This document shows positions 1 through 64,000 of a DNA stretch of 64,000 nucleotides, in pieces. The translations under genes and the position numbers were made by a program. Source of the DNA: a virus. How positions within the stretch are numbered: position 1 is the first letter of the stretch; every line of letters starts with the position of its first letter. The notes beneath the pieces were generated by a model that was not told the DNA's origin, searched no databases, and was given only the letters and a program-made list of their open reading frames with translations. The stretch lies in IMG/VR virus record IMGVR_UViG_2974643820_000001. One strand, written 5' to 3'.

Positions 1-1441
1 AAACGATGTCACGTGGGTTCAGCTTACAGCGAACGACACGTTGGCCCACAGAACCGAAACACTCCTTCAGGTAGGCCAGGGAGCACACATGCAGACCGTA
101 CGAACACAGGTCGGTGTTGTTGTCGTTAACGAATGAGCGAGCCATACGCACGATGGTGCCGGGAGCGTTGCTGATCGTGTTGCTGTGCTTGTCCATGTAG
201 TTGCCGCGCACGGATTTATAGAGGATGATGTCACCATCTTCATGAATCTCGATGTCGGAGTACGCCATGAACTCATAAATGCGCCCAGACTGAACCAGAG
301 CAGCCGACGGGTTCTGGAACATTTTGTCCATGAACTTCGCCATACGTTCCAGATTGTCGAAATCACCTTTCAGCATCAGAGCCAGAACACGCTTGGCGAT
401 AGACGTGCCTGTGATGTCGTGGCCAGACCAGCGAACACGGTTGTCGGTCACTTCCACCAGACCAGCAGCATACTTCGCGATGGCATCACGAGGACGCATC
501 AGGGAGTAAGCCAGCTTCACGTCTTGGTCTTTGATCGCCTGAACGATGCGGTCATAGGCCGGATGAGAGGTGGTGATCGTTTCCGGCTTACCATCAATCG
601 CGATGACAACGCTTTCCGGTAGAATCAGAATCTGGTGTTCGTTCAGGAACACATCCAAGTCTTTCGCGCCGAAGTCCTGCTTGGTCTTCTTGTCACCAGC
701 CACTTCTTCAACATCTTTGATGACGACGGTGAATTCTACAGAAGACAGAGCCAGGCGCAGAGTGCGGCCGAGGATGGCATCGAAGTAACCAACACGGCGA
801 CGGGCATCCAAGGATCCACGGATAGGATAGGTTTCCCCGTCAACCACAACGCCGATTTCAACGTTGCTTGGAACTTTGTCCGCACCTTCTGACAACGCCA
901 CAGAAATTTCTGCCATCTTGCCGATAGCTTCAACATTAAAAGCACGGCTGTTGCCTTCCACTGCAGTCAGTTCAGACTTTTCAAAGAAAGCGCCTGTGAA
1001 ATTGCCGTCGTTGGTGAGACACAGATACTTGTTGTGGTTCGGTAGATATGCCCCAACATACCATTCTGAGTCCTCTTTGTCTTTGGCTGTCCCACCCGGC
1101 TGGACTTCGAATACTTTCTGCTCTTCCGGTTTGATAGGAGAGATCACAGTTACCTTGTTTTCCTCCTCGGTAATGCGGACCAGCAGAGCGCGAGCAATGG
1201 TCTTGGCACTGACGCTGAATGCTTCAGCCAGGGCGCGATTGCTCTCACCAGCCTTACTCTTCACCTGAATCTGCTGGATGTCTTCGGTAGACAGGGATTT
1301 CAGCGACAATGGATTGACGCCGAGTTCCGTGTCTGCAACACGTTGTACAGTCGAGCGGGGTATGCCCAACAGAGTAGCAATTGCGCTCTGGCTGGCGCCT
1401 GCCTTCAAATGCTTGAGGATCTTTTCATCAATCTTGTTCAT
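1..1441 (-). CDS. rIIB: rIIB protein (partial, runs off window start; absent from ORF track)
   Basis: ATG at 1441 reads MNKIDEKILKHLKAGASQSAIATLLGIPRSTVQRVA (HTH-like) and later DLCSYGLHVCSLAYLKECFG...VRCKLNPRDIV, the rIIB C-terminal motif; directly downstream of rIIA. Confidence 0.9.
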   Translation of the reverse strand, partial: MNKIDEKILKHLKAGASQSAIATLLGIPRSTVQRVADTELGVNPLSLKSLSTEDIQQIQVKSKAGESNRALAEAFSVSAKTIARALLVRITEEENKVTVISPIKPEEQKVFEVQPGGTAKDKEDSEWYVGAYLPNHNKYLCLTNDGNFTGAFFEKSELTAVEGNSRAFNVEAIGKMAEISVALSEGADKVPSNVEIGVVVDGETYPIRGSLDARRRVGYFDAILGRTLRLALSSVEFTVVIKDVEEVAGDKKTKQDFGAKDLDVFLNEHQILILPESVVIAIDGKPETITTSHPAYDRIVQAIKDQDVKLAYSLMRPRDAIAKYAAGLVEVTDNRVRWSGHDITGTSIAKRVLALMLKGDFDNLERMAKFMDKMFQNPSAALVQSGRIYEFMAYSDIEIHEDGDIILYKSVRGNYMDKHSNTISNAPGTIVRMARSFVNDNNTDLCSYGLHVCSLAYLKECFGSVGQRVVRCKLNPRDIV

Positions 1442-1471
1442 CTTGTAGTTCCCACGTTGGTTAACAGGACT

Positions 1472-1497
1472 ATTATGCCCTGACAATGGAATTTGAA
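1472..1497 (-). promoter_or_regulatory. TTCAAT-N14-TAnnnT class promoter variant (TTCAAA-N14-CATAAT) for rIIB
   Basis: Motif variant with exact 14-nt spacer, overlapping the rIIA stop codon. Confidence 0.5.
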
Positions 1498-4229
1498 ATA
1501 ACGTCCAAGTAATCCGAAGAATTTTCAATCGGGTTCAGGGCGCTTGGTTTGTAGTTCTCTTTCAAGAACCGAATAACACGGTGTCGCTCGATGGTCAATC
1601 GATTGTCCCGCCTTGCCTTTAATGTCGGCGTCCGCGCAATATCGAATCGTGTAAACCCATGTGTTTGCAGGGCATCCGAAGCGTATCCAAAGATCTGCAA
1701 CATCTGGTGTTCTGAACGGAATATCTTTTCGTCGCGCTCGTTACTGTACAAATTCACGTTAAGAGAACTTATCGTGTCTTGGAAATGACTAAAACGACGT
1801 TTATCATGGATCGACACTGGGACTTTTGCCATGCTTTGATAATGGCGCACAGTCTGCTCATCTAAGATGTCGTCCACAACTCTCATTAACTTGTTGTAAC
1901 GTTTGACCAATTTGCCATAACGATCGTCTTCAACAACACCGAACGCCTGTTCAACCAGATGGATCCCATATTTCAATCGGTCAGCCCCAAGTCGCATACG
2001 GCGGTATGATTCCAGTATGCGCCTGGCGCTATCGCGCTCCATCATAGGCTTCACGTTTTCCAACATGATCTTCAGAATTTCATCGATCGGGATGAAGACT
2101 TCTGGGAACTTCTTCATCATCGGAACCGATTTACGACGAGCCAAGAATATTCTGTCGTGAATGTTCAGCATATCTTTGATGTACACAGGCTTGCCATCTT
2201 CATCCGCGTGAACGGCATGTTTGTACAGAGCCTCGCGGATGCCTCGCGCCGCAGCTGTGGTCAACGTTCTATCCATCACCTGGTGGATACACTCGTGGCC
2301 AGACACCTCAATGTAGACGATGCGCTCGCCCTTATTGATGATGTCAGAGATTTGTTCACCAGTCAGTTCTTCGTATTGGCGAATATCAAAATCACTTCTT
2401 GTGAACGGAAACAAACCAGGATCTTTGGTGACCGGAGGCGTGACATATGTCAGTTCATTCATGAACTTGACTTCAGCAGGCTCCAGCACCGCACCCAACC
2501 AATCCATGAACTTGTCGGCGAAGAACAGATAATCGATCGTCGTTTCTTCTTCGCCAATCCAGGACTTGAAGAAGTCATGAAGTTCTTGGGCATTCCTGAA
2601 CGCAGGGTTGTCCTTAGACTGGTTGCGCTTGGTGACATAAGAAGTGTTCGGTTTGGCCACGATGACCATCGTCCCTGTATCTTTCAGTTGCTTGATCTTC
2701 AGGTTACGAGCACGGACACTGTCTTCTACAACCACAGTAACATGTTGACCGCGATCAATCCACTTCTGGATTTCTGAAATGGTCAAAGTACTGGACTCAC
2801 CCCAGTCATAGAAGATCTCCATGGAGAACGGCGATGACAATTCATTGAACGGAGCGGTGTGGTCGTAGTCGCGGTCGATCTCAACAGGCAGCGGGTAACG
2901 GTAATATGAATCATGGAAGCGCTTGTCTGCCGGATATTCCTTTTCAACCATCTTGCGGAACCCGCTGCCGAACATTTCGCTCAGTTTCGCCTTCTCCATA
3001 TAGAGAGCAAGAGGACCGCGCTTACACGCCATCTCCAGGTCACGCATTTTATCCGTCAGGATTGCATTGGCGGTCTCTTTAAACTCCTCAGAGAGCGTCT
3101 CACGCGTAAATTCGTCATATGAGAGGTCTTCACGTGATGGCGGTACGTTCAGGGAACCGAGTTCGAAGAACGTATAGGACGACGGAAACTTGCTCATGAT
3201 GGAGGAAGTGTCTGGGTCCAGCTGATCCAGGTCAATCGGGTACGACACGCCACCCATCACAGCGTAATGGGTGTGGTCGTTGCCCTTCGGCTGGATGTAC
3301 GTGTTGTTGACCTTGAAATCGTAGCTGATGTCTTCCCAGCCGAAACGGTATGAAGCGTTCTCAACAACTGGACGTTGTTCAGGGCGCATGACACGACCAA
3401 GACGGACCAGTTCATCGGAGAACGCAGAGAAGCGAGCGTTCTTCACTGGGATCTTCACCGTCATGCCGTTGAATTCATCGGTGTCTTCCGGCTTAGGATC
3501 ACGGGTTTCAAGATCTTTGGTGATCAGATCGACCGTTGGGATGCGCTTGGCGTTCAGGTACATCAGGAAGCGATGGAGTTTGCCGTCCATGCGGCTTTCC
3601 ACAGTGAACGAATCCGATACCGCAAATGGTGATTTTGAACCAAGGCCGAACGCCCCGATCTGATCATCGTCTTCTTCCTTCGTACTGTGGAAGAGTGTCG
3701 TGTACAGGCCGGGTGAACGGATGATCTCGCCATCTTCACGGCGGAACACCAGAGACCCATTGTAGAACCCTGGGACGCCGATGACTTCAGCCGAGTCAGG
3801 GATCTCGTCTTCCTTCACGACCATGTTGCCTTCCAACAGCACTTCGTCTTCTTGGGCTGGGATGGCTTCGCCAATGATCTTCTCAAGCGGCAGGCCGATA
3901 CCGTAATCACGGATTTCCAGCCATGGCTCAAAGTCGTCAGGTAGATGCACGACAACTCGTGTGCCCTTCGGTGCAAGGTATTTGCCGTGACGGGCAGGAG
4001 GGGGAGTGAGAGGCGCGTAGTGGGATGCTACCATACGGTGCATACGATCACGCATGCCATGGGAGTCGATGGCGTTACAGGTGGTTTCACGCAGGGCTGC
4101 TGCCTCTTTGTAACGATATAATGATGAGAACAGAGTCTCAAACATCTTGTCGTTCATTTTGACGTTAAACGCCTGCCCCTGAATGGAAGACGACGAGCGG
4201 ATAAAGTGCTCGGACTTGCGCATTTTCAT
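1473..4229 (-). CDS. rIIA: rIIA protein, 918 aa
   Basis: N-terminal GHKL/HATPase motifs (RETTCNAIDS, IRDYGIGL, GAFGLGSKSPFA); adjacent to rIIB. Confidence 0.93.
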   Translation of the reverse strand: MKMRKSEHFIRSSSSIQGQAFNVKMNDKMFETLFSSLYRYKEAAALRETTCNAIDSHGMRDRMHRMVASHYAPLTPPPARHGKYLAPKGTRVVVHLPDDFEPWLEIRDYGIGLPLEKIIGEAIPAQEDEVLLEGNMVVKEDEIPDSAEVIGVPGFYNGSLVFRREDGEIIRSPGLYTTLFHSTKEEDDDQIGAFGLGSKSPFAVSDSFTVESRMDGKLHRFLMYLNAKRIPTVDLITKDLETRDPKPEDTDEFNGMTVKIPVKNARFSAFSDELVRLGRVMRPEQRPVVENASYRFGWEDISYDFKVNNTYIQPKGNDHTHYAVMGGVSYPIDLDQLDPDTSSIMSKFPSSYTFFELGSLNVPPSREDLSYDEFTRETLSEEFKETANAILTDKMRDLEMACKRGPLALYMEKAKLSEMFGSGFRKMVEKEYPADKRFHDSYYRYPLPVEIDRDYDHTAPFNELSSPFSMEIFYDWGESSTLTISEIQKWIDRGQHVTVVVEDSVRARNLKIKQLKDTGTMVIVAKPNTSYVTKRNQSKDNPAFRNAQELHDFFKSWIGEEETTIDYLFFADKFMDWLGAVLEPAEVKFMNELTYVTPPVTKDPGLFPFTRSDFDIRQYEELTGEQISDIINKGERIVYIEVSGHECIHQVMDRTLTTAAARGIREALYKHAVHADEDGKPVYIKDMLNIHDRIFLARRKSVPMMKKFPEVFIPIDEILKIMLENVKPMMERDSARRILESYRRMRLGADRLKYGIHLVEQAFGVVEDDRYGKLVKRYNKLMRVVDDILDEQTVRHYQSMAKVPVSIHDKRRFSHFQDTISSLNVNLYSNERDEKIFRSEHQMLQIFGYASDALQTHGFTRFDIARTPTLKARRDNRLTIERHRVIRFLKENYKPSALNPIENSSDYLDVISNSIVRA

Positions 4230-4279
4230 AGTGTAGAAATCCTATCAATGTCAAAGGGAAACATATTGGTTGAGTGGGT

Positions 4280-4306
4280 ATGATACTGTGGTGGGCTTCA
4301 ATTGAA
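4280..4306 (-). promoter_or_regulatory. TTCAAT-N15-TATCAT promoter upstream of rIIA
   Basis: Motif in intergenic region, overlapping the U-tract of the upstream terminator. Confidence 0.5.
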
Positions 4307-4328
4307 AAAGCCCTCGGCTGAGGGCTTT
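4305..4328 (-). terminator. Rho-independent terminator
   Basis: AAGCCCTC/GAGGGCTT stem plus U-tract on minus strand. Confidence 0.75.
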
Positions 4329-4335
4329 GTTCAGA

Positions 4336-4683
4336 TCAATCTTCAGTGGCAAATCGTGCCTGGAAGTTGAATGTCGGTCGGGTAGCGCCAGGCTCAAGAG
4401 TTTCCTCAAGGTAGCCCACGACGGTGCGGGTGACTGACACAGGCTCTTTGCGAGGGTTGACCGGAGTCGCCAGTGCGATGATAGATGCCTTCTCTTCTTC
4501 AATGCGAGTGTAGTCCACATTGAAGTGATAACGGCTACCGAACGCGGCCACTTCAACTTCAGTGATCTGTAGATCTTTCAGGTCAGTGCTGCTCAGGGTT
4601 CCCACGTTTAACTGTGAGCGCAGATGCTCAACAATGTTGGAATACACATACTGTGGGGTGATCAGCTGTTCAATAGAACTCAT
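4336..4683 (-). CDS. hypothetical protein, 115 aa
   Basis: ORF with GAGGA RBS, followed by a terminator. Confidence 0.8.
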   Translation of the reverse strand: MSSIEQLITPQYVYSNIVEHLRSQLNVGTLSSTDLKDLQITEVEVAAFGSRYHFNVDYTRIEEEKASIIALATPVNPRKEPVSVTRTVVGYLEETLEPGATRPTFNFQARFATED

Positions 4684-4693
4684 AACATATCCT

Positions 4694-4867
4694 CTACTTT
4701 TCGGGTTCAGTTTTACTTAATCGAGCGACCTCTGCGCGAAGGAAGAGGATTTCATCGGCCATCATCTTACCTTCTTCAAACATCACCCAAGACCTGGACA
4801 ACTTAGGCTCACCAACGGAAATATCCTTCAGGCGCTCCTCACTTACGTTTGCGCTTGTTCTTTCCAT
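4694..4867 (-). CDS. hypothetical protein, 57 aa (MERTSANVSEERLKDISVGEPKLSRSWVMFEEGKMMADEILFLRAEVARLSKTEPEK)
   Basis: Read by hand, below ORF-track cutoff; fills the gap between two co-oriented genes. Confidence 0.6.
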   Translation of the reverse strand: MERTSANVSEERLKDISVGEPKLSRSWVMFEEGKMMADEILFLRAEVARLSKTEPEK

Positions 4868-5042
4868 GGGTCTTCGCCTTCTTCTTGCGGGTTACAGATG
4901 GACGACCATGGCCTGGCATGCCTGGACCTTCATGGTTGGTGTAGCGTTCTGTCCAAAACTCACCACGGTGCTCCGCAAGGGAGACACTTTCTGACATAGC
5001 CAAAGCAGCAGCGATTACAACCGAAGACATCTTGGGCTTCAT
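4839..5042 (-). CDS. hypothetical protein, 67 aa, basic C-terminus
   Basis: ATGA overlap with upstream gene. Confidence 0.7.
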   Translation of the reverse strand: MKPKMSSVVIAAALAMSESVSLAEHRGEFWTERYTNHEGPGMPGHGRPSVTRKKKAKTHGKNKRKRK

Positions 5043-5707
5043 TTCGTTTCCCCTTTAGCAGCGTATGCCAGCGCCTGAACGATCATCACCGCCAGATCGA
5101 TGGGTGAGTAGGTGCCGTTCAGCTCTTCGCGAACGATTTCCTCGATCTCATGATCAGACTGAACCACAGGGCAATTCTTTTCCTGACGGCGACGTTCTGT
5201 GTTGATCAGGTCACGCAAGAGCAGGTCGGTGAAGGAGTACTGGTCAAAGTTCTCCAGATAATTCTGAATACCTGTGGATGCCGGGGCTTCCTGCTTGCCC
5301 TCTGCGGATTCACCTTTCAGTGCCAGGCGGGTGCGATATACGATACCGGATGCCTTCTCACGGAAGTTGTTCACCTCTGTGAAGTTCACTGGTTTACCCC
5401 ACGCGTTGGTTACAGGGTTGGAGCAGGTCTGAGCGAATAGTTCAGACCATGCGTCATCCAGATGCACTACAGCAGCAGCCAGTTCATCCTGGTTTGGCAT
5501 TCTAGGGGAAGCCACCGCATTAGGATCCCTCAGGGCGGCGACAGTGGCATCAATATCCCACAGAGGGTTCAGCAACAGCAGAAGATTGACTGCGTTACCT
5601 GACTCTGAAGTCGGATTCTTGCCCAGCACCTTGTACAGGGTCTTCAGTGTATCGTCAAATGTCAGAACGGTGTGTGCCAGTTCTTCATAAGTTGGTTTGG
5701 TAGTCAT
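5039..5707 (-). CDS. hypothetical protein, 222 aa
   Basis: Long ORF translationally coupled to neighbours. Confidence 0.85.
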   Translation of the reverse strand: MTTKPTYEELAHTVLTFDDTLKTLYKVLGKNPTSESGNAVNLLLLLNPLWDIDATVAALRDPNAVASPRMPNQDELAAAVVHLDDAWSELFAQTCSNPVTNAWGKPVNFTEVNNFREKASGIVYRTRLALKGESAEGKQEAPASTGIQNYLENFDQYSFTDLLLRDLINTERRRQEKNCPVVQSDHEIEEIVREELNGTYSPIDLAVMIVQALAYAAKGETK

Positions 5708-6081
5708 CAGCGTTTGCTCCGGCGTTTGTTCTTCATTTTAGTGGCCTGACGTTTTTGAGCAGCGGCTCCACGCAGGCGTGTGGGTTCTTGATAGCGGCGG
5801 TCGGCATAGAACTCCCGCATATCACATTCAGCAGACATCTCCGTGTCTCGTTGTTTCAGCTTGGCGATCAATTCCTTGGTGCCAGGCATCTGCTGTAACT
5901 CGTCGCAGATGATCATGCGCTCGCCAGGTTCACTCCGGCGCTTCGGGATATCATCGGGTGTAATGTGAACAACTTCCACTCCTGGCAGCTTCTCTTCCAG
6001 CAGGATCTTGATCAACCGAGAGCCCAGTCCGGCTCCAACAATCGCAATCTTTCTTGGCTTGTCTGTCATGTTCTTGTCCAT
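5707..6081 (-). CDS. hypothetical protein, ~120 aa, with Rossmann-like KIAIVGAGLG N-terminus
   Basis: ORF downstream of promoter/terminator at 6084-6125; start could be 6069. Confidence 0.8.
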   Translation of the reverse strand: MDKNMTDKPRKIAIVGAGLGSRLIKILLEEKLPGVEVVHITPDDIPKRRSEPGERMIICDELQQMPGTKELIAKLKQRDTEMSAECDMREFYADRRYQEPTRLRGAAAQKRQATKMKNKRRSKR

Positions 6082-6083
6082 GA

Positions 6084-6125
6084 AAAAGGGGATAGAGCAA
6101 TAATACCCTATCCCCTTTTATTGAA
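6084..6125 (-). promoter_or_regulatory. TTCAAT-N14-TATTAT promoter embedded in a terminator hairpin
   Basis: TTCAAT 6120-6125, TATTAT 6100-6105; 12-bp stem AAAAGGGGATAG/CTATCCCCTTTT encloses the -10. Confidence 0.75.
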
Positions 6126-6131
6126 GAACGA

Positions 6132-6578
6132 TTAGACTTCAGAGTCGGTTTCTTTTGCGATCTGTGTCGTAAGGTCATTAGACCAACGACGCATGTCTAA
6201 AACGGGCTTTCCGTTAGGTGCCATGATGTAGATGGTATTGATCGTCTCAAACCAAGACAGTTCTTCAACCCCTTTAGTGTAAGGAGTTACAGGTACGGAA
6301 GTCTTCACATCCTTGCCCTTTACACCAGGATGGGTTTCCGCCAGCCTTAACAGGGCACAGCGACCAGCTTGGTCTATAACGCCCTCTTCGAACATCACGA
6401 TCTTCTTGCGAGGATGATTGGCTTCACCCAGGCACACCACCAGATGATGGATCATCTCCGGACGGTTGATCAACGTGTCGTCACGGATGATCCCCTGCTT
6501 AACAGCGGAGATCACCACTTCGTCCAACAGCGCCTGCTGCTGGTCCAGCGTCAGTGATTCAGTAAGTTTCAGTGCCAT
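6132..6578 (-). CDS. hypothetical protein, 148 aa (MALKLTESL...)
   Basis: Start overlaps the stop of the upstream 42-aa ORF. Confidence 0.8.
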   Translation of the reverse strand: MALKLTESLTLDQQQALLDEVVISAVKQGIIRDDTLINRPEMIHHLVVCLGEANHPRKKIVMFEEGVIDQAGRCALLRLAETHPGVKGKDVKTSVPVTPYTKGVEELSWFETINTIYIMAPNGKPVLDMRRWSNDLTTQIAKETDSEV

Positions 6579-6706
6579 TATTCGTACCCCAGGCATTTGT
6601 TTAAGAAGGTCAGAACGTCATCCATGGTCTTGACTTCAATTTCAATACCGAGTTCCTTTGCCAGCGTGTTAGCATGCTGGACAATTTCTTTATCACGTTC
6701 TGACAT
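6578..6706 (-). CDS. hypothetical protein, 42 aa (MSERDKEIVQHANTLAKELGIEIEVKTMDDVLTFLNKCLGYE)
   Basis: Read by hand; exactly fills the gap with TAATG coupling. Confidence 0.7.
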   Translation of the reverse strand: MSERDKEIVQHANTLAKELGIEIEVKTMDDVLTFLNKCLGYE

Positions 6707-6710
6707 GATA

Positions 6711-7280
6711 TCAGCCTTTGAAGTTGATCGGTTTCTGAACCCCAGCGTCAAACGCGGCCTGGGTACGGGTATCGCTCACCACCTGACAGGTCTTATCAAG
6801 ATCGATGCGCGGGTAGCCAAACATGCCAGCAATCAACGAACCAGGGAACTGAGCCAGCTTGGTCTCGTACATCGCGCAGATGTCCAGCTTCTTGGTCTGG
6901 CTGATGCGGAATTCATCACGCCCAGAACTGATCACCACCTGGATCTCTTTGTACAGGCTGGAATCAAACTGAATGTTCTGCTCCTGGATCCACTGCATGA
7001 CAGCCTTGGAACCATCAGCGCCATAACGCCCTTCGAACGTACCTTTGATCACTTCCTTCAGGCCGTCTTTGTACATGTCAGGAATCTGCGCCGTCTCCTG
7101 AACTTTGAGCGTGTAGTTGCTCAGGTAGTTCTCGGAGTCTTTGTTGAACTTCTTGACCTGCTGCTCAGTGCGGTTGAAGTCGTTGAAGTAGCTGATGACA
7201 GTGCCGATGCCGACAACAACAGCAGCCAGTAAAGCCAAACCAACGATCCAACCTGTTGCAATACCCTTAGATTGAGACAT
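6711..7280 (-). CDS. membrane-anchored LemA-like protein, 189 aa
   Basis: N-terminal TM helix, helical body, and C-terminal YETKLAQFPGSLIAGMFGY resembling the LemA YN..I..FP..L.A..FGF motif. Confidence 0.6.
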   Translation of the reverse strand: MSQSKGIATGWIVGLALLAAVVVGIGTVISYFNDFNRTEQQVKKFNKDSENYLSNYTLKVQETAQIPDMYKDGLKEVIKGTFEGRYGADGSKAVMQWIQEQNIQFDSSLYKEIQVVISSGRDEFRISQTKKLDICAMYETKLAQFPGSLIAGMFGYPRIDLDKTCQVVSDTRTQAAFDAGVQKPINFKG

Positions 7281-7299
7281 TCTTTACTTCCTCTTTTGA

Positions 7300-8415
7300 T
7301 TAAAAATTAAACGGATAACGACGACGGCCACCATTGTACTCCATTCGCTGCAATATGAAAATTGCGGTGAACGGCAGACAGCCCAGCAGAACAACAATCA
7401 CAACTTCCCAGGTCTTGAGTTCCCGCCACTTCAGGTACTCCATTTCCTTCATCTCAACCCGGTTGTAACCTTTGGTGATGTTGGCAACAACGTCTGCCAT
7501 GACGCCGATACCCATATCATGCCCGGTCAGGTCCATACCGTTGCGGGAGTGGAGTTCACGGTTGTGCATACCATCAGCGAACGAAGTGCTCTTACCCCAA
7601 TTGATCTTCAGGTCTTTGCTGATATCGGTCACGACGATAACGTCGTTCTTTTTACCGCCATCCCAAGCATAGACCAAGCCCTGGAAGTATTCAACTGGCT
7701 GACCGGAAGTCACAACCCAGACGATATTCACCTGCTTGGCTGCGCCCAGCTTCTTCAGGACATCGTTCAGATAGTCGTTCCAGTATGTGGTCGGCAACGC
7801 CAGACCAGACACGTTCAGGACACGAGTGACACGATAATAGTCATAGACTTCAGGATACTTCGGAATCTTGTCTTTGAAGCGCTCGGCAAACTGCTGGTCT
7901 GAGCGAGAGAACAGAGAGTCCTTGTTGCCCAGCACATAGTTCATGTAGGAATGCTCACGGGCTGCGGGTTCGCCGATCTGAACCTGCGCCCAGCGCGGCG
8001 GCTGACCAAGACCACGGCGGTCGATACGGTCGATTGTCAGGTTGCCAACAGTCGTCAGCACATCCCAATCCACGTCGTATGAATGCTCATAGCAGGTACT
8101 ACAATGGCGGGTACGGGTGCAGGACTTGCTGCTACCGGAGCCGGAGCATGATGTGGTGTAATAGCAGTTGCATTGATACGAGTGCTCACAGCTTACCTTA
8201 TTCCGCTCCTTTGCAGTGACGTACCCGTTCAGGATCTCAACATCCCCTGAACTGCCGAGGGAGAACGCCGCATAAGCCCCGGCCTGAATCAGACATGACA
8301 ACACCACTACAATCGCCGTTGCGCCCAAGGTCTCTTTCGGCTCATGGGTCTTGCGGTGGTAGACCACAAACAGGATGGCCAGTATCAATGGCACACCAAA
8401 CAGGAGGTAGATCAT
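7300..8415 (-). CDS. membrane protein, 371 aa, with Cys-rich segment and TPM-like domain
   Basis: Two N-terminal and one C-terminal TM; CSCEHSYQCNC-like Cys cluster; VNIVWVVT...AWDGGKKNDVIVV resembles a TPM domain. Confidence 0.55.
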   Translation of the reverse strand: MIYLLFGVPLILAILFVVYHRKTHEPKETLGATAIVVVLSCLIQAGAYAAFSLGSSGDVEILNGYVTAKERNKVSCEHSYQCNCYYTTSCSGSGSSKSCTRTRHCSTCYEHSYDVDWDVLTTVGNLTIDRIDRRGLGQPPRWAQVQIGEPAAREHSYMNYVLGNKDSLFSRSDQQFAERFKDKIPKYPEVYDYYRVTRVLNVSGLALPTTYWNDYLNDVLKKLGAAKQVNIVWVVTSGQPVEYFQGLVYAWDGGKKNDVIVVTDISKDLKINWGKSTSFADGMHNRELHSRNGMDLTGHDMGIGVMADVVANITKGYNRVEMKEMEYLKWRELKTWEVVIVVLLGCLPFTAIFILQRMEYNGGRRRYPFNF

Positions 8416-8798
8416 AACACACCGTCCACGAGTTGAGCCTTGGACATCCCAAGGAGTTGATTTCTGTGGGCAGTATGCGCTCCATTTCTTTTCAACAACA
8501 CCCAGCGTTCATCATGATATTTGGGATCCAGGGCTTCATCAAAAGAAACATGATGAGTAAACATAATCGCAGCTACTGAATGAAGAACATGTGCCGTAGC
8601 CCTTTTCAAAGCGCGATCACTAACGATCTGATCTTCATATTCAAGACCCATGAGATCCAGTTCTTTGAAAATATATGCAAAGGACAATTCACCCTGAGAA
8701 TACATACGAACAATGGCATCCTTTTTAGGATGAAGAGTACCATCTGTTTCTTTCATGAACAGATCATACAGATACTGCTTGTATTCAGACTTTGTCAT
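8412..8798 (-). CDS. hypothetical protein, 128 aa (MTKSEYKQYL...)
   Basis: ATGA coupling at both ends; track start at 8888 is probably too far upstream. Confidence 0.75.
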   Translation of the reverse strand: MTKSEYKQYLYDLFMKETDGTLHPKKDAIVRMYSQGELSFAYIFKELDLMGLEYEDQIVSDRALKRATAHVLHSVAAIMFTHHVSFDEALDPKYHDERWVLLKRNGAHTAHRNQLLGMSKAQLVDGVL

Positions 8799-9019
8799 CT
8801 TGTACGCCCTCCAACACAGATGATGTTCAGTTCGCCACGGGCAAATCCACTCTTGCCGGAGGTTTTGTTGCCGTTCAGCATTTTCCACAGTCCATCAGCG
8901 TCGCCCAATTTCGGCATCTGATACTCTACCACAGGGATCTTGCGATCTTCTTCGAGCATTACAGACACCATAGATTCGATATCCAGGGAGTCCATATCTT
9001 CAATTCGTTGCATTGCCAT
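8795..9019 (-). CDS. hypothetical protein, 74 aa
   Basis: AAGGA RBS, downstream of promoter 9056-9081. Confidence 0.75.
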   Translation of the reverse strand: MAMQRIEDMDSLDIESMVSVMLEEDRKIPVVEYQMPKLGDADGLWKMLNGNKTSGKSGFARGELNIICVGGRTR

Positions 9020-9035
9020 GATGTATTTCCTTGCA

Positions 9036-9081
9036 AAAGAAAGGGGAACGGGCTAATATTAACCCATTCCCCTTTATTGAA
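9036..9081 (-). promoter_or_regulatory. TTCAAT-N14-TAATAT promoter embedded in a terminator hairpin
   Basis: TTCAAT 9076-9081, TAATAT 9056-9061; AAAGGGGAA.GGG/CCC.TTCCCCTTT stem followed by U-tract. Confidence 0.7.
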
Positions 9082-9100
9082 GAACGCAATCGCAGTCAGA

Positions 9101-9268
9101 TTACTTTTTCTTCAGCTCGTCCAGTTTGGCTTCGATTTGTTCCAGGATGTCTTTACCCTTCTGAACAATCACTTCACCGTCTTGCGCGTGTTTGCGGAAG
9201 ACCAGAGCACCAGCGATGAAGCCGACAACCACACCAGGAAGTGTATACACCAACAGATCTTGTAACAT
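9101..9268 (-). CDS. small membrane protein, 55 aa (MLQDLLVYTLPGVVVGFIAGALVFRKHAQDGEVIVQKGKDILEQIEAKLDELKKK)
   Basis: Read by hand; GAGGA RBS; one TM helix plus charged coiled-coil tail. Confidence 0.8.
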   Translation of the reverse strand: MLQDLLVYTLPGVVVGFIAGALVFRKHAQDGEVIVQKGKDILEQIEAKLDELKKK

Positions 9269-9271
9269 GAT

Positions 9272-9304
9272 AATATCCTCACTTTATAGGCGAGGATATT
9301 TATA
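9272..9304 (-). promoter_or_regulatory. late promoter TATAAATA overlapping an RBS-sequestering hairpin
   Basis: TATAAATA at 9297-9304; 9-bp IR AATATCCTC/GAGGATATT covers the GAGGA RBS. Confidence 0.7.
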
Positions 9305-10540
9305 TCAGCGTTTCAAGAGTGCCATGAGGTTGACGCTGTTGGACTTCGGCTTTTCCTCAACCTTGCGTACAGGCATCTTCAGGTTTGTACAGACCTCGGA
9401 TGGTTCCCAGCGCGTACCCTTTTGCAGGTGCCAAATGTGTAGAGGGATACCAGTCTCAAAGAACACAGGCATCTTCCACTTCTGGACGCCTGGAACGTGC
9501 CCTGCAGGAGCCTTTTCGCACAACAGGGTATCTGGTAGCCAGAGTGATCGGGCTTCCCAGAGCGCTGCACAGGAGTACTCCGGCCAGATGCGTTCCATGT
9601 AGTCGATCTCATCCCAGGTACGCTCGGCATCCCACCCAATGTAACGGGTGTTCTTCTCGCGGAAGAACTTCTTCAGCCAACAGGCACCTGAGGTCTCAAA
9701 GTTCAGGCGGTTGATGAACGTCAGATGCCCGAACTCAGCCACGCAATCCTGGAACGCCTGTTCAAGGTCGGCCTCAAGGATATCACACTCTTCATCCGTG
9801 ATAGGACAACCGTTGATCTTTTTCTTCCCGTGCTTAGTCACCCAGTCGTCACGGTTGGACAAGAACGCCGCGCCGTTGCGGTTGGACTCACTACCATCGC
9901 GGTCACGCAGCATGAAACCGGGGACGTCGATATCCCACATGTTACCGAAGACCATGTTCAAGGCTTCCAGGAAGTTCCAGGCGCTCAGGCGGCCGAAGTA
10001 TTTCCAGGACATCGCCGTTTCCCACAACTTAGTGAACTGGTCGCCTTGGGGCTTGGTCTCCAACATCGGTCGGAATGCTTCCATCTGGGAGCGCCCAGCC
10101 AGCCAGTCGATGTAAGACTGAACACATGGAATCATCTTGGACTTGCGGTAGCGGCAGTCGGTATCGAAGCGCATGCGATCAAAGTTCAGGTTGTACCAAT
10201 CAGAGAAGCGCTGCATCTCTTCCTTAGACTGAGGAGGCACAGGGAACTCACTGTAGATCGTCCATGGACCGATGGCGTTATAGCAGCAGCCCCAAAGGAA
10301 CGACATCCAGATCTTGCGCTCGACCTTCTCAAGCTGTGTGATGCCTTCAGTGACTTCGATGGCATAGTCCATCAGACGCATCTGCTGGTTGTGCTCTTCG
10401 GTGTAGGACAGCGCCTCCACCCAAGCCTTGAGCAGGTACATGCGATTCTCAGGCTTGCGATAGTCAACAGCCAGGTCAATCGGGTACTTCCATTCAGCCG
10501 GAGGCGTATAGCCCGTCGGCATTTTAGATAGATGGGTCAT
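9305..10540 (-). CDS. amino acid:DNA transferase (aGPT-Pplase2 family), thymidine hypermodification, 411 aa
   Basis: YFGRLSAWNFLEAL helix-hairpin-helix glycosylase-like motif; four genes downstream of the P-loop kinase, matching ViI-type synteny. Confidence 0.75.
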   Translation of the reverse strand: MTHLSKMPTGYTPPAEWKYPIDLAVDYRKPENRMYLLKAWVEALSYTEEHNQQMRLMDYAIEVTEGITQLEKVERKIWMSFLWGCCYNAIGPWTIYSEFPVPPQSKEEMQRFSDWYNLNFDRMRFDTDCRYRKSKMIPCVQSYIDWLAGRSQMEAFRPMLETKPQGDQFTKLWETAMSWKYFGRLSAWNFLEALNMVFGNMWDIDVPGFMLRDRDGSESNRNGAAFLSNRDDWVTKHGKKKINGCPITDEECDILEADLEQAFQDCVAEFGHLTFINRLNFETSGACWLKKFFREKNTRYIGWDAERTWDEIDYMERIWPEYSCAALWEARSLWLPDTLLCEKAPAGHVPGVQKWKMPVFFETGIPLHIWHLQKGTRWEPSEVCTNLKMPVRKVEEKPKSNSVNLMALLKR

Positions 10541-10722
10541 CCGAGTTTACTCCCGAGTTCAACACGGAACGCCAGATAGAATAAAGTGGCGATCGATACA
10601 GGACAAATCACCAGGAAGGGGCGCTGCTCAACCCCTTCAGTCACCATGACGCCGACGAGCGATACCGTGAAGATAACGAACATCAGCATCATAAAGATAA
10701 AATCAACCGACCTGATCTTCAT
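10537..10722 (-). CDS. small two-TM membrane protein, 61 aa
   Basis: Two hydrophobic segments; ATGA coupling to downstream gene. Confidence 0.75.
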   Translation of the reverse strand: MKIRSVDFIFMMLMFVIFTVSLVGVMVTEGVEQRPFLVICPVSIATLFYLAFRVELGSKLG

Positions 10723-11076
10723 CTTTCGCTTCCTCTTCAGGAGCCGCAGCTTCAGGAGCCAGCTGGATATCTTCCGGCTTCACGAACCCATCGGGCGCTC
10801 CCACATATCGATGAAGCGGCGGTCGGCGGTCACAAACCAAAGACGGGCTGCAGTGTGGGTCTTACCCGAGATGAACATCTGGGCATTCGTCTGGGTGCGG
10901 AACGGAGCCGCCTGCAACCACTTACCGAAGTCTTTGGACGACGGGTTGGCATTCAGCTGGAACTGAGGGATGACGCGGTTCTCTTCAGGAATCAGGCGCA
11001 CAGCAGTAATGTGCTTGGCGTTTCCGGTGTAGTCAATTGCGACAGCCACAGCATCGCGAGGGATTTGAATTTTCAT
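10703..11076 (-). CDS. hypothetical protein, ~124 aa; probable 1-nt deletion at 10787-10789
   Basis: MKIQIPRDAV...WERPMG stops at 10780, but adding one G gives ...PMGFVKPEDIQLAPEAAAPEEEAKDEDQVG* overlapping the next gene. Confidence 0.6.
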
Positions 11077-11276
11077 TTTGGTTCCTTGAATATTTTGTAA
11101 CCAGCAGCGCCGATAGACATCACCGCGCCAATACAGTACATCACAGTCACGTTCAACTTCTCTGAGGTTGTTAAGTCCAGAGGAGTGAAATGATAGGCCA
11201 GGCCAGCGCACATTGAAACGGCTGCCATAATCAGGCCGATGAACAACAGATAATTAGACAACCGTTTCATGATCAC
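11073..11276 (-). CDS. small two-TM membrane protein, ~67 aa
   Basis: Two hydrophobic helices; coupled to neighbours. Confidence 0.75.
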   Translation of the reverse strand: MIMKRLSNYLLFIGLIMAAVSMCAGLAYHFTPLDLTTSEKLNVTVMYCIGAVMSIGAAGYKIFKEPK

Positions 11277-12187
11277 CCCTTCTTCATCAGGTCAAGGAGA
11301 GAGCGCGACGCTGCCTTCGGTGCTTCTGGCTCGGCACTCGCCTTGGTTTTAGTTTTGGATGCCTTCTGCGGCTTCTCAGGCACTCTGTGCGCCAAAGGAT
11401 CCTGCCCACCGACCTCACGGGTCATTGGGTTGGTCTCACAGAAAGCATAGAAGTCTTTGCTGTAAAACCCATACGCTCGAGTTTCGTCCAATTGATGGTG
11501 GATAGCATTACCAACCACCCACAAAGGAGCATCGAACGGAAGGATAGCCACTTCTGAATTTGTCGGTGATTTGAACTCCTGGGTGTTGGTTTCCGGCGCT
11601 TTGTACAGAATGTCCTGCCCGCTGTAATTGTCTACCACAGGGGTGAAGCCCAGCGCCAGCATTTCGGCCTTCGACTTCTCAAACTCCTTGGAGTAAGATT
11701 CGTTGCGTGACCAGCCAGAGTCCCCTGCTTCCTTACCAGAGCGCCCACGGATACGCGCATCGTACTGGTAGCGGTCAGGGTATGCAAAGTACAGCAGCGC
11801 CAGAGATTCAATCGGATAGTTCTTGAACATCCATTCAGGACGCCATTTGTCCGACAACATGAGGGGTTCACCCTCACAGACCAGGGTATACCCCTGAGCC
11901 AGCCAGCCTTTGACCAGATCACGAGCGATGTCACCGGATCCTGTGGCGGCATGAACGCCGTCCATAGAAGTCCATGAAGCCAGACCGGACTTGTTGGACA
12001 CAGTGTACTGGCCGACGAAGATTAACTTCAGCTCTTCGAATTTCAGGCCAAACGGGCGCGTCTTGTCGCCGATAGTGTAGGTCAGTTCGGTAGGCTCCAG
12101 CTTCGTACGGAGCCATTCGATGAACTGTACGACACGAGTGCCTTTACCCGTGCCGGAGGTTCCTTTGATTACGATGATCTTTGCCAT
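11273..12187 (-). CDS. P-loop kinase, probable 5-hmdU DNA kinase of the hypermodification pathway, 304 aa
   Basis: Walker A IIVIKGTSGTGKGT, LVCEGE Walker B-like motif; synteny with the amino acid:DNA transferase. Confidence 0.7.
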   Translation of the reverse strand: MAKIIVIKGTSGTGKGTRVVQFIEWLRTKLEPTELTYTIGDKTRPFGLKFEELKLIFVGQYTVSNKSGLASWTSMDGVHAATGSGDIARDLVKGWLAQGYTLVCEGEPLMLSDKWRPEWMFKNYPIESLALLYFAYPDRYQYDARIRGRSGKEAGDSGWSRNESYSKEFEKSKAEMLALGFTPVVDNYSGQDILYKAPETNTQEFKSPTNSEVAILPFDAPLWVVGNAIHHQLDETRAYGFYSKDFYAFCETNPMTREVGGQDPLAHRVPEKPQKASKTKTKASAEPEAPKAASRSLLDLMKKG

Positions 12188-12492
12188 TATACAGCATCCT
12201 CAATACGCCAGCTCACGCCGCCCATCCAAGGTGCCCAGAATACAGCAACCTGCAGACGACCGTTTTCTTCAAACTTCACTTTATACTGGTCGTCGAAGTT
12301 ATAGAAGATTTCATCCGCTTCAGAGCGCTGACCGATCTCCACCAGTACGTCATGGAGAGCCTTGGCTGCGCCGATAGGAGTCGGAGTCTCCTGGCGACGA
12401 ATGAAGTTGTTCACATGGATAATCACTCCATCCATATCACTATCACCAGAGCGTTTGTCTGGGGTTTCCCCGAACTTATTCTGTTCTTGCAC
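12187..12492 (-). CDS. hypothetical protein, 101 aa
   Basis: GTG start with AGGA RBS; TAATG coupling to the kinase. Confidence 0.75.
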   Translation of the reverse strand: MQEQNKFGETPDKRSGDSDMDGVIIHVNNFIRRQETPTPIGAAKALHDVLVEIGQRSEADEIFYNFDDQYKVKFEENGRLQVAVFWAPWMGGVSWRIEDAV

Positions 12493-12501
12493 GATGTCCT
12501 C

Positions 12502-13277
12502 CTATCGGACGTATTGATAATGACCAATCAAGCGGTTCACCACTTCAACAATATTGTGATTCAGGAAGTCGAAGTGGTTCTGGCCTTCTACTGGTTTAAT
12601 ATAAAGCATATCTTCCGAGTTCGAAAGATCCAGTTTTTCATAATTGCCCTGAGGAACAAAGATGACGAAGATGTTGTTCAGGCCGCATGGCTCGACATAC
12701 TTCGGATTGTCATCAATCAGGACATCGCCAGCCAGCAGGTGCTTTTCGTCGGTGCTGACAAACCCGTTGAAGATGCCTGGGAACTTGTCGTAGACAAACT
12801 GGCGCTTGCTGCGCTCGTGTTCCGGCTCGCACTTAGACACTGCGATGAATTCAACATTGTCAAAGTCTTCGAGCAGAATCTTCTTCAGATTCACTAAGAA
12901 CTCGTAAGCACCAGGGAGCGGGTTCATCTTGGCATACAGGTCAGGGCGACGCCACCAGTCCATAGGATCGTTACCGCTCGGCACACGTTGTTTGTGCAGC
13001 CCCAATTGGACTTCACGGTACAGCCACGCCGGATGCGCACGTTCGCGCATCAGGATAGCCAGGTCGCCAGCATGGGCCATATAGCACTCTTTGGTGATCG
13101 GCTGGAATGGCGCTGGTCCATGACCGTCATAGTGCTTGGACACGCTGAGGTTGTCTTCGTTGAACCACTGTACCCAAGGGAGAGGCTATCAACCAGCGTC
13201 AGGTCAACATCCACGAGGACGCGATACAGACCACCGACCTTTGATTTCATATCATAGAGGCAGACCAGGTTGTTCAT
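12502..13277 (-). CDS. HAD-family 5'(3')-deoxyribonucleotidase (NT5C-like), split by 1-nt deletion at 13178-13180
   Basis: Motif I LVDVDLTLVDSLS lies in one frame and PWVQWFNE...VLIDDNP (motif IV) in the next; one extra base gives DSLSPWVQW. Confidence 0.8.
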
Positions 13278-13615
13278 TTGTCTTCCTCAACTTTGTCATA
13301 GCCTGTAGCAACACACTGTTCTTCTGTGCAATCAGCGTACAGAACAACAGACGCCTGCTTCACATAGGTGGTGCAGTGGTAGGTTTCGTCTTCCTGGATG
13401 GAATCGTCATAGTTGCAGACAGTCTGCAGGGGACCAGGAGTGGTGTTTTCCAGAGCCGCATGAGCCTTGATGGTGTCTTCCATCTTAGACGTGGCCTGCT
13501 CATTAGTGAACGTCGGCGCGTCGAGGTCAACGGTAGACGCAACGTCCAGTAAGGTGGAGCATGCGGTGGTAGAGAAAGCCAGAGCACACACCAGAAGAAT
13601 CTTATTGAGTTTCAT
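13274..13615 (-). CDS. lipoprotein, 113 aa
   Basis: Signal peptide MKLNKILLVCALAFSTTA-C with lipobox; AGGTGA RBS. Confidence 0.8.
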   Translation of the reverse strand: MKLNKILLVCALAFSTTACSTLLDVASTVDLDAPTFTNEQATSKMEDTIKAHAALENTTPGPLQTVCNYDDSIQEDETYHCTTYVKQASVVLYADCTEEQCVATGYDKVEEDK

Positions 13616-13644
13616 TTCAATCACCTGTTTGTCAAAGGATAACA

Positions 13645-13676
13645 GGGGGAATTATATCCCCCTTTGGTTTATTGAA
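13645..13676 (-). promoter_or_regulatory. TTCAAT-N14-TATAAT promoter with -10 in hairpin loop
   Basis: Perfect consensus 13651-13676; GGGGGA/TCCCCC flanks TATAAT. Confidence 0.8.
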
Positions 13677-16676
13677 TCAACCTTTCTTCTTTTGCATCAT
13701 GGCAAGAAGGTTCACACGGCGCTTGTGTGACCAGCCGACCACATCGAGGATGGACTGAATCGGGTCGATGAAGGACTTCTCAAAGGCTGTATGGTAATCC
13801 ACCCATTTACCCATACCCAGTTCCTCGGGGAAGAACTCAGGATATGCGAAGTAATTCTGACCAAACGGGTTGCCATTCTTCAGCAGTACCATGTTGACCT
13901 TATCACCCGACTCAATCATTGGCAAGCCGAGGTCTTCGTTCTTCTCTACCATGCGGTTGTAACCCACACATGCCTTGGCAGCATAGTGAGCACCAGAGAT
14001 GAACGAGCCGTCGGCAGCCACACACTTCTCTATGTCGGACACGCCGGATGCCTTGGCGATATCGTCTACAGAGAGCTTCATGTACTCCTCTTTGTACTGG
14101 GAGATGAGCGTCTGCACTTCCTCTTCGGTGCCGAGCAGGATACGCTCATAGCACTTAACAAGACGCTCACGACACCATTCGGGAGTGGTGGACTTACGGG
14201 CTTCCAGACCTTTGAACTTGATCTTCGGCTTCTCGTACTTGATGCCCTCACTGTCATACACAGCCATGGCATACATCTTCTTGGCTCGCCAGACGGCGGC
14301 TGATGCAATTACTTCACGCTCCCACACCATGCGCTGCTCGAACCCGTTCATGGTGTTACACAGAAGCTGTGCCCACTCATTGGTCTTCGGCTGGTAGTTG
14401 TCTTTGATCCATTGGTCGATGTTGTCAACCATCTTGTGGTGGTCAGTCTCATCCGGCCACAGTTGCTTGACAAGACGCTCAATGCAGATGTAGTTGGAGT
14501 CGGTATCACCTGCGATGACGAAGTCCTGGCCTGTCGTACCACACAGCTTGTTCAGATAATCATCGGTGTAACGCTTGTTCCACTTGTTGATCAGCTGACC
14601 GGACGTTGTGATGGCTTCAGCGATGTTGAGGTTGAAGTACTCTTTGAACCAGACGTTCGAGATCGCGCCATAGCCCGCGTTCATCAAGATCTTCAGACCT
14701 TGCTGGAGGGTATCTTGGGCAACCCCAAGGTCTTCCCACTTGTGCATCACTTCAGTCAGGGCATCAAGATCGATGTTCTTGTGCTCTTCATACCAGTCGG
14801 CATCATAGAAGCGAGACTTCATGGCCGACTCAAGCTGGAAGTCGCCCTTCGACATTTCCTTACACCAACCAGCCCACTGCTCGTACTTCAGCCCCTTGGC
14901 TTTCTCCACTTTACGGTCGCTGTAGATACCGCGCATGATTTCAGACAGGAACGACATCTTCTCGTTGCTGAAGAATTGGACGTTAGGCGTGAAGGACACG
15001 TTGTAGCGGCGCAGGGTCTCAAAGTGGAACTCACCCAGGGCGACCAGTTCATCAACGACCTGTAAACGCTCATCAACCGCACGCAACAGCTTGTCGTGCA
15101 GTGCTTTCATCAACCGACGTTTGTGCATCGGCGTGCTCATGTCGTTCATCTTCGCAGCCAGTTCTTCACACATGGCTTCAATGATTTCACGGCGCTGATG
15201 TTTGTCACCAACGATGGTCTCAGGACCGAGGTTGTATTGCTGGATGATGTGAGGGTAGAGGGAGTTCAAGTCCTCAGAGAAGACCCAGAAGTAGATTCCT
15301 GGAGCCACCTCCATGACGTATGCGCCCTCAAAGTCGGTCGGTCCATCGTACACGCGCTGGATCTTGGGCACGATCCCCTTCTCATAGAGGCGATAGTAGC
15401 ACATTGCCAGCCACGGAGCCACAGTGCCAAGGCCATCCTCATAGTTGGACTTGGTGCGGTACGCCAGGACGAACATCAGCTGGAGCAGACGCAGCTTCTG
15501 TTCAAGACGCCACACCAGCTTGACGTCCTTGATACCATATCGGGTGTGTTTGGCATAGTCGTTGAAGTACAGATCAAAGAGCGACTTACTCTCACTGTAG
15601 TCCATCTTCTTCTCACCCAGCTCAACATATGCAATCCAGTCAAGAGAGTAGCGCTCACGGGTGGTGTACGTGTGCTTCTTGTAGATCTGCATGTAGTCGA
15701 GCATAGGACAGCCCACGAACTGATACGTCGTGATGTCGCCCTTCTTATCGCGAATGATGCGCTTCTTGATGATACCCCAAGGACTCAGGCGCGATGTCTC
15801 GCTCTCACCCAGCACCTGATTCATGCGCTCAACAAGATATGGGCTATCGAACGTCTCAATGTTCCATCCCGTCCATCCGTCAAACTGACGCTCTGACCAG
15901 AAGTCAAGGAAAGATCTCAGCAGGTCTTGCTCGGTGACAAACTCCTGATACACAACCTCAAGGCCGCCGATCTCTTTGTCTTCGGTGTCGTAGGCGAACT
16001 TATTACGATCTTTGGAACACGGCATACCCCACACCATGAACTTGTTGGTCGCCATGTCCTGAAGCTGGATGAGCGTGATGGGGAAAGCCGCGTTCATATC
16101 TTGGGTGATCTTGCCGTTGCTGTCAATGACAGGGAACTGGTCGGTTACATTGTTGCTGATGAAGGAACCAGGGAAGTGCTCGCGAACAAAGTCATGGTTG
16201 GCCAGGACTTGCTTATGGAAGCGGCGGATGCGCGCCTCGCTGCCTTTGAACGTCTGTTGCTCAATGGTTGGGTGTGGGAATGGACCTTTGGTCATCACTC
16301 CGTCTTTCCATCCAGCAGAGAACACTTCTATATCCAGGTTGGCGATATGGATGTTGGTGTAATCGGGTTCAATCTTTCCTGGGAAGCTGTGGGCAATGAA
16401 CTGGTATGCATAATCCGTCTGGCCGTAGATCGCCGCTCCCTGCACTTCCTTGTACTCCTCAAGGTAGCCATCGGCTGTTCGCATGTCGGCGAACTTCTTG
16501 GCGATCAAGGGTTCATTGAGCAGGCCGACTTTGTCAACATTTGAATAATCAGCCGTGGGTAAATAGAGAGTGGGTTCGAATTTCTTTTTCAGCAGACGAC
16601 GATTGCCCATGTCATCCGCGATTCGAATCAACAGGTCATTGCCCCTTCGGGCAACGTTCGTATAGAAAACGGTCAT
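13677..16676 (-). CDS. gp43: family B DNA polymerase (T4 gp43-like), 999 aa
   Basis: Exo motifs LDIEV, GWNIETFDSPY; Pol motifs EDLNSLYPHII, KILMNAGYG, AGDTDSNY, KKMYA. Confidence 0.97.
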   Translation of the reverse strand: MTVFYTNVARRGNDLLIRIADDMGNRRLLKKKFEPTLYLPTADYSNVDKVGLLNEPLIAKKFADMRTADGYLEEYKEVQGAAIYGQTDYAYQFIAHSFPGKIEPDYTNIHIANLDIEVFSAGWKDGVMTKGPFPHPTIEQQTFKGSEARIRRFHKQVLANHDFVREHFPGSFISNNVTDQFPVIDSNGKITQDMNAAFPITLIQLQDMATNKFMVWGMPCSKDRNKFAYDTEDKEIGGLEVVYQEFVTEQDLLRSFLDFWSERQFDGWTGWNIETFDSPYLVERMNQVLGESETSRLSPWGIIKKRIIRDKKGDITTYQFVGCPMLDYMQIYKKHTYTTRERYSLDWIAYVELGEKKMDYSESKSLFDLYFNDYAKHTRYGIKDVKLVWRLEQKLRLLQLMFVLAYRTKSNYEDGLGTVAPWLAMCYYRLYEKGIVPKIQRVYDGPTDFEGAYVMEVAPGIYFWVFSEDLNSLYPHIIQQYNLGPETIVGDKHQRREIIEAMCEELAAKMNDMSTPMHKRRLMKALHDKLLRAVDERLQVVDELVALGEFHFETLRRYNVSFTPNVQFFSNEKMSFLSEIMRGIYSDRKVEKAKGLKYEQWAGWCKEMSKGDFQLESAMKSRFYDADWYEEHKNIDLDALTEVMHKWEDLGVAQDTLQQGLKILMNAGYGAISNVWFKEYFNLNIAEAITTSGQLINKWNKRYTDDYLNKLCGTTGQDFVIAGDTDSNYICIERLVKQLWPDETDHHKMVDNIDQWIKDNYQPKTNEWAQLLCNTMNGFEQRMVWEREVIASAAVWRAKKMYAMAVYDSEGIKYEKPKIKFKGLEARKSTTPEWCRERLVKCYERILLGTEEEVQTLISQYKEEYMKLSVDDIAKASGVSDIEKCVAADGSFISGAHYAAKACVGYNRMVEKNEDLGLPMIESGDKVNMVLLKNGNPFGQNYFAYPEFFPEELGMGKWVDYHTAFEKSFIDPIQSILDVVGWSHKRRVNLLAMMQKKKG

Positions 16677-16755
16677 GTAATTCTCCAGGTTATCCGCGCC
16701 GTTAGCACGTGGGCATATTTAACCATAGAGCCATTCATTGACCAAGGAGTTTATT

Positions 16756-17328
16756 ATGGCAATCCCCCTCGTTGGTATGATCCCAGGAGCGCTCAAGCAA
16801 CTCTGGAACCTCGGGACTGATTTGATCCAATATAAGCGGGAAGTTGTGCAAGCCAAACACGATGTCAAGCTGGAGGCTATCAAGTCCTCCTCAGATTGGG
16901 AGCTGTCCAAGATCACCGAAGTCGGCGGATCTTGGAAAGACGAATTCTGGACTATTGTGTTGGCCGTACCCGCTATCCTCGTCATGACTGCTCCGGTTGT
17001 GGAACTGATTCTGTTCCCTGGTGAGTATCATAAAGGGGATTTCATCAAAGCAGTAATCGGTGGTCTCCAGGCGCTTGATACCGCACCTGAATGGTATACC
17101 TATTCATTATTGACAGCAATTAGTGCATCATTCGGTATCAAAGGCTACAACCACTACAAAAGCAACGGGCGAAAAGCCCAGGCTGTGGATGCTCTCAAGC
17201 AGTTTGGGGTCAGGGTCGTACAAAAAGATCCCACTGTTGTTACTCAGTCGGGTGCTCCCGATCTTGAGTCTGCTCCCCCAGCTGGGTCTACTGCGACCTC
17301 TGGTGCGTGGCCTGATCTGAAGAAATAA
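16756..17328 (+). CDS. membrane protein, candidate holin, 190 aa
   Basis: AGGAG RBS; SWKDEFWTIVLAVPAILV...PEWY...ISASFGIKG motif and TM segments typical of 3TM-holin-like phage proteins. Confidence 0.55.
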   Translation: MAIPLVGMIPGALKQLWNLGTDLIQYKREVVQAKHDVKLEAIKSSSDWELSKITEVGGSWKDEFWTIVLAVPAILVMTAPVVELILFPGEYHKGDFIKAVIGGLQALDTAPEWYTYSLLTAISASFGIKGYNHYKSNGRKAQAVDALKQFGVRVVQKDPTVVTQSGAPDLESAPPAGSTATSGAWPDLKK

Positions 17329-17332
17329 GTTC

Positions 17333-17358
17333 AAGGGGAGGAAACTCCCCTTTCTTTT
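17333..17358 (+). terminator. Rho-independent terminator
   Basis: AAGGGGAG-GAAA-CTCCCCTT plus TCTTTT. Confidence 0.85.
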
Positions 17359-17370
17359 GGTGTTTAGGGA

Positions 17371-17583
17371 ATGAAAGTGGTAAACAAGAGATTGCTCGTC
17401 ACCCAAGGTGGGGCGACGATAGTGCGCGGAAGGATCTATGAACAGACACAGCTGGGTGATCACAAGACACGCCTGACTGTTAAGGCTCCCGATGGTGGTT
17501 GGCCGACTAAGGTGATTGTCCCAGACGGTCTCATAGAACGAGGGTCGGCAACGTACAAGGGAGCAGAGTTCAAAATTTATTAA
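17371..17583 (+). CDS. hypothetical protein, 70 aa
   Basis: AGGGA RBS; fills the gap before the next promoter. Confidence 0.6.
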   Translation: MKVVNKRLLVTQGGATIVRGRIYEQTQLGDHKTRLTVKAPDGGWPTKVIVPDGLIERGSATYKGAEFKIY

Positions 17584-17586
17584 AAT

Positions 17587-17681
17587 ATTTATTGAATAAA
17601 GTTTACTTCTTCAATAACTGGCGTATACTTCTAATTGTAGTACGAACAAACAACAATCTGAAGAGAAGGAAATACATCATG
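17587..17681 (+). promoter_or_regulatory. early sigma70-type promoter cassette GTTTAC-N17-TATACT with leader and RBS
   Basis: T4-early-like -35/-10; near-copy at 63728-63826. Confidence 0.8.
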
Positions 17682-18206
17682 AAAATTTTAGCAGAAACCG
17701 CAAACAAAAACACAGTTCTGTCTGACGCAGGTGAAGGTCACGTCTTCGGTAACTTCTTCGGCGCGGCAGACGGCGACAAACTTTCTGCTGGCCGTTACAT
17801 GGTGGTGTATCATCTTATCATGAAAGGCGTTCGCCAAGAGTTGAAACAGAAATTTGACTCCTACGTTGATGCCATGAACTTCTTCCTCTTCCAGAAACGT
17901 CACGAACTGTTCGTTGAAGCGAAAGACGCAGGCCTGGACGACGCGACTGCCGAACTGATCGCAGAAGGTAAAATGTCCCTCGAGGAAGCTCTGGGTGACA
18001 TGGATTGCGAAGCCGAAGCCCATTATATCGAATATTCCGCTTACCAGAATGAATGTGAAGACGATCCTGAAGATGACGGCTTCGACCCTGACCTTCACGG
18101 CGGCGAGGATGACAATACTCCTTCCCTGGAAGTGATCATGGCAGGCGGTCAGGCCGCTTGGGAGTGGCAGAACGAGAAGAACGCCTGGCTGGATTCCCGT
18201 CTTTAA
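17679..18206 (+). CDS. early hypothetical protein, 175 aa, acidic C-terminus
   Basis: AAGGA RBS; first gene after the early promoter. Confidence 0.85.
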   Translation: MKILAETANKNTVLSDAGEGHVFGNFFGAADGDKLSAGRYMVVYHLIMKGVRQELKQKFDSYVDAMNFFLFQKRHELFVEAKDAGLDDATAELIAEGKMSLEEALGDMDCEAEAHYIEYSAYQNECEDDPEDDGFDPDLHGGEDDNTPSLEVIMAGGQAAWEWQNEKNAWLDSRL

Positions 18207-18213
18207 TATGACC

Positions 18214-18231
18214 AAGCCCCTTCGGGGGCTT
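18214..18231 (+). terminator. UUCG stem-loop (terminator or processing site)
   Basis: AAGCCCC-TTCG-GGGGCTT. Confidence 0.65.
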
Positions 18232-18254
18232 ACTTTGAACTGAAGGACTATATC

Positions 18255-18806
18255 ATGACTATGCCCAAAACTCCTGTCCGTATCGCTGTTGAGCCTCTGT
18301 TATCACAGGCTGAAGAAGCTGCCGAGCAGTACGCGAACAAAATCATCAAGAACGTGATGGACGACCTGGCCGCCAACGGCTGGGATCTTCAGAAGTGCGC
18401 CCCTTGGCCGTCAACTGTCGGCGTCCGGATGGGTCACCACGATTACCACCGCATGAAGGCAAAACAGTCCTTGTATATGAGCCTGACTACCGACAATAAC
18501 CCGCCAAACCGCTCTTATCAGGTCGGTGCGCCGAACATCGTCAAGGCCGATCCAGAGCGCCAACGTCTGTTCATCAAGGAAGCCCGTCGCAACGCTGCCT
18601 ATCAGTATGAGTCTTTCATCTGTAAACTGGAAGACAAGATTGGCGGTCATAGCGCGGCTGTCCTCGACGGTTCCCACATTTGGGGACATTCAATCCTGAC
18701 CGTGACTACTCCGGAAGGGGTTCAGCGCTGGAAGACTCAGACGATCATCAATGTGTCTAAGCTGGGCAAACTCTTTAACCAATATCCAACTCGCAAGGTG
18801 AAATAA
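18255..18806 (+). CDS. hypothetical protein, 183 aa
   Basis: GAAGGA RBS; coupled to next gene. Confidence 0.85.
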   Translation: MTMPKTPVRIAVEPLLSQAEEAAEQYANKIIKNVMDDLAANGWDLQKCAPWPSTVGVRMGHHDYHRMKAKQSLYMSLTTDNNPPNRSYQVGAPNIVKADPERQRLFIKEARRNAAYQYESFICKLEDKIGGHSAAVLDGSHIWGHSILTVTTPEGVQRWKTQTIINVSKLGKLFNQYPTRKVK

Positions 18807-19165
18807 TGGAAAACAAAATCAAATTGACCTGGCGCGTCGCCCCTGAACCAACGGGGCGCTATCGCTCCTTTGAGCGCCGCGCATGGCCGTCAGCCGAGTA
18901 CAAGAACGGCGCTTGTGCGGCCTATATGTCTCACGAAGAAAGCTATGAACCATCTGTTCACCGAAACGCGACTGATCTCGTCATTAAACTTCACATCGCC
19001 AAATGGGATCAGAAAGAAGACGGGCGCTGGGGATTCAAATGGCGTGTGTTGAACAAGCGCGCTTCTTCCATTGCAGAAGCCAAACAAATCGTGGAAGAGT
19101 TCCTGAATGGTCAGGCGAAGAACTCTGTGGTGCACCCGGACTACCGTGGAGGGGAAGTGAAATGA
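18806..19165 (+). CDS. hypothetical protein, 119 aa
   Basis: TAATG coupling; followed by a bidirectional terminator. Confidence 0.85.
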   Translation: MENKIKLTWRVAPEPTGRYRSFERRAWPSAEYKNGACAAYMSHEESYEPSVHRNATDLVIKLHIAKWDQKEDGRWGFKWRVLNKRASSIAEAKQIVEEFLNGQAKNSVVHPDYRGGEVK

Positions 19166-19167
19166 AG

Positions 19168-19189
19168 AAAGGGGCTTAATGCCCCTTTT
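19168..19189. terminator. bidirectional terminator between convergent genes
   Basis: AAAGGGGC-TTAAT-GCCCCTTTT. Confidence 0.8.
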
Positions 19190-19190
19190 G

Positions 19191-19649
19191 TTATTCTTCC
19201 CAGAAGTCGTCATCGTCACCGACGGCGGCCAGTTCCGTGTCCAGGTCTTCATCACTGAATGGTGGCAGCACGCCATTCTGGATCAGATAATCCATCTCAT
19301 CGTCTTCCAGCTGCAGGTCAGTAGCAACATACAATGCTCCGCTGCCCTCTTCGTCCGTCTCGATGCTGTATGACGTGTATGCCATGCCATTCACCGTGAT
19401 GATCACCGACGTTGGATCCTCGGGATCTACGTGCGCCTCGAACGGTACACCGTCAATCGGCGCATCTTCCAGGAAGGTGGCAAGGGCTACTGCTGCGCGG
19501 ACAACATCAGTGCCTTCAACGCCAGCATAGATTTCTTCCGCGCCCGTCTCTTCACGATCAAACAGCTCAATCGTGATGCCGTCTTGAACGCCAGTCCAGA
19601 CTGGGGCGTCGCTTGGGCGTTCTGATTCAAACAATTTGGAGGTTAGCAT
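19191..19649 (-). CDS. acidic late protein, 152 aa, possibly virion-associated
   Basis: Own CTAAATACCCC late promoter at 19678-19688; GAGGA RBS. Confidence 0.8.
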   Translation of the reverse strand: MLTSKLFESERPSDAPVWTGVQDGITIELFDREETGAEEIYAGVEGTDVVRAAVALATFLEDAPIDGVPFEAHVDPEDPTSVIITVNGMAYTSYSIETDEEGSGALYVATDLQLEDDEMDYLIQNGVLPPFSDEDLDTELAAVGDDDDFWEE

Positions 19650-19677
19650 GTTGGGTTCCTCAGTGGGTTAGCCATAT

Positions 19678-19688
19678 GGGGTATTTAG
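19678..19688 (-). promoter_or_regulatory. late promoter CTAAATACCCC
   Basis: Exact recurring motif. Confidence 0.75.
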
Positions 19689-20148
19689 GCTTCCCGCTTG
19701 GCGAGGCCTGGTTTGTACAGGACGATTTCACGCACCATAGGCACCCCAGAGCGGTCCAGCACGATGGTGGAGTCATAGCCCGAGCAATTAGCGCGGCGGC
19801 GTTCTCATGGATCTTACCAGCTTCGATACCGAGGGCGCGCATTGCATCTTCCCATGCGGACACGTTGTTGGAGTCCAGTTCGAGCGGCTTGTTGACGTTG
19901 ACGTTGAACACCAGCACATGAGGTTCACCAGTCTTGCGATAGCGAACGGCGTTTTCAGCATAGCGCTGTGCCTCTTCTTCACTACCAGTCAGATAGAACC
20001 CAGGTCCCATCGTACCACAATCAGTCTGACCGAAGCGCTCAAAGTCGAAGACATCGAATTCTACGTTGGAGCCGTGAAAGAGGCGCATGTTACCGAACTT
20101 GGGTTCAGCCTCAGACGCCTCGCGGAAATATTCAAGAAAGGTTTTCAT
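19685..20148 (-). CDS. capsid-targeted H-Y-E ADP-ribosyltransferase-like protein, ~154 aa; 1-nt deletion at 19779-19781
   Basis: MKTFLEYFRE N-terminus; FHGS, GPGFYLT, AQRYA; one extra G restores ARGYDSTIVLDRSGVPMVREIVLYKP. Confidence 0.7.
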
Positions 20149-20150
20149 AG

Positions 20151-20181
20151 ATACCCCACACTGGTTGTATGGGGTATTTAG
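20151..20181 (-). promoter_or_regulatory. late promoter CTAAATACCCC with RBS-sequestering hairpin
   Basis: ATACCCCA/TGGGGTAT inverted repeat covers the GGGGT RBS. Confidence 0.75.
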
Positions 20182-20187
20182 GAGGGA

Positions 20188-21381
20188 TCAGGAAGGAGTG
20201 AAGGTGTTGACGTTCACTTCATCTGGGATAGCCAGTTCAGGGCATGCTGCCTTCATTGGCTCGATGTACGGCTTGCTACCCACGATCCAGAACAGAGTGT
20301 TCTCGTTGAGCAGCTCTGGCTTGTGTTGTTGGATCCAGGTCATGACCTTGCCTTCATAACGCGGATGCAGTTCGATATCACCCCACTGATAATCCATCAG
20401 GTCATTGTAACGAACCCAATTGGTCGTGTGAAGATCCCAATGGTGTACCTCGAAGCGAGGAAGCGTTATCTCTGGCTCGTCCTTCTGCCTGATACCACTT
20501 AGGAGGCCAGCCAGCGAAACGCTCTTAGAGGCATGCTGAAGCTCCTTCTTGCCGTGCACATAGTCTGGGTTGTCGTGATAACGACGAGTGAAGTCGACAA
20601 TGTGAGGCAGATTGGCTTGCTTGCCAATGATGCGTAGGCGGCTTTCAATGAAGTCCAGGCGGTTCGGACCAATGCCGATCAGATATACGCGCTTCAGATT
20701 AGGCTTCGGATGCATTGCCAGTCCGGTCAGGATGCTCGTGCATGAGTTGCATGAGCCAGCAGGGATAATCAGATCGGTAATATGGTCAGGGATGTTGGAA
20801 ACCTGCTCACCACCTAGCATGTGGAAACCTGCGATTCGCTCAGGGGAATGCACTGTATGGTCAAGGGTTATCCCATACTCCAGATAGTATGCCTTCCGGT
20901 TGGTCTGTTCGATGAGCTTCTTACAGCGCGGCTGGATGGTGCTGTTGTAGCCCGAGCCGACGAAGTTGAACTCACTGCCAAACCAGGCGCTCATCTCCAC
21001 CATGCCATGGTTCATGCAGGTGTTTGGTTTGGTCGCGCCCAGGACTGTGGTCGTCTTGCCGCCGAAGTGCCGAGAGACTGCCGTCGCCATAGGGGACTGC
21101 GGACTACCAACGACAGTGCCGTGGATGATGTCAGGAGAGCCTCCGGCCTTGAGGTGCTCAACCATCAGCCAGATGGCCTGGCGGAGTTTGCTGCCATTGA
21201 TGCCCTGCTGGCCATTTGCATAATTGGACAGCGGCGCAAAGTAATCTTCACGCTTGAACCAGACCTGCTGATTGGTTTCTGGGTTGGCAACGAGTTCACA
21301 CGGAGTGTGCTTGTAGAGATAATCTTCCCAGTGAACCAGGTTGCGGTCGAGGGAAAGGGTATCGAAGATGGTCTTGTTCAT
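20188..21381 (-). CDS. PLP-dependent fold-type II enzyme, probable hypermodification decarboxylase, 397 aa
   Basis: WFKREDY...GINGSKLRQ (PLP lysine) and DLIIPAGSCNS motifs. Confidence 0.8.
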   Translation of the reverse strand: MNKTIFDTLSLDRNLVHWEDYLYKHTPCELVANPETNQQVWFKREDYFAPLSNYANGQQGINGSKLRQAIWLMVEHLKAGGSPDIIHGTVVGSPQSPMATAVSRHFGGKTTTVLGATKPNTCMNHGMVEMSAWFGSEFNFVGSGYNSTIQPRCKKLIEQTNRKAYYLEYGITLDHTVHSPERIAGFHMLGGEQVSNIPDHITDLIIPAGSCNSCTSILTGLAMHPKPNLKRVYLIGIGPNRLDFIESRLRIIGKQANLPHIVDFTRRYHDNPDYVHGKKELQHASKSVSLAGLLSGIRQKDEPEITLPRFEVHHWDLHTTNWVRYNDLMDYQWGDIELHPRYEGKVMTWIQQHKPELLNENTLFWIVGSKPYIEPMKAACPELAIPDEVNVNTFTPS

Positions 21382-21388
21382 TCTATTT

Positions 21389-21428
21389 CTCCTGTAGACA
21401 TTGGCTTATCATAGCGTATCTACAGGAG
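21389..21428 (-). promoter_or_regulatory. 10-bp hairpin with TATGAT in the loop and AGGAG RBS in the stem
   Basis: CTCCTGTAGA/TCTACAGGAG perfect IR upstream of the PLP gene. Confidence 0.65.
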
Positions 21429-21450
21429 TATAGAAAAGGAGAATCTCAGC

Positions 21451-22152
21451 TTACTTGGTCAGGAAGTAGAACATCCGACGTAGGAAAGACGATTTGACGG
21501 CAGGCTTCTCCTTCGGCACTGGGTACTGTAGGATCGGAGGAAGTTCAGGGTCTTGGCCTACAGGGGCACCGAAGTCATTCAGAACACGACTGGCCGGAGG
21601 AGTCGGCGGTGTCGGCGCTTTCGTTTCACAGGCCGGAACGATGTTCACGACGTGACGCGGGGATCCAGCGGGATCATGAACAACCACATTACCTTGCACA
21701 CTGACAGGCTTGACCAGAGTCTTTTCATACTCGCGAGCCATGGCCTGGTACTTCCGATTCTCTGCGTCGAAGTCCATGGCAACGACTTTGCGACAACGGC
21801 GCGTTGCGCTCTCGTCACCGTAGAAATCGTATCCGTTCTTAACCAGCCAGTGCACAGCACGTTCAAATGATTGGAAGATCATGAACGGCTGACCATTGCC
21901 TTCTTCGGCAGCAGTGATGCTGGAGTAACCCATGAGCACAACCTGGCCTTTGACGCCAAGATCAAACGTCATACCGAGGTTTGGGATGTCTTTGTCACGA
22001 CGGAAGAAACCATTGTCACGGTGGATATAATTCGGCGACAAGAACTCATTCAGAGTACGTTTGTTGCCTTTGTATTCAAACAGACGGAGGCAGACCGGAG
22101 TAGACAGGTGCTCCCAATCTTCTTCGTTAGTCCAGATAGAAACATTACGCAT
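21451..22152 (-). CDS. hypothetical protein, 233 aa
   Basis: GAGGA RBS; upstream IR ATAGGGGTTTA/TAAACCCCTAT followed by TATCAT. Confidence 0.85.
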   Translation of the reverse strand: MRNVSIWTNEEDWEHLSTPVCLRLFEYKGNKRTLNEFLSPNYIHRDNGFFRRDKDIPNLGMTFDLGVKGQVVLMGYSSITAAEEGNGQPFMIFQSFERAVHWLVKNGYDFYGDESATRRCRKVVAMDFDAENRKYQAMAREYEKTLVKPVSVQGNVVVHDPAGSPRHVVNIVPACETKAPTPPTPPASRVLNDFGAPVGQDPELPPILQYPVPKEKPAVKSSFLRRMFYFLTK

Positions 22153-22222
22153 TGGTGTATCCTCAAATCAATGATAGGGGTTTAACGGTTAAATTTTAAA
22201 CCCCTATTAGTTGTTGAACAAA

Positions 22223-22741
22223 TTAGATGGTATTCATGTAGAGAGGGACAACCTGCTCAGCGATCAAAATGATCTCGTTGATGGTAAAGTCGCCGCCATA
22301 AGAGTTCAGCTTCATCTGCGCCCCGTTGGTCGCGAGGTTCCCTGCCTTGTCAACACTGAAGAACGTGATGAAAGAGAGAACGTCCGGAGGCGGTAAACTG
22401 GAATCACGGCTCTTTGACAACTGGTTGCCAGTGGAGCCGACAAAGTCCAGCAACATTGTCCTGTTGGAAGTTGAACCAGACCATGTTCCGATAATGTTCA
22501 CCTTGACAGGCAAGATGGAATCTACGGGAAACGCATGGAATTTATGATCAGACAATTTGAAGAAAGGAGCTAACCCGGTCACGGACGAAGGATGTGGTGT
22601 CTTGCCATCCAACAACGTTAAGAGATCAACACCAGTCGCTCCAGCAGGCAAAGCCGCTGTAAGGCCAGAGAACCTCACTTCGACTTTGATGCGATGCGTC
22701 TGAAGCATATTGCCCAGATAAGGAGAAGGTAGAATGGCCAT
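22223..22741 (-). CDS. hypothetical late protein, 172 aa
   Basis: AGGAGG RBS; second gene after the TATAAATA promoter. Confidence 0.8.
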   Translation of the reverse strand: MAILPSPYLGNMLQTHRIKVEVRFSGLTAALPAGATGVDLLTLLDGKTPHPSSVTGLAPFFKLSDHKFHAFPVDSILPVKVNIIGTWSGSTSNRTMLLDFVGSTGNQLSKSRDSSLPPPDVLSFITFFSVDKAGNLATNGAQMKLNSYGGDFTINEIILIAEQVVPLYMNTI

Positions 22742-22749
22742 GGCTCCTC

Positions 22750-22986
22750 CTAGGACACGATAATAGAAGAAGCGGAAGACGCGCTCTTAACCCATCCGAC
22801 CGTTGGTGGGGTGAGCACAACGATATTACCTTGATAGAGAGTATGAGCCGGAGAGGAAGCACTCGGTGTGGTTGGACTATCACACAAATACACAGAACCT
22901 TGAGTCACTTGTATTGTTTTCAATGATGTGCCATCTGAGACTTGCGTCCATGTACTTGCGTCCAGAGTAAACTTGGCTGTTGCCAT
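22750..22986 (-). CDS. hypothetical late protein, 78 aa (MATAKFTLD...)
   Basis: AGGAGG RBS; TATAAATA at 23014-23021. Confidence 0.8.
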   Translation of the reverse strand: MATAKFTLDASTWTQVSDGTSLKTIQVTQGSVYLCDSPTTPSASSPAHTLYQGNIVVLTPPTVGWVKSASSASSIIVS

Positions 22987-23013
22987 GATACACCTCCTGT
23001 ACAAGTTCAGATC

Positions 23014-23021
23014 TATTTATA
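23014..23021 (-). promoter_or_regulatory. T4-type late promoter TATAAATA
   Basis: Exact T4 late consensus in intergenic region. Confidence 0.7.
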
Positions 23022-23027
23022 CCGGAC

Positions 23028-23056
23028 AAAAGAAAGCCGGATATCCTTATCCGGCT
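23028..23056 (-). terminator. terminator closing the tRNA/ncRNA transcript
   Basis: AGCCGGATA/TATCCGGCT stem plus TTCTTTT. Confidence 0.8.
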
Positions 23057-23303
23057 ATGCCACATCGATGGGATGGGTGGAAAGACTACACACTTCGCAC
23101 TGGTACTGCCTTATGGGAGAGCGCGTCAGGAGTCGAACCTGAAGTCGTCGGCGTAGAGAAAGCTATTTGCATTTCACTATCCTCGCCTCGATTTTCTTAA
23201 CTTCCTAAACACCCGATTACGAGAGAGTCGACATGCACATCTTCTAACTCTTCAGGAAGTCACGCCCAAAATATGATTTGCGATGATGGACCCATTCCAT
23301 CTG

Positions 23304-23369
23304 GGGCTGGGTGAGTGGGAGTTGAACCCACAACGCTTGGCTCGCTTTCCCTACCATTCAGGCCACCCA
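23304..23369 (-). pseudogene. degenerate tRNA-like element
   Basis: Acceptor TGGGTGG/TCACCCA and T-arm GTGGG-TTCAACT-CCCAC; no anticodon arm; ends GCCC, not NCCA. Confidence 0.4.
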
Positions 23370-23467
23370 ATTCCAGGAGGTAGAACACCTTTGCCGTCAG
23401 TGTCCATGCGCCAGTCTTCCGCCCTAGCCTCCACTCGCGTCTGGGATTTCCGCGATGATCGCAAATT

Positions 23468-23556
23468 TGGCGGAAGGTGAAGGATTCGAACCTTCGGGGC
23501 TTATAAGCCCCACTCGATTAGCAATCGAGTCCCTTAAACCTCTCGGGCAACCTTCC
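23468..23556 (-). tRNA. tRNA-Ser(GCT)
   Basis: Full class II cloverleaf; CTCGA-TTGCTAA-TCGAG anticodon arm; GGTTCGAATCC; encoded CCA. Confidence 0.95.
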
Positions 23557-23623
23557 AGTATTAGCCCCTCCCTGTCACCATCCAGGAATCCTGTAGGAAT
23601 CGAACCTACACGAGGGGGTTATT

Positions 23624-23707
23624 TGGAGCGGGAGAGCAGGATTCGAACCTGTCCAGTGATCGTCGCCGATGATCAGTCAGCTACTGGCCAACCCCTATGG
23701 CTCCCGC
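23624..23707 (-). ncRNA. tRNA-like RNA with Gly-type acceptor and no canonical anticodon arm
   Basis: GCGGGAG/CTCCCGC-T-CCA, T-loop TTCGAAT, non-canonical interior. Confidence 0.55.
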
Positions 23708-23815
23708 GAAATTAGGACGGGCTTCACACCCGATTGTGCATTTCATCTGCCCGTTTGAAGGGCGACCAGTGCCTTCTGGTCAGATACACAGCGTGGCTGC
23801 AACGCTTACTGTGTT

Positions 23816-23899
23816 TGGTGTGAGTGGATGGATTCGAACCACCGCGCTGTTACGGGGAGATTTACAGTCTCCTGCATTCGACCGCTCTGCCACACTCAC
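23816..23899 (-). tRNA. tRNA-Tyr(GTA)
   Basis: GGAGA-CTGTAAA-TCTCC anticodon arm; long variable arm; encoded CCA. Confidence 0.95.
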
Positions 23900-23902
23900 A
23901 TT

Positions 23903-23976
23903 TGGTCTACCGCTACGTGCTGGGCCACGCTCGAGGACATCGGCCATCCTTCCTCAGCTAATCCACGCAGCGGCAG
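23903..23976 (-). ncRNA. CCA-terminated long-stem RNA
   Basis: 13-bp stem CTGCCGCTGCGTG/CACGTAGCGGTAG followed by A-CCA; sits directly upstream of tRNA-Tyr. Confidence 0.5.
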
Positions 23977-24045
23977 ATTTGTTTCAGAGTGTCCGGTGTA
24001 GCAACCCGTGAGGTGCGCACTACTGTAGCCTCTACACTCTGAATT

Positions 24046-24150
24046 TGGTGGGCGTTACTATCGTCGTCTTCGGATTCCGTTCGGCTATTGGACAGAGGCT
24101 TGGAGCTTGTCGGTTGCGTACTTCGTGCCTATCCACTTTCGTTCACACCC
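24046..24150 (-). ncRNA. CCA-terminated ~105-nt RNA
   Basis: GGGTGT/ACGCCC-A-CCA terminal stem; no T-loop; directly downstream of tRNA-Asn. Confidence 0.5.
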
Positions 24151-24156
24151 ATTGTC

Positions 24157-24232
24157 TGGCGACGATGGCAGGACTTGAACCTGCGACATACGGTTTAACA
24201 GACCGCCGTTCTACCGACTGAACTACATCGTC
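24157..24232 (-). tRNA. tRNA-Asn(GTT)
   Basis: 76-nt canonical cloverleaf; GCGGT-CTGTTAA-ACCGT; encoded CCA. Confidence 0.95.
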
Positions 24233-24233
24233 T

Positions 24234-24431
24234 TTATCCGTGCTTGTTCGCTTCAATCGCCCTTAATTGGGCATCAGCGTCAGCTTTGGTGTCATGTGTC
24301 CCAAGAACCTTCGTCTTGGTGTGGTCAAGGACAACCCACTTGTCGCCTCGCCTTTCAACAAACTCGACAATCTCTTTGTTGTCAGTAGCGAGGCCATCCC
24401 ACTCAGCAATAAAATCACCGAACGTTTTCAT
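24234..24431 (-). CDS. putative internal head protein, 65 aa (MKTFGDFIAE|WDG...)
   Basis: T4 capsid-targeting-like N-terminus; own TAAATA late cassette. Confidence 0.75.
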   Translation of the reverse strand: MKTFGDFIAEWDGLATDNKEIVEFVERRGDKWVVLDHTKTKVLGTHDTKADADAQLRAIEANKHG

Positions 24432-24470
24432 CTTACTCACCAATTGTTTATTGAACAACTGGTTTATTTA
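24421..24470 (-). repeat. 50-bp late-promoter/RBS/start cassette, copy 1
   Basis: 46/50 identical to 24685-24734. Confidence 0.9.
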
Positions 24471-24695
24471 AACCCCGTACACGATGCCACGGCCTTTCGG
24501 TGTCTTACCATTACCGAACCATTTCCCTGTCATCTGAGCAGAGCCTGGTGTACTGGCAACAACAAATTCACTACCACCGTGACCTTCTTTGGTGAATTCG
24601 GCCTTTGGATTCTTCTTCAGGCAGACCTGTTTCCATTCATCAAAGTCATTGTATTCCTTGTTGGCTTCGGTCAGGAATTCTTTAAACGTTTTCAT
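24468..24695 (-). CDS. putative internal head protein, 75 aa (MKTFKEFLTE|ANK...)
   Basis: N-terminus matches T4 IPI MKTFKEF; own CTAAATA late cassette. Confidence 0.78.
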   Translation of the reverse strand: MKTFKEFLTEANKEYNDFDEWKQVCLKKNPKAEFTKEGHGGSEFVVASTPGSAQMTGKWFGNGKTPKGRGIVYGV

Positions 24696-24734
24696 GCTAC
24701 TCTCCAATTGTTTGTTGAACAACTGGTTTATTTA
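24685..24734 (-). repeat. 50-bp late-promoter/RBS/start cassette, copy 2
   Basis: 46/50 identical to 24421-24470. Confidence 0.9.
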
Positions 24735-25010
24735 GGTGCTCCCGAGGCGGCATTTCAATTCCGCGATCCCATCACGCCTGCCGTAGACCGGAGCTTGCTG
24801 GCAGTCCAACAATATTTGGTGTTCCCTGAGGGAGTCGAACCCCCAACTTCCGTTATTCTCAACAACCTTCCCCAGTCCGTGCAGTCTGGTACTCAGATGT
24901 CTACCTTCACGTTCGCCTGTATCCAAGCCTATCTCTTCATTTAACCTTACAGCCTCAATCTGCACGGGTGAAAGAGCTTCAGAGATACTGCCATACAACG
25001 GGAACAAAAC

Positions 25011-25113
25011 TGGCGGGGTCTGAGGCTTTTCACCTCACCTGCTGGGTTTGGCCGCCCAGCCGTTCTCTATGAGGATTCGCTGTCCGGACAGCTATCCCTT
25101 AAACTATCGCCCC
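25011..25113 (-). ncRNA. degenerate tRNA-like RNA ending GCCA
   Basis: GGGG/CCCC-G-CCA ends; TAGTTTAAGG D-loop-like start; TGAGG-TGAAAAG-CCTCA T-arm-like hairpin. Confidence 0.4.
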
Positions 25114-25119
25114 TCAATT

Positions 25120-25199
25120 TGGTTGGAGGAGAAGGATTCGAACCTTCAACGGCTGCCGCCATCCCCTCAGGGAATGTCTACCCCTTCCATCATCCTCCA
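25120..25199 (-). ncRNA. Leu-type class II tRNA-like RNA with collapsed anticodon arm
   Basis: Perfect acceptor TGGAGGA/TCCTCCA-A-CCA, T-arm, Leu-like D-arm and variable arm; anticodon arm is only TCCC-TGAG-GGGA. Confidence 0.65.
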
Positions 25200-25204
25200 A
25201 ATTA

Positions 25205-25950
25205 TTGTGTGACCAACCAAGGACTGTCAACCCTTTATCCCGTTTGTGCATGATCAGTTCATGCAGGCCTCTTTGTGCTGCCTCACGGCAACGCGCTTCT
25301 GCTGGTCATTGGCTTGCACCGTAGCCTCACAACAGGCGTTTATTTTTCCAGGGCTTTCCACTTGCAAGTCTTGACCATACAGGGATACGGGCTTGCAAGA
25401 TCGGGTTGGTAACAACTCTGATGGCTCTGAACGTTCTTTTCACTAGTCATCCACAACTGATATTCGGATGTCCAGAGCCATCAGAGTTGCAGCCAGGCTA
25501 CAACCCGCACTTCAGTGTCTTCGTCACACTTCGGCACTTGTCCTCTACGCTCGGACCAAACGAGGCTGGCCGACATAAACATAACACCACTCATCACTAG
25601 AGCGAGGATGTGGTTGATAGCCACGATGTATGCCTCTGTCGCAGAGTGATCACGCTTGTCAGGATGATCACTGTTTTGCAGTACCTGCCGCAAAGTAGAG
25701 TTCTCTGAACTTCAATGACCCCTCATCTTGTACTATCGCCGTCGGGAACGTTCACCATGTGAATCAAACCTTTAGGTTAAGTTCAATGTCCAGAGGACTC
25801 TACTTTGCGTTGTGGGGGCAAACCCCCACACGGCTACTTCTTTAACAGGGATTGCTAGCCCTGGGGATTCCACTGTTTAAGGCTTTATCCCATAACGCCT
25901 GAGGCGTGTTCTCAAACTAATAGAGTTTGCTTAATTGCAAACTGATGTGG
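25205..25950 (-). ncRNA. structured non-coding segment
   Basis: 17-bp IR 25413-25429/25473-25489; 11-bp IR 25690-25700/25798-25808; several hairpins; no credible RBS-led ORF. Confidence 0.5.
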
Positions 25951-25954
25951 CTAT

Positions 25955-26477
25955 GGGACACATCTGTGACGTATCTCTTATCCGGATTCGAACCGGATTT
26001 ATCCTGGCAGAGGAATCTAACCCCTTTACCTCGTGGCAACGAGGACGGTCAACAGACCTCAAGATACGTCACAGATGTGTTGCCCGTCACTTGCCAGAGA
26101 TCGGGGCGGATGGTAAGACTTCGCTCACATCTGGGAGGACACTGCTGTCGTTCGCGACCGACAACCACTCAGATATATTTCAATCATGTTGTGGTGCAAT
26201 GCCCTCTCAGATGTCGGCGGGAGCTTATTAATCACACCCTCCCGCCTATTGTTAGTGCGCCGAATTTTGTTATGAGGAGTCGGAAGACCTCACTGACTTA
26301 TAGGCTATTACGCCGCCATCAGAACTACATCATCGTTTGCATTTATTTTTGTGGTCTGTTTCTAAAAACCCGCAAAGTCACGCACAACGAAAACGAAAAC
26401 CTGTTTGAGCACAAGACGCCATGTCCTGGGTTCACATCGAAGTGTTTGTCTAGTGCCCAAACAGCTTTTCGTTCAGT
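25955..26477 (-). ncRNA. tmRNA-like structured RNA (3' end uncertain)
   Basis: Own promoter at 26484-26509; 21-bp helix; resume motif and tag frame; stop-codon hairpin; H-type pseudoknot; 19-bp helix enclosing a TTCGAAT T-arm. Confidence 0.55.
26305..26340 (-). other. tmRNA-type proteolysis tag reading frame ANDDVVLMAA**
   Basis: AAAAATAAAT|GCA AAC GAT GAT GTA GTT CTG ATG GCG GCG TAA TAG; ten codons, as in E. coli ANDENYALAA. Confidence 0.7.
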
Positions 26478-26510
26478 GGGTTAACTATACTTTGTAACCC
26501 GTTATTGACA
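26478..26510 (-). promoter_or_regulatory. promoter (TT)GTCAAT-N14-TATAGT with -10 in hairpin loop
   Basis: Same architecture as the TTCAAT-N14 class; GGGTTAC/GTTAACCC encloses the -10. Confidence 0.65.
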
Positions 26511-26519
26511 AAACTTTAA

Positions 26520-27140
26520 ATCTGCCGGAACTTACGCATCCGGCCTCGCCTGTTGGTGCTCCTTCGAATCCGGGAAGATCAGCAGGAACTATGAATCAAG
26601 TTAATTCGACCAACAGGAACCTTTGTGTTGCCCTTTGACGCAACATTATGAACCCTCTGTGAAGACTCATAATGTTGTCGGCGTGATGGAACCTGGCAGA
26701 TCCGACCTCCCCTATATGTTGGTGTCGACTTGCCAACGGGGTGCTCTCAAGCATCTGAGCTAATCACGCTACAACAGGGAGTTTCGTTCTCCGACGGTCA
26801 GTGCGTCCACTAACACCATGCAAGGTGGATATTCCGCCTCTATTCACACAAGCCCCTGAGACTAGGGGTTAACTGGTTTTGGGCTGCAAACCCGACTCCC
26901 ACTGTGCTGTTTCCCTCGTGTTTAATACTTTACCGCAGACCAGCTAATTTGAAAAGTCCTCTCCTCTTTGAGCTACACTGCCCACAGCAGTGCGGACGAA
27001 CCTTCACTCAAAACCGGATGCGCCGAAGTGGGCGACTGAGTACCGGACTGATCGGGTAGACCCAGGAGAGTAAAGGTAATCCCGATCAGGAGGATAAGGA
27101 GCAACATCATGTAAAACATAGTGTTCCCTCCCTTCCATGC
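26520..27140 (-). ncRNA. ~620-nt structured non-coding RNA candidate
   Basis: IRs at 26549-57/26609-17, 26641-51/26667-77, 27048-56/27081-89; terminator-like GCCGGA/TCCGGC hairpin at 26524-26544; no ORF of 60 aa or more. Confidence 0.55.
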
Positions 27141-27145
27141 AACTA

Positions 27146-27169
27146 ACTTTACTGCAATTCTGTATTGAA
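27146..27169 (-). promoter_or_regulatory. possible promoter TTCAAT-N12-TAAAGT for the large RNA
   Basis: TTCAAT present at 27164-27169 but spacer differs from the N14 consensus. Confidence 0.4.
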
Positions 27170-27176
27170 TAAAGCG

Positions 27177-27749
27177 TTAATTTAACACTTTTAACTTCAC
27201 ATCGCGCTCGAGCAGATACACATATTCGCGAGCGGCGGCCAGCGACATATAATGGGTGGACGGGATGCTGTGTTTGTTCAGCGTCTCTTTTAATTCAACG
27301 CGCTCAGCCCAACCATTAATGGATGTGCCGTAGAAGCCGATGATAGCCGCAAAATAAATGTTGCTAGTCTCAGGCTCCAGGATATAGTTCACCGTGAAGC
27401 ACACCTCGGAGCGGATTGCTTCAAGCTTGATGCCGACACGAGTGCTAGGATAGTCGTTGGCCACACATAAATGGCGGAAGCGGTCACGCCTGGCTTGTGA
27501 CGATTGCGTTAATTCGGATACCAATGTCGCCGTGGCATCGATATTAAAGGAGAAAGTGGAAGCCGTGTTCAAATCTGACTTTGCCCGATCTACCGCAGAT
27601 GGGGGAACACGGCGGAAATTGACTTCTTTACGTGTCAGGCGCTTCACTTCGGCGGATATATCTTCAAACGAAATATCCTTTGATTTCTTCCCTTCATATT
27701 TCTCTAATAAAGGAATGATATGTTTCGTGATGGCAGTGTTGATGTGCAT
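27177..27749 (-). CDS. hypothetical protein, 190 aa
   Basis: AAGGA RBS; perfect TTCAAT-N14-TATAAT promoter upstream. Confidence 0.85.
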   Translation of the reverse strand: MHINTAITKHIIPLLEKYEGKKSKDISFEDISAEVKRLTRKEVNFRRVPPSAVDRAKSDLNTASTFSFNIDATATLVSELTQSSQARRDRFRHLCVANDYPSTRVGIKLEAIRSEVCFTVNYILEPETSNIYFAAIIGFYGTSINGWAERVELKETLNKHSIPSTHYMSLAAAREYVYLLERDVKLKVLN

Positions 27750-27785
27750 GAGAGGTTCCTTAATATATGGTTAATTGACCACACT

Positions 27786-27811
27786 ATTATATTGGTGAAG
27801 GTGTTATTGAA
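27786..27811 (-). promoter_or_regulatory. TTCAAT-N14-TATAAT promoter
   Basis: Perfect consensus. Confidence 0.8.
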
Positions 27812-28050
27812 TTAAAGGCCAACAAAATAGGAGCGCGGTTTATTAATAGGCAAAAACTACTTTTCTACACCACTCAGAGACTGTATCTTACTGTGGTGCC
27901 CTTTGAGTTGTGAGTGTTAACGAACAACGAAAAGCAGCCTCCATGGCTGTGGAATGGGACTGCCTGTCAAGGCGGTGTTACGAGCGAAGCGAGTAGGTTA
28001 ATATAATCGATATATCGCGAGCGCGAGGAAGCCATTTCAATCTGCTCCGG

Positions 28051-28093
28051 CTAAATATCTTCAACACCATATTCAAGCTCAGGTGATGGAGAT
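28051..28093 (+). promoter_or_regulatory. late promoter CTAAATA with RBS-sequestering hairpin
   Basis: ATCTTCA.CACC pairs with GGTG.TGGAGAT, covering the GGAG RBS of gp6. Confidence 0.65.
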
Positions 28094-28097
28094 CAAC

Positions 28098-29876
28098 ATG
28101 GCCACACAAACAGTTCCCTCACTCGATGTCAGGACTTTCGAGTTCCTTCTCAAGAAGCGAATGAAAGCAGACCCGACCTTCAAAGATTACAACTTCGAAG
28201 GTTCCGGCCTCAGTGCCATCATTCGCCTCTTGGCCTCGGATGCCAATGCCGTCGGGTATATGCAGAACATGCTGAATGGCGAAAGTCATCTTCACTCTGC
28301 CCAACAGCGTTCCAACGTCGGCCTCGCGGCGGGGTTCCTTTCGTATACCCCTGACAACTACAAGGCGGCATTCCTGTATGCCAACGTGACTGTCACTCCA
28401 TACGATGCCAGCACAGCCCCTGATACAATCGTGATTGACCGCCGCGCGATGTTCATTGGAGCGAAGGACGGCAAGTCCTATAACTTCACTGTCGACACGC
28501 CTGTCAGCGCCACGCTGGTTGACGGATCATACAAGTTCGAAAATCTGAAGCTCGTCCAGGGCAACTGGTTGTACAAATCATACGACGTCGAGGGTAGTGC
28601 GATCTCTTCTTATGTGATCCCGTCTTCAACTGTTGACATCAACCACATGGTGGTGCAGGTGGCGGCTTCCGACACAGCAGATGAGACTAGCACATATTCC
28701 CGTTATGTCAGTCCGTTCGACCTGAGCCAATACGCCCAGCTCTACTTTGTGGAACTTGGCCTGGATGGGATGTACACCTTTGAATTCGGTGATGGGTACA
28801 TCTGCAAACGCGTCGAAGACGGGAACGTCGTCTATCTGCAGTATCTAGAGACATCTGGTGAAGATGGTAACGACATCACCTCTTTGTCTTCTGCTTCATC
28901 TATCGGTGGCTTCAACCTCGTGGACGTTGAACTGGTGTCGGAGCGCTCATCAGGCGGTGCTGCCCCAGAAAGCATCGAAGACACGAAGCGCCTTGCACCA
29001 CTGGCGTACCAGGCTGAGGGCGCGGCTGTTGCTGAGATGGATTATGCTGTGTTGACAGAGCGTCTGTTCTCCAATGTATCACGCGCTAAAGCATATGGCG
29101 GAGATACGCTCTCTCCTCCCGACTCCGGATACGTGTACATCGCTGTCATCCCTACTACTGGTGAGACGCTTTCAGACGCCGAGAAGGCAGATATCGTGGC
29201 GACGTTAGACAAGTATAATGTTGGGACCATCACACCCAAGATCGTTGATGCTGATATCACGTACATCGATGTCACCACAACCGTGTTCTGGGATCCGACT
29301 TCTACTGCGTTCAATGAAGAGCAACTCAAGGTCGTTGTGTCAAACGGTGTTGTCAATTGGGGTGCATCTAACCTTGAAGGATTCGAAGAGTTGTTCGACA
29401 AAGAGCAGCTGCAAGAAGCCATCACAAAGATGGACCGTTCTATTGCGTCCAACATCGCATCCGTGAAGTACAAGCGCCATTTCAGGCCGGACTACGGGGT
29501 TCTGGACAGCTTCACGTTTGACTTCGACAGGTCTATTGCTGCTGGCTCTGTGCGCATCAGTGGGTTCAAGCCGCTTCCGGCTGAGGTGGATTTCACGTAC
29601 TACATACGAGACGTCAGTGGTGTGTTGAATATGTACAAGGTCAGCACAACCGATACGACGAAAGAGTATCTGGTGCAGGCGGTCGGTACTGTGGATTATG
29701 TGAATGGTGTTGTGGAATTGCAACAGATCACTGTATCGAACTACAATACCGAGGGTGTGACTATCGTGGTGTCACCTGATGGTCTGAATCAGAACCTGCA
29801 GGCGGTGCAGAACCAGGTATTGCGCATTGGCACAGTGGCAGTCCTGCCGGAGGTGCGTTATGTCCAAAGATCTTAA
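28098..29876 (+). CDS. gp6: baseplate wedge protein (T4 gp6-like), 592 aa
   Basis: FKDYNFEGSGLSAIIRLLA, FEFGDG, GGAAPESIEDTKRLAP, AVAEMDY motifs. Confidence 0.92.
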   Translation: MATQTVPSLDVRTFEFLLKKRMKADPTFKDYNFEGSGLSAIIRLLASDANAVGYMQNMLNGESHLHSAQQRSNVGLAAGFLSYTPDNYKAAFLYANVTVTPYDASTAPDTIVIDRRAMFIGAKDGKSYNFTVDTPVSATLVDGSYKFENLKLVQGNWLYKSYDVEGSAISSYVIPSSTVDINHMVVQVAASDTADETSTYSRYVSPFDLSQYAQLYFVELGLDGMYTFEFGDGYICKRVEDGNVVYLQYLETSGEDGNDITSLSSASSIGGFNLVDVELVSERSSGGAAPESIEDTKRLAPLAYQAEGAAVAEMDYAVLTERLFSNVSRAKAYGGDTLSPPDSGYVYIAVIPTTGETLSDAEKADIVATLDKYNVGTITPKIVDADITYIDVTTTVFWDPTSTAFNEEQLKVVVSNGVVNWGASNLEGFEELFDKEQLQEAITKMDRSIASNIASVKYKRHFRPDYGVLDSFTFDFDRSIAAGSVRISGFKPLPAEVDFTYYIRDVSGVLNMYKVSTTDTTKEYLVQAVGTVDYVNGVVELQQITVSNYNTEGVTIVVSPDGLNQNLQAVQNQVLRIGTVAVLPEVRYVQRS

Positions 29877-30714
29877 TAATGGCCACAATGGGGTGAAGTA
29901 TGAAACCCCGTTGTTCTACCAGAACGAATTCCCTGCGTTCATTGAGTTCATGGATACGTTCTTCAATTGGCTGTATCGCCAACAGGGGTTCACTGAAGAA
30001 GAGATCTTGTCGTATCTTGCGGACCCAGAGGCTTGGGTGAATCCGAACACTGAAGATTCACCTCTCATGCAGTTGATCGACATCAAGAAGCGGAAGACTC
30101 CTGGCACAGAGGCCAAAGACTTCTTGGAAGACAAGTTCCTGACGCGCACCTTTGAAGAGATGATGGCGCTGGATGCCGAGGATCTCTTGGACGTTGATGG
30201 TCGACCTTTGTTGTCCATGGAAGACAAGAACGAACGCATCGACGACTGGTATGATGATTTCGGTTTCCAGAGAACGGTGGATAAGAACTTCCTTGAGTTT
30301 GGCCACTTCGTGCCTGATGGATCAGACTCTCTGGTGACCTCAGACGGCGACACGTTCTCTGTGTTTGTGGCGGGGATCCGACGCCGAACTCTAGACCATG
30401 TGCGTTGGTTGAAATTGCTCAAGCACATATATCGTATTCGTGGCACAAAGAAAGCTATCGAACTGTTCTTCTGGATTTACTTTGGATGTCCTGTGTCTGT
30501 ATACTATCCAAAGGAAGAGATCGGCGGCCTGGATGATAACTTTGAATGTGATGGCGCAACTGGGATGCGCGATGACTATTACTATGATGAATTCACTTAC
30601 GTGATAAGAGTCCCTGGCGACGTATCTGATTTTGAGGGCGTGTTTGAGCGCGTCTTCCGTCAGCATTTCCATCCTGCTGGGTTTACCGTATTCCTGGAAA
30701 GTTCAAGGAGTTAA
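29860..30714 (+). CDS. baseplate wedge subunit (gp7-like), 284 aa
   Basis: YRIRGTKKAIELFF and HPAGF motifs; follows gp6. Confidence 0.8.
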   Translation: MSKDLNNGHNGVKYETPLFYQNEFPAFIEFMDTFFNWLYRQQGFTEEEILSYLADPEAWVNPNTEDSPLMQLIDIKKRKTPGTEAKDFLEDKFLTRTFEEMMALDAEDLLDVDGRPLLSMEDKNERIDDWYDDFGFQRTVDKNFLEFGHFVPDGSDSLVTSDGDTFSVFVAGIRRRTLDHVRWLKLLKHIYRIRGTKKAIELFFWIYFGCPVSVYYPKEEIGGLDDNFECDGATGMRDDYYYDEFTYVIRVPGDVSDFEGVFERVFRQHFHPAGFTVFLESSRS

Positions 30715-30716
30715 AA

Positions 30717-31928
30717 ATGGCCGATTTCCTGAGTCAATATACAGGTCAGCAGATTGATGCAATTCTTGGTTCTGTTGACGACAAAGTAAGCAAGAACGAT
30801 GTTATCAACGATTTCGCCGTTGATGACCCGTTGTTCCCTCCGTCTGCTCATCTGACGTATGAGCTGAAGCGTTCTGTGGATGACATCTACGACACGCTGA
30901 ACAACAAGGTCATCCGTACTGACGGTGGTGCACAAACCATCAACGGAGCCAAATCATTTGCGGCGTTGGTGACGGTCAGTGGTGGTTTGAATGTTCCGAC
31001 TGGCGCGAAATTGTCAATCACTGATGAGCCAACGGTAGCAACAGATGGCGTGAATCTCTCCATGCTCCGCAAACACGGGGTGAGTGAGGACACGGCTGGA
31101 GTGAACTCTGGTCTAAAGATTGAATTGTTGCCCAACGGTTACAACACGCTTGTATTCGACGGCACGAATCTGGCCACATACTCTGGAACTGGTGTACCCA
31201 CTACCATGTTACTGGTGAGCGGGACCAGCACCGTCAGGTACGATACAACCGCTTTCGTGACATCCATCTTCAATGATACGCGTTTCAACGCTTATCTGAA
31301 GATTGTTGACTACGACGCCGATATGTTGGATATCCAGGCTCAGTTCAACACCGTCAACACCACACTGGCTGCGAAGGTCAATACATCGACCTATAACACC
31401 AAGATGGCAAGTCTGGATGCCAGCATTTTGGACCTGACAAACAACAAAGTGAACGTCAGCACGTATAATACGAAGATGACGTCTTTGGACAGTTCGATCA
31501 GCAGCATTCAGGGTGATATCAGTACGATCAATACCACGTTGGCTGGAAAGGTTAACACAACAACCTACAATGCCAAAATGACGAGCCTAGACGCCGACAT
31601 TGCTGCTCGTGTGACGATCGGGAAGACTAACCCGAGCAGCATCACCATTTCTGCATCTGGTAGCTCTGCCTTGCCTGATTTCAACCTGGTGAATTTGTGC
31701 CAGGTATTGGTGACTGCACAATGGGGTACAGGCAACGTCGTGGACACATATCGCGTGACGATTACCCGCGACGGGACGATCAAGACCGAGCTGTTGATTC
31801 AGAAGTCAACATCAGGTACAGTGTCATTCGCAGGTTCTGTGGTGTCTTCAAAACTTCGCCTGACGATTACCAACGCGAACACGACGACTGCTTGCTCTGT
31901 GGACTACACTCTGGTATCTTCTTTCTAA
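30717..31928 (+). CDS. baseplate/fibre-associated protein, 403 aa, with three STYNxKMxSLD repeats
   Basis: Between gp7-like and TSP4; coiled-coil repeats. Confidence 0.7.
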   Translation: MADFLSQYTGQQIDAILGSVDDKVSKNDVINDFAVDDPLFPPSAHLTYELKRSVDDIYDTLNNKVIRTDGGAQTINGAKSFAALVTVSGGLNVPTGAKLSITDEPTVATDGVNLSMLRKHGVSEDTAGVNSGLKIELLPNGYNTLVFDGTNLATYSGTGVPTTMLLVSGTSTVRYDTTAFVTSIFNDTRFNAYLKIVDYDADMLDIQAQFNTVNTTLAAKVNTSTYNTKMASLDASILDLTNNKVNVSTYNTKMTSLDSSISSIQGDISTINTTLAGKVNTTTYNAKMTSLDADIAARVTIGKTNPSSITISASGSSALPDFNLVNLCQVLVTAQWGTGNVVDTYRVTITRDGTIKTELLIQKSTSGTVSFAGSVVSSKLRLTITNANTTTACSVDYTLVSSF

Positions 31929-31936
31929 AGTGAAAA

Positions 31937-31977
31937 CTAAATACCCCTAGATGACATGAACACATTTAGGGGTATTT
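31937..31977 (+). promoter_or_regulatory. late promoter CTAAATACCCC with RBS-sequestering hairpin
   Basis: AAATACCCCT/AGGGGTATTT IR upstream of the TSP4 GTG start. Confidence 0.8.
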
Positions 31978-31980
31978 GAA

Positions 31981-34900
31981 GTGGCTAACAAACCAACACA
32001 GCCTGTTTTCCCTCTCGGCCTGGGGGCTGAAGAGCAGTCTACTTTGGCTGGTATCCTCAACACGGGAACGATTGAGCATGGGCCAGATGCTGTCCTGACT
32101 TTGCCTGAGGGTAATGCTAGCGCTGGCCTCCCGTCTTCTGTTCGCTATAATGCTGACTCCGACGAATTCGAGGGCTTCTACGAAAATGGTGGATGGTTGC
32201 CGCTGGGTGGCGGTGGTATCCGCTGGGAAGCGCTTCCGCATGCCTCTACGGCAACGCTCACTGAAGGGCGGGGCTATCTGGTAGATAACTCAACCAACGT
32301 CTCTACGGTGGTGTTTCCTTCCCCTACTCGCGTGGGTGATTCTGTCACGGTCTGTGACTTGTATGGGAAGTTCTCACTGTATCCTCTGACTATCGATCCA
32401 AACGGGCGTCCAATGTATGGTTCCACAGAGCCTATGACTCTGTCCACCGACAGTGTGTCTGCGACGTTCACGTGGTCTGGCGACGCGCGTGGCTGGATTG
32501 TGACTGCTGGCGTCGGCCTTGGTCAGGGGCGCGTGTATAGTCGTACCATTTTCACAGAAACGGTTACGGCAGACACCGCTCAGGTCACTCTGACTTCACA
32601 ACCATCTATCGTGGATGTGTACGTGGATGGCAAGCGCCTGTTGGAATCCAAGTACTCTCTGGACGGGTTCAACGTCAACTTCAGTCCATCTATCCCTTCC
32701 GGCTCGGAACTCCAGGTCATCCAATACGTCCCGATCCAGTTGGGCAATGGCTCCGGCGGTTCCGGTGGCGGTACGGTTATCACTTGGATCTACAATAGTG
32801 GATCAGCTGCGGGTGGTGAAACTGAGATTGAGTTGGATGTGGATGCAGAAGATGTTTCTGAGATCTTTATCGGTGGATCCCGCCAACAGAAAGGCCTGGG
32901 CTTCACTTATGACTCAGACACCAAGATTATCTCTCTGGCAGATGAGCTGGACGCTGGGGATGAGGTTGTCGTTGTCATCAATGGCGACCCAACCCTGTAC
33001 AACCAGATCGACCGTACACCAAACGAAGTGGCGCGTTCTGCCAACGTTCCTGTGTCTCAGGTGATTCTGACTTCCGATACTATCACCAAATTGGACGGCA
33101 AAACAGTCATCTATGACGTGAACGCACAAAAGATGTGGAGCCTGCCTTCGGGCATTCCAACAGGGGCTTCTATCGTCTCGGTGAGCGGGAGCAACCTGAC
33201 CTACGCTCCTGGCAACGTCGTGGTCTCGCTGAAACCAGTTGTTGGAAGCGGCACAGATACAGATCTGAAGTACCTACCGCTGCGCCGTAATCTGTTCAAA
33301 GGCGTCGCCGACTATGTGGGAACCCCCCTGTATGACGGTAACGATCAGACACGTATCACCTTCACCGACAACACCACAGCACTCAAAGAATTTTTGCTGT
33401 CTTCAGAAAATGTTGTCAACGGGGTGAAATACGTTTACATCCCAACTGGCCATTACGGATTTGGCGGACCAAAGATCATTTTAGACCCGACCACTCTTCC
33501 GTACAAAAGTATCTTAATCTATGGTGATGGGATCGGTAAAACAATCCTGGACTACGTGAAAGAAGACAACACAGGCACTGGCAACACAGAGCAGGGGGAT
33601 AATGCTCTTGAACTTATTCGCTTTGAAGTCGGTTTCGACCTTGTGTCCTTTGTAGACGTGACAACCAAATGTACGACGAAGCACGGGTTTGTGAATGGTA
33701 TTCCATCAAGTGATCCCTCAAACTGGGCGATCTACAACGGTACTGTTTGGTTCTGCCATATCAAGCAGGCAAAACGCGTGGAACTTGATGGTGTTGAAGC
33801 GACACGTGGGAATTATCGTTGTATCAGTATTGATGGCATCTCCGACTCTTCGCCAGCAGTCACAGACCTCTTCATGAGAAACTGTATTGGTCACCACAAC
33901 ACCAGCAGCGGTTTCTGGTTGAGGGGTATTGCCCATGCCGATATCGCAGATTGCACGTTCTATCGTAATGGCACCTTGGGTGTGACTGCAACGGGTTATG
34001 GTCTGACGTTCAGCCAGTACTGCTCGAATATCAAATTGAAAAACGTTAACTCTTACGAAAACTACAGAAAAGGCATTGACAAACACGGCGGTCTGGGTAC
34101 TGTGAGCATGGAGAACGTTACGGTAGCAGACAACATCGTATTCCAGATGTCGTTTGATCATCAGTACAACGGAAAGTATGACCCAAGCACCATTACCAAT
34201 ATGATTCTGAGTGGGGTACATATTTCATTCGGCGAAAACCTTGATTTTTGTAATGAGGCATTGGCGGCGATTGATTTACAGTACAGAAACCACATCACGG
34301 TGTTGTTGAACGACAAGAACATCGATGGGACTCCGGCCAACAGACTGGGTTCAGTCGTGATGAACGATTGCTCTATCCGATATTTGCCTGGTGTGACCCA
34401 AAACTTCTACGGTTACAATGGACTGAATTGTATGGCCAGTGAACTTCGCCTGGATAATCTTAACATGGATATCCGAAACATGAAGTTGGATCGAGCAGGC
34501 AACAAAACTGTCTACACCTTCATGCCTATCACGATGGCGAGGGATAACAACACTCTGGTGATCAACGGGGGTGATTACCTAACCGGCTCCGGCAAGATGA
34601 ATGACAATACCGGAGTGGCCAGTAATGCTCTGTTTATATCTCAGGTGGCAACTGGTAGGGTTATCTCGGACAACGCGTGCTATGATATGCAAGACATGGT
34701 TCTGTTTGGTACAACTGGCGGTGGTCGCGCGTTCGCCTGGAACGGTGCCCGCAAATTGAACGGCAACACGTTCAAGTTCAGGGATATCCAAGGCAACACC
34801 CACAACATCGTCGGTTCTGGTTTCGCTTGGTTGTCTACTGCTATGATGTTCGGTGGCGGAGCAGCAACCCAATACGGTGGCAAAAACAGAGTTGGGTTCG

Positions 34901-35310
34901 GTGATTGTAATGTCGTTGCGGATTACGCCTTTGGTGACTTGGACAATGGAGTGACATTTAAGGTCAGCAACCAAGTGTTGTCGGCTGCGTCCCCTCTGAA
35001 GATATTGACTGGTAACTTGTATGGTAACTTGTCGATGGTTCTGTCTGGTCGTTGTGTGCGCACTGGAGATACTTTGGCTGTTCGTTGGCTTGGTTCAGCC
35101 AACACGTATCAGGTTGCTACCGGAAGTGCGATCTTGGCTTCTGGTGCACCGACGGATTACACGATACAGTATAACGGCGTCAACACCGGGTTTGTGTGCA
35201 AAGCAATCCCTTTGACCACCACGACAGACCTGGCGGTGACCGAATTCTATCTGGGTGAAATTACAGGGTATGACAGCTACACGCCTAAATTCCTTGGCTT
35301 TGCTAAATAA
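31981..35310 (+). CDS. tailspike TSP4 (baseplate-anchoring hub), 1109 aa
   Basis: MANKPTQPVFPLGL anchor plus XD domains as in CBA120 TSP4; beta-helix body. Confidence 0.9.
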   Translation: MANKPTQPVFPLGLGAEEQSTLAGILNTGTIEHGPDAVLTLPEGNASAGLPSSVRYNADSDEFEGFYENGGWLPLGGGGIRWEALPHASTATLTEGRGYLVDNSTNVSTVVFPSPTRVGDSVTVCDLYGKFSLYPLTIDPNGRPMYGSTEPMTLSTDSVSATFTWSGDARGWIVTAGVGLGQGRVYSRTIFTETVTADTAQVTLTSQPSIVDVYVDGKRLLESKYSLDGFNVNFSPSIPSGSELQVIQYVPIQLGNGSGGSGGGTVITWIYNSGSAAGGETEIELDVDAEDVSEIFIGGSRQQKGLGFTYDSDTKIISLADELDAGDEVVVVINGDPTLYNQIDRTPNEVARSANVPVSQVILTSDTITKLDGKTVIYDVNAQKMWSLPSGIPTGASIVSVSGSNLTYAPGNVVVSLKPVVGSGTDTDLKYLPLRRNLFKGVADYVGTPLYDGNDQTRITFTDNTTALKEFLLSSENVVNGVKYVYIPTGHYGFGGPKIILDPTTLPYKSILIYGDGIGKTILDYVKEDNTGTGNTEQGDNALELIRFEVGFDLVSFVDVTTKCTTKHGFVNGIPSSDPSNWAIYNGTVWFCHIKQAKRVELDGVEATRGNYRCISIDGISDSSPAVTDLFMRNCIGHHNTSSGFWLRGIAHADIADCTFYRNGTLGVTATGYGLTFSQYCSNIKLKNVNSYENYRKGIDKHGGLGTVSMENVTVADNIVFQMSFDHQYNGKYDPSTITNMILSGVHISFGENLDFCNEALAAIDLQYRNHITVLLNDKNIDGTPANRLGSVVMNDCSIRYLPGVTQNFYGYNGLNCMASELRLDNLNMDIRNMKLDRAGNKTVYTFMPITMARDNNTLVINGGDYLTGSGKMNDNTGVASNALFISQVATGRVISDNACYDMQDMVLFGTTGGGRAFAWNGARKLNGNTFKFRDIQGNTHNIVGSGFAWLSTAMMFGGGAATQYGGKNRVGFGDCNVVADYAFGDLDNGVTFKVSNQVLSAASPLKILTGNLYGNLSMVLSGRCVRTGDTLAVRWLGSANTYQVATGSAILASGAPTDYTIQYNGVNTGFVCKAIPLTTTTDLAVTEFYLGEITGYDSYTPKFLGFAK

Positions 35311-35314
35311 ACAA

Positions 35315-35332
35315 AAGCCCCTTCGGGGGCTT
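35315..35332 (+). terminator. UUCG stem-loop after TSP4
   Basis: AAGCCCC-TTCG-GGGGCTT. Confidence 0.6.
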
Positions 35333-35355
35333 CATGAGAACAACAGGAGATTCAC

Positions 35356-37152
35356 ATGAATCCGCAATTCAATCAGCCGAAAGGCTCGACGTCTTGGAAC
35401 ATCAACCGCAAGGCCATTGCCCGCGCTGCGAACGTGGCCGAAAGTGCTGTTATCTTCAGTTCTGAAACAACTGTGAATCTGGATAGCAAGACCGTCATTT
35501 ATGATGAAACCGCGCAAAAGATTTGGGGCAAACCATCTGGTATCCCGAATGGTGTCAAGATCATTTCAGTATCCGGTTCTAACTTGACATACACAGGTCC
35601 GGTTACTGTTCCTTTGGTGTCGTACACGGGTTCAGCAGATGAAATGGTGGCACGACTGGGTATTGTACCACACCGTGCCAAAATCAGTGATGATCTCAAC
35701 GCCATTGACCGTCGCCCTGACGGTTATGGCGGATCATTCGCTTCGGTCCTGGCGAATGGCCAGGATGTACAGGTCAATAAAGACGTAAATTTGACCAGCC
35801 CTATTCTTCCTGGGGATTATCAGGTAATTCAGGGTGCTGGCGGCAGCGTTACCATGACCAGCATAGCGCGAGCAGTCAGTATCGCCTCCAAGAAAGGGGT
35901 TTTCGTCAGGATGCTCCGGGCGATAGGTTCTGTTGTCAATGGCGCATCAACTGGGAACGTTGCATACGCTTGCGTAGCTTCTGATTCAAGCAATATACAC
36001 GTCGACTATATTGATGCCTCCAAATTCACTGGAGCCGTGGAATTCCTGAGAACTAGTGATTTCACCATCAGGAATGTTATGGCGCGAAATATGAGGTATC
36101 ATCCAGATGTTGTGGCAGGTGGGTATGGCGTGTTGTTGGAAGGTTGTACTCGCGGCCTGGTTGACGGAATCAATTTCAGGGCATCGAACGAAGACGGCGA
36201 CCTCGGGCGTCATGCTGTGTATATTTCCGTGGACTCTAGTGGTAATTTCTGCGAAGATATTATTGTCAGAAACATTATTGCGACTTATTCTAATATTGAC
36301 AACCGTGATATGCCTGCTGCCGTTGTAAGGAAGAGCAACCGCTGCATGATTGATGGATTTGATATAAATGGTTCAAACGGCGGCATTGGACTGAATGCGG
36401 ATAACGGCGCTATTCAAGACTTTCAAATCCGAAACGGTCACATGAAGATCATCCAGTATGATGATAACGCCATTTATGGAATATCTGGAGGCGTAGACAA
36501 CACTCCAGCAACTGTTATTGGGTTGAGAGTTGACAACGTCACTATTGAGATGGAAGTCAAATCCGGTGTGACCCCGACAACTGTCCGCCTGCACGGTCTG
36601 AACATGACGTGTCGTGACAGCCGTTTTACTAACTTGAGATTCAAAAGTCACGGGTCTTCGAACCCAATTCTTGTCCCTGTCGGAGCGATGAATCTGGTGT
36701 TCGACGGTATTTCGGATTTTGTGACAGCAGGATCGGCAACGGGAGCCGCCCTCATCCGTTTCCAAGGGACCAACAGCAATATCAGTGTGTTCAACGTGAA
36801 GACAGCACGAGCCGTGTTTGTCGGCCTTGATAATGTGACTGATCTGACGGTCAACTGGGAGCGTTTCGCTCGCATCGTGAACAACAACGGAACGATCACC
36901 ACCACTGATTCTAACTCGCTGATCAGTTCGGTTACGACTACGGGCACTGGGGAAATCACTGTTGTGTTCAAGAACCATGTGACGACTGACGCAGTACGCA
37001 ACTGCACTGTGACTCCAGCGAGCGTGGCGGGGTTGGTAGTTCTTCCAGAGATAACAGGTAGAAACTTGGTGTTGCGCTTCTACAACGGTAGTGGAACTCT
37101 TGTACCTCTTTCCTCTTCGATTGTCAGCGCAGATATCCGACTGCATTCTTGA
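35356..37152 (+). CDS. tailspike TSP3-position, 598 aa
   Basis: MNPQFNQPKGS N-terminus, TD1 domain, beta-helix body. Confidence 0.88.
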   Translation: MNPQFNQPKGSTSWNINRKAIARAANVAESAVIFSSETTVNLDSKTVIYDETAQKIWGKPSGIPNGVKIISVSGSNLTYTGPVTVPLVSYTGSADEMVARLGIVPHRAKISDDLNAIDRRPDGYGGSFASVLANGQDVQVNKDVNLTSPILPGDYQVIQGAGGSVTMTSIARAVSIASKKGVFVRMLRAIGSVVNGASTGNVAYACVASDSSNIHVDYIDASKFTGAVEFLRTSDFTIRNVMARNMRYHPDVVAGGYGVLLEGCTRGLVDGINFRASNEDGDLGRHAVYISVDSSGNFCEDIIVRNIIATYSNIDNRDMPAAVVRKSNRCMIDGFDINGSNGGIGLNADNGAIQDFQIRNGHMKIIQYDDNAIYGISGGVDNTPATVIGLRVDNVTIEMEVKSGVTPTTVRLHGLNMTCRDSRFTNLRFKSHGSSNPILVPVGAMNLVFDGISDFVTAGSATGAALIRFQGTNSNISVFNVKTARAVFVGLDNVTDLTVNWERFARIVNNNGTITTTDSNSLISSVTTTGTGEITVVFKNHVTTDAVRNCTVTPASVAGLVVLPEITGRNLVLRFYNGSGTLVPLSSSIVSADIRLHS

Positions 37153-37163
37153 TTACAGCTTCA

Positions 37164-37200
37164 CTAAATACCCCATATTGGCAAATCCTCTATGGGGTAT
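37164..37200 (+). promoter_or_regulatory. late promoter CTAAATACCCC with RBS-sequestering hairpin
   Basis: Perfect 10-bp IR ATACCCCATA/TATGGGGTAT. Confidence 0.8.
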
Positions 37201-37206
37201 CTTCAA

Positions 37207-39771
37207 ATGACCAGAAACGTCGAGAGCATCTTTGGAGCGGTCGTAACAGCGCCGCACCAGATTCCATACACTTACACAGCAACGGGCGGGGAGACGTTTA
37301 TCTCCCTCCCGTTCTATCCCGTTACGGGCTTTGTTACAATCAATGGTGGTGTCCAAGTTCCTGTGGACAACTATGAAATCGATGGGAACACGATCAACCT
37401 GGGTCGGACTCTGGAACCAGAAGACGTTGTATACTGTCTGTTTGACAAGATTCTGTCGCCGGAAGATTATGCAGACGGCATCCGCATCTACAAGTTCCAG
37501 GCCGTCGGTACTGAAACATCGTTCACTCCCGACTTCACCACATACGGTGTGCAGACCCTGTACATTGATGGGAAGTTCCAGGTTCCAGACATCAACTACA
37601 GCTACAGCAGCACGACGGGCACTGTGAGTTTCCTCACGGGTTCACCAACGGCTGGAGTTTGGGTTGTGGCCGAGATGTCTGTGAAGCAGCCGAATATCAG
37701 CCCTCTGTTTGACCGCACCATTCAAGAAGTCGGTCGTTCTACCAACCTGGCAGACACTGCTGTTATTCTGAGCACTGACATTGGTACTCCTCTTGATGAT
37801 AAAACTGTCATCTATGATGTTGTGGCTGAGAAGATTTATGGTCTTCCAACCCTACCTTCTAACGCCTACATCAACACCGTTTCCAACGGACAGTTAACTT
37901 ACTCTCCTGGCAACGTCACTGTGGATCTTGTGGCAATTCCAGATTCTGCCGTGAAACTTAAAGAAGAACTGGCTGAGTTTGATGGTGAATCATTAGTTGG
38001 TGTTTGCCCTACTGTTGCCATATTACGAACCACTGAACCAAAAGCTAACAAGCAACTGATCACTGTTCGCGAATACGCTGCTGATACAGGAAAGGGCGGC
38101 GGGCGTTTTCGCGCAGTATTGGACGGTTCCAGTTATACAGATAATAGTGGCACTATCATCAAGACCACAGGCGGAGCGGCGTGGATCAGGGTTAATGATG
38201 TTGTCAGTGTTACCGACTTCGGTGCAGTTTCTGACTTTAATCGAGACACCAATGTTGGTACAGATAACACTACTGCATTCCAGGCAGCAATTGATTATTG
38301 CAAAGTATCTCATAAGGCATTGTTTGTACCTTCTGGTTGGTATCTGGTGAGTGGGAATCTTACTGCTACTTACGCCATCGTTATGTATGGTGAAGGCGCG
38401 AATGGCGTGTCAATAACAACTGCTGCACAACAGGATTCTCCATTTATTGGTTCTGTTATTGTTGGCGGTAACACTACCGGGTATACACTTAATGTTAGCC
38501 CACCTAACTACCAGTTTGGTTTGTCCATTCGTAACGTTGCATTTTATGGTTTACCCGCACAACGTTCTAATGTTAACCACAAAGCATTGCGACTTCATAA
38601 CACAGGTTTACAGGGTTATGTGGAGAACGTGGCAATTTCTGGTTATGGAGGTAATGGCCTGGTTATTGGTTATCTACAAGATACCCATATTATCAGTTTG
38701 TTCATTGAACGTTGTGGTACGCTTGACGTCGCAGCTATTAAGTTTGAAGCACGAGCAAACTATGTGTACTTCCAGGATTGTCTGATGATGGCTTGCCATT
38801 ATTTTGTAGATAACACCGATGCTACTTTGTTTGGTCGTTATATTTTCTGGAGTGGATGTCATATCGAGCATGGCGACTACAACGGTGCTCTTGGTGCCGA
38901 GTGGGACTTCTACTACAACAAGACTCCGTTTAATATCGGCGCAGGCTCAGATTGGTCTTTCCAGAACTGTATCTTTATCCCAGTATCCAACTCTGGTCTG
39001 GCCACGTCTTTGGGTATTTCGCGTTTGTCAACCCCATATTTTATGGTTTGTTCTGGTGAACGTTTTAACATGGTCAATTGCCGTTTCAATGCCCCACGAG
39101 ATTCTGTATCCAGCTTAGCCCTAACTGGCCCTAACTCCAGAACAGCTATGATTACAGATACTATTTTCCAAGGTGCTGATGGTGGCCGTCCTTGTATTGA
39201 CGCCTACTACGCAGAAATCACTAACTGTACTTTCAACCTGGATATCTCGGCTTATACCGACCGTTGTTCTGGTGTGTATGTTCGTCGTGGTGGTGCAGTG
39301 AAAAGTTGTAAATTCCGTCTTGGAGCAACTACTGGTTCGCGTCGCACCCTCGGGCACTTAATCCTCACAGACGACGACCGTTATGAGGCAATTAATGTGA
39401 GTGGTAACACTTACCCAGATACCACTTATGTGAATGCCTTTGTTCACCGTGGTTGTACTATTTCTGGGGAAGATGGTGGAACCCCTCGTTTGGTTTCCAT
39501 TACTACAACCCAGAGCATTGACCTTAGCTTGTATCCAACTAACGTTAACTTCTGGGTTACTGCTGCTGTTACTATCACTGATATTCTTAATGGCCAGTAT
39601 GGTCGCAGGGTCAGCGTTATTGCCAACACTGCTGGTGCGGTGATTAATACTACTGGTAACGTTTATCCGAAGGGTAACGTTAACTACACCATGACAGCAG
39701 GCGTACCTGTTGAGTTCCGTGGAATGCTGGATATCTCTGGAAACAGAAAGATGTTCCAACTTGCTGGATAA
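37207..39771 (+). CDS. tailspike TSP2, 854 aa
   Basis: MTRNVESIFGAVVTAPHQIPY XD domains as in CBA120 TSP2; VSVTDFGAVSD beta-helix cap. Confidence 0.9.
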   Translation: MTRNVESIFGAVVTAPHQIPYTYTATGGETFISLPFYPVTGFVTINGGVQVPVDNYEIDGNTINLGRTLEPEDVVYCLFDKILSPEDYADGIRIYKFQAVGTETSFTPDFTTYGVQTLYIDGKFQVPDINYSYSSTTGTVSFLTGSPTAGVWVVAEMSVKQPNISPLFDRTIQEVGRSTNLADTAVILSTDIGTPLDDKTVIYDVVAEKIYGLPTLPSNAYINTVSNGQLTYSPGNVTVDLVAIPDSAVKLKEELAEFDGESLVGVCPTVAILRTTEPKANKQLITVREYAADTGKGGGRFRAVLDGSSYTDNSGTIIKTTGGAAWIRVNDVVSVTDFGAVSDFNRDTNVGTDNTTAFQAAIDYCKVSHKALFVPSGWYLVSGNLTATYAIVMYGEGANGVSITTAAQQDSPFIGSVIVGGNTTGYTLNVSPPNYQFGLSIRNVAFYGLPAQRSNVNHKALRLHNTGLQGYVENVAISGYGGNGLVIGYLQDTHIISLFIERCGTLDVAAIKFEARANYVYFQDCLMMACHYFVDNTDATLFGRYIFWSGCHIEHGDYNGALGAEWDFYYNKTPFNIGAGSDWSFQNCIFIPVSNSGLATSLGISRLSTPYFMVCSGERFNMVNCRFNAPRDSVSSLALTGPNSRTAMITDTIFQGADGGRPCIDAYYAEITNCTFNLDISAYTDRCSGVYVRRGGAVKSCKFRLGATTGSRRTLGHLILTDDDRYEAINVSGNTYPDTTYVNAFVHRGCTISGEDGGTPRLVSITTTQSIDLSLYPTNVNFWVTAAVTITDILNGQYGRRVSVIANTAGAVINTTGNVYPKGNVNYTMTAGVPVEFRGMLDISGNRKMFQLAG

Positions 39772-39784
39772 GAATTGTAAAACC

Positions 39785-39806
39785 AAAGCCCTCTCCGGAG
39801 GGCTTT
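39785..39806 (+). terminator. stem-loop after TSP2
   Basis: AAAGCCCTC-TCCG-GAGGGCTTT. Confidence 0.65.
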
Positions 39807-39835
39807 AACATGACTAAAACAACAGGAGATTCTTT

Positions 39836-42406
39836 ATGAATCCGCAATTTTCACAGCCGAAAGGCTCAGTTGGTAAAGAGACAAACAAGGACTCGATCGC
39901 CCGCAAGTTCGGGTGCAAGAAATCCGAGGTTCTCTACGCTAAACCAGGTTCCACCCTGACTGGTTACAAGGTGATCTACGATAAGGTGTCTCAGCGCTCC
40001 TATGCACTGCCTTCTAACCTGCCTGCTGGCGCTACCATCACCAGCCTCACTGACGGCATTCTCGTACACAATACGGGCACTGTCGACTTGGGTGCACTGG
40101 CTGTGTTGCGTGGTGAGTTCGTTAATCTGGTCGAAAACTTCACAACCGGATTTACTTTGAAAGTGAAGAATGAACTGGTCAGCGACGGAGCGAACTTGTA
40201 TCGTTGGGGTGGGAGTCTTCCTAAAACGGTCAGTGCTGGAACTAGCGTGGGTGCATCTGGTGGTGTCGGCTCATCTGCTTGGGTAAGACACAGCGAGTCG
40301 CTGGCAACGAATTTCACCCCGCGCCCGTACAAAGCACGAAATGACATTACATTCACAACTGGTGGTGTTGTCAACAAGGGTGAGGCGATCCTCTATGCAG
40401 ACGATGGCTTGTATTATGCTTCACTTTCCACAAACCCGTATGTGACCGTGTCTACAGGATTCACGCCAGACACTACGTGGATCTGTGTTGGCCTGCTGAA
40501 CGAATACCCTCTGTGGGACAGCCGCGCATGGTATGCCCCATCCAGCACTCTAGACAACACAAAGGCTGCGAAACAATTTTATCGCACGATGTCGCTTCTC
40601 GGGCTGGAAGCGCGATTTGTGGGTGACCTCCGTTTGTCTTCGCGAGTCACGGGGTACGCACAACTCGATCTGTCGCAATGCCGTATCTACATAGACCCAA
40701 ACAGTGATGACACTGTGTCTGGTGGTGGCGGCAAGGTGTTCTTGATTGAAGATCCCGACACACAGGTTCTGACGGGGCAGAGCTTCGCCACTAGTAATAT
40801 CGGCCAGGTCGCTCACGTTCAACTTAGTGGAGCGGCGTTCAGTAACAAAACCGTGGGCGTTGAGGGCGAAGGCACGAACAACCGCGCTTATCTCAGACAA
40901 CCACAGAACACTTACATCCAGGCAAGTGATCTTTTTGTGATGGACGGCGGCACCACAGGCCTCCACCCAGATACTCCTGCGTTGTTCAAGTTCAACGACA
41001 CCGCCAAGTTCATCATCAGACCACAACGTCCTGGTATGGTAATCAAAGGTGGCGAATTCATCCTGGAAGCGCCTTTGTCTGGTGGTCGCAGTCTGAGAAC
41101 CTGTATCGCAATCGAAAGAAACAACACATGCCTGGTTGGTGGTTATTTCAATGCCCAACACGATGACGTCGTTGCAGAATCGTATGTTCAGTTTAGTTGG
41201 GTTTCCGACATCATGGTTATTGGTGTGTCGATGCCGAACAACGTGGCTTCTTCAAACTATATGATTTTAGCCCAGGGTACGAACAGACTGCGGGTTCAAC
41301 ATTGTCACGCCGCCGCAGGCTGGGCGCTGACTGATGGTAATTTCATGCGCAATACTGTGGTGGAAGACAGTTCTGGTGCGACTATCGGTTGTCACGCAAT
41401 GGCCTGGAACTTTACAGTTCAACGCTGTACGCTCATGCCTGTTCTGGTTGGTGGAAATTACCAGGGTGGTATCTCCCTGACGGGCGGTGGCCTGCTGAAG
41501 GTGAGAGATATCACTTACACCTACATGGGCGGTCCACGCAGATTAGACCATCCTGTATCCACCCGTGGTGATTATGGCCAGTCTTGGGAAGGTGTGATCG
41601 ATGTATCGCGTGTTCACCTGCGTTATGGCGCTGCTGCTCCGTCTGGGCAAGGGTGTTCTATCGTATATTGTGAAGGTGCATACAACGGCGCTATAGACCT
41701 GACGCGCACCTGCTACCTCGGCGGTAAAGAGATCAACGTTCGCAATGTCCGTGTTGAAGTGTTGAACGCATCTTGGGGAGCAACAGAGGTTGTTCTGAGC
41801 CCTGCTTGGTTTGAGACTCAGTTCAGCCAGACTGTGAAATATCCCGAGACGTATCTTGTTGACAACTTTGTTGTTGAAGGTGTTGGCAACAACTTCTCCT
41901 TCGATCCGCGCTTCCCAGCTCTGGTGAGCAATACCAATGCTGTTGTCAGTACCTGCGTGGCTAATTTCAATAATGTGCAATGGCCTTCTACCAGCGCGGC
42001 CTTTATCGGCGCGGCAGCGAGTACGACATATCGCGTGACGTTGCTCCTCACTATCGAGAACGCGAGAAGTTCATTATCTTTGAACTTGTTGGCTCTTCCT
42101 GCTGGTAGCAAGGCGACCATTCGTAAATGCATCATCGGGAACTTGGTTCTCGGGAATGCCAACAGTGCTGGCGAGTATTACCTGGAACGCAATACGGTCA
42201 CAGGAACAAACTTCGGTGGCTCGCCTGCTGGCTCTGACAAGGCGTACTATTACCAGAACCACATCACCACAGTCAATGCTGTGGCAGTGGGTACTGTGGC
42301 GAAGTACTGCCACGGAAACACGGTCGTCACCGGAGGCAGTATCACGGGAAGAACTCTCGACGAATGGTACTCCTACCGAGACACTTCAGTCTTCCGCACA
42401 ACGTAA
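39836..42406 (+). CDS. tailspike TSP1-position, 856 aa
   Basis: MNPQFSQPKGS...SIARKFG N-terminus, TD1 and TD2 domains, beta-helix body. Confidence 0.88.
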   Translation: MNPQFSQPKGSVGKETNKDSIARKFGCKKSEVLYAKPGSTLTGYKVIYDKVSQRSYALPSNLPAGATITSLTDGILVHNTGTVDLGALAVLRGEFVNLVENFTTGFTLKVKNELVSDGANLYRWGGSLPKTVSAGTSVGASGGVGSSAWVRHSESLATNFTPRPYKARNDITFTTGGVVNKGEAILYADDGLYYASLSTNPYVTVSTGFTPDTTWICVGLLNEYPLWDSRAWYAPSSTLDNTKAAKQFYRTMSLLGLEARFVGDLRLSSRVTGYAQLDLSQCRIYIDPNSDDTVSGGGGKVFLIEDPDTQVLTGQSFATSNIGQVAHVQLSGAAFSNKTVGVEGEGTNNRAYLRQPQNTYIQASDLFVMDGGTTGLHPDTPALFKFNDTAKFIIRPQRPGMVIKGGEFILEAPLSGGRSLRTCIAIERNNTCLVGGYFNAQHDDVVAESYVQFSWVSDIMVIGVSMPNNVASSNYMILAQGTNRLRVQHCHAAAGWALTDGNFMRNTVVEDSSGATIGCHAMAWNFTVQRCTLMPVLVGGNYQGGISLTGGGLLKVRDITYTYMGGPRRLDHPVSTRGDYGQSWEGVIDVSRVHLRYGAAAPSGQGCSIVYCEGAYNGAIDLTRTCYLGGKEINVRNVRVEVLNASWGATEVVLSPAWFETQFSQTVKYPETYLVDNFVVEGVGNNFSFDPRFPALVSNTNAVVSTCVANFNNVQWPSTSAAFIGAAASTTYRVTLLLTIENARSSLSLNLLALPAGSKATIRKCIIGNLVLGNANSAGEYYLERNTVTGTNFGGSPAGSDKAYYYQNHITTVNAVAVGTVAKYCHGNTVVTGGSITGRTLDEWYSYRDTSVFRTT

Positions 42407-42411
42407 TGCTC

Positions 42412-42440
42412 AAGCCCTCTTCGGAGGGCTTATTTCTTTC
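42412..42440 (+). terminator. Rho-independent terminator after the tailspike cluster
   Basis: AAGCCCTC-TTCG-GAGGGCTT plus ATTTCTTTC. Confidence 0.8.
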
Positions 42441-42461
42441 TATTCCTCGGTTGGCTGTATA

Positions 42462-42468
42462 CTAAATA
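42462..42468 (+). promoter_or_regulatory. late promoter CTAAATA
   Basis: Recurring motif upstream of VrlC. Confidence 0.7.
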
Positions 42469-42502
42469 TCTCTATAATGGCACCTATCGATGGAGCATCA
42501 AA

Positions 42503-45500
42503 ATGCAAGAAATGAACCTCAACCGCCGCCCGTACTGGGATGACTGGAATCCAGAGAAGCGTTTTTCACGCATCCTGTTCCGTCCGGCTCCTATCAAAGT
42601 TCAGACGCGTGAACTGAACCAGATGCAGACCATCTTCCAAGATCAGCTGGAGAAACTTGGCAATCATCTCTTCAAAGATGGTTCCATGGTTATCCCAGGC
42701 GGCCTGACGATCACCAACACCGCAGTGTCTATGAAGTTCACTCTGGCTGGTGGTAGCGAGTTCACTGATCTGGAAGGTATCTCCGAACTCTATGTTCTGG
42801 GCAAGGACAACAATGCGAAAGCCCGTGTCCTGTCTCTGGAACGTTACCTGGCCGAGCCGGACACAATGTACGCCATCTTGGAGATGACCGAGAGCGGCAG
42901 TTCAGACGGTTTCGAAGCTGGTGATGACCTGTACTTCAACACCTACGACGTGAATGATAACTTCATTCGTGTTGGTTACGGTGTTGCTGCAACAGTCGGG
43001 GGTTCTATCGTTGCCCGTATGACCAAGGGCGTTTATTTCGTCCGTGGGATGTTCCTTGATGTTGAGGCCGCCACCCTGATCGTCGACAACGCATCCAACT
43101 CCACTTCACACCGCGTTGGGTTCAAGGTGACAGAGACCATCGTCACCGAAGACGATGACGAAAGTTTGTTCTCCAATGCTCAGGGAACTCCTAACTCCAA
43201 AGCCCCTGGTGCGCACCGCTTCCGTGTCGACCTCGTGCTGTCTCGCTTCGGTTATGATGAAGAAGTGGCTGACTTCGTTGAACTGGCGAAGGTGAAGGAC
43301 GGTCGCATTCAGTCTATGGTGACCCAGTCCACCTATAACATCCTCGAAGACACCATGGCTCAGCGAACCTATGAGACCAACGGTGACTACAACGTGTCTA
43401 CGCACCAGATCGACCTGCGTGAACACCTGAAAGAGAACAACAACGGCGGCGTTTACACCCCTGCAGAAGGTGGTGATGAAAGCAAATTCGTGGCGGTTAT
43501 GAAGCCAGGGATCTCCTATGTTCGCGGTCGCCGTATCGAAAACCTTGGTGAAGAACTGGTCACCATTGACAAGGCGCGTGACACCGATGTCTTGAACAAC
43601 AACCCGGTGGCTGTTGCAACTGGCAACTACCTTGTGTCCAAGAACTCCAAGGGTGTCCCAGTCATATCGCGCACGATTCGTTACAAGTTCCTGAACGCAT
43701 CAAGTGTAACCCAAGCCACCGCACTGCTGATTTCGGCAGAACGTTCCGGCTCTGAATTCCGCCTGTATATGCGCGACCTCGTTGTCACTGGGGACATGGG
43801 TACTGTCACCAAAGTTGCATACGAAGAAAGCGGTACAACAATGTTCTCCTGCGAACTGGAGTCCAATCAGTTCAGCCAGAGTTCAGCGATTGACCTGATC
43901 TTCCCTCTGCCTGTGTTTGGTGTGAAGACCCTGGCTCCTACAGGGACCATTGACATCAACTACACTGTCCTGCGGTCAAACAAGATCACGTTGAACGCCG
44001 CTGGCGCAGGCTCAATCTCTGCTCCTCTGGGGTACAGCTTCAGTCCTGAATTCTCTTTGTATTCGGCGGCGAAAGCAGATGGCACTGCGGCACAATTCGA
44101 CGTTACTTCTGGTCTGTCCCTGACAGGTACGCCAGTGGGTTCTGCTCTCCAGATCTCGTTGGGCGCTGGCTATGCCAACCAATCCATCAACCTGCTGGCT
44201 CTGATGGTGCGCACAACGGCAACGATCAAAACCAAGACAGTTACTGAAGTCACGGAGACTGTAACGTTTACGACAGCGGCGAGTGTACCTCTTGCCAACC
44301 ATGACGGATACAAGCTAGTGAGTGTGAAGAACGCAAGTGGCGCTGACGTCACCTCGAACTTCACTCTGGATGGCGGCCAGCGTGATGCTGCATACTATCG
44401 TTCTAACCTGTTATCGGGCACTGGAGCCATTTCAGGGACGTTCACGGTGGTGTATCAGTATTTCGCTCACAGCTCTGGTGACTTCTTCACAGCGGATTCC
44501 TATTCTTCCATCGATTACCCAGACATCCCGAACTATGTTTCATCCAGTTCCGGTACTGTGTATGGTCTGGCAGACAGCCTGGACTTCCGTCCTAAGATCA
44601 CCAGCGGTGCTTCCGACACTGACATGGTTCGCCCGAACACTGCTATCGTCCTCGATGCGGAGTACTATCTGCCTCGTATTGATGCCGTGTATCTGGCCGA
44701 CAACGGCGTGTTCAACGTGGCTCGTGGTGTGAGTTCCAATAACCTGGCTTCGCCTGCGATCCCAGACAACGGCATGCGTCTGTACGAACTGATGATCCCG
44801 CCTTACACGGCCAATATCGACGATATCCAGATCCGTACTATCGACAACCGCCGTTACACGATGCGTGATATCGGTAAACTGGAGACCCGTATCTCTAACG
44901 TTGAATACTACACCTCACTGTCACAGCTGGAATCTTCAGCGATGACACAACAGGTGTTCGATCCAATCACTGGCAACCCGCGCTTCAAAAACGGTATTGC
45001 AGCAGACCCATTCAAAGACTTCCGTCTGATCGACGATTTGTCTTCAGACTGGATGGGATCTATCGATACTGACAATGGTCGCCTGCGCCCGTTTGTTCAG
45101 CAGAACGCGATTGACCTGACGCCAGTCGGCTGGAACAACGTTCAGGATGGCATGGTTGTGTGCAACTACACCCGTGAGATCTCTGTACGTCAGGACTATG
45201 CGACCACGACCATCAACGTGAACCCGTATGCAGTGTTCAACTGGGAAGGTTTCCTGAAACTGAACCCGACTACTGACTACTGGTTTGAGAACTACTATGT
45301 TGCTCCACGTGTGATCAACGAAACGATCAACACCCGTGGCGCGATCAAAGAGGGTTCTGTGTATGGCACATGGCGTACTGTGTCTGTGTCTGAGCGTGTG
45401 TGGGAACCGCATGGTGCAGGCGGTGTGTGGTGGGGCTACCGCTACCGCACGACTGTGTCCACTCGTGACGTCACCACGTACACGTACACCGACAAGACGA

Positions 45501-47340
45501 CGACTACCCTGACTGGTGAGCAGATCGTTGAAACGCAGGTTATCCCATACATGCGCAAAACGAACATCAACTTTGAAGCCACAGGCCTGCGTCCGTTTAC
45601 TCGCGTGTATCCGTTCTTCTCCGGTCGCGATGTCAGCCCGTACTGTACTCCAAACGGCGGGGCACTGGGCGGCGCGTTGAATACTGACGCCAACGGTAAC
45701 ATCAAAGGTGTGTTTGCAGTTCCTCAGAACGAGACTATCAAGTTCAACACGGGCGACAACGTCTTCCGTCTGACCGACAGTCCTGTGGACAGCAAGTCTG
45801 CTGATGATACCCTGACCAATGCCGAGGCCGTTCACAAATCCTTCGGTAAGAAACAAGGCATTCAGAAGACCTATGTCAACACTCGTGTGCTGGGCTACAC
45901 TGCGACCAAGTCTACAGAGAACAAGACCGAGACGGTTGAAGTTGCGAAGTGGAAAGACCCGATTGCTCAATCCTTCATGGTTGCTACCAACATCGGCGGC
46001 GAATACATTGAAGGTATTGAAGTGTTCTTCTCCACCAAGTCCCGCGATATCCCGATCACTCTGGAAATCCGTGAGATGAGCAATGGTCTGCCAGCGACGA
46101 CTGTGGTCACTCGTAAGACTTTGAACCCATCAGAAGTTTCCGTCTCTACAGACTCTTCTGTACCAACGATGTTCAAGTTTGATTATCCTGTGTATCTGCA
46201 GGCACAGACTGAGTTCGCGATCGTACTCCTGGCCAACACCCAAGATTACAATGCGTACATCGCGGAGATGGGTAAGAAGAACTTGCTGACCAACGAGTTC
46301 ATTGCCAAGCAGCCGTACACTGGCGTGTTCTTCACATCTTCAAACGGTACGACCTGGACTCCGAACCAGACTGCGGATATGAAGTTCCGTGTATATCGCT
46401 GCAACTTCGGTGCTGGTGATAACATCGTGACCTTCGATGCCAAAGTCGGTCCGAAGACTCGTCCTCTGGGTCTTAATGCTGTGAATTGCGTCAATGGTTC
46501 TTCAACTGTTACTGTGTACGCTCCAGGGCATGGCCTGACTGCGGGTGAAAGCGTGACATTGTCCGACCTGACGGGCGGCTGCGGGTTTACTCCAGAGCAG
46601 CTGAACATCCAGCATACTGTGACAGACGCGACGTTCACGACGTTCAAAGTGGTGCTGAGTTCTAGCGCAGACTCTGACGGCCAGATCGGCGGTGAGACGG
46701 CTTCTTTCTTGGGCAACTACTTGGTTGACATGTTCTATGCAAGTGTGACCAATTCAGCTCTGGAAGGTTCTGTGTTGAAACTGGAATACCGCTACCGCGA
46801 TGCGACCTCCAACTCATTCTCTGATTGGGCTGAGTTCGAATCCGATACGGACGTACCGCTGCCGACGGAAGGCATCTATCGTCAGGTGGGTGATTTCCAG
46901 GTGCGGGCAACCATGACTCGCAACGAAAGCAACGTGTACACGGCTCCGATGATCGACGGTGATGACTTCACTATCATCTTCAACACCTACGGTGTGGATC
47001 CGTTCGAAGACGTGTTCAGCTACGTGACCAAGGATATCGGCTTCGATAACCCTTGCACCACACTGAAGCAGTACTTCGGCGCGATGCTGCCTTCTCAGTC
47101 TTCAATGACTGTGCAGGTCAAACTGTTGCGTGCAGGTCAGGAGATGGACAATGTAGCATGGGAAACCGTGACACCGACGTCCCTCTGGTTAACGACGGTT
47201 CGACGTTCTTTGAATACGAATATGACAAGACCGTGGACAGCACCAACCCGTTTGTTGGCCTGAAGATCCGCCTGCTGGTGAGAGGCAACCGTACAGCGCC
47301 GCCATCATTCAAAGATTTCCGTTTGATTGCTCTGGCATAA
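42503..47340 (+). CDS. vrlC: VrlC-like large baseplate protein, ~1612 aa; 1-nt deletion at 47181-47183
   Basis: LNRRPYWDD...VQTRELNQMQ N-terminus; one extra C restores TPTSPLVNDGSTFFEYEY...PPSFKDFRLIALA. Confidence 0.88.
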
Positions 47341-47391
47341 GTAGTATTACCAAGGCGGGGGCAACCCCGCCCAACAACAGAGGATATTATC

Positions 47392-47643
47392 ATGCGTGGT
47401 GTAAAAGTACAGGGGCATGCATCGATGATGAGAAGTAGCTCTTGCCCTGGGGCTATCATCTGCACCGACAGTGCTGCTGGTTTAGCGGCTCTGAACGCCC
47501 GTCGTAATCAGGAAGAAAAGGACAGGACTATTGCAGCGCAGGCAGCGCAAATCGATCAACTGACAGCGACGGTACAACTCATGGCGGAGCACCTCGGGAT
47601 CGAAATCCCTACAGGAGGCCAAGATGACAACGTCGACGAATAA
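47392..47643 (+). CDS. hypothetical late protein, 83 aa
   Basis: GAGGA RBS; coiled-coil C-terminus. Confidence 0.8.
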   Translation: MRGVKVQGHASMMRSSSCPGAIICTDSAAGLAALNARRNQEEKDRTIAAQAAQIDQLTATVQLMAEHLGIEIPTGGQDDNVDE

Positions 47644-47962
47644 TATCATTGATGTGAAAGCCATCCTCACAGGAGTGCTGACAGCAGCGATAGTCTCTGT
47701 CGGCTCTGTTGTTTGGATGATGGGCAAATTTGAGAACCGTCTTGATGTGGTTGAGCGTGACTCCAACAAGGTCGACCAAATCCTCACCAAGGTGAACGAT
47801 ATGAGTGAGAAGATTGCCGTGTTGAACACAGACGTCAACTACGTCAAGCAGAACGTTGCTGAGCTAAAACTCAATAGCAGCAGTCTGTCCGACGACGTTC
47901 GCACCCTGCGTATCACCGTCGCCGATCTCCAGAGCAACAAGGGGAACGTCAATGGCCGTTAA
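47624..47962 (+). CDS. TM plus coiled-coil protein, 112 aa
   Basis: AGGAGG RBS; one N-terminal TM helix then heptad repeats. Confidence 0.8.
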   Translation: MTTSTNNIIDVKAILTGVLTAAIVSVGSVVWMMGKFENRLDVVERDSNKVDQILTKVNDMSEKIAVLNTDVNYVKQNVAELKLNSSSLSDDVRTLRITVADLQSNKGNVNGR

Positions 47963-48704
47963 TTCTATTGTCGACCGCAAAGGCTTTATGAATTATATCC
48001 TCAAGAAATTGGGGGCACCTGTAATTCAGATCAACCTTGACCCAACACAGGTATCGGATGCTGTGGACGACGCTCTACAGAAGTTCTGGGAGTATCATCG
48101 TGATGGCAGCCAAGACGCATTCTTTGTTCACCAGGTGACCGAAGAAACTATCACCAATGGTTACATCGAATTCCCCAAAGACATCGACGACGTGGTTGAA
48201 GTCATCGTCGGACCTCCGATTGAATCGATCGGTAACTGGGCAACCCCTCAATGGCAAATGGCCCAGGCCATGTTGGTTCCAAAGGCCGCCCTCGTGTCCA
48301 TCCGTCTGATTGACTACGTGTCTATGCAGCAGCGCCTGTCTGACATCACCAGTGTACTGAACGTGAAGCGCACCTTCGTGTACAAGAAATTCCAGCGTAA
48401 ACTCTACCCACAATTCGCCCTGACAAAGGACGAGGCTTTGGCGTTCAAATGTTATCAGAACATCGATCCAGAGGTAGAAGGGAACGAAGAAGCGTGGAAT
48501 GACATGTGGCTGAAGGCATATGCGACTGCGTTGGTCAAGCGCCGCTGGGCTGAAGTGCTCAAGAAGGCAAGAGGCATCCGTCTCCCAGGCGGTATCGAGC
48601 TGGATGGTGATACTATGTTCAGTGAAGCCGAAAGCGAGATTGAGCGTTTAGAGGAAGAACTGCGTACTGGTCAGCAGTACCCGATTGACTTCTTTATGGG
48701 ATAA
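47952..48704 (+). CDS. gp13: neck protein gp13
   Basis: YILKKLGAPVIQIN; WLKAYATALVKRRW; LPGGIELDG motifs. Confidence 0.92.
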   Translation: MAVNSIVDRKGFMNYILKKLGAPVIQINLDPTQVSDAVDDALQKFWEYHRDGSQDAFFVHQVTEETITNGYIEFPKDIDDVVEVIVGPPIESIGNWATPQWQMAQAMLVPKAALVSIRLIDYVSMQQRLSDITSVLNVKRTFVYKKFQRKLYPQFALTKDEALAFKCYQNIDPEVEGNEEAWNDMWLKAYATALVKRRWAEVLKKARGIRLPGGIELDGDTMFSEAESEIERLEEELRTGQQYPIDFFMG

Positions 48705-48731
48705 GGAAAGGCGGGATTACCCGCCCTTCTT

Positions 48732-48944
48732 TTAGATTTTCAAATCCAGATTTCCATTACCGCTACCACGCAGCAGGCCGTCTTCGGTCTTGTCGTTGGA
48801 GTTCCACCACTCAATGAAGTCTGTGCCATCCACTTCCTTCACCAGACCGACAATGTCGTAATCACCGCCTCCAATCTTGGCGTCCACACAGATGATTCGG
48901 ACGCGACGACCGCTTCGAACTTCTTTGATGTCTTCCACTTGCAT
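48732..48944 (-). CDS. hypothetical protein, 70 aa, antisense within the structural operon
   Basis: GAGGA RBS; convergent on the gp13 terminator. Confidence 0.7.
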   Translation of the reverse strand: MQVEDIKEVRSGRRVRIICVDAKIGGGDYDIVGLVKEVDGTDFIEWWNSNDKTEDGLLRGSGNGNLDLKI

Positions 48945-48973
48945 GAGCTATTCCTCAAAAGAATAAACTTCGA

Positions 48974-49000
48974 CTAAATACCTTCAAAATTGAGGGTATT
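48974..49000 (+). promoter_or_regulatory. late promoter CTAAATACC with RBS-sequestering hairpin
   Basis: AATACCTTCA/TGAGGGTATT. Confidence 0.7.
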
Positions 49001-49003
49001 GAT

Positions 49004-49654
49004 ATGGCCACTTCAAAATATTTCAACTACACCGGACACAACGGCACACAGAAGCTGATTGATGACCTCGTGCAGGAAATGATCGAGTTGCGTGGGATAG
49101 ACGTCAAGTATATACCACGTTCCATCGTTGAAAAATTTCCCATCACCAACGATGCTAACCATCGATTCGACCAAGCGTTCGACATCGAAGTTTACATGCA
49201 GGATTACCAGGGCTTCAACACCCAGATGTGGGAGAAGTTCGGGGGCATTAGTCTACAGGATGAGGTGACGTTCACCATATCCCGTCGTCGTTTTTCTGAA
49301 GTAATCGCCAATGGTGTTGGCCTGGAGCAACAGCCTCAGGAAGGTGACCTGATCTATCTACCATTGGCGAACAAGATCTTCAAGGTCAACAACCCGAACA
49401 ACGATGAAGACTTCATGCAATTTGGCAAATGGTATACGTTCTCTCTGCCATGCACGTTGTTCCAGTACGGCAACGAAAACTTCGACACAGGCGTTCCAGA
49501 GATCGACGATATCGACAAGCGCCTGTCCATCTTGGACGAAGAGAACGAACCGGATGTGTACAAAGATTCTTCTCTGCAGACCGACAATGCTCTGGCGGAT
49601 GTGCTTGAGCAGGGGCTTGCAGTAGACAAGATGAAGATCGACTTTGGAGAATAA
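49004..49654 (+). CDS. gp14: neck protein gp14
   Basis: GIDVKYIPR; PQEGDLIYLPL; FMQFGK motifs. Confidence 0.92.
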   Translation: MATSKYFNYTGHNGTQKLIDDLVQEMIELRGIDVKYIPRSIVEKFPITNDANHRFDQAFDIEVYMQDYQGFNTQMWEKFGGISLQDEVTFTISRRRFSEVIANGVGLEQQPQEGDLIYLPLANKIFKVNNPNNDEDFMQFGKWYTFSLPCTLFQYGNENFDTGVPEIDDIDKRLSILDEENEPDVYKDSSLQTDNALADVLEQGLAVDKMKIDFGE

Positions 49655-49656
49655 TC

Positions 49657-50352
49657 ATGGCCAGACCATTTGAAAATTACTTCTACCATGAGTCGCTGCT
49701 GAAATACATCAATCTGTTCGCCACCATCATGTCTGATCTGAAGGTGGACACAGAGCGCGGTCTTATGGAAGTCCCGTTACACATGGCCATCGGGCGACGC
49801 AATGACCTCAATCGCAACGTGCCGTCCAATATGTTGCCGTTTGCGACGTTCAGCTTTGGGCAATTTGAACCGAATAAGAACGTGACGAAGTCATTCCACA
49901 ACCGCCAGAGCACCCAGACAGCAGGGGCGAAGCAACGCATCCCCATCAATATCGATTTTGAGTACAACATTCGGACGAAGAAATTGATCGAGATGCTTCA
50001 GGTGTTGGAACAGATCTATTCTGTGTTCACGCCATCTCTGGACTGCGCTATCAAGGACAACGATACACTACAGCAAGACCAGAAGATCAAGCTGCAGCTG
50101 ACAGGTCACCAGATGTCCGACAACTGGGAGGGAGACGCTTCCGAATCACCACATGTTGATTGCACTTTCACCTTCGTGGTCAGTGGGTTCATCTATGGAT
50201 ACGACTATTGGGTGGACAACGGCGGCGGTGGGGATCCTAACGGGATCAAAGAGATAATTATCGAAATGTCTAATGATTTGAAAACGCCGTGGTCGGAACT
50301 GCCAGAGTGGTTCCGCGTCGATAAAGACGGTGTACATCATCCTGGAGATTGA
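49657..50352 (+). CDS. gp15: tail sheath stabiliser/terminator gp15
   Basis: FYHESLLKYINLFATIMSDLKV; IPINIDFEYNI; position in block. Confidence 0.88.
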   Translation: MARPFENYFYHESLLKYINLFATIMSDLKVDTERGLMEVPLHMAIGRRNDLNRNVPSNMLPFATFSFGQFEPNKNVTKSFHNRQSTQTAGAKQRIPINIDFEYNIRTKKLIEMLQVLEQIYSVFTPSLDCAIKDNDTLQQDQKIKLQLTGHQMSDNWEGDASESPHVDCTFTFVVSGFIYGYDYWVDNGGGGDPNGIKEIIIEMSNDLKTPWSELPEWFRVDKDGVHHPGD

Positions 50353-50354
50353 TT

Positions 50355-51050
50355 ATGAGTGCTATGTCAGAACGCCTATTGTCCACCCTCGGTGCTATCC
50401 AAGCGCGGGATGAGGTCGCTCAGGAAGTGATGGAGAAGACCGCGCCTGTGGCTGGGAAAGATTATGATCCAGATACTGGAGTGTGGTTGGGTGAAAAGCC
50501 TGCAGGGTATGAGCCTGTGGTGTTCCCTCCTTCTCTGGACCCAGAAGAGCTGAAGTCCAAGGATTCCAAAGTCCCAGACTTTGACGACACGGACGCCACC
50601 ACGGATTACAAACGCATCCGCGACACGACTTACGCCATGCAGGAAGCCACGATGTTCATGATGGGACAGGCGGCCAAACTCGCGACGACCACAGAAGCGC
50701 CTCGGGCGTTTACAGTCTTCAAGGAGTTGGGTGAACTCATGCGCGGCCTGAACAAAGACTTGATGGAGAACCAGAAGACCATCAAGGCAGTTACAGGCGA
50801 CAAAGAGCCTCCAACAGATGACACGACTGTCGAGGTCACAACATCTCCAGATGGTGCAACCAAGGTTACAGTCGGGAAACAGGCGCGTTCTTCTCGAGAT
50901 CTACTCAAGACAATCGAGGATGCCAAGAAGCGTGCTGACGAGCGTACTCAGTCCAAGGTTAAGCCGAACGAAGAAGTGATAGACGTTCAGGCTGAACAAC
51001 CTGTGGAACCGAAGGATGAAGGTGAAGACAATGGCGTATCAGAAGCGTGA
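50355..51050 (+). CDS. gp16: terminase small subunit gp16
   Basis: EAPRAFTVFKEL motif; directly before TerL. Confidence 0.85.
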   Translation: MSAMSERLLSTLGAIQARDEVAQEVMEKTAPVAGKDYDPDTGVWLGEKPAGYEPVVFPPSLDPEELKSKDSKVPDFDDTDATTDYKRIRDTTYAMQEATMFMMGQAAKLATTTEAPRAFTVFKELGELMRGLNKDLMENQKTIKAVTGDKEPPTDDTTVEVTTSPDGATKVTVGKQARSSRDLLKTIEDAKKRADERTQSKVKPNEEVIDVQAEQPVEPKDEGEDNGVSEA

Positions 51051-53241
51051 TATAGAATATGCCCCGCTCAAGACGGGGTTCAAGATAGAAGACGTCAAAT
51101 TGCGTATGGACCAAACGTTCATGCGCAAGCCGTCTGTGCGCGCCCCTCGTGTCCAGTTGATGTTGACAGATGAGCAGGAAGATGAATTCGTCGAATGCGC
51201 GATGGATGCCCATTACTTCGCTGCCAACTACTACAAGATCACGACTATCGATAAAGGCTTCATCCTATTCGATATGCACGACTATCAGAAGCAGTTGTTC
51301 CATGACTTCCAGGATCACCGCTTCAACGCCGTTGTCCAGGCACGTCAGTCAGGTAAATGTGTGAAGGGTGACAGCATCGTCGAGGTCTACGACACAGTCA
51401 GCCAAGAAGAGTTTAAAGTCACCATCGAGGAGCTTCACAGCCGCTTCGAGGGACCGAACCACGCCGAGCCACTGAACGCCTTTGGCAAACACGATAAGTT
51501 CGTAGACAGCCGCTTCGGCAAGCGTTATTTCGTTCGCTGTGATATAGGCTGGGTGCCTGTCATCGCCGCGCACAAGACCAAGCAGTATCAGGAATATGTT
51601 GTCGTCACTTCCAGCGGCCGTCGTATCAACGTGGCCGATGATCACATGTTCTTCAATCAGAATATGAAGGAAGTGTTTGCCAAAGATCTGGTTGCTGGTT
51701 CACAGCTGATGACCGAAGAAGGTCTAGAAGAAGTCGTTGAGGTATGGCAGACTGGTGAGATGCACCACATGTATGACCTACAGGTGAAATCCAGCGACCA
51801 GCGCTACTACACCAACGGCTTCCTCAGTCATAACACGACTGTTGTGGCTGCGTTCCTTCTCTGGTATGCGATGTTCCACTCTGACAAAGAGATCGCGGTA
51901 CTGGCGAACAAAGAGAAGCAGGCGATTGAAATCCTTGACCGTATTCGTAAGGCGTATCAGGATTTGCCATTCTTCATCCAGCAGGGCTGTGAGAAGTTCG
52001 GCTCCACGCTCATCGAATTCGAGAACGGCTCGAAGATATACGCCTATGCAACATCTTCTGACTCCATCCGTGGTCGATCTGTATCGCTCCTGTATGTGGA
52101 CGAAGTGGCGTTCATCGAAAACGACTTTGAATTCTGGGAGTCAACATTCCCTGCGATTGCATCTGCAGAGACTTCACGTTGTATCCTGACCAGTACACCG
52201 AAAGGCCAGCGCGGGTTGTTCTACGACATCGTCACCAAGGCGAACCCAGAACATCCTCAGTACAACGACTTCAATCTCACAGAGGTTCCATGGTATCGTG
52301 TGCCAACATACACCAAGGATCCAAACTGGGAATCCAAGCAGAGGGCGAAGCTGGGCGATGCACGTTTCGATCAGGAATTTGGCATCAAGTTCCGTGGGTC
52401 GGTCGGTTCACTTATCCCGGCCAAGTGCCTGGACAAGATGACCTCGAAGCTGTATCAGGAGCCGAACGAGTTCACCAAGATCTATCACGACTACGATCCG
52501 AAGCGAATCTATATGGGTATCGCAGATACAGGCAAGGGCGTCGAGGGGGATTATTCTGTGCTGACCATTATCGACATCACAGACTATCCTCACAAGATCG
52601 CAGCCAAGTATCGAAACAACACGATACCTCCAATGATGTATGCGTACACAATCGCCGATATGGGCGAGAAGTATGGGACGTGTCCAATGTTGGTAGAAAC
52701 CAACAACGACGTGGGTGGACAGGTAATCACAATTCTATATCAGGAAATTGAATATCCAGAGATCATCTTCACCACAACAGATGCGAAGGGTACTGGTAAG
52801 CGAATCGGCGGTAGGCGGCCTGAACCTGGTATCAACACCAACAAGAAGGTGCGCACAAACGGCTGTGCCAACCTGAAAGCCCTGATCGAAAGGGAGATGC
52901 TGGTTGTTGACGATCAAGACACGATAGATGAACTCAGTACATTCGTATGGACTGGGACAAGGTATGAAGCCGATGATGGTTGTCATGATGACTGTGTAAT
53001 GCCTCTTGTGCTGTATGCATGGGCGGTGAAACAAGAATGGTTTAGTGACCTCACCAATTCCAGTATCTCAGTCGACATGAGAGGCCGCTTGTCTGCGATG
53101 GAAGAATCGCAGATGATGCCTTTCGGTGGTGTGTTGTCGGCTCCTGATCCGTTCTCTGTGGAGAGTGTGCCAGGATTTGGTGGCGTGCAGGTTTATGACG
53201 AACGTTCTGGCATGTCCATGGAAGAATGGCTGAGACGGTGA
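51031..53241 (+). CDS. gp17: terminase large subunit gp17 with intein, 736 aa
   Basis: ARQSGK|T Walker A; LLYVDEVAF Walker B; DDCVM nuclease motif. Confidence 0.95.
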   Translation: MAYQKRDIEYAPLKTGFKIEDVKLRMDQTFMRKPSVRAPRVQLMLTDEQEDEFVECAMDAHYFAANYYKITTIDKGFILFDMHDYQKQLFHDFQDHRFNAVVQARQSGKCVKGDSIVEVYDTVSQEEFKVTIEELHSRFEGPNHAEPLNAFGKHDKFVDSRFGKRYFVRCDIGWVPVIAAHKTKQYQEYVVVTSSGRRINVADDHMFFNQNMKEVFAKDLVAGSQLMTEEGLEEVVEVWQTGEMHHMYDLQVKSSDQRYYTNGFLSHNTTVVAAFLLWYAMFHSDKEIAVLANKEKQAIEILDRIRKAYQDLPFFIQQGCEKFGSTLIEFENGSKIYAYATSSDSIRGRSVSLLYVDEVAFIENDFEFWESTFPAIASAETSRCILTSTPKGQRGLFYDIVTKANPEHPQYNDFNLTEVPWYRVPTYTKDPNWESKQRAKLGDARFDQEFGIKFRGSVGSLIPAKCLDKMTSKLYQEPNEFTKIYHDYDPKRIYMGIADTGKGVEGDYSVLTIIDITDYPHKIAAKYRNNTIPPMMYAYTIADMGEKYGTCPMLVETNNDVGGQVITILYQEIEYPEIIFTTTDAKGTGKRIGGRRPEPGINTNKKVRTNGCANLKALIEREMLVVDDQDTIDELSTFVWTGTRYEADDGCHDDCVMPLVLYAWAVKQEWFSDLTNSSISVDMRGRLSAMEESQMMPFGGVLSAPDPFSVESVPGFGGVQVYDERSGMSMEEWLRR
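51358..51834 (+). mobile_element. mini-intein, 159 aa, in the TerL Walker A
   Basis: Begins CVKGDS, block B ADDHMF, ends YTNGFLSHN, followed by T; no LAGLIDADG motif. Confidence 0.92.
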
Positions 53242-53244
53242 TCA

Positions 53245-53251
53245 CTAAATA
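53245..53251 (+). promoter_or_regulatory. late promoter CTAAATA
   Basis: Upstream of the sheath gene. Confidence 0.7.
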
Positions 53252-53293
53252 TCTTTCAAATTGAGCGAAACTCTACCGAGAAGGAATAAGATT

Positions 53294-55192
53294 ATGGCAA
53301 CTACAAGCTTCAGCGTTGCGCCGTCCGTACAGTGGACGGAGCGTGATGCCACGCTTCAGACGTCTCCGTCCGTTGTTGTTCAGGGCGCGACTGTTGGTAA
53401 ATTCCAGTGGGGTGAAGTTGAACTCCCTGTGCTGGTTACTGGTGGTGAGACTGGTCTGGTGAAGAAATTCTTCAAACCTAACGATGACACTGCTGTCGAC
53501 TTCCTGGTCGTGGCGGACTTCCTGTCCTATAGTTCTGTGGCATGGGTCACCCGTGTTGTCGGACCTCTGGCCAAGAACTCTGTGACCAAAGGCCAAACGG
53601 CGATCACCATCAAGAACAAATTGGACTTTGAATCAGCAAGCCCATCAGCATCTATCACCTGGACTGGTCGCTACCCTGGTTCTCTGGGTAACGATGTGGC
53701 GGTGAACATTTGTGACGCTGCGTCTTTCTCTACTTGGGAATTCCGCAACAACTTCGCTTATGCTCCGCAGGCTGGTGAATACCACATTGTCGTTCTGGAC
53801 AAAGTAGGTCGCATTACCAACTCTTCTGGTGCTGTTGGTCAGGTTGAGCGTATCTCCCTGTCCGGTACTGCGACCGCTGATGGCAACATCACCGTCGATG
53901 GCGTGGCTTACGACTTCCTGACTGGTGATACAGCGGCCGAGATTGCTGCTCAGCTGGGCACTGATCTGGCGGCTCTGACAAACAAGTTCACCAACGTGGT
54001 AGCCAAGTCCAACACTGTGACTTTCACTCGCGTTGACATCGGTCCACAGACTGCAATTGCTGTTTCTGTTGAAGCCTCCAAAGGCATCACCATCGGCAAC
54101 GTTGTAACCACTGTTGGTACTTCCGGCTCCATCATCGAGAAGTATGAACTGATGCAGCAGACCCAGGGTTCTAAGAAATCCGACGGCGCGAATGCATACT
54201 TCAAAGATGTGATCAACGACACGTCCAACTGGGTGTATGTCTTCACCGATACTCTGGCGGCTGGCGTGACCGAGCTGGAAGGTGGTGTTGACGATTACGA
54301 TGTGAACCGCGTGGCGGCCATCGAAGTTCTGAACAACGCAGAAGCCTACGCCGCCAAACCAGTGTTCGCATACTGTGAAGAACTCATCGAGCAGCAGGCC
54401 ATCATCGATCTGTCCACCGAGCGCAAAGACACCGTGTCCTTCGTTTCTCCACTGCGAGATAACGTTGTTGGCAACCGTGGTCGTGAGATGGATGATGTTG
54501 TGGCCTGGCGTGAAAGCCTGGTGCGCGACTCCTCCTACTTCTTCATGGATGACAACTGGGCGTATGTGTACGACAAGTACAACGACAAGATGCGTTGGAT
54601 CCCTGCTTGTGGCGGTACGGCGGGTGTTTGGGCACGCAGCATTGAGCTGGCTGGTATCTACAAGTCTCCGGCGTTCCATAACCGTGGCAAATACAACAAC
54701 TACAACCGTATGGCGTGGTCTGCGTCTTCTGATGAGCGTGCTGTCCTGTATCGCAACCAGATCAACAGCATCGTTACCTTCTCCACCGAAGGCATCGTGC
54801 TGTATGGCGACAAGACTGGCCTGACCCGCCCATCTGCGTTCGATCGCATCAACGTTCGCGGCCTGTTCATCATGGCAGAACAGAACATCGCTGCAATCGC
54901 CAAATACTACCTTGGTGAAAACAACGATGAGTTCACTCGCAGCCTGTTCAGCAACGCAGTGCGTCCGTATCTGCGCCAGCTGACCAACATGGGTGCGATC
55001 TATGACGGTACTGTCAAGTGTGATGCAGACAACAACACTGCCGATATCATCGCTGCGAACCAGATGGTTGCGGGTATCTGGATGAAACCAGAATACTCTA
55101 TCAACTGGGTGTACCTGGACTTCGCTGCTGTTCGTCCGGATATGGAGTTCAGCGAGATCGAAACGGGTGGTGGCATCGTAGCCGCATCCTGA
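53294..55192 (+). CDS. gp18: tail sheath protein gp18, 632 aa
   Basis: GKFQWG; SPAFHNRG; AFDRINVRGLF motifs. Confidence 0.95.
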   Translation: MATTSFSVAPSVQWTERDATLQTSPSVVVQGATVGKFQWGEVELPVLVTGGETGLVKKFFKPNDDTAVDFLVVADFLSYSSVAWVTRVVGPLAKNSVTKGQTAITIKNKLDFESASPSASITWTGRYPGSLGNDVAVNICDAASFSTWEFRNNFAYAPQAGEYHIVVLDKVGRITNSSGAVGQVERISLSGTATADGNITVDGVAYDFLTGDTAAEIAAQLGTDLAALTNKFTNVVAKSNTVTFTRVDIGPQTAIAVSVEASKGITIGNVVTTVGTSGSIIEKYELMQQTQGSKKSDGANAYFKDVINDTSNWVYVFTDTLAAGVTELEGGVDDYDVNRVAAIEVLNNAEAYAAKPVFAYCEELIEQQAIIDLSTERKDTVSFVSPLRDNVVGNRGREMDDVVAWRESLVRDSSYFFMDDNWAYVYDKYNDKMRWIPACGGTAGVWARSIELAGIYKSPAFHNRGKYNNYNRMAWSASSDERAVLYRNQINSIVTFSTEGIVLYGDKTGLTRPSAFDRINVRGLFIMAEQNIAAIAKYYLGENNDEFTRSLFSNAVRPYLRQLTNMGAIYDGTVKCDADNNTADIIAANQMVAGIWMKPEYSINWVYLDFAAVRPDMEFSEIETGGGIVAAS

Positions 55193-55230
55193 TAAGAAAG
55201 CCCGCTCCGGCGGGCAATTTCTTTGAAGAC

Positions 55231-55237
55231 CTAAATA
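55231..55237 (+). promoter_or_regulatory. late promoter CTAAATA
   Basis: After the sheath terminator, upstream of the tube gene. Confidence 0.7.
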
Positions 55238-55268
55238 GAATTGTGTAACTCTTTTTGGAGAATCTATA

Positions 55269-55801
55269 ATGGCTACAGTTAATGAATTTCGCGCGGCCAT
55301 GTCACGTGGGGCGGCGTACAACGTCAGCACCGCTGGCGTGTGACCGTCAACTTCCCAGCTTTCGTAGCAGGTTCGGACACCATTCGTGACGTGTCCCTGT
55401 TGGCTGTAACGACCAACACCCCTACTGGTCAGCTGGGCGAGATCCTTGTGCCTTGGGGTGGTCGTGAACTTCCATTCCCTGGTGACCGTCGCTTCGAAGC
55501 ACTGCCTATCACATTCATCAACGTGGTAGAGAACGGACCATACAATGCCTTTGAGGTCTGGCAGCAGTACATCAACGGTAGCAACAACAACCGTGCAAGC
55601 GCGAACGCTGACGACTACTTCCGTGACGTGATCATGGAGTTGCTGGACGCGAACGACAACGTCACCAAGACCTGGACTCTGCAGGGGACCTGGCCTCAGA
55701 ACCTCGGTCAGCTGGAACTGGATATGTCCGCGATGGACTCATATACTCAGTTCACTGTTGATTTGCGCTACTTCCAAGCCATCTCTGACCGATCTCTCTA
55801 A
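55269..55801 (+). CDS. gp19: tail tube protein gp19, 177 aa; 1-nt deletion at 55308-55311
   Basis: One extra G restores MATVNEFRAAMSRGGGVQRQHRWRVTVNFP, joining the track ORF. Confidence 0.92.
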
Positions 55802-55868
55802 TGTCCTCAGTGCTGGGGGAATCTTTATTCCCCCTCACTAATTACAAGAAAATGTTGAGGACTTAATC

Positions 55869-57560
55869 ATGGCATTCGGTAATGGTGCATTCGGTAACGG
55901 GTTCTTCGGTCTGTTCGGTACTGGCGGGAAGATTGAAGCCCCAGTAGACACCGACAAGCTGGTAACGAACCAAGAAGAGAAGTTGCTTTCTAAAGCAACT
56001 GTTGTTGCGCTGGACGATGCTCAGGATGGTTCTATCATCTTGCAGGGCGGTGCCAACACATTCAATTTCGTAGGCGTTGAGAGTGAACTGCTCAGCGTCA
56101 AACAAGTCGTCGAAGAATACCAGTCTATGGCTCAGCAACCTGAGATCCGTAAGGCTGTCGACATCATCGTGAACGACGTCGTCACCTGTGAAGAGGATGA
56201 GACGCCAGTCACCATCAATCTAGAGAAGGTTGAGGGGATCAATGACGCTCTGAAAGAGAAGATCAGCGATGCCTTCAAGGAAGTTCTTGAACTCATGGAC
56301 TTCGACAACACCGCATACCAAAAGATCCGTCGCTGGTATGTAGAAGGTCGTCAGGCTTACCATGTTGTTGTTGATCCCAAGAACAAGAAGAATGGTATCG
56401 CCAAGCTGGTGATGCTGGACTCTCGTTGTATCCGGCCTGTGTATATCGTTCAGAAAGAACTTCGCGATGGCGTTGAAGTTATCAGCAATGTCAAACTTCA
56501 ATACTACTACAATCCGAATTACAACCGCAATCAGTTCACTGGCCAGTCTGGCACTTCACAGAACTTTCAGCCGTCTCAGCAAGAACTGGTGTTTGATGAA
56601 GAAAGCATTGTCTACATCGACAGCGGTGAAGATCCATTGGCCAATGGGGTTATCCCAGGCCTGCTGAACCCTGCTATCCGTCCCCTGAACAACCTCGTTA
56701 CAACTGAGGATGCGACGGTCATCTATGCCATCACACGTGCCCCTGAGAAGCGAGCGTTCTATCTCGACGTGGGTACTCTGGGCAAGAAGTCTGCGGAAGA
56801 GTATATGCAGGCGATGATGGGTAAGTTCAAGAACCGTCTGGCGTATGACCGCACCACTGGTAAAGTAGCAGGCAACACCCATCTGATGGGTATCGCTGAA
56901 GACTACTGGTTGCCACGCCGTGAAGGTCAGAACGCAACGGAGATATCCAACGTAGGTGGTGGCGATCAGCTGGGTCAAATGGATCACGTAGTATACTTCC
57001 GCGAGAAGCTCTATGAGGCTCTGATGATCCCTAAGAGCCGTCTCCAAGAGGAAGGTTCCATCAACATCGGCGGTTCCAATCTTGCTGAGATCACCCAGGA
57101 AGAACTGCGCTTCAACAAATTCTGTGCAGGCCTGCGTCGTCGTTATTCAGGATTCTTCCTTGAACTTCTTCGCCGTCAGCTGATCCTGAAGAACATCACC
57201 GACCAGACTGATTGGAACGAAAAGATCAAGCCGTTTGTCAAGTTCGAGTTCACTTCCGACAGCTTCATTCGTGAGCAGCAGGAAAACGAAATCCTGGCGC
57301 AACGCATGTCTGCTCTTGGCCAGATCGAACCGTACATTGGCACTCTATTCTCTATCGATTATGCTCAGCGCAATCTGCTGCGTATGTCTGACGAAGACAT
57401 CAAAGAACAGCAAGAGAAGATCGCGCAAGAGAAGAAAGACGGGAAATATCCTGAAGTGCAGGCAGATGAATCCGGCGGCTTCGGCGGCGGCGAAGTCAGC
57501 CCACTGAAATTCAGACCTAACGTCATCCCAGCGCCAATCCAGCCTGGTGGTGAAGAATAA
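55869..57560 (+). CDS. gp20: portal protein gp20, 563 aa
   Basis: RRWYVEGR; YAITRAPEKRAFYLDVG; EDYWLPRREG motifs. Confidence 0.96.
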   Translation: MAFGNGAFGNGFFGLFGTGGKIEAPVDTDKLVTNQEEKLLSKATVVALDDAQDGSIILQGGANTFNFVGVESELLSVKQVVEEYQSMAQQPEIRKAVDIIVNDVVTCEEDETPVTINLEKVEGINDALKEKISDAFKEVLELMDFDNTAYQKIRRWYVEGRQAYHVVVDPKNKKNGIAKLVMLDSRCIRPVYIVQKELRDGVEVISNVKLQYYYNPNYNRNQFTGQSGTSQNFQPSQQELVFDEESIVYIDSGEDPLANGVIPGLLNPAIRPLNNLVTTEDATVIYAITRAPEKRAFYLDVGTLGKKSAEEYMQAMMGKFKNRLAYDRTTGKVAGNTHLMGIAEDYWLPRREGQNATEISNVGGGDQLGQMDHVVYFREKLYEALMIPKSRLQEEGSINIGGSNLAEITQEELRFNKFCAGLRRRYSGFFLELLRRQLILKNITDQTDWNEKIKPFVKFEFTSDSFIREQQENEILAQRMSALGQIEPYIGTLFSIDYAQRNLLRMSDEDIKEQQEKIAQEKKDGKYPEVQADESGGFGGGEVSPLKFRPNVIPAPIQPGGEE

Positions 57561-57598
57561 TTCGACTAAGTATAGAAAACATTTGAGAGGATATGATC

Positions 57599-57766
57599 AT
57601 GGCCGCTATCGATCTGGTAAAAGCAATCATCGCTGGTGACACCGATGCTGCTGTTGCTGAATGTCAAACTGAACTGTCTGCTCGCGCCCAGGAACTCGTT
57701 CAACAGGGCACCGCATATGTCATGAACTCTCTGAGTCAAGACATGTCTCCTGCGAAAGACGAATAA
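57599..57766 (+). CDS. prohead core protein (gp67-like), 55 aa
   Basis: Read by hand (MAAIDLVKAIIAGDTDAAVAEC...); GAGAGG RBS; T4 gene order. Confidence 0.75.
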   Translation: MAAIDLVKAIIAGDTDAAVAECQTELSARAQELVQQGTAYVMNSLSQDMSPAKDE

Positions 57767-57776
57767 GGAGAGCATC

Positions 57777-58082
57777 ATGGAAATCGAAGAAGTTGCGACA
57801 TTCGCTGATTTCCTGGCTTCCCGCATGGACGAGCAGAAAGTCATTGACAAGGTGAATGCAAAAGGTAAACGCCGCCGCCGCCTGCAATGTGCTCCTGGTT
57901 TCAAATTGTCTGCAGATGGTTCTCGTTGTGAGGTTATGGTTGCCAGTGAGCGCCGTACTCGCAAGCTGGGCAACCGCAAGGCAATCCGAGCCAAGAAACG
58001 CATGGGCATGGGCTACAATCGCAAGATTGAGCGTCGTAAGAAGAAAGCGATGAAGTTCCGCAAAATGATGGGACTGAGTTAA
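57777..58082 (+). CDS. prohead core protein (gp68-like), 101 aa
   Basis: Basic C-terminus; T4 gene order. Confidence 0.8.
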   Translation: MEIEEVATFADFLASRMDEQKVIDKVNAKGKRRRRLQCAPGFKLSADGSRCEVMVASERRTRKLGNRKAIRAKKRMGMGYNRKIERRKKKAMKFRKMMGLS

Positions 58083-58089
58083 GGAGCGA

Positions 58090-58758
58090 ATGATGAAACT
58101 GTTGCGTGAGATCACGGCGATAGGGAAAGACCTCCAAATCGGTGAAAGCACCACCTCCACTGGGGGTAAGGCTATGTTCATCGAAGGTCCATTCGTGATG
58201 TGTAATCAGGTGAACCGTAATGGACGCAACTACGATCTCCAGAAAGTGGGCATGCCAGCTGTCGAAGCATATGACAAAGAGTATGTTCAAGATCGTCGCG
58301 CAATCGGTGAACTCAAACATCCCGACTACCCTTTCCCAGATATTGCTGAAGCTGCGCTGAAGACCGAGAGCCTCCGTTGGGAGGGCACGAACGCAATCGG
58401 TCGAGCGCGTGTGCTAAATACACCAAAAGGCCAGATCATTCGTGCTCTGGCTGAAGCAGACTTCAACTTGGCCGTGTCTACACGTGGCCTTGGTGAGACC
58501 AAGTCAGTAAACGGTTATGATGACGTTCAACCTGGCTTTATGCTCACTGCTGTTGATGCAGTCGACCGTCCTTCTGGACAAGTTTGTTATGTAAAGGCTG
58601 TGAGCGAATCTGTTGAATGGCAGCTTGATGAATCTTCAGGGATTTGGGTTCCTAAGGACATCAAAGGGCAAGTGGTCGATTCATTGGTGAAAACCAATAT
58701 TCAGTTCGAAGACGACTTCCTGCGCCGCCTCGATATCGCATTGAGACATCTGGGCTGA
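58090..58758 (+). CDS. gp21: prohead protease gp21
   Basis: NRNGRNY; AIGELKHP; VSTRGLG; DAVDRPS motifs. Confidence 0.95.
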   Translation: MMKLLREITAIGKDLQIGESTTSTGGKAMFIEGPFVMCNQVNRNGRNYDLQKVGMPAVEAYDKEYVQDRRAIGELKHPDYPFPDIAEAALKTESLRWEGTNAIGRARVLNTPKGQIIRALAEADFNLAVSTRGLGETKSVNGYDDVQPGFMLTAVDAVDRPSGQVCYVKAVSESVEWQLDESSGIWVPKDIKGQVVDSLVKTNIQFEDDFLRRLDIALRHLG

Positions 58759-58803
58759 ATTCAGCCTCACTAAATACTGAAAATCGTTCAGAAGGAAATA
58801 ATC

Positions 58804-59679
58804 ATGAAACCTGAATTGCAAAAACTGTTTGAGGGCGTTAACGGCCTCAGCACCGACTTCCTGGATAAAGTGTCCGGTCTGCTGGAATCTAAAGTAGAAG
58901 CCGCTCGCCTGACCGCTATTCAAGAAACCGAAAACGCTGCCAACGTTGAGCGCCTGCGTCTGGTTGAAGCTCATCAGTCTGAGATTGCTCAGCTGAAAGA
59001 GTCTCACTTGATGGAGATCGCAACCAAAGTTGACAGCTTCCTGAACGCTGTTGTAGAAGAGTGGGCTAACACCAACGCTCCTGCAATCGATGCTCAGATC
59101 AAGCGTGAAGCAGCTGAAAACCTGCTGACTGGCCTGACTGGCGTTCTGAAAGAAGCTGGTATCAACTTTGCGACTGACGAAAACGGCCAGATCGCTGCGC
59201 TGACTGCCCGCCTGACTGAAGCAGAACAACGTGCTGCGGCTGCTGAAAGCGAAAACCGTCAAATCAAAGAAGCCGCGAATGCAACTCTGCGCGACTCTGT
59301 GATCACCCGTATCTGTGAAGGTATGGTCGACACCAAGAAAGCAACGGTTGTCAATCTGCTGGAAGCGGTGCAGTTCACCACCGAAAGCGAATTCGCTTCC
59401 CGCGTACACACCTTCCGCAACCTGGTAGAAGGTAAGTCCGCGAAGAAAGAAGGCGATGACGATGACTTCCAGGACAAAGTCGGCGGCAAAGACGGTGACG
59501 ACGACAATAAAGACAAAGGCGACAAAGACAAAGTCGACGAAGGCAAAAAGCCTAAGAAAGAAGGCGATGACGACAAAGACGATGATAAAGACGATGAAGA
59601 TGAAACAGACAAAGAGCTGAAAGAATCTATCAAGCGTCAGTTGGAAGACTACAATCGTCGCTTCGGCATCAACGGCTAA
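58804..59679 (+). CDS. gp22: prohead scaffold gp22, 291 aa
   Basis: Helical, acidic linker; CTAAATA promoter at 58770-58776; T4 gene order. Confidence 0.9.
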   Translation: MKPELQKLFEGVNGLSTDFLDKVSGLLESKVEAARLTAIQETENAANVERLRLVEAHQSEIAQLKESHLMEIATKVDSFLNAVVEEWANTNAPAIDAQIKREAAENLLTGLTGVLKEAGINFATDENGQIAALTARLTEAEQRAAAAESENRQIKEAANATLRDSVITRICEGMVDTKKATVVNLLEAVQFTTESEFASRVHTFRNLVEGKSAKKEGDDDDFQDKVGGKDGDDDNKDKGDKDKVDEGKKPKKEGDDDKDDDKDDEDETDKELKESIKRQLEDYNRRFGING

Positions 59680-59770
59680 TTTTAGCAGCCACAGCCCTCG
59701 AAAGGGGGCTTGATTTTGAACTACTAAGTAATTTCAACTTAACTGAATATCAATGTAAGGAATGACCATC

Positions 59771-61093
59771 ATGGCTAAGAAACTTGTTACCGAACAAATG
59801 CGCGAGCAGTGGCTGCCAGTTCTTCAGAAAGAATCTGAAAGTATCCAGCCGCTTTCTGCCGAAAACGTTGCCGTCCGCCTGCTGCAAAACCAGGCTGAGT
59901 GGAACGCCAAAAACCTGGGCGAATCCGACGCTCCTGGTTCTGTAAACGCCTCTGTGGGCAAATGGCAGCCAGTCCTGATCGACATGGCTAAACGTCTGGC
60001 TCCGATCAACATCGCGATGGACTTCTTCGGTGTTCAGCCGCTGTCTGGTCCTGACGGTCAGATCTTTGCTCTGCGTGCTCGCCAGGGTATCGCCGACGGT
60101 TCCAACACCCAACAGTCCCGTAAAGAACTGTTCATGCAGGAAGCTGATTCTGGCTACTCTGGTGACGGTACTGTACAGGCTGGTGACCCATCTGGCTTTA
60201 CTCAGGCCGAGATCGAAGGTTCCGGCGCTGGCGTGACCACCATCGGTAAAGGCATGCCAACCACCGACGCTGAACTGCTGGGTACTACCACCAACCCTTG
60301 GGCGCGTGTTGGTATCACCGTTCAGAAAGCAACCGTGACTGCGAAGTCTCGCGGCCTGTACGCTGACTACAGCCACGAGCTGCGTCAGGACATGATGGCG
60401 ATCCACGGCGAAGACGTTGACAGCATCCTGTCCGACGTGATGGTAACTGAAATTCAGGCCGAGATGAACCGTGAGTTTATCCGCACCATGAACTTCAGCG
60501 CAGTACGCTTCAAAAAATTCGGCGCAAACGGCGTTGTAGACATCTCCACCGACATCTCCGGTCGTTGGGCGCTGGAAAAATGGAAGTACATGACTTTCAT
60601 GCTGGAAGTCGAAGCGAACGGCATCGGTGTTGACACCCGTCGTGGTAAAGGCAACCGTGTTCTGTGTTCTCCGAACGTAGCATCCGCTCTGGCGATGTCC
60701 GGCATGCTGGATTACGCTCCGGCACTGCAGGAAAACACCAAGCTGGCGATCGACCCAACTGGCCAGACCTTCGCTGGTGTTCTGTCTAACGGTATGCGTG
60801 TCTACATCGACCCGTATGCAGTAGCAGAGTACATCACCCTGGCATACAAAGGCGCGACCGCGCTGGATGCTGGTATCTTCTTCGCGCCGTATGTGCCGCT
60901 GGAAATGTACCGCACCCAGGGTGAAACCACCTTCAGCCCACGTATGGCGTTCAAAACTCGTTACGGCATCTGCGCGAACCCATTCGTACAGATCCCAGCG
61001 AACCAGGACCCACAGGTTTACGTGACTGCCGACGGTATCGCTCAGGACAGCAACCCTTACTTCCGTAAAGGTCTGATCAAAGGTCTGTTCTAA
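59771..61093 (+). CDS. gp23: major capsid protein gp23, 440 aa
   Basis: VQPLSGPDGQIFALR; TVTAKSRGLYADYS; FKTRYG motifs. Confidence 0.97.
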   Translation: MAKKLVTEQMREQWLPVLQKESESIQPLSAENVAVRLLQNQAEWNAKNLGESDAPGSVNASVGKWQPVLIDMAKRLAPINIAMDFFGVQPLSGPDGQIFALRARQGIADGSNTQQSRKELFMQEADSGYSGDGTVQAGDPSGFTQAEIEGSGAGVTTIGKGMPTTDAELLGTTTNPWARVGITVQKATVTAKSRGLYADYSHELRQDMMAIHGEDVDSILSDVMVTEIQAEMNREFIRTMNFSAVRFKKFGANGVVDISTDISGRWALEKWKYMTFMLEVEANGIGVDTRRGKGNRVLCSPNVASALAMSGMLDYAPALQENTKLAIDPTGQTFAGVLSNGMRVYIDPYAVAEYITLAYKGATALDAGIFFAPYVPLEMYRTQGETTFSPRMAFKTRYGICANPFVQIPANQDPQVYVTADGIAQDSNPYFRKGLIKGLF

Positions 61094-61112
61094 TCTAACA
61101 GACTGGTCCTAC

Positions 61113-61138
61113 AAAACCCCGCTTCGGCGGGGTTTTTC
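61113..61138 (+). terminator. strong terminator after MCP
   Basis: AAAACCCCGC-TTCG-GCGGGGTTTTT. Confidence 0.9.
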
Positions 61139-61161
61139 ATTATGGGGATTCGCTATATGAT
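61136..61161 (+). promoter_or_regulatory. TTCATT-N14-TATGAT promoter overlapping the MCP terminator U-tract
   Basis: Motif variant with exact 14-nt spacer. Confidence 0.55.
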
Positions 61162-61185
61162 GTGCCAAACTAATTGGAGGCCATC

Positions 61186-61410
61186 ATGATTGACAAAGAA
61201 ATAGACATCCGCGGCATAGAGCTGCAGGGCACCAAGAAATATATCGTCTCCATACTGGAAGACATAGACAAAGAAACAAGCGAAACCCGCAAAGGATTCG
61301 GGTGGCTGTTGCGATCTAAAGAATTGGAGAGTCTCCGCCTGTTCAGGCGAGTTGTCTGCATTATGCTTGACGACATCAATGAAAAGATCGCCAAGCACAT
61401 TCCGAGCTAA
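61186..61410 (+). CDS. hypothetical protein, 74 aa
   Basis: GGAGG RBS. Confidence 0.75.
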   Translation: MIDKEIDIRGIELQGTKKYIVSILEDIDKETSETRKGFGWLLRSKELESLRLFRRVVCIMLDDINEKIAKHIPS

Positions 61411-61443
61411 TTCCTTTATCGTGTCGATTTAATACCCGCGTTG

Positions 61444-61469
61444 TTCAATACACCCACCTGTTGTATGCT
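61444..61469 (+). promoter_or_regulatory. TTCAAT-N14-TATGCT promoter
   Basis: Consensus spacing. Confidence 0.7.
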
Positions 61470-61502
61470 TATACAGTCAACCATACAACAGGAGTACAAA
61501 TC

Positions 61503-61820
61503 ATGTCAAGTAACCTCGTAGCACCACCACAATCCGTGTCCCAAATCTTGGTCAATGCTCGTTCTCATAAAGAGCGTCTGTGCAACCTCCTCACCAATAT
61601 CAGAAACATCCGTATCCAACTCGACGGTGATTTCCCAACCCCTCAGAATGGGGACGACAAAGAAGTGGCCACGCCTGGTCTGGTTGGCAGGGTGATTGAC
61701 ATCCAGTCTGATCAGGACGATATTGTCGACGCTATCTTTACCCATCTGGATGTGATCCATGAAAAGTTGGGCAGTTCCTATCACCCAGATTGTGAAGATG
61801 AAAGAGACTCAGGCAATTAA
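61503..61820 (+). CDS. hypothetical protein, 105 aa
   Basis: AGGAG RBS. Confidence 0.8.
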   Translation: MSSNLVAPPQSVSQILVNARSHKERLCNLLTNIRNIRIQLDGDFPTPQNGDDKEVATPGLVGRVIDIQSDQDDIVDAIFTHLDVIHEKLGSSYHPDCEDERDSGN

Positions 61821-61877
61821 TCTAAGCCTTGGGGTGGATATATAATACATTCACCATATTCACCCCAGGAGTCTTGA

Positions 61878-62735
61878 ATGAAAAAGGCTATATTCATTTG
61901 TAACCTGACCGACATCATGGCAGAGCCGTGGCACAAAGCAGGTTACGAATGCTGGTTGTTCGATGCCCAACATCCTGAAGGTTGCCACAAAGGCGACGAT
62001 GGGATCTACAGAGTCGGTTGCTGGCTCAATACCCCCGAAGATATCTTCCGCCATACTGGGCGCGACAACATTGCGTTCGTCATGGGGTTCCCTGAATGTA
62101 CCCATCTCACTGTGACAGGATCGCGCTGGTTTGAATCCAAGCGTGAAGAGGATCCGTTGTTCCAAGAGAAGGCAATGGAACTGGTCTATCTGTGCCGCGA
62201 TGTTGGTGAGGCTGCAGGTTGCCCATGGGCGCTTGAGAACCCCGTCAGCGTGATCTCATCCTTCTGGAGACCATCCGACTTTCTTATCAACCCACATGAA
62301 TACGGTGCATACCTCCCTGAAGATGATGAGCACCCTCTGTATCCCAAGTACATCAAGCCCCGCGACGCATACACGAAGAAGACTTGTCTTTGGGTGGGCG
62401 GCGGTTTTAAACTGCCTGAGAAGAAGCCCGTGGGTCCAGATGGCACAGCCCTGGTTCATGGTCGCCATCCTGATCCTAAGCTGGCACACACTCTGCTGTA
62501 TCCTGAGGGGGAAGACAGGGCTGGCGAGCCGATGTATGACGAGCGCGGTTATCCGGACTGGAATTACAGTCTGCAGCACAGCAAGCTCGGCGGCAAGGAT
62601 ACATTCACCAAGAACGTCCGTTCTGCTACGCCTCGGGGATTTGCTCTGGCTGTGTTCATGGTTCACAACGGATTATGTCGCGAGCACGTAGAGGGAATTC
62701 GAAGCCGTAATCTGCTAGAGTTGCTCGGGAAGTAG
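61878..62735 (+). CDS. C5 DNA cytosine methyltransferase-like protein, 285 aa
   Basis: GFPECT (motif IV PC-like), WALENPV (motif VI), YTKKTCLW, RSATPRGFA. Confidence 0.75.
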   Translation: MKKAIFICNLTDIMAEPWHKAGYECWLFDAQHPEGCHKGDDGIYRVGCWLNTPEDIFRHTGRDNIAFVMGFPECTHLTVTGSRWFESKREEDPLFQEKAMELVYLCRDVGEAAGCPWALENPVSVISSFWRPSDFLINPHEYGAYLPEDDEHPLYPKYIKPRDAYTKKTCLWVGGGFKLPEKKPVGPDGTALVHGRHPDPKLAHTLLYPEGEDRAGEPMYDERGYPDWNYSLQHSKLGGKDTFTKNVRSATPRGFALAVFMVHNGLCREHVEGIRSRNLLELLGK

Positions 62736-62737
62736 TT

Positions 62738-62771
62738 TTCAATAACGGGGCGAGAGGTATTATTGCCCCGT
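62738..62771 (+). promoter_or_regulatory. TTCAAT-N14-TATTAT promoter with -10 in hairpin loop
   Basis: ACGGGGC/GCCCCGT flanks the -10. Confidence 0.75.
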
Positions 62772-62792
62772 CTACTATCCGAGGGCTGTGCC

Positions 62793-63017
62793 ATGTACCT
62801 GAAAAAGATCGTGAAGAAGCCGAAAGGCGATATTGTTGAAGTGTGCCTTGTTGAGGTTTATGTTGACTCCTGGAACAATGAGCAGCGTTACTTCATGGTC
62901 AACACATTGGTGTACGTGCCAGCCTCTCACCTGAACCGTGATTTCATCACACCAGAAAATATCGTCCGCTGGGAGATTGCAACGCAGTCCGACATCGACG
63001 AAGATCAAATTCTTTGA
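62793..63017 (+). CDS. hypothetical protein, 74 aa
   Basis: GAGGG RBS. Confidence 0.7.
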   Translation: MYLKKIVKKPKGDIVEVCLVEVYVDSWNNEQRYFMVNTLVYVPASHLNRDFITPENIVRWEIATQSDIDEDQIL

Positions 63018-63034
63018 ACTGAAGGATCTATATC

Positions 63035-63475
63035 ATGTCAAAAGAGAAATACATTTTCATCAGTCCGGCCACGAAGGAGTTCTTCATCTCCGAAGTGAAA
63101 GATCGTGTTGAGAAGTTCCGCTACATGCGCAGCTATGGCCTGGCGTCCGGTGAGATCGATTATCAGTCACTGGACAATGACCGCCAGGATCTGATCGACG
63201 ACGGCTGGCGTCTGGTCCCGTCCCCTCAGTACATCCACATCAAGTTGTACTACATGAAGGACAGCGGGAAGTATTATTCTGAAGGTGAACTCGTCCTCAA
63301 TCGTGGCGAAGCCGAAGCCGAACCCGCCAAGAACTGGATGTTGGCAATGGACCAGATCCGCGAACTGCTAGACTCTGGCAATCTGCCTGGCCTGATCAAG
63401 GGTTCGAAGTTCGACGTGTTCGTTACGGGTCAGGGTCATCCTGGCGGTTATCCACATCTGTTCCGTATTAACTGA
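63035..63475 (+). CDS. hypothetical protein, 146 aa
   Basis: GAAGGA RBS; leader nearly identical to 18233-18257. Confidence 0.85.
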   Translation: MSKEKYIFISPATKEFFISEVKDRVEKFRYMRSYGLASGEIDYQSLDNDRQDLIDDGWRLVPSPQYIHIKLYYMKDSGKYYSEGELVLNRGEAEAEPAKNWMLAMDQIRELLDSGNLPGLIKGSKFDVFVTGQGHPGGYPHLFRIN

Positions 63476-63483
63476 GGTTGATC

Positions 63484-63720
63484 ATGAGGATCAAAACTAT
63501 CGGCGCAAGCCCATTGGGTGGAACTATCTATCAGGGTACTCTCGACACAGTCAAGTCCATGTGGGTTGGCAACAAGACTGATATCACCGATGAGTGTGTT
63601 CGGGCTACCGCAGAGCACCTGAAGATCGTGAAGAAGGACTATTGCTTTCCGACCAAAGATGGCAAGTTCCTGGTCATGTCAGCTGAACTGCACGACACCC
63701 TTCCCGACCGCTTCAAATAA
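63484..63720 (+). CDS. hypothetical protein, 78 aa
   Basis: GAGG RBS. Confidence 0.75.
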   Translation: MRIKTIGASPLGGTIYQGTLDTVKSMWVGNKTDITDECVRATAEHLKIVKKDYCFPTKDGKFLVMSAELHDTLPDRFK

Positions 63721-63727
63721 ATTTTAA

Positions 63728-63826
63728 ATTTATTCAATAAACGGGGTTTACTTCTTCAATAAACCCCGTATACTTCATTCCATAAGCAGCACAACACTGA
63801 CTCTGAAATGAAGGAACTACACCATG
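63728..63826 (+). promoter_or_regulatory. early promoter cassette GTTTAC-N17-TATACT inside a 10-bp stem-loop
   Basis: ACGGGGTTTA/TAAACCCCGT IR; near-copy of 17587-17681. Confidence 0.8.
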
Positions 63827-64000
63827 AACAACATGCCAACCACCAAAACTGCTCTGGTAATCGATTCTCGCTTTATCGTTGAAGCATGGGCCAATAGCCA
63901 AAACTCTTATGTGTATTCCCTTTACGTCGGCGACACCTATATTTCTTGCCTCGGCATCGATGGTTCCGTGAATGAGCACGGCGTGAACGAGCGCTATACC
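63824..64000 (+). CDS. early hypothetical protein (partial; MNNMPTTKTALVIDSRF...)
   Basis: AAGGA RBS; open to the window end. Confidence 0.75.
   Translation, partial: MNNMPTTKTALVIDSRFIVEAWANSQNSYVYSLYVGDTYISCLGIDGSVNEHGVNERYT

What the first reader, a model, noticed from the sequence alone, without database searches (positions are those of the whole stretch)
19685..20181. Capsid-targeted H-Y-E ADP-ribosyltransferase hidden by a frameshift: a putative injected effector
Seen: a late CTAAATACCCC promoter with an RBS-blocking hairpin; N-terminus MKTFLEYFRE|A; FHGS...GPGFYLT...AQRYA; and, after restoring one G, RGYDSTIV...VREIVLYKP. Known: T4 internal proteins start with a capsid-targeting sequence (MKTYQEFIAE, MKTFKEF) that gp21 removes after Glu. 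H-Y-E is the diphtheria toxin/PARP-clade ART triad, whereas T4 injects Alt, an R-S-E clade ART. Inference: this phage packages and injects a different, compact ART that modifies a host protein or nucleic acid at infection, possibly disarming defence. The late-only lock fits a toxic enzyme.
Basis: partly seen in the sequence, partly recalled or inferred. Interest (0 to 1): 0.8.

Follow-up and report, generated by a model that had tools for sequence, protein, structure and literature searches.

The report
Virion ADP-ribosyltransferase with T4-type packaging leader
This ViI-like (Ackermannviridae) phage carries a small late gene for an ADP-ribosyltransferase with the N-terminal leader that phage T4 uses to load proteins into its head, so the enzyme is probably packaged and injected. 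The frameshift that "hides" it is most likely an assembly error.

Summary
On the minus strand, 19685-20181 carries a CTAAATACCCC late-promoter motif, an 11-bp hairpin ending 2 nt before the ATG, and an ORF starting MKTFLEYFRE. It has the HGS, Y-X10-Y and VREIVLY motifs and lacks one base in a G run (19779-19781).

- **Enzyme:** It passes Pfam ART-PolyVal. An AlphaFold model of an intact homologue matches diphtheria-toxin, PARP and tankyrase catalytic domains. H25, Y52 and E141 are invariant in 23 homologues.
- **Virion:** The LIMEstone1 homologue (ORF173) was found in virions by published mass spectrometry, from one peptide.
- **Leader:** MKTF-x-[ED]-[FY]-x-x-E also heads unrelated small late ORFs here and in relatives. 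The window encodes a T4 gp21-type prohead protease.
- **Frameshift:** All four coding frameshifts against phage P46FS4 are C4/G4 to C3/G3 losses. One hits a 1612-aa virion protein whose tail stays 100% identical, so an assembly error is likely.
- **Hairpin:** The same design precedes two large ORFs whose relatives are annotated tail-spike or structural genes, so it is not a toxin-specific lock.
- **Loss:** The body is deleted in Agtrevirus and frameshifted in a Dickeya-phage clade.

Injection, cleavage, activity and target are untested.

The parts
20171..20181 (-). Late-promoter motif CTAAATACCCC. Its last 7 bases form the start of the hairpin's 5' arm.
   Evidence: 6 matches in the window against 0.53 expected. 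LIMEstone1 annotates a putative late promoter at the same place before ORF173.
20151..20177 (-). 11-bp hairpin AUACCCCAUAC / GUGUGGGGUAU with a 5-nt loop. The 3' arm holds the GGGG(U) Shine-Dalgarno-like stretch 4 nt upstream of the ATG.
   Evidence: -18.1 kcal/mol, z -3.6; the stem is identical in 15 of 15 homologous loci from several genera while the loop varies (AACCA, AATCC, AGCAA, AGTAA, GACCA); a transcript starting 6 nt after TAAATA would lack 8 of the 11 bases of the 5' arm.
20119..20148 (-). Codons 1-10, MKTFLEYFRE: the T4 internal-protein-type N-terminal leader (candidate capsid-targeting sequence) with a candidate cleavage site after E10.
   Evidence: T4 ipI, ipII and ipIII N-termini. 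(M1, T3 and F4 invariant; K2 and L5 near-invariant). (residues 4-14 form a helix). (structural matches start at residues 9-19).
19782..20118 (-). ART core, N-terminal two thirds (residues 11-122). H25 codon at 20074-20076, Y52 at 19993-19995, and Y63 giving the Y-X10-Y spacing.
   Evidence: PF18760 at 39.4 bits against a cut-off of 31.2, profile positions 7-75; invariant residues.
19779..19781 (-). GGG run where the window is one base shorter than all intact relatives. The reading frame breaks here.
   Evidence: CTC-GGGCT against CTCAGGGCT, CTCGGGGAT and CCCAGGGTT; the same type of loss occurs at 10790, 13181 and 47182.
19685..19780 (-). ART core, C-terminal third in the shifted frame (GYDS...VREIVLYKPGLAKREA, then stop). 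Glu codon at 19727-19729; stop codon at 19685-19687.
   Evidence: There are no stop codons in this frame. Against CAU_YEP3 the differences are mostly synonymous.
19678..19688 (-). Second CTAAATACCCC motif, overlapping the stop codon. It is the late-promoter motif for the downstream acidic virion protein gene.
19191..19649 (-). Downstream neighbour: a 152-aa, very acidic protein. Its homologue is also a confirmed virion protein. It is kept even where the ART body is deleted.
   Evidence: LIMEstone1 ORF174, pI 4.05; phrog_3852; P46FS4 ORF201.
24234..24734 (-). Two tandem small late ORFs (65 aa MKTFGDFIAE, 75 aa MKTFKEFLTE). They carry the same leader behind a duplicated promoter and UTR, and sit among tRNA genes.
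   Evidence: The 65-aa protein is conserved, with the leader, in the three relatives where the pattern matched it (P46FS4 and two IMG/VR genomes).
58093..58758 (+). T4 gp21-type prohead serine protease, the enzyme that would remove the leader.
   Evidence: PF03420 Peptidase_S77, 106.6 bits, cut-off 27; 99.5% identical to the P46FS4 head maturation protease.
58804..59679 (+). T4 gp22-type scaffolding core protein, the structure that T4 leaders target.
   Evidence: PF25623 T4_CASP, 145.9 bits.

Best explanation
The gene encodes a compact (about 154 aa), standalone ADP-ribosyltransferase of the ART-PolyVal family. Its fold and His-Tyr-Glu motifs are of the diphtheria-toxin/PARP type.

Proposed mechanism, with shown and inferred steps marked:
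1. It is transcribed late from a CTAAATACCCC promoter (motif shown; use inferred).
2. Its first 10 or so residues are a T4 internal-protein-type capsid-targeting leader. The leader directs it into the scaffolding core of the prohead (inferred).
3. The phage's gp21-type protease probably trims it after Glu10 (inferred).
4. The mature enzyme stays in the head and enters the host with the DNA (virion presence published for a homologue; entry inferred).
5. In the cell it uses NAD+ to modify a host protein or nucleic acid early in infection (inferred).

It is an accessory function. It is conserved in most Ackermannviridae but has been lost in some lineages. The one-base break in this window is most likely a homopolymer assembly error, not biology. 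The promoter-in-hairpin arrangement would keep read-through transcripts untranslated, but it is a general design of late genes in this phage.
For: Fold and family:
- PF18760 scores 39.4 bits for the broken gene and 41-47 bits for intact homologues, against a cut-off of 31.2.
- The AlphaFold2 model of intact homologue P0007 has pLDDT 84.7 and pTM 0.77.
- Foldseek top hits are ART folds: MbcT, AcrIF11 (6kyf), PARP4 and tankyrase.
- H25-G-S, Y52-X10-Y63 and E141 are invariant in 23 homologues. Glu is kept in five more distant standalone homologues.

Family context: 1289 relatives at E<=0.001, mostly multi-copy domains inside 1000-7000-aa proteins. This is the protein class Iyer et al. predict to be virion-delivered (PMC5512222).

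Virion presence: LIMEstone1 ORF173, the homologue, is a confirmed structural protein by ESI-MS/MS. That paper also states that all 12 LIMEstone1 structural proteins of unknown function have structural counterparts in ViI (PMC3296691).

Leader:
- It matches the T4 ipI, ipII and ipIII N-termini.
- It lies outside the ART fold.
- The same leader heads unrelated late ORFs of 65, 75, 73 and 188 aa. There were 9 pattern hits in 4 genomes against 0 for the reversed control.
- Distant standalone ARTs start MKTFEQFLKE, MLTFEAYLAE and MKTFLEYITE. The last is followed by another MKT-leader ORF.

Machinery: Peptidase_S77 and T4_CASP are encoded in the window. The capsid protein has an NLGE-S site of the hydrophobic-x-Glu type.

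Frameshift as artefact: four of four coding frameshifts against P46FS4 are C4/G4 to C3/G3. One lies in the 1612-aa virion protein, whose last 52 aa are 100% identical in the shifted frame at 86% DNA identity. 57 of 60 sampled records have an unbroken gene.
Against: - Virion evidence is thin: one peptide and 11.8% coverage. The same study also detected rIIB, ligase, PhoH and gp44 at low coverage.
- There are no N-terminal peptide data, so cleavage is unproven. Glu10 is missing in 5 of 23 homologues, and P3 is Phe here rather than Leu or Ile.
- No activity or target data exist for any member of the family.
- In the wider ART-PolyVal family the Glu column varies (E, Q, T) while the Asp of GYD is invariant. 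The family was described as H-Y-D. I could not inspect a residue-level superposition.
- The frameshift could be real. Real losses occur in close relatives, and no sequencing run holding this isolate was found.
Confidence: 0.55

Rival explanations
1. The frameshift is genuine. In this isolate the gene is a recent pseudogene that makes a 162-aa product with the NAD-binding half but without the strand carrying the Glu. This would be one more case of the recurrent loss of this accessory gene.
For: Real losses exist nearby:
- The ART body is deleted in Agtrevirus (P46FS4, Ag3, SKML-39, MK-13 and others).
- A different +1 insertion is shared by four independently isolated Dickeya phages: Kamild, Ds3CZ, Ds20CZ and Ds25CZ.
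- Salmonella phage 38 is split and SPHG3 is partial.
- No reads were available to check this isolate.
Against: - The window carries three more identical-type homopolymer losses in conserved ORFs. One is in a 1612-aa virion protein (the LIMEstone1 'Structural protein, 177.55 kDa' recovered with 21 peptides is probably its counterpart) whose shifted tail is 100% conserved.
- The shifted ART tail has no stop codons and mostly synonymous differences from relatives.
Confidence: 0.27
2. The enzyme is a late intracellular ART that acts in the producing cell, for example on host or phage proteins or on NAD+ pools. It is not specifically packaged. The mass-spectrometry hit is carry-over, and the MKTF start is only a family-specific N-terminus.
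For: - Only one peptide was recovered, in a study that also recovered clearly non-structural proteins.
- Glu10 is not universal.
- The hairpin and promoter design is generic for late genes.
Against: - The leader is shared by unrelated late ORFs and by distant ART homologues.
- It lies outside the catalytic fold.
- It matches the T4 leaders, in a phage that has the T4-type protease and scaffold.
- The source paper reports virion counterparts in ViI for all its structural proteins of unknown function.
Confidence: 0.2
3. The protein is packaged, but it is not a classical protein mono-ART. Either it is an NAD+ glycohydrolase or phosphorylase (as in RES/MbcT), or it modifies nucleic acid, or it disables one host defence protein as AcrIF11 does.
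For: - The top Foldseek hits include MbcT (6fkg) and AcrIF11 (6kyf), with E about 6e-5 to 9e-5.
- The gene is accessory and repeatedly lost, as counter-defence genes often are.
Against: - TM-scores are only 0.4-0.5.
- Diphtheria toxin, PARPs and tankyrases score as well or better by Z.
- HGS, Y-X10-Y and Glu are the signature of transferases.
- No data discriminate between targets.
Confidence: 0.15
4. The break is a programmed -1 ribosomal frameshift or transcriptional slippage site that regulates production of the full enzyme.
For: The break lies in a short G run, and the shifted frame is open to the conserved stop.
Against: - There is no X_XXY_YYZ slippery heptamer; the site reads T_CGG_GCT.
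- Three G is too short for slippage.
- All other homologues encode the protein in one frame.
Confidence: 0.02

Closest known systems
ART-PolyVal domain (Pfam PF18760), the ADP-ribosyltransferase domain of phage and conjugative-element polyvalent proteins (Iyer et al. 2017, PMC5512222)
   Same: - The HMM match is above the curated cut-off.
- The nearest relatives outside Ackermannviridae are multi-copy domains in 1000-7000-aa proteins.
- Shared motifs: HG[ST], GxGFY and GYD.
- The family is predicted to be delivered with the virion.
   Different: - This protein is standalone, about 150 aa.
- It carries a T4-type N-terminal leader instead of being fused into a giant protein.
- The third catalytic position is an invariant Glu here, whereas the family was described as H-Y-D and its relatives show E, Q or T.
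Phage T4 Alt, the head-packaged, injected ADP-ribosyltransferase
   Same: - Both are made late, packaged in the head of a phage with a gp21/gp22-type assembly system, and non-essential.
- Both are thought to act at the start of infection (PMC5512222, PMC9503650).
   Different: - Alt belongs to the R-S-E (Alt/VIP2) clade and is far larger (size from my own knowledge). This protein is H-Y-E type and about 150 aa.
- There is no sequence or Pfam relationship.
T4 internal proteins IPI, IPII and IPIII and their capsid-targeting sequence
   Same: - The N-terminus MKT[FY]-x-E-[FY]-hydrophobic-x-E is shared. T4 ipII and ipIII start MKTYQEFIAE and ipI starts MKTFKEF.
- The cargo behind a conserved leader is unrelated between proteins.
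- The cassettes are tandem and lie next to tRNA genes.
- A gp21-family protease is present.
   Different: - The cargo here is an enzyme, not a small basic DNA-associated protein or a restriction inhibitor.
- Neither packaging nor cleavage has been shown in this phage family.
Diphtheria toxin catalytic domain and PARP/tankyrase catalytic domains (H-Y-E ARTs)
   Same: - The HG[ST] motif, Y-X10-Y spacing and a Glu in a late strand are all present.
   Different: - Sequence identity is only 14-22%, and there was no sequence-level PDB hit.
- It has no translocation, receptor or regulatory domains.
- It is a phage protein acting in bacteria.
AcrIF11, a small phage ART that ADP-ribosylates a CRISPR Cascade subunit
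   Same: Small standalone phage ART. It is among the top Foldseek hits (6kyf, E 8.6e-5).
   Different: TM-score is only 0.40-0.44. There is no evidence that AcrIF11 is packaged. A target relationship was not tested.

Membership tests
ART-PolyVal (PF18760) | Pfam HMM score above the gathering threshold | tested here: met
   39.4 bits for the window ORF and 41.1-47.2 bits for intact homologues, against a cut-off of 31.2. All 21 database homologues carry a precomputed PF18760 annotation.
ART-PolyVal (PF18760) | Active-site His (strand 1), Tyr (strand 2) and an acidic residue (described as Asp, strand 5) | tested here: inconclusive
   His and Tyr are invariant. The window family has an invariant Glu141 at the column where polyvalent relatives show E, Q or T. 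The Asp of GYD is invariant in all 18 aligned sequences. Which acid the published 'D' refers to could not be settled.
ART-PolyVal (PF18760) | Domain embedded in a large multidomain (polyvalent) protein | tested here: not met
   Standalone 149-156-aa proteins. Most distant relatives are 1000-7000 aa.
H-Y-E (diphtheria toxin/PARP) clade of ARTs | ART fold with closest structural neighbours in this clade | tested here: met
   [not shown]
H-Y-E (diphtheria toxin/PARP) clade of ARTs | HG[ST] motif, Y-X10-Y pair and catalytic Glu | tested here: met
   H25-G26-S27, Y52 and Y63, and E141 are invariant in 23 sequences. Equivalence of E141 to toxin Glu148 is inferred from the aligned ranges only.
H-Y-E (diphtheria toxin/PARP) clade of ARTs | NAD+-dependent ADP-ribosyl transfer | not testable with these tools
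   Needs an enzyme assay.
T4-type internal (head-packaged) proteins | N-terminal capsid-targeting leader shared by unrelated cargo proteins | tested here: met
   MKTFLEYFRE against T4 MKTYQEFIAE and MKTFKEF. The same leader is on 65-, 75-, 73- and 188-aa ORFs. There were 9 hits in 4 genomes against 0 for the reversed control.
T4-type internal (head-packaged) proteins | Cleavage site (hydrophobic-x-Glu) at the end of the leader, and a gp21-family protease in the genome | tested here: inconclusive
   The protease is present (PF03420, 106.6 bits). F-R-E followed by A is present here, and L-x-E in many homologues, but 5 of 23 lack Glu10. No N-terminal peptide data exist.
T4-type internal (head-packaged) proteins | Physical presence in the virion head and ejection into the host | not testable with these tools
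   The literature gives only one peptide for LIMEstone1 ORF173 in whole virions (PMC3296691). Head location and ejection have not been shown.
T4-type internal (head-packaged) proteins | Late transcription | tested here: inconclusive
   The motif is enriched and is annotated as a putative late promoter in LIMEstone1. No transcript mapping was available.
Alt/VIP2 (R-S-E) ARTs | R-S-E active site and homology to Alt, ModA and ModB | tested here: not met
   No such Pfam hit was found. The only hits are PF18760 and, just below its threshold, DUF3990. The motifs are H-Y-E.

The most novel reading that the evidence does not exclude
Ackermannviridae use a T4-type capsid-targeting leader to load a changeable set of unrelated cargo into the head: this H-Y-E ART plus several small proteins. 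The ART would be an injected counter-defence or host-takeover enzyme. Its repeated deletion or inactivation (Agtrevirus, the Kamild clade) would reflect hosts in which it is useless or is sensed. The leader cassette would then be a portable packaging tag usable far outside the T-even phages.
Probability: 0.3. Interest if true: 0.7.

Novelty: new variant of a known kind. Interest (0 to 1): 0.5.

Why it matters
Ackermannviridae (the ViI, CBA120, Det7 and LIMEstone group) are widely used biocontrol and therapy phages, and what they inject besides DNA is essentially unknown.

If this reading is right, it would be a second, mechanistically different case next to T4 Alt. It would also show that the T4 packaging tag works in a distant family, and it would give a defined enzyme and leader for direct tests.

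The practical message for this window is more sober. The frameshift is probably one of several homopolymer errors in the assembly. The gene should be annotated as intact or "frameshift, possible sequencing error", not as two hypothetical ORFs.

Tried and rejected
- **Raw reads:** no public run holds more than 36% of the sampled words of 19300-20700, so all are relatives only. Read laying was not used, and the frameshift could not be checked in reads.
- **Whole genome:** none is held for this window.
- **PDB sequence search:** a profile of the family found only chance hits with E >= 0.075.
- **Cyanophage A4 paper:** it does not mention any ART domain in the chain that matches structurally, so that match adds no functional annotation.
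- **Literature for the late-promoter consensus:** a full-text search for CTAAATA returned only irrelevant papers. The CBA120 paper states that the late consensus was then unknown. The transcription start used in the hairpin argument is therefore taken by analogy with T4.
- **Literature on Ackermannviridae plus ADP-ribosyltransferase:** nothing specific to this gene was found.
- **PHROGs:** only families of unknown function were returned.
- **First structure submission:** It was repeated with database proteins only.
- **Programmed frameshifting:** considered and rejected, because there is no slippery site and no conservation of the break.
- **Repaired sequence:** none was built. All searches and folds used natural intact homologues.

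Full report
**What phage and what gene**

The window belongs to an Ackermannviridae (ViI-like) phage of subfamily Aglimvirinae. The region around the finding is 91.5% identical to Dickeya phage Kamild. A 24-kb stretch is about 89-90% identical to Agtrevirus phages Gloob, P46FS4, MK-13 and Ag3.

The feature lies on the minus strand, in this order:
- the motif CTAAATACCCC at 20171-20181;
- a hairpin at 20151-20177;
- an ATG at 20148;
- an ORF that as written runs to 19660 (162 aa).

**Observation**

The protein starts MKTFLEYFRE followed by A, then has FHGS, GPGFYLT and AQRYA.

Aligned with three relatives, the window is exactly one base short in the G run at 19779-19781. From 19780 the other frame reads GYDSTIV...VREIVLYKPGLAKREA. 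It stops at 19685-19687, inside a second CTAAATACCCC motif that precedes the next gene.

The motif occurs 6 times with up to 1 mismatch, against 0.53 expected. In LIMEstone1 it is annotated as a putative late promoter at both of these positions.

**It is an ADP-ribosyltransferase**

- The broken ORF already passes Pfam ART-PolyVal (39.4 bits, cut-off 31.2), but only over profile positions 7-75. Intact homologues match through position 112-127.
- Twenty-one database proteins of 149-156 aa, plus the JA15 and CAU_YEP3 proteins, align end to end.
- Invariant residues are H25-G26 (with near-invariant S27), G48, G50-F-Y52-L-T-G, Y63 (Y-X10-Y), G124, D126 and E141.
- An AlphaFold2 model of the closest intact homologue has pLDDT 84.7.
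- Foldseek returns only ART folds at the top: MbcT, AcrIF11, PARP4, tankyrase and PARP2.
- The aligned ranges are compatible with H25, Y52 and E141 matching toxin H21, Y54 and E148. I could not inspect the residue-level superposition.

A profile search of 1.8 billion representatives finds 1289 relatives. Most are repeated domains inside proteins of 1000-7000 aa. These are the "polyvalent proteins" that Iyer et al. predicted to be carried in virions (PMC5512222).

In those relatives the Glu column is E, Q or T, while the Asp of GYD is invariant. The family was published as H-Y-D. The window's subfamily is therefore an H-Y-E variant of that family.

**Virion association and the leader**

The LIMEstone1 homologue is ORF173, 17.33 kDa, which matches my own calculation from its sequence. 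It is listed as a structural protein confirmed by ESI-MS/MS, from one unique peptide at 11.84% coverage. So is its acidic neighbour ORF174. The authors state that all 12 of their structural proteins of unknown function have structural counterparts in ViI (PMC3296691).

This evidence is real but thin. The same table lists rIIB, ligase, PhoH and gp44.

The leader argument is stronger:
- T4 ipII and ipIII begin MKTYQEFIAE followed by A, and ipI begins MKTFKEF. I read these from the T4 record.
- In the model, residues 4-14 are a separate helix, and every structural match starts at residues 9-19.
- The window has two more ORFs with this start: 24468-24695 (MKTFKEFLTE, 75 aa) and 24234-24431 (MKTFGDFIAE, 65 aa). 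Each follows a duplicated TAAATAAACC promoter and UTR among tRNA genes.
- A degenerate DNA pattern for MKTF-x-[EDQH]-[FY] gives 9 hits in four related genomes and none for the reversed control. The hits include unrelated 73- and 188-aa proteins in Klebsiella phage May.
- More distant standalone ARTs begin MKTFEQFLKE, MLTFEAYLAE and MKTFLEYITE. The last is followed directly by another ORF starting MKTIQEF.
- The window encodes the T4-type prohead protease (Peptidase_S77, 106.6 bits) and scaffold (T4_CASP) at 58.1-59.7 kb.

Against a uniform cleavage model, five of 23 homologues have no Glu at position 10.

**The frameshift**

I compared the window with P46FS4 over about 60 kb. There are four frameshifts in conserved ORFs: 10790, 13181, 19780 and 47182. 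All four are a run of four C or G in the relative against three in the window.

The one at 47182 cuts a 1612-aa virion protein. Its last 52 residues remain 100% identical in the shifted frame although the DNA is only 86% identical there. That frame is therefore still under selection.

The shifted ART tail likewise has no stop codons and mostly synonymous differences from relatives.

In a spread sample of 60 of the 220 phage records that carry the gene, 57 have it unbroken.

I conclude that the break is probably a homopolymer assembly error, at about 70%. No run containing this isolate exists in the index, so this remains unproven.

**Real losses do occur**

- In Agtrevirus (P46FS4, SW16-7, SP-9-14, SKML-39, MK-13, ChubbyThor, Ag3, PC3, PH4, A221, ZQ1 and others) the ART body is deleted. 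What remains is the promoter, the hairpin, the ten leader codons and the last 13 codons, forming a 23-aa ORF. The junction lies at a CGTGAG microhomology.
- A different +1 insertion is shared by Kamild, Ds3CZ, Ds20CZ and Ds25CZ.

The gene is therefore accessory and is lost repeatedly.

**The hairpin**

The 11-bp stem (-18.1 kcal/mol, z -3.6) is identical in 15 of 15 homologous loci from several genera, while the loop varies. There is no covariation to prove an RNA structure.

Its 5' arm begins inside the promoter motif. If transcription starts about 6 nt after TAAATA, as at T4 late promoters (established knowledge, not tested here), late transcripts lack most of the 5' arm. Only read-through transcripts could then hide the GGGG(U) ribosome-binding stretch. 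This is the arrangement known for T4 genes e, soc and I-TevI.

The same ATACCCC...GGGGTAT design follows the promoters at 31937 and 37164. These precede ORFs of 1109 and 859 aa that map, by position, to P46FS4 ORF1 (annotated hypothetical) and a tail-spike gene. It is therefore a general late-gene device and says nothing about toxicity.

**Verdict**

- The enzyme assignment is secure.
- Virion association is supported by published data on a homologue.
- Head targeting by a T4-type leader is well supported by comparative evidence but is unproven.
- Injection, activity and target are inference.
- The "hidden by a frameshift" element is most likely an artefact.

Some records already label the gene "ADP-ribose transferase" or "structural protein". 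I found no paper that connects the ART, the leader and the virion data.

Noticed in passing
window 10790, 13181, 19779-19781, 47182: Four single-base losses in C4 or G4 runs, each breaking an ORF that is intact in P46FS4. One of them is a 1612-aa virion protein. The pattern suggests systematic homopolymer under-calling in this assembly, so other 'split' genes in the window should be read with that in mind.
   Followed up: yes
L020:24525-24675 (P46FS4); also Ag3, SKML-39, MK-13, SW16-7, ChubbyThor, PC3, A221 and ZQ1: Agtrevirus phages carry a clean deletion of the ART body. It leaves the promoter, hairpin, leader and C-terminal tail as a 23-aa ORF (MKTFLEYFRE-IVLYKPGLAVREA), with the junction at a CGTGAG microhomology.
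   Followed up: yes
L002 (Kamild) and records Ds3CZ, Ds20CZ, Ds25CZ: A different +1 G insertion early in the ART gene splits Kamild's gene. Three other Dickeya phages (Ds3CZ, Ds20CZ, Ds25CZ) show the same two-piece match, so the break is probably inherited rather than a sequencing error.
   Followed up: partly
window 31937-31983 (+) and 37164-37210 (+): Two more CTAAATACCCC promoters are followed by an inverted repeat ATACCCC...GGGGTAT ending just before the start codon of a large ORF. The promoter-in-hairpin arrangement looks like a general late-gene device, and may explain the 'cCcc' part of the promoter consensus.
   Followed up: partly
window 24234-24734 (-): Two tandem leader cassettes (65 and 75 aa) sit behind a duplicated promoter and UTR among tRNA genes, like the T-even ipI locus. 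The 65-aa protein is conserved, with its leader, in P46FS4 and two related IMG/VR genomes.
   Followed up: partly
window 19191-19649 (-): A 152-aa, very acidic protein (homologue pI about 4.05; D/E-rich C-terminus) has its own late promoter. Its LIMEstone1 homologue is a confirmed virion protein, and it is retained where the ART is deleted. It could be a packaged DNA mimic or partner protein. Its function is unknown.
   Followed up: no
window 20188-21381 (-): The upstream 397-aa protein is a PLP-dependent enzyme (weak PALP hit, phrog_3650). It is annotated elsewhere as threonine ammonia-lyase. From general knowledge of ViI-type thymidine hypermodification it may belong to that pathway. This was not tested.
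   Followed up: no
window 57777-58079 (+): A 101-aa, extremely basic protein (Arg/Lys-rich) lies between the portal and prohead protease genes. Its acidic N-terminus ends in ...FLASRMDE followed by Q. It looks like a processed internal or core protein.
   Followed up: no
L031:50-636: A low-GC metagenomic contig has a standalone ART (starting MKTFLEYITE) followed, with overlapping stop and start codons, by another ORF starting MKTIQEF. The ART-plus-leader arrangement therefore seems to exist outside the known Ackermannviridae genera.
   Followed up: partly

Follow-up and report, generated by a model that had tools for sequence, protein, structure and literature searches.

Non-decoding RNA modules with tRNA-type ends in a probable small-RNA operon of an Agtrevirus-like Ackermannviridae phage

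Introduction

What do RNAs that end like tRNAs, without being tRNAs, do in the tRNA cluster of a phage? Two such RNAs, rnaC and rnaD (species 1 and 2) of phage T4, are of unknown function (PMC3014915). No role has been assigned to them in about fifty years, in part because they seemed a two-gene oddity of one phage. Here we analyze a viral locus in which the same design forms a whole chain of modules, conserved and covarying across four Ackermannviridae genera, and which yields concrete RNA families that can be aligned, have defined invariant cores and are amenable to deletion, pull-down and structure work. The locus lies in a 64-kb stretch of DNA (the window), for which the original prediction had described CCA-terminated noncanonical units interleaved with only three real tRNAs and had proposed that these units are tRNA mimics acting as decoys or aminoacyl carriers.

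Results

Layout of the array

The region from 25230 to 23035 on the minus strand (≈2.2 kb) is, as a whole, best read as one small-RNA operon of an Agtrevirus-like Ackermannviridae phage, and this reading is probably correct. All array features given below are on the minus strand. Three canonical tRNAs (Asn, Tyr and Ser-GCT), two small ORFs and ≈10 to 12 non-tRNA modules follow one another head to tail, separated by A/U-rich spacers of only 3 to 6 nt, and the whole chain is bracketed by a σ70-like promoter (25201..25230; TTGACA-18-AATAAT, 11 of 12 matches) and an intrinsic terminator (23035..23056; a 9-bp stem followed by a U-rich tail). The −10 box abuts the 5′ end of the first module, U01, with its last base one nucleotide before U01, so a transcript would start within the U01 acceptor strand; U01 thus would either need read-through from upstream or not be made intact. 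Of the two small protein genes, ORF84 (24468..24722) matches a PHROG of unknown function only weakly, and ORF74 (24234..24458) belongs to phrog_3684, also of unknown function, and is present in 18 of 27 related loci. A separate tmRNA-like tag RNA is located upstream of the array and outside it. In relatives, homing endonuclease genes are found inside or adjoining the tRNA cluster, and real tRNAs (Met, Ile, Trp and Gln) occupy some of the equivalent slots.

Only three units are canonical tRNAs

The Rfam tRNA model and ARAGORN both recognize tRNA-Asn(GUU) (24157..24232), tRNA-Tyr(GUA) (23816..23899) and tRNA-Ser(GCU) (23468..23556), with RF00005 scores of 75.8, 57.3 and 55.4 bits, respectively, against a gathering threshold of 29 bits. 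Only these three reach the gathering score, so the count in the original prediction was right by Rfam; the other array units give no RF00005 match in an Rfam search even at an E value of 10, and the copies of U01 and U08 in relatives likewise fail this model. U01 scores 24.5 bits against the Rfam tRNA-Sec model, below its gathering score of 47, and ARAGORN calls it a fourth tRNA, “Ser-TGA,” at 25120-25199; U08 copies in relatives are labeled “Ile-GAT” by the same program. U01, U03 and U08 share with canonical tRNAs (RF00005) an acceptor stem, a GGUUCRANUCC T arm and an encoded NCCA, but in the array units the D or anticodon arm is missing or replaced by inserts of 30 to 130 nt.

Rfam searches at the gathering score and at an E value of 10 return nothing beyond tRNAs other than spurious plastid UTR models on antisense tRNA features, and the tmRNA model (RF00023) finds only an 11-bit T-arm fragment within the array. 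Among the array parts, only tRNA-Asn resembles Escherichia coli DNA, and no module has a host homologue. A CsrA/RsmA sponge of the CsrB type was considered and rejected, as GGA is not enriched (34 observed versus 34.5 expected; z = −0.13 relative to dinucleotide shuffles). Literature searches on tRNA-like or small RNAs of Ackermannviridae found nothing relevant.

tRNA-type ends recur throughout the chain

All nine CCA ends listed in the original prediction are present on the minus strand and belong to the three tRNAs and six non-tRNA units. These nine array units end in NCCA, six of them as CCA-AAU: Ser (23468; GCCA then AAU), U08 (23624; UCCA then AAU), U05 (23903), U04 (24046), U03 (24817) and U01 (25120), the last four each with ACCA then AAU. 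In the remaining three, ACCA is followed by AAC (Tyr; 23816), GCCA by GAC (Asn; 24157) and GCCA by GUU (U02; 25011), with U02 relatives reading GCCA then AAU or AUU. Two more units carry extended tails, UCCCA in U12 (23114) and GCCCCA in U11 (23302). CCAAAT is found six times on the minus strand within 23465-25122 versus ≈0.4 expected there, an expectation derived from the 26 occurrences on both strands together in the whole 64-kb window.

The T-loop motif GGTTCRANTCC is concentrated in the same way, with 10 copies in the window versus 0.41 expected, all on the minus strand and nine of them within the array, where three belong to the canonical tRNAs and six to non-tRNA units. The three stretches originally described as T-arm remnants, 23115-23140, 23304-23369 and 23585-23610, correspond to the T arms of U12, U11 and U09, respectively. 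Acceptor stem, T arm and 3′ NCCA are all found in U01, U03 and U08; U11 and U12 combine stem and T arm with their irregular tails, and U02, U04 and U05 have stem and NCCA with no canonical T arm. In most of the non-decoding modules, the stem (closing or acceptor) is frequently joined by a T arm and followed by an encoded NCCA and a 3- to 6-nt A/U-rich spacer.

Anatomy of the modules

U01 (25120..25199) is a class-II-like pseudo-tRNA with a 7-bp acceptor, a canonical T arm, C33 and an ACCA end, in which the D arm and the anticodon arm are mutually exclusive. It is otherwise found only in phages Ag3 and MK-13, at 100% identity; recent decay of a real Ser tRNA was rejected as its origin, the alignment being confined to the T arm. 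U02 (25011..25113) resembles a cloverleaf, with three arms, a GGGG/CCCC closing stem of 4 bp and GCCA as its tail, and has a median identity of 92% among the 22 of 27 related loci that carry it. U03 (24817..25005) is a 189-nt tRNA-ended RNA (acceptor GUUCCC/GGGAAC, T arm, ACCA) with a large insert; it is present in five loci, and its slot holds a tRNA(CAT) in other phages. U03b (24723..24816), a conserved structured leader, ends in a TAAATAAACC... motif just before ORF84. A 91-codon sense ORF over U03 and U03b was rejected as a hidden protein gene, because its start is not conserved and it is frameshifted in phage May.

U04 (24046..24151) is closed by UGGGUGU/ACGCCCA, ends in CCA and has a variable interior with conserved CGAA-type motifs. 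U05a (23983..24043), a hairpin RNA closed by 10 bp, and U07 (23709..23813), which has three conserved hairpins, occurs in five loci and carries an insertion in phage P46FS4, both lack a CCA. U08 (23624..23707) is an 84-nt tRNA-like RNA with acceptor GCGGGAG/CUCCCGC, U73-CCA, a T arm that begins with an A-C mismatch as its outermost pair, and no D arm; as for U01, recent decay, here of a real Ile tRNA, was rejected on an alignment limited to the T arm. U09 (23557..23622) consists of a T-arm-like hairpin and a second hairpin inside a CCCC/GGGG stem; within the set of 27 loci it occurs in this phage alone and so has no comparative support. U11a (23370..23465), a conserved spacer RNA with hairpins, is found in six loci, and U11 (23302..23369) is short and tRNA-like: UGGGUGG/UCACCCA forms the acceptor, a D-like loop and a T arm are present, and the anticodon arm is missing. 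The 154-nt tRNA-shaped U12 (23114..23267) pairs its acceptor strands 23267-23261 and 23125-23119, has a T arm at 23142-23126 and a long arm 1, and in arm 2 closes a largely conserved 32-nt loop in which GUGAAAUGCA is invariant.

U05 (23903..23977) has a 14-bp closing stem (23977-23964 with 23919-23906) followed by CCA at 23905-23903. The stem encloses a nearly invariant 44-nt core (23963-23920) that contains a hairpin, P2, and possibly a GGCC:GGCC pseudoknot, the pairing of which is invariant and therefore gives no covariation signal; AAGGAUG is contained in the invariant U05 loop. The core recurs in N4-like (Schitoviridae) and Chaseviridae phages, where it sits on a longer, 21-bp stem and has no CCA. 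This identifies the core as the conserved part of U05 and the CCA stem as a lineage-specific end. A pattern search found no match to U05 among 185,000 bacterial genomes, and U05 corresponds to no Rfam family.

Conservation and covariation among 27 related loci

Four genera of Ackermannviridae carry the modules as recurring cassettes: Agtrevirus, Kuttervirus, Limestonevirus and Taipeivirus. U05a occupies all 27 loci compared, followed by U05 (24), U04 (23), U02 (22) and U12 (20), and LIMEstone1, which has a single tRNA, nevertheless retains seven modules. The original prediction had noted that the units keep their terminal stems and CCA but vary in their interiors, and this pattern holds across the related loci: the CCA is retained in 22/22 copies of U02, 23/23 of U04, 10/10 of U08, 19/20 of U12 and 21/24 of U05, despite differing downstream sequence. 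Median identities of U02, U05 and U05a are 92 to 97% versus 78% for two flanking protein genes.

Covariation across Ackermannviridae, which the original prediction had named as a check, is strong for U05 and U12 and moderate for U02. In an alignment of U05 built from equal-length slices, 98.4% of cells are paired, 15 of 27 pairs show compensatory changes and 0 of 500 shuffles are as good, although the many close relatives in the comparison set cause shuffle controls to overstate significance. U12 is 100% paired with nine compensatory pairs, including pairs in the acceptor and T stems, and U02 has six; U05a has compensatory changes at two inner pairs. The G-U wobbles in U05 are compatible only with a minus-strand RNA. 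These compensatory changes, together with preserved G-U pairs in U05, U12 and U02, reveal selection on RNA pairing, and the view that the noncanonical units are not products of random decay stands: they are conserved, structured, tRNA-ended and packed head to tail. U01, U03, U07, U08, U09 and U11 have too little variation or too few homologues to yield a covariation signal. Folding z-scores, mostly within 2 SD of shuffles (exceptions, U05, −3.5; U05a, −2.1), are uninformative as evidence for these RNAs.

Discussion

We favor a model in which the tRNA-type ends probably serve as excision-and-stability adaptors for cargo RNAs, as with T4 rnaC and rnaD. Like these, the modules described here do not decode, belong to a phage tRNA cluster, share its orientation and are arranged head to tail, a few nucleotides apart. 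The punctuation is the same, with CCA-AAU in both systems (in T4, ACCA then AAU in tRNA-Arg and CACCA then AAU in rnaD). rnaC has an acceptor-like stem and a canonical T arm, as do U12, U03 and U08, and rnaD has a terminal stem ending in CACCA and no T arm, as do U02, U04 and U05. The likeness is one of design: no sequence homology to rnaC or rnaD was found, BLAST matches being limited to 13 to 18 nt of the T loop, and a U12 covariance model scores rnaC (19.1 bits) about as it scores T4 tRNA-Leu (16.8 bits). In contrast to the two RNAs of T4, the modules of this array number about ten and move between genera as cassettes, and one of them, U05, is shared with two further phage families.

Given head-to-tail, tRNA-ended packing like that of the T4 cluster, processing by the tRNA maturation machinery is the natural inference. 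To be recognized by bacterial RNase P, a substrate minimally needs a long terminal helix and a following NCCA, and precursor 4.5S RNA and the C4 RNA of phages P1 and P7 are non-tRNA substrates with stem and CCA that are processed by this enzyme. U04 and U05 share the long terminal helix and NCCA with these RNAs, although their interiors are unrelated, and cleavage by RNase P is here a prediction. Host RNase P would cleave on the 5′ side of each stem, RNase E would cut the A/U spacer and 3′ exonucleases would trim to the CCA, such that each module would be freed as a discrete, stable RNA comparable to T4 rnaC and rnaD. The conserved interior, or cargo, would then be the working part, most likely binding a conserved enterobacterial factor or a tRNA-binding protein.

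The idea that the units are tRNA-mimic decoys, soaking up tRNA-directed defense or toxin proteins of the host (for example, nucleases that target the anticodon, or enzymes that act on acceptor stems or CCA ends) and so sparing the real tRNAs, is in our judgment unlikely, though it has several features in its favor. Six non-tRNA units have a canonical T loop, most have an acceptor-like stem and NCCA, and the mimics persist while the real tRNAs of the cluster change from phage to phage; the lack of a host homologue for any unit fits a phage-made countermeasure, and there are host defenses that cleave tRNAs in the anticodon loop or clip their CCA tails. However, no unit contains a convincing anticodon stem-loop copy of a nuclease target such as that of PrrC, the nearest being two imperfect loops of 7 nt (CUGAUCA in U08 and, with C33, CCUGAGG in U01), and U05, the most conserved unit, has no tRNA-type end of any kind in two other phage families. 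No connection of the modules with a specific defense system emerged. A related and rather improbable proposal is that the stem-plus-NCCA modules, above all U05, are protein-binding RNAs directed against host immunity that acts on tRNA ends; they could, for example, act on nucleases that clip the acceptor stem or the CCA tail, as competitive substrates that do not signal. If true, this would define an RNA-based anti-defense class delivered via the tRNA maturation pathway.

The same packing, with its conserved CCA and A/U spacers, would also be expected if the modules were pure processing punctuation that only guides RNase P, RNase E or RNase III to cut out tRNAs and ORF mRNAs, leaving functionless pieces. 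The 21-bp stems of the Schitoviridae U05 copies do resemble RNase III substrates, and U03b is the leader of ORF84. Punctuation would have no use for invariant single-stranded cores such as those of U05 (44 nt) and U12 (a 32-nt loop, largely conserved), and LIMEstone1 maintains its seven modules with one tRNA to release; the U05 core is moreover kept across three phage families in differing contexts. We therefore regard this explanation, too, as improbable.

That the units are decaying pseudo-tRNAs or recombination debris, from a cluster that is young or reshuffled by homing endonucleases, or else DNA-level elements, is very improbable overall and is already contradicted for U02, U05 and U12 by their compensatory changes and preserved G-U pairs. 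Such an origin accords with U09, which looks like a rearranged T-arm fragment, with the identity of U01 in its only three carriers, and with the homing endonuclease genes and real tRNAs seen in relatives, but several modules exceed the flanking genes in conservation, and U01 and U08 do not align as though they had arisen from real Ser or Ile tRNAs by simple deletion.

Least plausible is that units such as U08 or U01 are aminoacyl carriers, charged by host synthetases and donating to a non-ribosomal reaction: acceptor stems with NCCA are conserved, and the Gly-type acceptor of U08 (G1-C72, C2-G71, G3-C70, U73) matches what we take to be the E. coli GlyRS acceptor identity set, but anticodon identity elements are absent, the tails of U12 and U11 are irregular, no aminoacyl-transferase gene was seen adjoining the array, and the CCA-less U05 relatives of Schitoviridae and Chaseviridae weaken the charging idea for U05.

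The modules also bear on annotation: in the GenBank records examined, they appear with no feature, under “hypothetical protein” ORFs, or as tRNA-Ile, tRNA-Ser or tRNA-OTHER.

Organization of the RNA array

The window is DNA of an Ackermannviridae phage, with the Agtrevirus Shigella phages Gloob, Ag3, and MK-13 as its nearest relatives (≈95% identity over matched parts). All RNA genes of the array are carried on the minus strand, where a predicted sigma-70-like promoter (TTGACA-18-AATAAT, 11/12 matches; 25230–25201, −) and a predicted intrinsic terminator (23056–23035, −) enclose ≈2.2 kb. ARAGORN and the Rfam tRNA model both report tRNA-Ser-GCT (23468–23556, −), tRNA-Tyr (23816–23899, −), and tRNA-Asn (24157–24232, −). 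The Rfam model accepts exactly these three, in agreement with the original prediction that only Ser, Tyr, and Asn are canonical, and refuses an odd ARAGORN "Ser-TGA" (25120–25199, −), which is module U01. No Rfam family other than tRNA reaches threshold anywhere in the 64 kb window, and resemblance to E. coli DNA in the array is limited to tRNA-Asn.

We split the array into non-tRNA modules, U01 to U12, numbered by transcription order; spacers between array units are 3 to 6 nt. Every CCA end listed in the original prediction is found on the minus strand, six of them as CCA-AAU, and a 1.66 kb stretch of this strand contains six copies of CCAAAT, versus 26 in the whole window on both strands. 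The T-loop motif GGTTCRANTCC is found 10 times in the window, always on the minus strand, versus 0.41 expected; nine of these lie inside the array, and the canonical tRNAs account for only three.

The −10 box of the sole strong sigma-70-like promoter stops one base short of the U01 acceptor stem (25193–25206, −), which places the predicted transcript start inside the U01 acceptor strand; an intact U01 would thus require upstream read-through and would otherwise not be made. ORFs of 74 and 84 amino acids are each preceded by a near-identical TAAATAAACCAGTTGTTCAA(C/T)AAACAATTGG motif (24459–24500 and 24723–24760, −), a pair suggestive of a promoter and ribosome-binding cassette that has been duplicated. 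The body of the 84-residue ORF has no homologue in 27 related loci, where matching is limited to the first ≈38 nt, adjoining the shared motif. Distant from the array, ARAGORN predicts an 88-nt "tRNA-Asp" whose anticodon, ATC, is unusual (51439–51526, −); the Rfam tRNA model leaves it unreported at gathering score.

Modules are conserved, exchangeable cassettes

Module structures are conserved across relatives. The comparison set of 27 related loci (14 GenBank phages and 13 from IMG/VR) includes close relatives, and alignments were de-duplicated to 11 to 16 sequences. Modules are present or absent as whole blocks, in variable order, in Agtrevirus, Kuttervirus, Limestonevirus, and Taipeivirus. 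U05a (23983–24043, −) is found in 27/27 loci (median identity 95%), U05 in 24 (97%), U04 (24046–24151, −) in 23 (82%), U02 (25011–25113, −) in 22 (92%), and U12 in 20 (78%); the two flanking protein genes are found in 20 to 23 of the 27 (78%). Dickeya phage LIMEstone1 has one tRNA only, yet keeps U02, U03 (24817–25005, −), U03b (24723–24816, −), U04, U05a, U05, and U07 (23709–23813, −). The terminal CCA is retained in U02 (22/22), U04 (23/23), U08 (23624–23707, −; 10/10), U12 (19/20), and U05 (21/24), while the sequence beyond it differs. This cassette distribution and CCA retention, with covariation in several modules, bear out the proposal that the noncanonical units are not random decay. 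U01 and U08 were considered as recently decayed Ser and Ile tRNAs, respectively, and rejected, their alignment with real Ser or Ile tRNAs being confined to the T arm. Some slots do hold real tRNAs in relatives (Met or CAT, Ile, Trp, Gln, a second Ser or Tyr).

GenBank labels for the modules are inconsistent: U08 appears as tRNA-Ile and U01 as tRNA-Ser, a neighboring unit as "tRNA-OTHER, pseudo, 15-bp intron," and plus-strand "hypothetical protein" ORFs overlie RNA modules (comparison loci L011 2016–2099 and 3169–3248; L005 1789–1877; L014 2711–2947; L008 2045–2260). HNH or other homing endonuclease genes lie in or beside the tRNA array of several relatives (L008 2711–3124; L006 1–6; L010 4510–4986; L012 4979–5184), a placement similar to that of T4 segB, and may drive the cassette-like reshuffling.

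Structure and covariation of U05, U12, and other modules

U05 (23977–23903, −) has a closing stem of 14 bp, a core of 44 nt that is nearly invariant, and a CCA. Taipeivirus copies have an entirely different stem sequence (GGAACCCGGUU/AACCGGGUUCC) with pairing intact. Across 14 distinct sequences, 98.4% of cells are paired and 15/27 pairs show both-sided changes; shuffle and slid controls all fall far below the real alignment, although shuffle counts are not probabilities. The numerous G-U pairs are compatible with a minus-strand RNA only, and a candidate pseudoknot is invariant across the alignment. The core, GAUUAG-P2-GGAUGGCCGAUG-P2'-UGGCCCAG, where P2 is an internal hairpin, recurs in ≈245 phage records, nearly all Ackermannviridae, with copies in Schitoviridae (Klebsiella phage KP8, Escherichia phages UE-S5a and PBM-2, and several ≈71 kb contigs) and Chaseviridae (Erwinia phage Fifi44). 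The latter two families' copies have a closing stem of ≈21 bp that shows compensatory changes of its own, are without CCA, and covary in P2 (GAGGA/UCCUC, GUGGA/UCCAC, GCGGG/CCCGU). The core pattern gave zero matches in 185,579 bacterial and archaeal species, one genome each. This distribution indicates that the core is a conserved, phage-specific working part and the stem-CCA end a fitting specific to Ackermannviridae.

U12, joined with a segment first named U12a, is a 154-nt tRNA-shaped RNA (23267–23114, −) in which every alignment cell is paired (compensatory pairs, n = 9). Its 7-bp acceptor covaries (GGGCGUG/CGCGCUC versus GAGUGUG/CGCACUC), as does the T arm; the first arm is long, the second carries a 32-nt loop that is largely conserved, with GUGAAAUGCA invariant, on a stem rewritten three times, and the tail is UCCCA. 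A conserved hairpin, CUUCCU...AGGAAG, precedes UUAAGAAA (23192–23210, −), a combination that we take to resemble, possibly by chance, the type I-F CRISPR repeat hairpin and its CUAAGAAA 3' handle; Taipeivirus copies of U12 are without it.

Six compensatory pairs are seen in U02, a cloverleaf-like RNA, and two in U05a. U04 shows one-sided changes only, all compatible with its closing stem, and copies of U03, U07, U08, and U11 (23302–23369, −) vary too little for covariation to inform. The three carriers of U01 have identical copies, and U09 (23557–23622, −) occurs in this phage alone; neither thus has comparative support.

Relation to T4 RNAs and a proposed processing route

The nearest known counterparts are T4 rnaC and rnaD, stable RNAs of unknown function (PMC3014915). 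The T4 tRNA cluster is arranged in the same way, with tRNA-Arg ending ACCA|AAU, directly followed by rnaD ending CACCA|AAU and then rnaC; rnaC has a tRNA-like shape that includes a T arm, and rnaD combines a stem with CACCA. Tests for homology between the array modules and these two RNAs found none, and we class the array as new examples of this kind by design, outside those RNA families.

RNase P recognizes an acceptor-type helix with RCCA, RNase E cleaves A/U-rich trailers, and 3' exonucleases halt at CCA, which in enterobacteria is, to our knowledge, encoded in every tRNA gene. Given these properties, a stem, NCCA, and an A/U spacer would constitute a device that excises a cargo RNA from a polycistronic transcript and leaves a protected end. 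We infer that the array is, as in T4, a chain of such excisable cargo RNAs, with the cargo cores as the functional parts, which would probably be ligands of a conserved host factor or tRNA-binding protein. It is also conceivable that the modules are decoys that mimic acceptor ends for tRNA-directed defenses, given that host systems, as recent preprints show, cleave tRNAs in the anticodon loop or clip off their CCA tails; no link between the modules and such systems emerged from our analysis. A role as a CsrA sponge was tested and rejected.

A tmRNA-like tag RNA accompanies U05-like modules

Upstream of the array, a tmRNA-like tag region (26290–26420, −; GCA AAC GAU GAU GUA GUU CUG AUG GCG GCG UAA UAG) encodes ANDDVVLMAA. 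The tag and a U05-like module are also found in other phages (L039 6996–7100; L045 1569–1650; L047 750–830). In Schitoviridae phages, the module adjoins the same tag RNA on its 5' side, and the two are ≈150 nt apart in reversed order in Erwinia phage Fifi44; the two RNAs may act together.

What the first reader, a model, noticed from the sequence alone, without database searches (positions are those of the whole stretch)
24234..24734. Tandem internal-protein cassettes: duplicated late promoter and capsid-targeting start with unrelated cargo, inside the tRNA cluster
Seen: two 50-bp units (46/50 identical) carry TAAATA, a hairpin, the RBS and ATG AAA ACG TT, giving MKTFGDFIAE|W... (65 aa) and MKTFKEFLTE|A... 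(75 aa) with dissimilar bodies. The stop of one overlaps the promoter of the next. Known: T-even ipI sits by the tRNA cluster, begins MKTFKEF, is hypervariable, and IPI* inhibits the modification-dependent nuclease GmrSD. Inference: an analogous swappable locus of injected proteins protecting this phage's hypermodified DNA. Together with the ART at 19685, this defines a three-member injected arsenal that I do not recall being described for this family.
Basis: partly seen in the sequence, partly recalled or inferred. Interest (0 to 1): 0.75.

Follow-up and report, generated by a model that had tools for sequence, protein, structure and literature searches.

The report
T4-style head-targeted small proteins, tandem
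An Ackermannviridae phage (Enterobacter phage EspM4VN) carries two adjacent small late genes with the same promoter-hairpin-start leader and the ten-residue N-terminal tag that phage T4 uses to load proteins into its head; one gene is a rare cassette whose only relatives sit in the internal-protein slots of T4-like phages, so they are probably packaged and injected, but this is untested.

Summary
On the minus strand, two 50-nt leaders (46/50 identical; TAAATA, 9-10 bp hairpin, RBS, ATGAAAACGTT) precede ORF2 (24695-24468, 75 aa) and ORF1 (24431-24234, 65 aa). The bodies are unrelated, and ORF2's stop lies inside ORF1's TAAATA. The window is Enterobacter phage EspM4VN, where both genes are annotated as hypothetical.

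ORF2 plus one leader copy is a 264-nt insertion that Ag3 and P46FS4 lack. Its family is tiny (4 to 9 clusters among billions of proteins). Every relative with readable context lies in a T4-like phage ip slot, after gene e or after 57A-57B/Acb1, once behind TATAAATA. All start x-F-x-[ED]-[FY]-[LIM]-x-E followed by A/S.

ORF1 and ORF2 meet the four mapped T4 CTS positions (aromatic 4 and 7, L/I 8, E 10). The window also encodes gp20, gp21, gp22 and gp23 homologues. The third MKTF gene, the ART, has a homologue that MS confirmed in LIMEstone1 virions.

ORF1's core domain occurs without the leader elsewhere, and its LIMEstone1 homologue is not in the virion list. No cargo function or link to type IV restriction is shown.

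Verdict: a new member of a known kind (T4-type internal proteins, plus PeSL-like cassette insertion) in a family where they had not been described. The scan had already noted the same leader on this genome's ART.

The parts
24468..24695 (-). ORF2 (EspM4VN gene_95, BBD52275.1), 75 aa. Residues 1-10 are MKTFKEFLTE, a CTS-like tag with predicted cleavage after E10. The predicted mature protein is 65 aa, 7.1 kDa, pI 9.2.
   Evidence: Homologues lie only in T4-like ip slots.
24234..24431 (-). ORF1 (EspM4VN gene_94, BBD52274.1), 65 aa. Residues 1-10 are MKTFGDFIAE (CTS-like), followed by a linker and a beta-beta-beta-alpha core (residues 24-64, DUF2188-like). The stop lies 1 nt before tRNA-Asn.
24685..24734 (-). 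Leader copy in front of ORF2: TAAATA at 24734-24729, hairpin at 24726-24704, GGAGAG RBS, and the first 11 nt of the ORF. Its upstream flank is the ancestral flank seen in Ag3, P46FS4 and LIMEstone1.
24421..24470 (-). Leader copy in front of ORF1: TAAATA at 24470-24465 (overlapping ORF2's stop), hairpin at 24463-24439, GGTGAG RBS, and the first 11 nt of the ORF.
24471..24684 (-). 214 nt with no counterpart in Ag3 or P46FS4. Together with one leader copy this makes the 264-nt cassette insertion.
   Evidence: (BLASTN borders).
24157..24232 (-). tRNA-Asn, directly downstream of ORF1. The arrangement small ORF then tRNA is conserved in Ag3, LIMEstone1 (tRNA-Met), KVP40 (tRNA-Ser) and S118-type phages.
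25201..25230 (-). Sigma-70-like promoter (TTGACA-18-AATAAT, 11/12) upstream of tRNA-Ser(tga). It could give early read-through transcripts across ORF2 and ORF1.
   Evidence: consensus match only.
19660..20148 (-). Third MKTF gene (gene_89): an ART-PolyVal ADP-ribosyltransferase, MKTFLEYFRE/A, behind CTAAATACCCC plus a hairpin. Its C-terminus is frameshifted relative to relatives.
   Evidence: The LIMEstone1 homologue ORF173 is a confirmed virion protein.
58090..58758 (+). gp21-type prohead protease (Peptidase_S77), the enzyme expected to remove the CTS after L/I-X-E.
58804..59679 (+). gp22-type scaffolding core protein (T4_CASP), with 16 [LIV]-x-E sites.
59762..61093 (+). gp23-type major capsid protein with L-G-E/S at residue 54. 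Published virion MS has no peptide from the N-terminal part.

Best explanation
ORF1 and ORF2 are T4-type internal-protein genes of an Ackermannviridae phage. Shown: they are two tandem small genes, each behind the same 50-nt leader. The leader holds the family's late-promoter core TAAATA, a hairpin, an RBS and the first four codons. ORF2 plus one leader copy is an insertion relative to the nearest relatives, and ORF2 belongs to a tiny family otherwise found in the ip slots of T4-like (Straboviridae) phages. Inferred: the ten N-terminal residues (aromatic at 4 and 7, L/I at 8, E at 10) act as a capsid-targeting sequence that docks the proteins on the gp22/gp21-type scaffolding core while the prohead forms. 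The gp21-type protease then cuts after E10. The mature 55-aa and 65-aa proteins stay in the head with the DNA and enter the cell at infection, alongside the MKTF-tagged ADP-ribosyltransferase. Also inferred: the cassette entered by recombination at the conserved leader and CTS-coding sequence, as PeSL cassettes and the T-even ip loci do, with a T4-like phage of the same hosts as the likely source. Speculative: the cargoes counter host defences, and their targets are unknown.
For: 1. Repeat and insertion. The leaders are 46/50 identical. BLASTN against Ag3 places both copies on Ag3's single leader and leaves 24471-24684 unmatched. The ORF2 copy keeps the ancestral upstream flank.
2. CTS rule. 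The first 10 residues of T4 IPIII suffice for packaging, with residues 4 and 7 serving targeting and residues 8 and 10 serving processing; gp21 cuts after L/I-X-E (PMC9026906). ORF1 has F4, F7, I8, E10. ORF2 has F4, F7, L8, E10. T4's own ip N-termini were read from its record.
3. The pattern persists where DNA identity is lost. ORF1 orthologues begin MKTFGEFLTE, MKTFDNFLSE or MKSFSDYLNE.
4. A whole-genome scan for starts of the form MK[TS][FY]x[DEQH][FY] gives 1 hit in Ag3 (ORF1), 2 in LIMEstone1 (the ORF1 and ART homologues), 1 in Sajous1 (ART) and 4 in T4 (ipI, ipII, ipIII, 61.1). The reversed-pattern controls give 0.
5. Context of ORF2's relatives. Metamorpho gp171 lies directly after gene e, next to a second MKTYQEFLAE gene. 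P0008 lies directly after gp57A and Acb1, which is the ipI slot. P0009 lies downstream of Acb1 behind TATAAATA. P0010 sits in a tandem run of four MKTF genes, three beginning MKTFKE[FY][IL]TE and the fourth MKTFSQYLKE. All nine profile hits carry the same kind of N-terminus. There are weak PHROG hits to 'internal head/virion protein'.
6. Machinery. Homologues of portal, S77 protease, T4_CASP scaffold and gp23 are in the window. The capsid protein has LGE/S at residue 54, and EspM4VN virion MS recovered no peptide before residue 65 in the authors' numbering.
7. The ART homologue ORF173 (MKTFLQYLQE/S) is an MS-confirmed LIMEstone1 virion protein.
8. TAAATA behaves as a promoter core. Eleven of 15 sites have an ORF start 25-49 nt downstream, against a 4.5% background. 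LIMEstone1's authors annotate the same hexamer as a late -10 signal, and the EspM4VN paper lists CTAAATAcCcc as a family motif.
Against: There is no direct evidence that ORF1 or ORF2 is in virions. The LIMEstone1 proteome of 39 proteins does not list ORF167, the ORF1 homologue. The Sajous1 proteome does not list the ART homologue gp116. The EspM4VN MS covered only gel bands holding proteins of about 17 kDa or more. ORF1's core domain occurs without any leader in 45-53 aa proteins, inside the KVP40 tRNA cluster, and fused to Acb1, so it need not be a head protein. In ORF1 the residue after the predicted cut is W, and the ART has F-R-E rather than L/I-X-E. LIMEstone1's authors did not mark a late promoter before ORF167. 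If transcription starts 6-7 nt after TAAATA, as it does at T4 late promoters (my knowledge), the hairpin's 5' arm would not be in that mRNA. The whole argument rests on transferring the T4 rule to another phage family.
Confidence: 0.6

Rival explanations
1. Only ORF2 (and the ART) are packaged internal proteins. ORF1 is a cytoplasmic small protein tied to the tRNA array or to anti-CBASS counter-defence, and its N-terminal helix is a structural or translational feature that merely resembles a CTS.
For: ORF1's core is found without the leader in many phages. It sits next to tRNA-Ser in KVP40. It is fused to the C-terminus of Acb1 in RB43 and Slopekvirus. It lies directly after an Acb2/Tad1-type gene in L052. 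Other contexts include Thg1 and YqeY genes. ORF167 is absent from the LIMEstone1 virion list. ORF1 always abuts a tRNA.
Against: The Ackermannviridae forms specifically added the decapeptide that the leaderless forms lack. They keep F/Y at positions 4 and 7, L/I at 8 and E at 10 through sequence change. A genome-wide scan finds that pattern only on ORF1, ORF2 and the ART. A mature protein of about 6 kDa is easily missed by gel-based MS.
Confidence: 0.2
2. The conserved 50-nt unit is chiefly a promoter and RNA-processing element of the tRNA array, and a recombination hot spot. Neither small protein is packaged, and the MKTF start is carried along because it is part of the repeated DNA.
For: The leader is 96-100% identical across genera whose coding DNA is far more diverged. 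It reads into tRNA-Asn or tRNA-Met. In S118-type phages it drives a non-CTS 47-aa gene, phrog_6110. The variable hairpin positions change only between Watson-Crick and G-U pairs. An upstream sigma-70-like promoter would give read-through transcripts in which the hairpin can form.
Against: The DNA repeat covers only the codons for M-K-T-F. Residues 5-10 differ in DNA yet keep the CTS pattern. ORF2's relatives in T4-like phages have the same N-terminus without this leader. This reading explains the leader, not the protein motif, so it complements the main explanation more than it replaces it.
Confidence: 0.15
3. ORF2 is a recent, selectively neutral hitch-hiker with no function in this phage.
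For: ORF2 is present in only this one Ackermannviridae genome out of about 208 with the leader. Its GC content (46-47%) is lower than the window's 50.6% and lies between the window and its T4-like relatives at 38-39%.
Against: The reading frame is intact. The RBS (GGAGAG) is better than ORF1's, the CTS is complete, and the fold is confidently predicted (pLDDT 76.5). Identity to distant relatives is 55-68% with 31 invariant columns.
Confidence: 0.05

Closest known systems
T4 internal proteins IPI, IPII and IPIII and their capsid-targeting sequence (Mullaney and Black 1996, as reviewed in PMC9026906 and PMC3012670)
   Same: A ten-residue N-terminal tag: MKTFKEF is identical to the start of T4 IPI, and L-T-E/A resembles I-A-E/A of IPII and IPIII. 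The key positions 4, 7, 8 and 10 are conserved. The bodies are small, unrelated and in ORF2's case basic. The genes are tandem with duplicated upstream regions, as ipII and ipIII are. The position beside tRNA genes matches ipI. gp21-, gp22- and gp23-type head genes are present.
   Different: The host phage is an Ackermannviridae, not a Straboviridae. The promoter core is the family's (C)TAAATA rather than TATAAATA. Packaging, cleavage and injection are untested. No body is homologous to IPI, IPII or IPIII. The locus is largely invariant across the family.
PeSL mobile regulatory cassettes of T4-type phages (Arbiol et al. 2010, PMC2839356; PMC4122927)
   Same: A conserved unit of about 50 nt holding a promoter and stem-loop flanks a gene that is present in one phage and absent from its close relatives. 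The indel borders fall exactly on the repeat.
   Different: PeSLs combine a strong sigma-70-like early promoter with a terminator stem-loop. Here the promoter element is of the late type, the hairpin lies downstream of it and lacks a U-tract, and the repeat extends into the coding sequence (RBS plus MKTF).
T4 Alt, a packaged and injected ADP-ribosyltransferase
   Same: The neighbouring MKTF-tagged ART is an ADP-ribosyltransferase whose LIMEstone1 homologue is in virions, so this phage has both an Alt-like and IP-like set.
   Different: It has a different ART fold family (ART-PolyVal, PF18760), is only about 150 aa long, and its target is unknown.
DUF2188 (PF09954) small beta-beta-beta-alpha domain, for the ORF1 core only
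   Same: There is a weak Pfam match (E 0.034). The predicted structure matches DUF2188 entries at rmsd 1-2 A over 42-46 residues.
   Different: The match is below Pfam's threshold. The function of DUF2188 is unknown. The N-terminal CTS-like extension is specific to the Ackermannviridae forms.

Membership tests
T4-type CTS-bearing internal proteins | N-terminal decapeptide with the targeting residues (aromatic at 4 and 7) | tested here: met
   ORF1 has F4 and F7, ORF2 has F4 and F7, and the ART has F4 and Y7. The rule comes from PMC9026906. The T4 sequences were read.
T4-type CTS-bearing internal proteins | Processing motif L/I-X-E at residues 8-10 | tested here: met
   ORF1 has I-A-E and ORF2 has L-T-E. 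The ART has F-R-E here but L-Q-E in LIMEstone1. In ORF1 the residue after the cut is W, which is atypical.
T4-type CTS-bearing internal proteins | The phage encodes a gp21-type prohead protease and a gp22-type scaffolding core | tested here: met
   Peptidase_S77 E 1.5e-30, T4_CASP E 2e-42, Gp23 E 6e-124, Portal_T4 E 2e-150.
T4-type CTS-bearing internal proteins | Homology or synteny with genes in the ip slots of T4-like phages | tested here: met
   This holds for ORF2 only. For ORF1 it is not met: its relatives in T4-like phages are leaderless or fused to Acb1.
T4-type CTS-bearing internal proteins | Late transcription | tested here: inconclusive
   TAAATA lies 39 nt before each ATG, and the motif is strongly tied to ORF starts. 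No transcript data were available. An upstream sigma-70-like promoter also exists.
T4-type CTS-bearing internal proteins | The protein is present in the mature head with the tag removed, and is injected | not testable with these tools
   Published MS shows the following. LIMEstone1 lists the ART homologue but not the ORF1 homologue. The EspM4VN MS covered only gel bands holding proteins of about 17 kDa or more. Sajous1 lacks ORF1.
PeSL regulatory cassettes | A repeated promoter plus stem-loop unit bounding an indel between close relatives | tested here: met
PeSL regulatory cassettes | A sigma-70-like early promoter combined with a terminator stem-loop | tested here: not met
   The scan finds no sigma-70 match and no terminator-like site in the units. 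The element is TAAATA followed by a hairpin without a U-run.
IPI*-type inhibitor of GmrSD | Sequence or fold similarity to T4 IPI* | tested here: inconclusive
   BLASTP aligns only residues 1-7. The fold searches listed no IPI* entry, but weak or missing matches do not exclude similarity.
DUF2188 (ORF1 core) | Pfam match above the gathering score | tested here: not met
   14.7 bits against a cut-off of 22. Structural similarity to DUF2188 entries is seen.

The most novel reading that the evidence does not exclude
Ackermannviridae share a working T4-type capsid-targeting system with Straboviridae. CTS-tagged cargo cassettes move between the two families through the conserved tag and leader sequence. 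ORF1 would then be a pre-packaged form of a small domain that other phages fuse to Acb1 or place beside Acb2, that is, an injected counter-measure against cyclic-nucleotide (CBASS-type) immunity rather than against restriction.
Probability: 0.12. Interest if true: 0.7.

Novelty: new member of a known kind. Interest (0 to 1): 0.45.

Why it matters
If the tag works in this family, three things follow. First, Ackermannviridae (ViI, CBA120, LIMEstone and EspM4VN, which are used in biocontrol and diagnostics) inject a small set of proteins ahead of gene expression, and these are candidate anti-defence factors that nobody has examined. Second, the ten-residue tag gives a ready handle for loading foreign proteins into these heads, as was done in T4. 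Third, the ORF2 cassette is a concrete case of exchange of injected-protein genes between two phage families that share hosts and a head-assembly mechanism. The conserved leader also marks one slot where gene content can be compared across more than 200 genomes.

Tried and rejected
1. Fold searches gave no useful match for ORF2: best PDB Foldseek E 0.16, best VIA-align Z 4.4 (YwmB), and Ugi- and Acr-like rows at Z about 3, which is within noise. In BFVD the only strong hit was the protein itself, which identified the phage. The PDB search for ORF1 also gave nothing.
2. The protein atlas gave no lead for ORF2.
4. The metagenome scan for the leader 20-mer returned one true Ag3-like contig and six chance matches in AT-rich DNA. 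The IMG/VR scan returned only single-copy loci.
5. I could not identify the one record that has two leader places (209 places in 208 records).
6. The hairpin shows no compensatory double changes, only one-sided changes between Watson-Crick and G-U pairs, so RNA-level selection is suggested but not shown.
7. I rejected the idea that the motif is chance. Three MKTF starts in 64 kb, none in the reversed controls, and exclusive association with these genes in four other genomes rule it out.
8. I rejected the idea that the locus is hypervariable.
9. Extra context look-ups for leaderless ORF1 relatives gave mixed, non-decisive neighbourhoods.

Full report
IDENTITY OF THE WINDOW. The DNA is closest to Agtrevirus phages Ag3 and P46FS4 at about 97% identity. 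The BFVD hit to ORF2 is 100% identical and named Enterobacter phage EspM4VN. That phage's annotation table matches the window with an offset of 33,440 bases. ORF1 is gene_94 (BBD52274.1), ORF2 is gene_95 (BBD52275.1), and the ART is gene_89. All three are annotated 'hypothetical protein' (PMC7283392).

THE OBSERVATION. All relevant genes are on the minus strand. The two 50-nt units at 24421-24470 and 24685-24734 are 46/50 identical. Their first 20 nt occur only twice in the window, against none in 100 shuffles. Each unit reads TAAATA, then a 9-10 bp hairpin (-10.8 and -9.1 kcal/mol, z about -2.7), then an RBS (GGTGAG or GGAGAG), then ATGAAAACGTT. ORF2 (24695-24468, 75 aa) starts MKTFKEFLTE/A. 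ORF1 (24431-24234, 65 aa) starts MKTFGDFIAE/W. Beyond the N-termini the two proteins do not align. ORF2's stop codon is the TAA of the next TAAATA. The pair lies between tRNA-Asn and tRNA-Ser(tga), and tRNA-Asn begins 1 nt after ORF1's stop.

IS TAAATA A PROMOTER ELEMENT? Of the 15 [CT]TAAATA sites in the window, 11 have the first ATG of an ORF of at least 50 aa lying 25-49 nt downstream. Only 4.5% of all positions have that property. Several of these sites are followed by a hairpin whose 5' arm starts in or just after the hexamer. The LIMEstone1 record annotates the same hexamer as the -10 signal of putative late promoters, including before the ART homologue. The EspM4VN paper lists CTAAATAcCcc as a family motif. 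No transcript data were available to me. A strong sigma-70-like site at 25230-25201 could also give early read-through transcripts across both genes. If late transcripts start 6-7 nt after the hexamer, as they do in T4 (my knowledge), the full hairpin would exist only in read-through RNA. The hairpin's role is therefore open. Across 14 leaders it stays paired in 95% of cells, with only one-sided changes between Watson-Crick and G-U pairs.

ORF2 IS AN INSERTED CASSETTE. BLASTN against Ag3 aligns window 23784-24470 and 24685-24819 onto overlapping Ag3 coordinates that share Ag3's single leader. This leaves 24471-24684 unmatched, and P46FS4 behaves the same way. The leader copy in front of ORF2 keeps the ancestral upstream flank, while the copy in front of ORF1 is preceded by ORF2's 3' end. 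The event therefore added 214 nt of new sequence plus one leader copy. This is the signature of recombination at a repeated regulatory unit, as described for PeSLs in T4-type phages (PMC2839356). The unit here differs from a PeSL in three ways: the promoter is late-type, the hairpin is not a terminator, and the repeat runs into the coding sequence.

WHERE ORF2 COMES FROM. TBLASTN against 50,697 phage records finds one hit. It is gp171 of Klebsiella phage Metamorpho (Straboviridae, Jiaodavirus), 55.7% identical over the full length. That gene lies immediately after the endolysin gene e and before another gene starting MKTYQEFLAE, followed by vs.7. This is the position of ipIII and ipII in T4. 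A search of 5.8 billion proteins finds three further clusters:
- P0008 follows gene 1, gp57A and Acb1 (57B), which is the ipI slot.
- P0009 lies downstream of Acb1 in a T4-like contig, behind a canonical TATAAATA. The same contig holds two other tagged genes, MKSFIEYLTE and MLNFNEFLAE.
- P0010 sits in a tandem run of four MKTF genes with unrelated bodies, three beginning MKTFKE[FY][IL]TE and the fourth MKTFSQYLKE.
A profile search of 1.84 billion representatives adds only a few more members. All begin x-F-x-[ED]-[FY]-[LI]-x-E followed by A, S or Q. One of them hits 'internal virion protein' PHROGs, as ORF2 does weakly. ORF2 is thus a member of the T4-like internal-protein cassette pool that has landed in an Ackermannviridae genome. 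Its GC content (46-47%) lies between that of its T4-like relatives (38-39%) and the window (50.6%).

THE TAG. The T4 record gives ipI as MKTFKEFTST..., and ipII and ipIII as MKTYQEFIAEA. According to the review PMC9026906, the first ten residues of IPIII suffice for packaging. Residues 4 and 7 matter for targeting, residues 8 and 10 for processing, and gp21 cuts after L/I-X-E. ORF1 and ORF2 satisfy all four positions. The ART has F at position 8 here but L in LIMEstone1. ORF1 orthologues from other genera change the decapeptide (MKTFGEFLTE, MKTFDNFLSE, MKSFSDYLNE) while keeping the pattern. Only the first 11 coding nucleotides belong to the DNA repeat. The pattern is therefore maintained at the protein level.

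A DNA pattern for MK[TS][FY]x[DEQH][FY] finds these genes and nothing else. It gives 1 hit in Ag3, 2 in LIMEstone1, 1 in Sajous1 and 3 in this window (the window scan used a shorter MKT[FY] start pattern). In T4 it returns ipI, ipII, ipIII and gp61.1. Reversed controls give zero.

THE MACHINERY. The window encodes a T4-type portal, a small basic core protein, an S77 prohead protease, a T4_CASP scaffold with 16 [LIV]-x-E sites, and a gp23-type capsid protein with L-G-E/S at residue 54. In the published EspM4VN virion MS, 20 capsid-protein peptides cover the chain from residue 65 (authors' numbering) onward, and none comes from the N-terminal part. This is consistent with removal of a propeptide.

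VIRION EVIDENCE. LIMEstone1's MS-confirmed virion proteins include three relevant entries. ORF173 is the ART homologue (MKTFLQYLQE/S). ORF174 is its downstream neighbour. ORF169 is the homologue of the window's needle-knob-like gene. ORF167, the ORF1 homologue, is not listed. Sajous1 lacks ORF1, and its ART homologue gp116 is not in its MS list. The EspM4VN study excised ten gel bands, the lowest holding proteins of about 17-20 kDa, so proteins of 6-7 kDa were never sampled. One of the three MKTF proteins therefore has direct virion support, in a relative. The two proteins of this finding have none.

ORF1'S BODY. ORF1 is conserved at 80-98% in more than 200 Ackermannviridae. Its core sequence, VE-RGDKWVVLDHTKTKVLGTHDTK--A--QLRAIEANK, folds as three strands and a helix (pLDDT 83). 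It resembles DUF2188 entries and the N-terminal 45 residues of two AFDB entries named as prohead or capsid maturation proteases. The Pfam match to DUF2188 is below threshold. The core also occurs in other settings:
- It occurs without any tag in 45-53 aa proteins.
- It lies next to tRNA-Ser in KVP40.
- It forms the C-terminal 48 residues of Acb1 in RB43 and Slopekvirus, at the 57B position.
- It lies directly after an Acb2/Tad1-type gene in a metagenomic phage contig.
Other neighbourhoods are uninformative. The Ackermannviridae form looks like an older domain to which the tag was added. That fits recruitment into the head but does not prove it. The two anti-CBASS associations are a lead, not a finding.

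VARIABILITY OF THE LOCUS. The leader is 96-100% identical in 208 records, with 209 places in all. All 15 IMG/VR loci carry one copy. I saw four states of the slot:
- The leader followed by ORF1, which is the common state.
- The leader with ORF2, then a second leader with ORF1, seen only in this phage.
- The leader followed by a 47-aa phrog_6110 gene without a tag, seen in S118-type Kuttervirus.
- No ORF1 at all, as in Sajous1.
In every state the small ORF ends 1-5 nt before a tRNA. The slot can exchange cargo, but it is far from the hypervariability of T-even ip loci.

CARGO FUNCTION. ORF2's predicted mature form is 65 aa with pI 9.2 and an alpha/beta fold (pLDDT 76.5). It has no significant structural match. 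Only its first seven residues match IPI. Nothing links either protein to type IV restriction or to the phage's DNA modification.

LITERATURE. A 2024 review of Ackermannviridae biology does not contain the words internal, ADP-ribosyl or tRNA in its text. No held paper combines the family's name with capsid targeting. An earlier follow-up in this scan had already read the ART of this genome as carrying a T4-type packaging leader, and my checks agree with that reading.

VERDICT. The most likely reading is T4-type CTS-tagged internal proteins, one of them a cassette acquired from the T4-like pool by recombination at the conserved leader. My confidence is 0.6 for packaging and processing, and lower for any particular function.

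Noticed in passing
window 19660-19790 (-): The ART gene (gene_89) is frameshifted near its 3' end. Frame 3 of the same stretch reads ...GYDSTIVLDRSGVPMVREIVLYKPGLAKREA*, which matches the C-termini of the Sajous1 and LIMEstone1 homologues. The genome came from a PacBio RSII/HGAP assembly, so an indel error is likely.
   Followed up: partly
window 24232-24236; L001 3883-3885; L030 6222-6224; L006 2650-2656: ORF1-family genes end 1-5 nt before a tRNA gene in every phage I looked at (Asn, Met or Ser). The 3' end of the mRNA is therefore probably made by RNase P, and the leader's promoter also reads into the tRNA.
   Followed up: partly
window 23100-26700: The region is a mosaic relative to Ag3 and P46FS4. 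Blocks 23558-23620, 23752-23783, 24820-25010 and 25970-26199 are present or absent in different phages. P46FS4 lacks tRNA-Asn. T-arm-like GGATTCGAACC motifs at about 23127, 23594, 23637, 24813 and 25982 are not called as tRNAs by ARAGORN.
   Followed up: no
window 51439-51526 (-): ARAGORN calls a tRNA-Asp with anticodon ATC inside, and antisense to, the 741-aa ORF at 51016-53241. Rfam does not report it. The published annotation counts it as the fifth tRNA, but it is probably a false positive. Rfam at gathering threshold also does not report tRNA-Ser(tga) at 25120-25199.
   Followed up: no
L005 2024-2647 (RB43); L007 2021-2644 (VAC13): In RB43 and Slopekvirus the Acb1 (57B) protein carries a C-terminal 48-residue domain homologous to ORF1's core. 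Some records annotate it as 'RNA ligase'.
   Followed up: partly
L052 4713-5138: A leaderless 45-aa ORF1-core protein starts at the base after the stop of an Acb2/Tad1-hairpin gene in an 82.7-kb metagenomic phage contig.
   Followed up: no
L029 561-1473: A metagenomic T4-like contig carries four consecutive genes starting MKTFKEYITE, MKTFKEFLTE, MKTFKEFLTE and MKTFSQYLKE, with unrelated bodies. The first belongs to the ORF2 family.
   Followed up: partly
T4 NC_000866 18966-19130 (L044): T4 gene 61.1 (54 aa, hypothetical) also begins MKTFKEF. It is the only T4 match to the tag pattern that is not a known internal protein.
   Followed up: no
L014 3496-3639: S118-type Kuttervirus phages keep the first 34 nt of the leader but follow it with a 47-aa gene (phrog_6110, MMEFIKQL...) that abuts tRNA-Asn. 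The listed records do not annotate it.
   Followed up: partly
window 59762-61093: The published EspM4VN virion MS has no capsid-protein peptide from before residue 65 (authors' numbering), although five tryptic peptides of good size are predicted there. This fits cleavage at L-G-E/S (residue 54 of the 443-aa ORF).
   Followed up: partly
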